DNA of 15,906 bases from an uncultured bacterium (GCA_965372795.1 CBDVDR010000031.1:1-15906); one strand, 5' to 3'; shown: positions 1 to 15,906, counted from the stretch's first letter. Made by a program: numbers and translations. Notes: generated by a model not told the origin, from the letters alone.

Positions 1-69
1 AGATTAAGGCCAGATTTGATCTCAAAAGAAGAAACAACTCCAACAGAGAGGCCAGATTACTTTGGTTAA
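1..69 (+). CDS. Possible 3' end of an upstream gene (RLRPDLISKEETTPTERPDYFG*), truncated by the window
   Basis: Frame +1 is open from base 1 to TAA at 67-69 and overlaps the TTG start at 62, as in coupled genes. Frame +3 is also open to 74, so the frame is uncertain. Confidence 0.3.
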   Translation, partial: RLRPDLISKEETTPTERPDYFG

Positions 70-649
70 CGTAAGTCCAGAAAGAATATTTAGAGAATCA
101 AAAGAGAGATTTAGGACAAAACAAGAAAAATTGAATAAAATTAAAAATGATATGCTACAGAATATCCTAAATGAAAACTTGAAAAAAGAATTCTCAGAGA
201 GATTGAAAAACATTAATTTTACTAAGAAATTTAAATTAAATAGAATTGAAGAAAAAATAAAAATATTAAGAGATAAAAGGTTTGCGCATATTGATAGAGA
301 TTATATTACAAATTTAACTCTAGAAGATAGACAAATTCCACGTGAAATATTTGATAAATTGGAACCTATTTGTAATTTTGTTAATGAAAATTTCGATGCT
401 TTAACGATTGAAAAAATAAGAGGTAAAACCTTTTTTGAGTATAGTAATATTAACGGATCTCATCCACCTGGTATGGAAAAACGTAGTGACATAGAAATGA
501 TTTTGGATTTTATAGCAGAATCAGATGCACTTTTAAATATGCCTGAGAATGAACCAGATTATTGGCCCTATCAAAGAAAAAATTTATCTGAGAGCGATAT
601 TAATATTCTAAACGAATATAGAGAAAAGTTTAACCTACCTAAAGTTTAA
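62..649 (+). CDS. Hypothetical protein, putative HEPN-family (AbiU2-like) RNase domain
   Basis: 195-aa ORF with a TTG start and an AGAGG RBS-like motif about 10 nt upstream. Helical, charged sequence containing RDKRFAH (269-289), which fits the HEPN R-x4-6-H motif. DNA is visibly AT-richer than neighbouring genes. The family call rests on the motif only. Confidence 0.5.
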   Translation: MVNVSPERIFRESKERFRTKQEKLNKIKNDMLQNILNENLKKEFSERLKNINFTKKFKLNRIEEKIKILRDKRFAHIDRDYITNLTLEDRQIPREIFDKLEPICNFVNENFDALTIEKIRGKTFFEYSNINGSHPPGMEKRSDIEMILDFIAESDALLNMPENEPDYWPYQRKNLSESDINILNEYREKFNLPKV

Positions 650-666
650 CCTACCTAAAGTTTAAC
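625..666. repeat. 16-bp tandem direct repeat AAAGTTTAACCTACCT, about 2.6 copies
   Basis: Exact copies at 625-640 and 641-656 and a partial copy at 657-666. It spans the stop of the 62..649 gene and fills the gap to the convergent gene's stop codons. Confidence 0.9.
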
Positions 667-668
667 TA

Positions 669-1205
669 TTACTTTTCCAGTTCAACACCCAGGGCATCAG
701 CTAACCTATTAATATAATTAAAATATGCTGTGACCTGGACGGTGTCATGAATCATATTCTCTGACATTCCTTTTTCAATCAGGAAATCAACATACGCCTG
801 ATCGACATTATATGCCTCTTTGGTGATTTTTTCGGCATAGCCTAAAATCAGTTTATCAAGATCAGAAATATCGGCTGTTTTATAATTTTTTATCAGTTGA
901 GCCTTAAGGCTGATATCAACATTACCAAGAGAATGCAACGCATTCCAGTGATGAGTAATTCAGTAATGACATTGATTGATACTTGAAACCACAACCGCAA
1001 TCATTTCCTGCTGGTCGCGAGTGATGGCTGAATTAGTAGACATGACTGCCCGATAAAATTGTAAATGAGCATCCATAGCATCAGGATTCGGTCCGGCAAT
1101 TCGAACAACATTTGCCGGAGTTTTGGATGGACCGCCAAACTGTTCGTATAGTTTTTTAAGTTTGTCAGACGCATCTTCGTATTTGATATATTTTATAAAA
1201 GCCAA
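669..1205 (-). CDS. Selenocysteine-containing AhpD/carboxymuconolactone-decarboxylase-like peroxidase-related protein (178 aa, Sec82, CxxU motif)
   Basis: Minus strand reads ATC AAT CAA TGT CAT TAC TGA ATT ACT CAT CAC TGG AAT GCG TTG CAT = INQCHY-U-ITHHWNALH, joining ORFs 960..1205 and 669..938 in frame. EMIAVVVSSINQCHYUITHH matches the AhpD core E-x10/11-CxxC-x2/3-H. The C-terminal AYFNYINRLADALGVE is typical of the same family. TTG start with AGAAAGG upstream; ends TAA TAG. Confidence 0.9.
921..959 (-). promoter_or_regulatory. Bacterial SECIS-like element immediately 3' of the UGA (960-962)
   Basis: mRNA after UGA: AUUAC-UCAUCACU-GGAAUGC-GUU-GCAUUCU-CUUG-GUAAU. Lower stem AUUAC/GUAAU, upper 7-bp stem GGAAUGC/GCAUUCU, and an apical loop beginning GU 20 nt after the UGA. 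This fits the general bacterial SECIS model. Confidence 0.8.
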
Positions 1206-1276
1206 AAGTGTACCTTTCTATTTTTATGATCTTAAAGCTAAACTACGATATGATCAGAATAACATAGTTAAAGAGG

Positions 1277-2476
1277 TTATGCCTCTTTTTTTACGCCTGA
1301 TAAAAAATCATCAAGGCGATTGGTGTAGTCGGTGATTTCTGCCATCTCTTCATCAGATGGAATTAACCGTGCCCGATAGTTTTCCTCGAATACTTTGAAA
1401 CGCATCCCCGATAACCGATCCGCTACCAATTTGATTCCTTCACCGCCCCAGCCGTATGATCCGAAGACCGCGGCTTTTTTACCGGTATAGGAAACGGTAT
1501 TTAACAGACTCAGAATATTCCAGACCGGAGGCACGCAGTCGCCATTAAAGGTTGGTGCACCAAAAAGAAGCACCGCAGATTTTTCGATATGCTCCCGAGC
1601 TATATCGGTTTCCACATCGGCAGCATCTATCAAAGAAACGTTGTAACCTTTATCAGTTAAGTGAGCTTCAATTTTATTTGCAATTTTTAAAGTGTTGCCG
1701 TAAGCAGAAGCATAAAAAATTGTAATGCCTTTCGGATCAACTTTATCTGATGACCATTCTTTGTATTTGTCTATAACAGTGCGAGGGTTATTTCTAAATA
1801 AAGGTCCATGCGAAGTGGCAATCAGCTTGATCTCAAAATCATCAAGTTTGGTCATGTTTTTTCTGATAAACGGGGCAAAGGGGCGCATGATTGAATCAAA
1901 GTAGTAGAAAAGTTCATAGTCAATGTCATGGGGGGATTCATCGGCATAGATAGAATCAAAGGCAACATGAGCGGCAAAGCCGTCACATGAAAAGAGGATG
2001 TTATCCTCTTGAAGAAATTCCATCATGGTATCGGGCCAGTGCATGTAGGGAGTGGTTTTGAAGACAAGTTTTTTCCCGCCCAGATCAAGCTCGAAATTAT
2101 CTTTGATGCCTTCAAGGTCGATTTCCATATTGATCGTATTTTTAACAAAGGGAAGAGCACCCGCCGAACAGATAACTTTGATATCCGGATTATTTTTAAG
2201 AAGGGTTATCATCGAGCCGCTGTGATCAGGTTCAGTATGGTTGCAGATTAAATAATCAATCTTTTCGATTGGAACAATTTCATTAATGTTATTAAAAAAT
2301 TCATCGGTGAATTCTTCTTTAACAGTATCAATCAAGGCTGTTTTGTTTTTACCTTTGATAAGATAGGCGTTGTAGGTGGTGCCATGGTTGGTTTTTACAA
2401 CAATGTCAAAAATTTTCAGATCCGGATCTTTAACGCCGACCCAGTAAACATTATCAGCTAATTTAATAGAAGCCAT
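1277..2476 (-). CDS. fprA: Flavodiiron protein (FprA/A-type flavoprotein; O2/NO reductase), metallo-beta-lactamase-like domain plus flavodoxin domain
   Basis: GTTYNAYLI, diiron ligand motifs NHTEPDH, HWPD, SCDGF and SHG; flavodoxin motifs YASAYGNT, GAPTFN and FGSYGWGGEG; 399 aa; GGAG RBS upstream. Confidence 0.95.
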   Translation of the reverse strand: MASIKLADNVYWVGVKDPDLKIFDIVVKTNHGTTYNAYLIKGKNKTALIDTVKEEFTDEFFNNINEIVPIEKIDYLICNHTEPDHSGSMITLLKNNPDIKVICSAGALPFVKNTINMEIDLEGIKDNFELDLGGKKLVFKTTPYMHWPDTMMEFLQEDNILFSCDGFAAHVAFDSIYADESPHDIDYELFYYFDSIMRPFAPFIRKNMTKLDDFEIKLIATSHGPLFRNNPRTVIDKYKEWSSDKVDPKGITIFYASAYGNTLKIANKIEAHLTDKGYNVSLIDAADVETDIAREHIEKSAVLLFGAPTFNGDCVPPVWNILSLLNTVSYTGKKAAVFGSYGWGGEGIKLVADRLSGMRFKVFEENYRARLIPSDEEMAEITDYTNRLDDFLSGVKKEA

Positions 2477-2556
2477 ATTAAATTTTCTCCAGACATATTC
2501 AATTTAAAAAAATAAATAAGTGAATAATACCATTGGGGTATCAATCCCAGAGAATG

Positions 2557-2584
2557 AATATAAGGATAATACGTTGCGAGACAA
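2557..2584 (-). promoter_or_regulatory. Candidate sigma70-type promoter for fprA and the selenoprotein gene
   Basis: Minus strand TTGTCT-N16-TATATT, with the same -10 hexamer as the promoter at 6715-6743. Confidence 0.3.
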
Positions 2585-2601
2585 GTATGCGGTGACAGAT
2601 T

Positions 2602-3513
2602 TTATTCTATCGAATTTACAAAATTGAAAATATCCCGGTACAGCTCTTGCTTTTCATTTGAAGCAGTTTGTATATTTAAAATACCCATATCAGCGATCTC
2701 TTTTAATTTTGAAATTTCATCATCTCCAGAATAATTTTCATCTACAAACAACAGAGTAGTGCAGGGGGTAGGTTTTAAATTTTCAATTTCACGATACTCT
2801 GAAGCATTGCCCGATCTCATTCCGTACCAAAACCACATAATTGTCCGATAGAAAGGAAACCAGTACATATCATGCTTATCTTTAAGGATGTTTTGCATTC
2901 TTAAAGTAGTAAGATAAGGATTAACAGCTACTACTTTGGTTATATGAGCGTTTGTTAACGATGCCAACATGGCAGCATCGCCACCAAGATCAAACCCAAC
3001 CGCACTAAGCGGGTAATAAATTTTATCTCTTAAATTTAAAAAGCTGATTACAGCGGTTAAATCATCCGCCTCAAGCTGACCTTCTCCGCGATACATCCCA
3101 CTTGAATACCCGGATGCCCGTTGATCATAAACAACAACCAAATATCCGGCATCATGGAAAGTAGCCGCAAGTTCAAGCAGGCTGTCACGGGAATTATTAC
3201 TTTTGTTAAGCAGGAACACAGTCCCAAGCGTAGTATCGAAAGTTGAGTCGAGGGGCAGATAGAGCAAGGCCAGATTTGTTAAACCGTCAGATTCTACTCG
3301 AAAGGTATCAACAACAAGACCTGCTTCATTATAGAAGGTAGGGTCATTTAGAGGTAGAGAATCTAAATATATCTCTTCAACATCATGACGGGCTGATATT
3401 GTTTCTGTTTTCATTAATGGATATACACAATAAGTGACTACTAAAAGAGCTACTACAATAAGAAATATTGAGGTGTTAATTGCTTCTCTGACTGTTCTGG
3501 ATATTTTTGCCAT
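2602..3513 (-). CDS. Membrane-anchored alpha/beta-hydrolase-fold protein with a non-canonical active site
   Basis: N-terminal hydrophobic helix (IFLIVVALLVVTYCVY); hydrolase motifs GYLVVVYDQRASGYSSG, EADDLTAVISFL and the nucleophile elbow AVGFDLGG (Asp where Ser is usual); 303 aa. Confidence 0.8.
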   Translation of the reverse strand: MAKISRTVREAINTSIFLIVVALLVVTYCVYPLMKTETISARHDVEEIYLDSLPLNDPTFYNEAGLVVDTFRVESDGLTNLALLYLPLDSTFDTTLGTVFLLNKSNNSRDSLLELAATFHDAGYLVVVYDQRASGYSSGMYRGEGQLEADDLTAVISFLNLRDKIYYPLSAVGFDLGGDAAMLASLTNAHITKVVAVNPYLTTLRMQNILKDKHDMYWFPFYRTIMWFWYGMRSGNASEYREIENLKPTPCTTLLFVDENYSGDDEISKLKEIADMGILNIQTASNEKQELYRDIFNFVNSIE

Positions 3514-3649
3514 AGTATCTGTCTACCTAATTTAATGTTAGCTCAAATAATTAACCACTTTTCACTGCTTGTCAACTCAAATTTCGTTGCTATTATCAAA
3601 ATCGTCAGTTATGCAATTATATTTATAATATAAAATAGATAAACTAAGA

Positions 3650-3666
3650 TGTTCAAATTTTGAACA
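3650..3666. promoter_or_regulatory. Perfect 8-1-8 palindrome TGTTCAAA-T-TTTGAACA, candidate transcription-factor operator
   Basis: Lies in the divergent intergenic region; its first 13 bases recur exactly at 6691-6703. Confidence 0.55.
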
Positions 3667-3704
3667 ATTAAGTACTAAAATCGTATTATTAAGAATATGT
3701 TAAA

Positions 3705-3719
3705 TGACAATTATTGTCA
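3705..3719. promoter_or_regulatory. Perfect 7-1-7 palindrome TGACAAT-T-ATTGTCA, candidate operator
   Basis: Exact dyad symmetry in the same divergent promoter region, upstream of the likely ATG at 3844. Confidence 0.45.
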
Positions 3720-3843
3720 CGTCAATCGAGAATAAATGGAGATAATAATCGGTCTTATTTCATTAATAAATAGAAAGCGTTTGCAGAATCAGAATTATCG
3801 CATTATTTTATCAGTCTTAAGAATAGGAGTTACTGCTTCGTTA

Positions 3844-6417
3844 ATGAATTTGTCAAAATTACTACTTTTTGTTTTGGTTTTTCAAGGTTTCGCTATCCCC
3901 TCACATAGTAGAGACGTTTTACCAATTCGGGCTACCGAGATTCCCGGCAATCCGGCGTATTGTATTGTTGCTCATACTGTCGGCAAGATTAATTTTGCCG
4001 TACAAAATAATGGCACTTTTGGGAATTCGTCAGGGCGAAGGGCTACAGATTGTCTAACCGGAGACGAAGTTTCTTTTGGTGCTGAATATCCTGTCGATCT
4101 TGATGTAGAGCATCTCTATTATTCATCTCTTTGGGTCGGGGCGGTTATGGGAAACGATACCGTTGTTTCAACCGGACTTGATGGGTGGGCTGGCGATGGC
4201 CGTGAATTTCATCCCCAAGAATCACCCAAAGGTGATATGGTTTATAGATCTATAGTAAATCCTGATGCTCCCGAATTTGATGGAGCTGTATCCGAAGAAG
4301 ATTATATAGCAACTTATACTGACACTCTTAGAGGTGTCTCAAAAGATTTCTTCTACTCCCGTCCTCATAAACCGCTTTATTTACATATTAAGCAAAAAAG
4401 CTATGCCTGGTCTTACCCATATGCTGAAGACATAATTATAGTCGATCTGGAAATAACTAATATCGGCGTTCAAAATTTACATAATGTTTATCTGGGGCTT
4501 TATGTTGACTCTGATATTGGCTTTAACGGCGGGTATTGGCGTGATGATATATGCGGGTTTATTAGAACTGATCTGTTTGAAACTGAATGCGGATTTATTG
4601 AGGATACCGTTAATATTGCCTGGACTGCTGATAATGATGGTGATCCAATAAATGGTAAGTTTATACTTAAACCCGGGCTAGCAAATCCAGCCCAAATTAT
4701 TCAACAAAAATCTGCTCCGCATGCCTTTGGAACTCGAATTTTACAAACTCCTGATGAAGAAGGCAGACTTTCATATAATTGGTGGGTTTCCAATTATGAT
4801 ACCAAATATGATTTTGGTCCGCAGAGTATAGCAAAATCTCGTGATTTTCGAACCGGTGGAACAGGTACACCGGAAGGTGACAAAAACAAGTATTTTTTGA
4901 TGAGCAATAATGAGATTGATTATGATCAGGCAAAAATTTCTGAATTATCAAGCCTGGATCGAGCCTGGCTTACTCCTGATAGATATGTTGCCATTCGTAT
5001 TGGCAGAGGAGCCAATAATCAACATTTAACCTCTTTTGGCCCATTCAATATAGAAACTACTGAAACAGTCCCCTTTACATTTGCTTTCTTTGGAGCAGAA
5101 TCGATTCATCATATACCCGGTAATGGCGGGTTTCTATATTGGCGAACTGAGGACTTTTACGAAGGACTGGATTTTACTGATTTAATTGAAAATTCTCGTT
5201 GGGCTTCATGGATTTACGACAATCCGGGCGTTGATACGGATGGAGATGGTTATTTTGGGAAATACCATGTCTGTGTTAAAGAATCGACCTTTATCAGAAA
5301 TGAATGGGTTGCATCGGATGCTGACACTACTTTTTACGAAGGGGATGGCGTGCCTGACTTCAGAGGTGCCGCCCCGCCACCGGCGCCCTTCTTTATTGTA
5401 ACTCCTGAAGTTAGCAGCTTGAGAATTAGATTTAATGGACACTACTCAGAACGTACCCGAGATTTTCTAACCGGTAAGATTGATTTTGAAGGGTATAATA
5501 TTTATATGGCAAGAGATGAACGGGTTTCATCGTTTGCATTGATAACTTCAAATGATATTGAAAATTATAATAAGTATGTCTGGAAGCCTTATAATTTCCG
5601 GGTCGGTAAATATGAGTTATTTGATCAACCATATACCAAGCAGGAGCTTACTTGTTTGTATGGTGATTCTTGCAATGATTTAGAATTTAACCCGATTTTA
5701 TATGATGTCGCCCACCCTTATCAAATGCCGGGTTTTCCTGATTCATTATTTTATTTCGACTCTCACGGCAGTAACTCTGATAGAATTGGAGGAAATTCTC
5801 CGATTCAAAAAGTGTATCCTGATGCTCTTCCGGTACCTTTAAAAGCTGATCTTGATACGCTTGATGAAAGTTTTTTCACCGAGGAAGGGTATTTAAAATA
5901 TTATGAATATGAAACTGTAATAGAAAATCTGCTCCCGACCGTACCATATTGGATTTCAGTTACAGCATTTGATACCGGTTCACCTCAATCTGATCTCGAC
6001 GCCTTGGAAACTTCAAAAACAATTTCCGCTCAAATGGTTTATCCTTTAAGTTCCTCAAATCAAATAACAGGGGAGAACTTAAAAGCTTACATATATCCGA
6101 ATCCATACCGAATTGATGCTGAATATCGACAAAATGGCTTTGAAGGTCGAAATGAAGACAGCTGGCCAGATTACAGGGTCAGACAACTTCATTTTGCAAA
6201 CCTTCCGGCAAAATGCACAATTAGTATCTTCTCGCTTGATGGTGATTTAATTAAAGAATTTGATCATGATATGGATCCGTCTGACCCTAACCATGGCCAC
6301 CATGACTGGGATATGATTTCAAGAAACACTCAGGAAATTAAATCAGGGTTGTATTATTGGACAGTTGAAGATGATAAAGGGAAAGTTCAAATAGGTAAAC
6401 TTGCTATTATCATGTAA
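3844..6417 (+). CDS. Large secreted protein (about 857 aa) with a C-terminal T9SS-sorting/FlgD-Ig-like domain; function unknown
   Basis: Start moved from 3736 to ATG 3844 because AGGAG lies at 3825-3829 and the product then begins with a signal peptide (MNLSKLLLFVLVFQGFAIPSHS). Asp-rich Ca-binding-like loops (DNDGD, DTDGDG). C-terminus YIYPNPY...FSLDGDLIK...WDMISRN...SGLYYW...GKLAIIM resembles a secretion CTD. Confidence 0.8.
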   Translation: MNLSKLLLFVLVFQGFAIPSHSRDVLPIRATEIPGNPAYCIVAHTVGKINFAVQNNGTFGNSSGRRATDCLTGDEVSFGAEYPVDLDVEHLYYSSLWVGAVMGNDTVVSTGLDGWAGDGREFHPQESPKGDMVYRSIVNPDAPEFDGAVSEEDYIATYTDTLRGVSKDFFYSRPHKPLYLHIKQKSYAWSYPYAEDIIIVDLEITNIGVQNLHNVYLGLYVDSDIGFNGGYWRDDICGFIRTDLFETECGFIEDTVNIAWTADNDGDPINGKFILKPGLANPAQIIQQKSAPHAFGTRILQTPDEEGRLSYNWWVSNYDTKYDFGPQSIAKSRDFRTGGTGTPEGDKNKYFLMSNNEIDYDQAKISELSSLDRAWLTPDRYVAIRIGRGANNQHLTSFGPFNIETTETVPFTFAFFGAESIHHIPGNGGFLYWRTEDFYEGLDFTDLIENSRWASWIYDNPGVDTDGDGYFGKYHVCVKESTFIRNEWVASDADTTFYEGDGVPDFRGAAPPPAPFFIVTPEVSSLRIRFNGHYSERTRDFLTGKIDFEGYNIYMARDERVSSFALITSNDIENYNKYVWKPYNFRVGKYELFDQPYTKQELTCLYGDSCNDLEFNPILYDVAHPYQMPGFPDSLFYFDSHGSNSDRIGGNSPIQKVYPDALPVPLKADLDTLDESFFTEEGYLKYYEYETVIENLLPTVPYWISVTAFDTGSPQSDLDALETSKTISAQMVYPLSSSNQITGENLKAYIYPNPYRIDAEYRQNGFEGRNEDSWPDYRVRQLHFANLPAKCTISIFSLDGDLIKEFDHDMDPSDPNHGHHDWDMISRNTQEIKSGLYYWTVEDDKGKVQIGKLAIIM

Positions 6418-6503
6418 TCAACATTTTTAACGAATTAAAAATACACAAACAAATTTCAAATTTACATTAAAAGAATGCCTAATTTTCTAAACAGGGAGTA
6501 ATG

Positions 6504-6530
6504 ATGCTTCTTTTGTGAAAAAGGATGCAT
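6504..6530 (+). terminator. Stem-loop with GNRA (GUGA) tetraloop downstream of the 3844..6417 gene; terminator or 3' stabiliser
   Basis: ATGC-TTCTTTT-GTGA-AAAAGGA-T-GCAT gives 11 bp with one bulge; no clear U-tract follows. Confidence 0.3.
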
Positions 6531-6690
6531 ATCAAAGCCATCTTCTGTGATTAATTCTAAATTTTATAAAAAAAGAATTTTTTTAATGCTCTACTATTAA
6601 TAGGGGTTGCATCTTGACAGAGTTCATTATATTATTGTAGCTTAAACAAATAGCCAAGGAAATTAAAAATAATCTATAGTATCGACAAAC

Positions 6691-6706
6691 TGTTCAAATT
6701 TTGGAA
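6691..6706. promoter_or_regulatory. Second, imperfect copy of the TGTTCAAATTTTGAACA operator-like motif
   Basis: TGTTCAAATTTTGGAA ends 8 nt upstream of the -35 hexamer at 6715. Confidence 0.45.
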
Positions 6707-6714
6707 TTTTCCTA

Positions 6715-6743
6715 TTGACAATTCATGAATCTATACTTATATT
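6715..6743 (+). promoter_or_regulatory. sigma70-type promoter for the cohesin/dockerin gene cluster
   Basis: TTGACA (6715-6720)-N17-TATATT (6738-6743), with AT-rich sequence upstream. A weaker candidate TTGCAT-N17-TATTAT lies at 6607-6635. Confidence 0.65.
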
Positions 6744-7056
6744 TTCAGCGGATGATAGGTGAGTCTTTCAAGAAAAACTGTTAAGTTCATATAGAACAAT
6801 AACAACTCCGGTTCTAAACAAAGTCAGATACTTCACTCTTATAGCGCCGATGGGGGTCGCGTAAGAAATACATGCTTGGTGCTAAAACAAAACGTTTGTT
6901 ATTTTTTAAAAAAAATGAAGCAAGAAGTAAACAGCTAGCGACTTAAGTAGTTCGCCTTAAGCTTGTGTGTAGACAATCAATTGGTAAGGAATTTGCTTAT
7001 TGAGGTTTGGTAAGGGAAGAATTACAAGTACCTATGATTACAACCAGGAGGAATTT

Positions 7057-8160
7057 ATGGCCTTTATGAGAGGGCTTCCAAAACCTGCCGGCTATCTGGC
7101 TATTTTTCTGATTTTATCAATAATTTTTCTGGCTACTCCCAAAAGCCAGGCACAATTTTCAGACCTTAGGGTGACCGTAGGTGACACTACTGCTTACTCC
7201 AATGAAACTAATACCGTCATATCAGTTTATTTAGATAATTTCCGCCATGAAATAGCGGGCTTTAATATTTGGATACAACTCGACAATCCTGACATTATAA
7301 AATTCCAGGTTGATTCAGCCATAGTTGTTGACAGCACCTATTACAGATGTACTGAGTGGGATGGCGTCAATTGCTTAACTTATGTAATAAGTACCCCGCT
7401 TGATTTTGACTCGATAGGAGTTATTACTGATACTGTTCTGGTTGGTAACCATGATGTTACCGGTACATTAATAGAAGATTGGGAATATGTTGATTCTCGC
7501 TCTCTTAGCGGACAGGGAGCTGATATTAATATTGCAGCTTTTGCAAATATGCCCGCTCCTCCTGCTACTCCGGGAATCCTGCCACAGCAGGGTGGGTTGC
7601 TGGTTAAAATTTTAGCTGACGTTTATAATATTCCGGATACAGCTATTGAACGAACCGTAAATATGATGATTCAATATGAAATTGTTGATCACTTTAATTT
7701 TTCTCTTCCTGATGGTTCCTCGATCGGTATTTTATATAATGAAATCACAGACACTTCTTGTTGGACATGTAATATATGGTGTGGTTCAGTTTGTTGTGAT
7801 TTAGTGAAAGTATCCGAACCCCCATTTGGAGATTATGCTAATTGTGATTCTACCGATATATCTTTGGAACTATCCCCTTATGTTGATACCGATAAAATTA
7901 TTATTATAGATGGATCGTTAACCGTTTTAGTAACGCCTGAATGTATTTGCGGAGATATAAACGGCGATGAATACCATCTTTCCGACATCTCCGATTTGAC
8001 CTATATGGTTGATTATATTTTTGGCGGCGGACCTGAACCGGCAGAATTTGTTTGTGCGGATGTTAATTCCAGTGGTGGAACTTTGATAAATATTTCAGAT
8101 CTTACTTACCTTGTAAATTATTTATTTACCGGCGGTGATGACCCCGTCTGTACTTTTTAG
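7057..8160 (+). CDS. Secreted protein (367 aa): cohesin-like domain with Cys-rich insertions and a C-terminal dockerin-like domain
   Basis: Start moved to ATG 7057 (AGGAGG 5 nt upstream; signal peptide ending SQA-Q). Cohesin-like opening strands VTVGDTTAY...VISVYLDN...IAGFNIWIQLD. Duplicated Ca-loop/helix GDINGD..SDISDLTYMVDYIF and ADVNSSG..INISDLTYLVNYLF at about 7942-8151. Confidence 0.8.
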   Translation: MAFMRGLPKPAGYLAIFLILSIIFLATPKSQAQFSDLRVTVGDTTAYSNETNTVISVYLDNFRHEIAGFNIWIQLDNPDIIKFQVDSAIVVDSTYYRCTEWDGVNCLTYVISTPLDFDSIGVITDTVLVGNHDVTGTLIEDWEYVDSRSLSGQGADINIAAFANMPAPPATPGILPQQGGLLVKILADVYNIPDTAIERTVNMMIQYEIVDHFNFSLPDGSSIGILYNEITDTSCWTCNIWCGSVCCDLVKVSEPPFGDYANCDSTDISLELSPYVDTDKIIIIDGSLTVLVTPECICGDINGDEYHLSDISDLTYMVDYIFGGGPEPAEFVCADVNSSGGTLINISDLTYLVNYLFTGGDDPVCTF

Positions 8161-8177
8161 AAGATTAAAAAATTATT

Positions 8178-8193
8178 TTGTGCTTCGGCACAA
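8178..8193 (+). other. Intergenic hairpin with an extra-stable C(UUCG)G tetraloop
   Basis: TTGTGC-TTCG-GCACAA, 17 nt after the stop; no U-tract on the plus strand, so more likely an RNA stabiliser or processing element than a terminator. Confidence 0.5.
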
Positions 8194-8440
8194 TAACAAA
8201 ATTGAATTAAAAATAGAAACTTTTAACTTTGGAAGGAGGACGCCTAAAAGAGGTATTTTTTATGGCATACGCTCATTTGAAAGAACATCTAGTATGTTTT
8301 AGTGTCCTCAACTTGAATTCGTCAAAGAACAGGTGGCTCTCTTCTAAGATGGATAATACTCGAGAATTGTGGGGGAAAGCATTAAAATTATTAGATTTAC
8401 ACCAAGAAACACTTCGTAACGAAGACTGTAGGAGATAAAG

Positions 8441-11023
8441 ATGAAACGTATTGCGTTTATCCTAACATCTTTGTTAGTTCTTTCCTTTGGGTTCGCATAT
8501 GGTCAATCAGATATTTCTGTTGATCATGTTGATGGACTCGCCAGCCCTACACAGGTAGCCGCTGGCCAAACAGTAACCTTCCATATCCGTTATACCCAAA
8601 ACGGTCCGGCTGCAGTTACTGGTTCTACTAACGGTTTTAAAGTTTACTCACCAGACGGTGCAGTATTTTCACCTATCACATATGCTGAAACAGGTGCAAT
8701 TACTCCTGACATGTATGACGGTGGTACTTTCTTAACTCCGTTTAGTATCGATGGTATCGGTGCTGACACTATTGGTTATGGTGGATTTAAATTATTTAAA
8801 CCAGGTCTTGAGCCTGGATTTGACGAAATAGTCCTTACCATTTCTACCAGTGTTGAACCCAATACTTATGATGGATTGTCTCTCTGTATAGACAGTGCAT
8901 TCTATCCTCCAGGTGGAGCCTGGGTATGGTCCTCGGCCCCGGATGTAAATCCGACTTGGACCAACGGTGGTTGTTTTGAAATTTATACAATCCCGAACCT
9001 TCCTCCGACATTTGGACCAGATGCTGATCCAGCATTTGGTACTCCTGTTTGTGAAGAAATTGGTAACCAAGGTCATTGTGATGTAGCTATGAAGCAGTTT
9101 ACTGCTGTAGTTGCTCTGAACGATGATGAGCCTGGTTTACCTATTTCTTACAGCTTAGTATCTGGTATTGGTGCTATTGATGCCGGTACAGGTATGTGGA
9201 GCTACGCTCCTTCACAGGCTGACGTTGGCACACATGTTGTCGTCGTTCAAGCTTGTGACGCTCTTAACGAATGCACAGGTCCTAATGCTTCTTATGATGA
9301 TTGCACATCAAGTGTAACATTCACAAATGAAGCTCCTTCTTTCACCGCTGGCTGTGATTCTTACACACCAGTAGGTAAAGGTAATCCTGTATCAGTCGAT
9401 GTTGACGCTGTTGACGGCGACTGTGATGGAATTACATTCTCAATCGTTGATGTTGTTCCTACACCAACTGGCGTAGTCAGCATTGATGCGAACACTGGCG
9501 TAGTCACTTTTGCTACTGTAGAAGCTGACGCCGCTGCTGCTCCTGGAACACCTTACACAATTACTGTTGCCGTATCTGATGGTTTAGCTACTGTTGAATG
9601 CGACCTCACTATTGATGTACTGTTCACCGAACCTTATCAGGTTCGTATTGAAAAAACCCACCTGACTATTCAGGGCGGTCACGAATCAGTCGACATTACT
9701 GTCGAAGCCGGTTCCGAGACTATGGGTGGATTCGATCTTTTAATCGCTTACGATGCTAGCGCCCTGACATTTGTCACCGCTCTCGAAGGCGACATTTACT
9801 CCGATTGCGGTTGGGAATATTTCACCTACCGTTTCGGTGCAACTGGTAACTGCTCCGGTGGTTGCCCAAGTGGTCTGTTAAGAATCGTTGGTATTGCTGA
9901 AACAAATAACGGTGCCTATCACCCAACATGTTTCTTTGGCGAATCCAAACCTTTCACACTGGCCTCTTTAGATTTCTTAGTCACAGACGATCGTACTTTG
10001 GAATGTCAGTATGTCCCAATCCGTTTCTTATGGATGGACTGTGCTGATAACACTATCGCCTCAGAATCTGGTGATACTCTGTTTATTTCCCGTTTTGTTT
10101 ATGACTATGATCGTGGCGGTGAACTTACAAATGTAGCTTCATATCCTACCTATACAGGTGCACAGGATGCTGACTGCTTTGTAGGCGATGCTGCTAAAGT
10201 TCCGGTTCGTTTCATTGATTTCTTTAATGGTGGAATTGACATTGCTTGTGCCGATGAACTCGATGCTCGCGGTGACGTCAACCTGAATGAAATCGGTTAC
10301 GAAATTGCTGATGCTGTTCTGTTCTCCAACTACTTTGTATATGGTTTAGGCGTATTTTGGAATATTCCTGGACAGGTAGCTGCAACAGACGTTAATGCCG
10401 ACGGTCTATCCTTGTCAGTTGCTGACTTGGTATATTTGACTCGCGTGGTTATTGGCGATGCTCAGCCTTATCCGAAACTGAATCCAGAAGTTGCCAGCTA
10501 CTCAGTTGACAATGGTACTGTCCGTGTAAACAGTGAAATGGGCGCAGCCTCTATCATCGTTTCCGGTAACACCGTTCCTACACTGATGGCCGACAACATG
10601 GAAATGCGCTATAACTTTGACGGAACAAACACCCGTATACTCGTTTACAGCACAGAAGCTAACGCTAAATTCAGCGGTGACTTCTTGAACGTAAACGGCG
10701 ATATCATTGATATCGAAATGGCTACTTACGAAGGTACCCCGGTTGCCGCAAAAGTTATTCCAGCTAATTACAGCCTCAAACAGAACTATCCTAACCCGTT
10801 CAACCCTTCAACCACAGTAGCCTTTGATATGGCTAATGCTGGCAAATACACTCTTACCGTTTACAACGTAACCGGTCAGAAGGTTGCCGAATTTGCTGAC
10901 TTCTCAGAAGCCGGTACTGTAACTGTTGATTGGGATGCTTCGATGATGGCATCAGGTATTTACTTCTATAAGTTAAATGCTGATAACTTCACCGATACCA
11001 AGAAGATGGTACTGTTGAAATAA
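8441..11023 (+). CDS. Secreted modular surface protein (860 aa): beta-sandwich, two Ig/cadherin-like domains, cohesin-like, dockerin-like and T9SS-type CTD
   Basis: AGGAG RBS; signal peptide ending AYG-Q; Ig-like segments (NLPPTF...YSLVSG.GAIDAGTG.WSYAP; NEAPSF...SIDANTGVVTF); cohesin-like MGGFDLLIAYDASALTF; dockerin-like RGDVNLN..EIADAVLFSNYF and TDVNADG..SVADLVYL (about 10268-10456); CTD YSLKQNYPNPFNPST...SGIYFYKL...TKKMVLLK. Confidence 0.88.
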   Translation: MKRIAFILTSLLVLSFGFAYGQSDISVDHVDGLASPTQVAAGQTVTFHIRYTQNGPAAVTGSTNGFKVYSPDGAVFSPITYAETGAITPDMYDGGTFLTPFSIDGIGADTIGYGGFKLFKPGLEPGFDEIVLTISTSVEPNTYDGLSLCIDSAFYPPGGAWVWSSAPDVNPTWTNGGCFEIYTIPNLPPTFGPDADPAFGTPVCEEIGNQGHCDVAMKQFTAVVALNDDEPGLPISYSLVSGIGAIDAGTGMWSYAPSQADVGTHVVVVQACDALNECTGPNASYDDCTSSVTFTNEAPSFTAGCDSYTPVGKGNPVSVDVDAVDGDCDGITFSIVDVVPTPTGVVSIDANTGVVTFATVEADAAAAPGTPYTITVAVSDGLATVECDLTIDVLFTEPYQVRIEKTHLTIQGGHESVDITVEAGSETMGGFDLLIAYDASALTFVTALEGDIYSDCGWEYFTYRFGATGNCSGGCPSGLLRIVGIAETNNGAYHPTCFFGESKPFTLASLDFLVTDDRTLECQYVPIRFLWMDCADNTIASESGDTLFISRFVYDYDRGGELTNVASYPTYTGAQDADCFVGDAAKVPVRFIDFFNGGIDIACADELDARGDVNLNEIGYEIADAVLFSNYFVYGLGVFWNIPGQVAATDVNADGLSLSVADLVYLTRVVIGDAQPYPKLNPEVASYSVDNGTVRVNSEMGAASIIVSGNTVPTLMADNMEMRYNFDGTNTRILVYSTEANAKFSGDFLNVNGDIIDIEMATYEGTPVAAKVIPANYSLKQNYPNPFNPSTTVAFDMANAGKYTLTVYNVTGQKVAEFADFSEAGTVTVDWDASMMASGIYFYKLNADNFTDTKKMVLLK

Positions 11024-11038
11024 GGCTTTTTGCTTTTG

Positions 11039-11074
11039 TTCTCCGGAAAGGTTAATTCCTTTCCGGGGGATTTA
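11039..11074 (+). terminator. Strong stem-loop, probable intrinsic terminator or 3' stabiliser
   Basis: TTCTCCGGAAAGG-TTAATT-CCTTTCCGGGGGA (13 bp including G-U pairs) followed by TTTA, 15 nt after the stop. Confidence 0.7.
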
Positions 11075-11462
11075 TAAGGAGGCGAGGAAGTAGAAAAATA
11101 TTGGTAATGTTTTGAGAAGAAGACCAAAAATAAAGAGAAGAATGGATTTTTTGAGATGACCATTATAAGCAAAGTATTTGTTAATGCAAACTTGAGCCGG
11201 TCATCTTTTTGCATTTATATGAGAGATCAAATAGTTCAAATCAATGAAATATGCAACTTAATGCAGCTTTGCATAAGCTTGCCACGGAAGGTAAAAGTCT
11301 TACTCTCACCCTCACAAAATACATTCCACAAAATTAATGAGGAATTTCGATTAAAAAATTGATAACTTTGATTTGCTAAAGCCGTTAAATCAGCTACCTG
11401 ATTGATAGATAGGCTGTTACGGAAAAGAAAAAAGCAAGGGGATTAGAAGATTTATTGAGATT

Positions 11463-11487
11463 ATTTTGCCACAGGGATTGGCAAAAT
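11463..11487. promoter_or_regulatory. Inverted repeat ATTTTGCCA-N7-TGGCAAAAT, with a third half-site at 11551-11560
   Basis: Perfect 9-bp arms in the long intergenic region upstream of the 11823 gene; TTGGCAAAAT occurs at both 11478 and 11551. Confidence 0.4.
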
Positions 11488-11603
11488 TTCTCTATTGATA
11501 TTAAAAATCGGTCTGGTTATTGCTCAGACTATGGTTAGAGAAAAGTATATTTGGCAAAATATGGTTTTTAGCCAAAAAAAAGAGGTTTAGATAGATATAG
11601 AGT

Positions 11604-11804
11604 ATGCAGAGAATTACGAACATAGACATTTCAAGCGGATTAACAGGACGTTTTCTGAGCGGTTCAAAAGAAATCGGTAAATCGTATCTGCAAAAATTAA
11701 GGGCTTATGAGGGAAAAGATATCCTTTTAGATGATAATAAGATAGATGCTCAAATTGATAGATTTTTTGAATTAGATATAAATTCTGTGGTAGTTGATAA
11801 TTGA
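11604..11804 (+). CDS. Small hypothetical protein (66 aa), uncertain
   Basis: ATG-started ORF with protein-like composition that ends just before the RBS of the next gene; no convincing RBS and no recognisable motif. Confidence 0.3.
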   Translation: MQRITNIDISSGLTGRFLSGSKEIGKSYLQKLRAYEGKDILLDDNKIDAQIDRFFELDINSVVVDN

Positions 11805-11822
11805 GAAATTTTGGAGGTATAG

Positions 11823-14519
11823 ATGAAATATATTAAAATTCCCCTAATAATAATGGCGGTGTTGCTGTTTTATAGCGGGGTCTCATATTCACAAATAACA
11901 AATGAATATAAGCAATGTAGTCAAGTTTCTCATTCAACAGTTGACGAGGTTGAAATCGTAAGTGTTGAAGCTAAGCCGGAAGATACTCTTTGGATGCCGT
12001 TTTCTATTAAGAACTTTGATAATCCCAATACTGATTATGAAGAATTTGTAACTGCCTTTATTATTCAGATAACTTATAATGATACTTTTCTTACTCCAAT
12101 TTTAACTCCCGGCGATCCAAATGGTGATATAACTGTGGTTGAAGCAGGCCGTCTTAAAACAGCAATTAATAAATTACCTGAATCAGAACGTGACGGTAGA
12201 TTAGTAGCTCAAATTTCTCAAAATCCAATAGATGATGGTGCTTTGATTATTCAGTTTAACCTTGCTCCTCTTGAGTTTTACGAACCGCCAAAAGTGACAG
12301 CTGGTTCAGGAGTGGTATTTCTGCTTCCTTTCTTAGTTGACCCTAACATTCCTGATGGTAAAACTTTATTTTTTGATTTTCATGAAATTAATGAATGTAT
12401 TGTTATCGGGTCGGACATATTCTGTGCAAATTGCCGTTTATCTGAATTTGGTGTCAGAACTATAGATTCAACATTTTTTAATACGGATACAGGTTACGAA
12501 GATACGGTCTTTTTTGATGTTCCGGTTTACCCGAGTTTGACGACTGGTACTTATACTGCCAACGATTTTCCTCCTCCGGCGATTAACCAATTCTACCCTG
12601 AAAATCAAACAATTTCTACAGGCGGTGTAACTCTGTTCTGGGATGTACTCAATGTCGATTCAATCAATATTACCGGACCGAATCTGGTTTATGAAACTAT
12701 TTCAGCCTTCAACTCGGCAACTTCTGTGATTCCACCGCAAACCAACGGAACCTATACCTATACTTTAAAAGCCTTTGGCTTTGATTCCAAGGATTCATCA
12801 ATTGCAACAACTTATATTATTTTTGATGCGGACGATACCGGAGATCCTGATCCTGATCCGACCAACGCAGCCCCAGTAATTAGCGTAGCCTCAGCCTTTA
12901 CCGTAGAAGAAGGAGCCCCGCTAAGTTTTTCTGTTTCCGCATCGGACTCAGATGGAGATAACATAACTTTATCAGCCCAGGCGCCACTTCCTAATAATTC
13001 GAATTTTACAACTGTCATGGGTGTTGGATCTGTGACTGGAACCTTTAGCTGGACACCTGATATTGATCAAAATGGTTTTTATAACATAACTTTTTCCGCA
13101 ACCGATGGTTCGAAGACAACAAATTCAACGGTGGGAATAACAGTTACGAAAATTCAGGGTGACCGTATTTTCTCAACCTCGTCACTTGGGCAGGCTCCGG
13201 TTGGCGGTTTAAAAGGTAAGAAGAATGTGTTGTTGCCGATTGATCTGGTAACATCGCAGACCGTTTACGGTATTCAGTTTGATTTTGTTTATGATTATCA
13301 ATATTTCGAAATTGATTCATTTGTAGTAACTGATCGTACTCCTGATTATGTCATCTATGATAACATTGGACAAACACCGGGGATTATCAGAGTTGTTACT
13401 TTTGGTTTGGCAAATGAACCGATTGTAACTGATAATTCAACAGCAATTATGTATGCTGCTATGTCGATTGACTCGACAGCTCCTCCGGGGGATTATCCGG
13501 TATTTATTCAGGATGGCTGGGAATCAATCAATCCGGATCCATCGTTCCCGTCGCTTGAATTACTTGTTGATGATGCTATTATTCAGGTAGATCTACCCGG
13601 TGATGTCAACCTTGACAAGAGGATTGACGTTGCTGATTTGGTTAGTATGGTAGCCTACATCATTGGTGAATTTGGTTTACCCGAAAGACAGTTTGATGTC
13701 TCCGATGTAATTTATAACGACACAGTTGATGTCTTTGATTTAGTTGGCATAATAAATCTATTATATGGTATTCCAATTGAATCAGGCGGCACCGGTCAGA
13801 GTTTTGCAACCGGGCTTGCAACTGTTGAGCTTGATTATTCAGATATTTTGATTGGTCAGACCGATAAATTGGTTGTGAAATCTGATCTTCCGGTTGAAAT
13901 CGGGGGAGTGCAGCTTGAAATTCTGTACGATCCATCCACAGTCGAACTTGGAAAACCGGAAACAGCCTCGGATGCCAGCAATCTTACTATGAATTATAAA
14001 GATAATGGTTATGGTAAAATGGTAGTGTTGATGTATTTTAACAACCCATTTGATGAAGATGCTTTAGTCAGCGCCGGTACTGCCGATTTGATTAATGTAC
14101 CGATTATTGCCCATAATGATATTGAAGCGGGAAATGAAGCCCAGATTAAACTCTCGCGGGTTCTGCTGTCAACGGGTGAAGCCGCAACCGTAAGCGTCGA
14201 AGGATTTACGGCAGCTCTTCCGGAAACTTTTGCCTTGAAGCAGAATTATCCTAATCCATTCAATCCGATAACAACGATTGAATTTTCACTTGGGACCGGG
14301 AGTAGCAGTTCTGGTTTGAAAGATGTTACTCTGGATATTTATAATGTTTTAGGGCAACATGTAAAAGCTTTGCTCAACGATGCTTTGCCTCCGGGTAATT
14401 ATAACGTTGAATGGGATGCTACTAATGAGAGCGGTATAAAAACTGCCACGGGTATTTATTTGTATCGATTAAAAGTTGGCTCGGAAATACAAACCAAGAA
14501 GATGCTGCTTCTTAAATAA
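11823..14519 (+). CDS. Secreted scaffoldin-like protein (898 aa): cohesin-like, Ig-like, DP linker, cadherin/He_PIG-like Ig, cohesin-like, dockerin-like, cohesin-like and FlgD-Ig/T9SS-type CTD
   Basis: GGAGG RBS; signal peptide ending SYS-Q; three cohesin-like strand motifs (VTAFIIQITYNDTFL, VYGIQFDFVYDYQYF, IGGVQLEILYDPSTVEL); dockerin-like PGDVNLDKRIDVADLVSMVAYII and SDVIYNDTVDVFDLVGIINLL (about 13596-13769); CTD FALKQNYPNPFNP...WDATNESG...ATGIYLYRL...TKKMLLLK. Confidence 0.88.
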   Translation: MKYIKIPLIIMAVLLFYSGVSYSQITNEYKQCSQVSHSTVDEVEIVSVEAKPEDTLWMPFSIKNFDNPNTDYEEFVTAFIIQITYNDTFLTPILTPGDPNGDITVVEAGRLKTAINKLPESERDGRLVAQISQNPIDDGALIIQFNLAPLEFYEPPKVTAGSGVVFLLPFLVDPNIPDGKTLFFDFHEINECIVIGSDIFCANCRLSEFGVRTIDSTFFNTDTGYEDTVFFDVPVYPSLTTGTYTANDFPPPAINQFYPENQTISTGGVTLFWDVLNVDSINITGPNLVYETISAFNSATSVIPPQTNGTYTYTLKAFGFDSKDSSIATTYIIFDADDTGDPDPDPTNAAPVISVASAFTVEEGAPLSFSVSASDSDGDNITLSAQAPLPNNSNFTTVMGVGSVTGTFSWTPDIDQNGFYNITFSATDGSKTTNSTVGITVTKIQGDRIFSTSSLGQAPVGGLKGKKNVLLPIDLVTSQTVYGIQFDFVYDYQYFEIDSFVVTDRTPDYVIYDNIGQTPGIIRVVTFGLANEPIVTDNSTAIMYAAMSIDSTAPPGDYPVFIQDGWESINPDPSFPSLELLVDDAIIQVDLPGDVNLDKRIDVADLVSMVAYIIGEFGLPERQFDVSDVIYNDTVDVFDLVGIINLLYGIPIESGGTGQSFATGLATVELDYSDILIGQTDKLVVKSDLPVEIGGVQLEILYDPSTVELGKPETASDASNLTMNYKDNGYGKMVVLMYFNNPFDEDALVSAGTADLINVPIIAHNDIEAGNEAQIKLSRVLLSTGEAATVSVEGFTAALPETFALKQNYPNPFNPITTIEFSLGTGSSSSGLKDVTLDIYNVLGQHVKALLNDALPPGNYNVEWDATNESGIKTATGIYLYRLKVGSEIQTKKMLLLK

Positions 14520-14540
14520 GAGTTGGAGTAGATTTTAAAT

Positions 14541-15906
14541 ATGAAAAAAATAACTATAGTTTTATCTATATTATTTATTGCTTTTTTAGGAATTAATGCA
14601 ACTGCTCAAACATTTCCTCCTGTTCTGAATACTATCGGAATCCAGGGTAGTACTGAAAATATTAATCTAAATTTTGTTGTAAGTGCGACCGATGCTGATA
14701 TAACCACGCCGACTTTAACCACTTCAACTTTACCGAGTGGTGCGAGTTTCTTAGATAACGGTGATGGCACCGGGGCGTTTAATTGGACGCCGACTTTTTT
14801 GCAGTCAGGAATTTACAATGTAACTTTTTATGCAAATGATGTTGTAACTGCAGACATTGATTCCGAAATTGTTGTAATTACTATTAATGAAGCCGGCAAT
14901 CAGACTCCGATCCTGACTTCAATTGGTGCACAATCAACTACCGAAAATATTCAATTAACATTTGGTATAACATCATCTGATATTGAAAGCACTCCGGTTC
15001 TGACGACTTCCGCTTTACCGGGAACAGCATCTTTTATAGACAATGGTGACGGCAGTGGATCATTTGACTGGACCCCGACCTTTTTAGAATCCGGCAGTTA
15101 TGATATAACCTTTACTGCAACCGATGATTCAACATCTTTTGTTAGTGAGATCGTAACGATCACAGTTAATGAAGCCGGCAATCAGACTCCGATCCTGACT
15201 TCAATCGGTGCTCAAGCAACTACCGAAAACGTACAATTAACATTTGGTATCAGTTCATCTGATATCGAGAGTACTCCGGTTCTGACCACTTCCGCTTTAC
15301 CGGGAACAGCATCTTTTATAGACAACGGTGATGGCTCTGGATCATTTGACTGGACGCCGACCTTCTTGGAATCCGGCACATTTAATGTGACTTTCTTTGC
15401 TACGGACGACTCTTTATCTGTAGTTAGTGAGATCGTAACGATCACAGTTAATGAAGCCGGCAACCAGACTCCGATCCTGACTTCTATCGGTGCTCAAGCA
15501 ACTACAGAAAATATTCAATTAACATTTGGTATAACATCATCTGATATTGAAAGCACTCCGGTTCTGACGACTTCCGCTTTACCGGGAACAGCATCTTTTA
15601 TAGACAATGGTGACGGCAGTGGATCATTTGACTGGACGCCGACCTTTTTGGAATCCGGCACTTATGATATAACTTTTACTGCAACCGATGATTCAACCGT
15701 TTTTGTTAGTGAGATCGTAACGATCACAGTTAATGAAGCCGGCAATCAGACTCCGATCCTGACTTCAATTGGTGCACAATCAACTACCGAAAATATTCAA
15801 TTAACATTTGGTATAACATCATCTGATATTGAAAGCACTCCGGTTCTGACGACTTCCGCTTTACCGGGAACAGCATCTTTTATAGACAATGGTGACGGCA
15901 GTGGAT
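14541..15906 (+). CDS. N-terminal part of a giant secreted tandem Ig-like (cadherin/He_PIG-type) repeat protein, probable adhesin or surface filament; 3'-truncated by the window
   Basis: Absent from the ORF track because there is no stop inside the window. ATG 14541 lies 21 nt after the previous stop, with GGAG upstream. It reads MKKITIVLSILFIAFLGINATA-QTFPPVLNTIG..., then repeats of NEAGNQTPILTSIGAQ.TTEN.QLTFGI.SSDIESTPVLTTSALPGTASFIDNGDGSGSFDWTPTFLESG. Confidence 0.92.
   Translation, partial: MKKITIVLSILFIAFLGINATAQTFPPVLNTIGIQGSTENINLNFVVSATDADITTPTLTTSTLPSGASFLDNGDGTGAFNWTPTFLQSGIYNVTFYANDVVTADIDSEIVVITINEAGNQTPILTSIGAQSTTENIQLTFGITSSDIESTPVLTTSALPGTASFIDNGDGSGSFDWTPTFLESGSYDITFTATDDSTSFVSEIVTITVNEAGNQTPILTSIGAQATTENVQLTFGISSSDIESTPVLTTSALPGTASFIDNGDGSGSFDWTPTFLESGTFNVTFFATDDSLSVVSEIVTITVNEAGNQTPILTSIGAQATTENIQLTFGITSSDIESTPVLTTSALPGTASFIDNGDGSGSFDWTPTFLESGTYDITFTATDDSTVFVSEIVTITVNEAGNQTPILTSIGAQSTTENIQLTFGITSSDIESTPVLTTSALPGTASFIDNGDGSG
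14886..15906 (+). repeat. 282-nt (94-aa) intragenic tandem repeat, at least 3.6 near-identical units
   Basis: Units begin AATGAAGCCGGCAA at 14886, 15168, 15450 and 15732. A more diverged first domain precedes them (about 14607-14885). Confidence 0.95.

Follow-up and report, generated by a model that had tools for sequence, protein, structure and literature searches.

An AhpD-like reading frame split at an in-frame TGA very probably encodes a selenoprotein in an uncultured, most likely zixibacterial, genome

Two short open reading frames (ORFs) lie on the minus strand near one end of a 15,906-nucleotide stretch of DNA from an uncultured bacterium (the whole stretch is called the window below). 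The question raised by this locus is whether the two ORFs are two genes, the remains of a disrupted one, or a single gene in which a UGA codon is read as selenocysteine (Sec). As listed in Table 1, positions 669-1205 of the minus strand form one frame of 178 codons, and its sole break is the TGA at 960-962. What separates the ORFs is this TGA (962-960), followed by seven codons for amino acids (959-939: ATT ACT CAT CAC TGG AAT GCG). A preliminary description of the locus had given the same arrangement, and its coordinates were correct. Translation also agreed with its statement that reading through the TGA gives a full-size protein: with TGA as U, 178 residues were obtained, with U82 within NQCHY-U-ITHH.

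Table 1. Location of the features described. Positions without a prefix are those of the window.
Feature	Position	Strand	Basis
Predicted AhpD-like (TIGR01926) selenoprotein gene, complete, 178 residues	669..1205	-	TTG start 1205-1203, TAA stop 671-669
In-frame TGA, read as putative selenocysteine U82, second redox residue of C79-H-Y-U82	960..962	-	Translation, orthologue column, CxxC alignment
Upstream ORF, 81 aa, TTG start	960..1205	-	ORF listing
Downstream ORF, 89 aa, TTG start	669..938	-	ORF listing
Putative Shine-Dalgarno-like GAAAGG, 7 nt 5' of the TTG start	1213..1218	-	Inferred by reading the sequence
Core SECIS hairpin GGAAUGC-GUU-GCAUUCU, 7 pairs, 3-nt loop beginning with G	930..946	-	Folding, covariation
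Possible extension of the SECIS by a lower stem, with an internal loop and 4 more pairs	924..952	-	MFE structure of 921-962
Flavodiiron protein, 399 residues, metallo-beta-lactamase-like ODP and flavodoxin domains	1277..2476	-	Pfam ODP 1.8e-24, Flavodoxin_1 1e-14
195-aa ORF, convergent with the selenoprotein gene	62-649	+	HEPN AbiU2 25.3 bits, just below the 26.8 cut-off
Second TIGR01926 AhpD-like selenoprotein (predicted), 179 aa, GCVHUTASH	G000:C19:20063-20587 (L041 1498-2037)	-	119.4 bits
selD, itself Sec-containing, SCAGUASK near the N-terminus	G000:C4:204174-205094 (L019 1435-2523)		

The TTG at 1205-1203 is the predicted start of the long frame. An in-frame TAG is located five codons 5' of it, and 12 of the 15 orthologues have their ATG-GCx start aligned with it; of the other three, two begin at an ATG that lies one or two codons further 5', and the third has CTG. 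The orthologues span residues 1-177 of the read-through protein. The TTG at 938-936, listed as the start of the downstream ORF, lies in the loop and 3' arm of the putative SECIS hairpin and is an internal Leu codon in all of the aligned orthologues. The preliminary description had stated that there is no ribosome-binding site before this TTG. With a GGAA a few bases 5' of the codon, this is only weakly testable; the place of the TTG inside the hairpin and its use as an internal Leu codon are more informative. The reading of the two ORFs as two separate genes was rejected.

The two halves, of 81 and 89 residues, were found as separate entries in a collection of 15 billion proteins, whose entries may stem from annotation by the depositor or from gene calling within the collection. 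With C in place of U, the read-through form was absent from the same collection. The suspicion that the gene has been recorded in two pieces is thus upheld, since each half is entered as a protein of its own and no single full-length protein is. Homologues in the databases have a similar appearance: in a word-based search, 12 of 15 were fragments that had 97-110 residues and spanned 42-50% of the query. Three full-length homologues had CHYW (P0004), CHYC (P0005) and CHYR (P0006) at the Sec site, and the W in P0004 is most likely the result of gene calling that, on a short contig, went over to a code with TGA as Trp. Gene-finding software routinely splits selenoproteins of this well-known kind. 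The fragments and the W-containing entry indicate that pipelines without Sec-aware calling undercount the TIGR01926 family and fill databases with pseudo-proteins.

By its sequence, the read-through protein is a member of the TIGR01926 family ("peroxidase-related enzyme") of the CMD/AhpD superfamily. It scored 117.3 bits in NCBIfam against a cut-off of 81.8, with residues 4-175 aligned to positions 3-174 of the 178-position profile, and the same gene scored 109.3 bits with this model in a six-frame search of the genome. Pfam CMD (PF02627) was matched at 3.9e-12. The model of canonical AhpD, TIGR00777, gave 16.7 bits against a cut-off of 191.95 and covered residues 55-94 only, so that a role in the reduction of AhpC would be an analogy and not a matter of membership. 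The model NF041238 (AhpD_rel_CFYUT) gave 67.7 bits against a cut-off of 175, with profile positions 151-337 of 357 matched.

An all-helical AhpD-like fold is predicted for the product. A profile of 16 orthologues matched five solved structures of the AhpD-like kind, with values between 4.9e-38 and 3.5e-26 and alignments of 143 to 166 profile positions; the values for 2pfx, 3c1l and 6k40 were 4.9e-38, 1.6e-35 and 1.5e-32, respectively, and the other two structures were 2oyo and 2prr. CHYU was aligned with the CxxC of 2pfx, 3c1l and 6k40, with the upstream Glu and the downstream His kept, and the TGA was found, as proposed earlier, on the second Cys of the AhpD redox motif. E67, C79, H80, Y81, U82 and H86 were invariant in the 16-sequence orthologue alignment. 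The spacing of these residues (E67, +12 to C79, +2 to Y81, +1 to U82 and +4 to H86) is that of the AhpD proton relay, which is given as Glu118/Cys130/His132/Cys133/His137 in Mycobacterium tuberculosis AhpD and as Glu36/Cys48/Tyr50/Cys51/His55 in PA0269 (PMC3141380).

The TGA was also conserved among relatives. In a six-frame search of 40 related genomes, 17 strong matches (E <= 2e-47) were found in 16 genomes, each with exactly one TGA. No match was found by this search in 20 of the 40 genomes, including the one genome of the same genus, and the gene is therefore patchy in its distribution. The TGA stood in the same CHYU column in the window and in all 16 of the fetched orthologues. A query of a species-genome collection with the single protein returned no relatives, and a scan of this collection driven by the alignment returned 573, of which the best 80 were kept, a best-scoring and not a random sample. 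CxxU was present in 80/80 of these best 80 of 573 relatives (77 by regular expression and 3 by eye), and their labels included Zixiibacteriota, Ignavibacteria, Calditrichaeota, Planctomycetota, Gemmatimonadota, Acidobacteriota, Chloroflexota, Cloacimonadota and Firmicutes. An even sample of the phylum, 121 genomes in all, gave 35 TIGR01926 matches above the cut-off, 30 with one TGA and 5 with none.

Residues encoded 3' of the TGA were strongly conserved as well. Ten residues beyond position 150 were invariant (H153, D154, Q157, Y161, Y164, N166, A169, D170, L172 and G173), which argues that the C-terminus is not dead. It had been anticipated that homologues would have Cys or TGA at position 82 with conservation on both sides. 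This is what was observed, with TGA in the orthologues, Cys in 2pfx, 3c1l, 6k40 and P0005, and conserved residues on both flanks.

A candidate SECIS element was found directly after the TGA. The hairpin begins 13 nt after the UGA and its loop 20 nt after it; the 17-nt core folded at -6.1 kcal/mol (z -4.7), and the 42 nt from the UGA folded at -9.3 kcal/mol. The model of the bacterial SECIS (bSECIS) in the Fig. 2 legend of PMC13188914 has an apical loop of 3-9 nt, an upper stem of 4-16 bp, G in the first two loop positions, 16-37 nt from the UGA to the loop, and an MFE of -7.5 kcal/mol or lower. With its GUU loop, 7-bp stem, 20-nt spacing and -9.3 kcal/mol the hairpin agrees with this model, although the bare core, at -6.1 kcal/mol, misses the -7.5 limit. 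The hairpin of the window is the weakest of its clade. A scan of the window with Rfam gave no match at the gathering thresholds, and Rfam may not hold a fitting bacterial SECIS family.

Covariation was determined for 13 sequences of the clade of the window, and the four orthologues of family f2, whose hairpin at this place is of another form, were left out. In these 13 sequences, 97.8% of the cells were paired, compared with 42-57% in controls with slid partners. Three of the seven stem pairs were changed on both sides (for example, A-U to C-G and U-A to C-G), and the covariation was 0.425, compared with 0.187 in shuffles, none of which (0/500) was as high. The compensatory changes also alter amino acids (N/T, H/R), so that co-variation of the protein and pairing of the RNA cannot be fully separated. 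Codon use in the hairpin gave a further measure: Ala+7 was always GCG and Leu+8 was always TTG (13/13 sequences), while upstream, 24 four- or six-fold positions used 4.0 codons on average and none of the 24 used a single codon. These frozen synonymous codons argue for a constraint at the RNA level.

Three versions of the SECIS for one Sec codon in one protein family were seen among the best 80 loci and the orthologues. Most of the other phyla had ACGGAGC-GGN-GCUCCGU at +11 to +27, starting 10 nt after the UGA. The clade of the window had the stem with the GUU triloop at +14 to +30, 3 nt further downstream, and this version was present in 14 of the 80 best loci. Family f2 had a third form of hairpin, with a loop of 5-6 nt and no early G. 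Such naturally occurring SECIS variants, with their compensatory changes, could serve to test recognition by SelB.

The genome (3.35 Mb in 69 contigs, 98.65% complete) was searched for the Sec machinery. A tRNA-Sec (selC) was detected at 68.9 bits (threshold 47) and was also called SeC by ARAGORN, with anticodon tca. selA and selB, at 513.6 and 323.6 bits, respectively, lie side by side on contig C19 and scored above their curated cut-offs, and selC is on the same contig. selD, located elsewhere, scored 389.3 bits, also above its cut-off. The search for selA, selB, selC and selD that the preliminary description had proposed therefore found all four. Release factor 2 (RF2) was detected at 508.4 bits against a cut-off of 370. 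No in-frame TGA was present in the seven other large ORFs of the window, and the sole tRNA found with a UCA anticodon was the tRNA-Sec.

Taken together, these results make us very confident, from the level of sequence, that 669-1205 is a single intact gene for an AhpD-like selenoprotein with UGA as Sec that was split by ORF calling. The table 11 frame does end at 960-962 and gene callers did record two fragments, as would be expected of a pseudogene, that is, a former CxxC AhpD-like gene with a nonsense mutation that yields an 81-residue stub if anything. However, the TGA is shared by 16/16 fetched orthologues and by 80/80 of the wider loci (the best 80 of 573), and it is followed by strongly conserved residues and a covarying hairpin in a genome with complete Sec machinery. 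A decaying gene would not keep the TGA, the C-terminus, the hairpin and the machinery, and the pseudogene is thus effectively refuted. An error of assembly or sequencing, with TGT or TGC (Cys) as the true codon, would have been easier to accept in a draft of 69 contigs such as this one if independent assemblies of many organisms did not have TGA in the same column and if the second paralogue of the same genome did not also have CxxU; we consider it extremely improbable. Next to no weight is given to a genome-wide reassignment of TGA to Trp or Gly (codes 4 and 25), in which position 82 would not be Sec. The homologue P0004, recorded with W (CHYW), presumably by a caller using such a code, is in its favor, but RF2 scored above its cut-off, the seven other large ORFs had no in-frame TGA, and no UCA-anticodon tRNA other than tRNA-Sec was found. 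Solved homologues have Cys at this position, which fits Sec rather than Trp or Gly.

With the locus read as a selenoprotein gene, UGA 960-962 would be decoded as Sec during translation. The hairpin 13 nt downstream is predicted to act as a bacterial SECIS that recruits SelB carrying Sec-tRNA(Sec), and this complex would outcompete RF2 at the UGA. The Sec-tRNA(Sec) would be made by SelA using selenophosphate from SelD, and all four components are encoded in the genome. The product would be a small all-helical thiol/selenol oxidoreductase with C79-x-x-U82 as its redox pair. By analogy with the biochemistry of AhpD, the selenolate of U82 may be the attacking nucleophile, which would reduce an oxidized partner (a peroxidase of the peroxiredoxin type) or a hydroperoxide directly; C79 would then resolve the intermediate as a selenenylsulfide, to be re-reduced by a cellular reductant. 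We infer, in this scheme, the actual incorporation of selenium, the substrate, the reductant and the co-transcription discussed below.

The gene directly upstream encodes a flavodiiron protein and lies on the same strand at a distance of 71 nt. The protein gave 299 bits with the NCBIfam flavorubredoxin models, which is below the equivalog cut-off, and it is related to the flavorubredoxin NO reductases. In 9 of 96 related loci, all of them from the closest relatives, the orthologue was directly preceded by this flavodiiron gene; at least two pairs of these loci look like the same genome twice. No terminator-like site was detected in 400-2800 by a simple scan, which is weak evidence, and six promoter-like sites were found in this region compared with 8.8 in shuffles, a number to be read with the possibility that the organism uses other types of promoter. 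Judging from the arrangement of the two genes, they are probably co-transcribed. The adjacency of the flavodiiron gene suggests an oxidative-stress module of an anaerobe, and a role in defence against O2 or peroxide fits the gene context, though adjacency does not prove it.

On the other side of the gene, no NCBIfam match was found for the product of the convergent ORF, possibly a HEPN protein of the defence or toxin type. At 625-666, at the 19-nt-wide gap between the stop codon of the selenoprotein gene and the end of the convergent ORF, the 16-nt unit AAAGTTTAACCTACCT is repeated perfectly in tandem, in 2.6 copies. In the remainder of the window, 3736-8160 and 8441-15905 of the plus strand hold first two large ORFs (893 and 386 aa) without a Pfam family and then three large secreted proteins, in which Ig-like, cohesin and Por_Secre_tail (type IX secretion sorting) domains were matched. 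An alpha/beta-hydrolase-like protein is encoded there as well.

The genome holds further candidate selenoproteins. The second TIGR01926 gene, which also has a CxxU motif, is located about 2 kb from the tRNA-Sec. On the same strand, bshB1 (TIGR04001, 233.6 bits, cut-off 182.5) and an incomplete bshA directly precede it, and this arrangement hints that the paralogue is tied to bacillithiol redox chemistry. A link between a selenoprotein and bacillithiol is not known to have been described. The adjacency of bshB1 and the paralogue was looked for in a few other loci, with short flanks and with tblastn, which breaks at TGA, and no BshB1 match was found in them. A peroxiredoxin-family gene (AhpC-TSA, 99.4 bits) with one in-frame TGA is located at G000:C2:208214-208573, and a second peroxiredoxin gene (C2:207677-208057) adjoins it. 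The AhpC-TSA gene with the TGA probably encodes another selenoprotein and is a candidate redox partner; the genome gave 10 AhpC-TSA matches in all.

Homology and gene context point to a selenol-based reductase or peroxidase in oxidative defence as the likely enzymatic role of the product, a role reached by analogy. The gene could instead be a true Sec gene with another activity of the CMD/AhpD superfamily, acting on a small-molecule disulfide, on an organohalide (like the debrominase Bmp8) or in a pathway of low-molecular-weight thiols. TIGR01926 is named "peroxidase-related" with no defined substrate, the orthologue profile also matched Bmp8 (6ohi) at 1.4e-4, and the paralogue adjoins the bacillithiol genes bshB1 and bshA, all of which would be in keeping with such an activity. 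However, the full proton-relay set of AhpD is conserved, the neighbor is a flavodiiron protein of the O2- or NO-detoxifying kind, and the closest characterized homologue, DR1765 (6k40), is described in PMC8945050 as protecting against H2O2 in a CxxC-dependent manner. We regard the other activity as unlikely, with a chance that is small but well worth keeping in view, and a part in oxidative defence as the better reading.

The closest named relatives had the labels Candidatus Zixiibacteriota, candidate division GN15, FCB group, Ignavibacteriales and Calditrichaeota, and the lineage, as judged from these sequences, is most likely Zixibacteria. selA was above its cut-off in 116 of the 121 sampled genomes of the phylum, which makes the use of Sec a plain and pervasive trait of it. 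The preliminary description had suggested that Sec use might be unrecorded for this lineage. In the literature on Zixibacteria or Zixiibacteriota, we found no paper that discusses their selenoproteins, and supplements and the BSepDB tables (PMC13326102) may list them; the papers found treat the two topics separately, and in PMC8318568 Zixibacteria appear only in a list or table of reconstructed genomes. The suggestion is to be tempered, since the trait is present in almost every sampled genome of the phylum. A wider picture can be drawn, in which Sec is essentially obligatory in Zixibacteria and AhpD-like oxidoreductases contain Sec by default, the gene of the window and the flavodiiron gene form a two-gene unit of O2 and peroxide defence served by a clade-specific SECIS with a GUU triloop, and the paralogue next to bshA-bshB1 and the tRNA-Sec is tied to bacillithiol redox. 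As a whole, this picture is speculative, and we doubt that all of its parts will hold together.

The locus is not a new kind of system, and its family is already known. It is a clean case, with a UGA, a covarying SECIS and the full machinery together, of a Sec trait that is pervasive in an uncultured phylum. The preliminary description had likewise taken AhpD-like selenoproteins to be a known class, and CxxU members are indeed present in the literature (PMC1088965, PMC2398784, PMC13188914). They were first reported in 2005 from the Sargasso Sea metagenome, with 27 sequences of COG2128 (PMC1088965). In the Global Ocean Sampling data, AhpD-like selenoproteins were among the most abundant families, and AhpD-like 1 comprised 299 selenoproteins and 902 Cys homologues (PMC2398784). 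A 2026 review names an "AhpD-like protein, TIGR01926, CxxU" (PMC13188914). The protein of the window shares with this family (COG2128/TIGR01926) the model, the CxxU with Sec in second place, a length of about 178 residues and a bacterial-type SECIS that follows the UGA directly. It shows no essential difference from the family, being a Zixibacteria-like member with the SECIS version of its own clade.

Other relatives differ in more respects. The protein is homologous to DR1765 (PDB 6k40) over residues 8-173 (1.5e-32) and has the same E...CxxC...H layout, whereas DR1765 has Cys where the protein of the window is predicted to have Sec. The original paper on DR1765 is reportedly that of Zhao et al. 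(2020). According to a review, the DR1765 mutant of Deinococcus radiodurans is sensitive to H2O2, and complementation depends on the cysteines of the CxxC (PMC8945050). Compared with M. tuberculosis AhpD (TIGR00777), the protein agrees in its two-helix catalytic motif and in the spacing of the proton relay, but the motif is in a different part of the chain, Tyr takes the place of His132 as it does in PA0269, no ahpC is adjacent at the locus of the window, and the protein is not a member of TIGR00777. With NF041238 (AhpD_rel_CFYUT) and the CMD-domain CxxU selenoproteins it shares CxxU in a CMD/AhpD domain, but NF041238 is a different subfamily, and the protein of the window matches only the C-terminal half of its two-domain, 357-position model.
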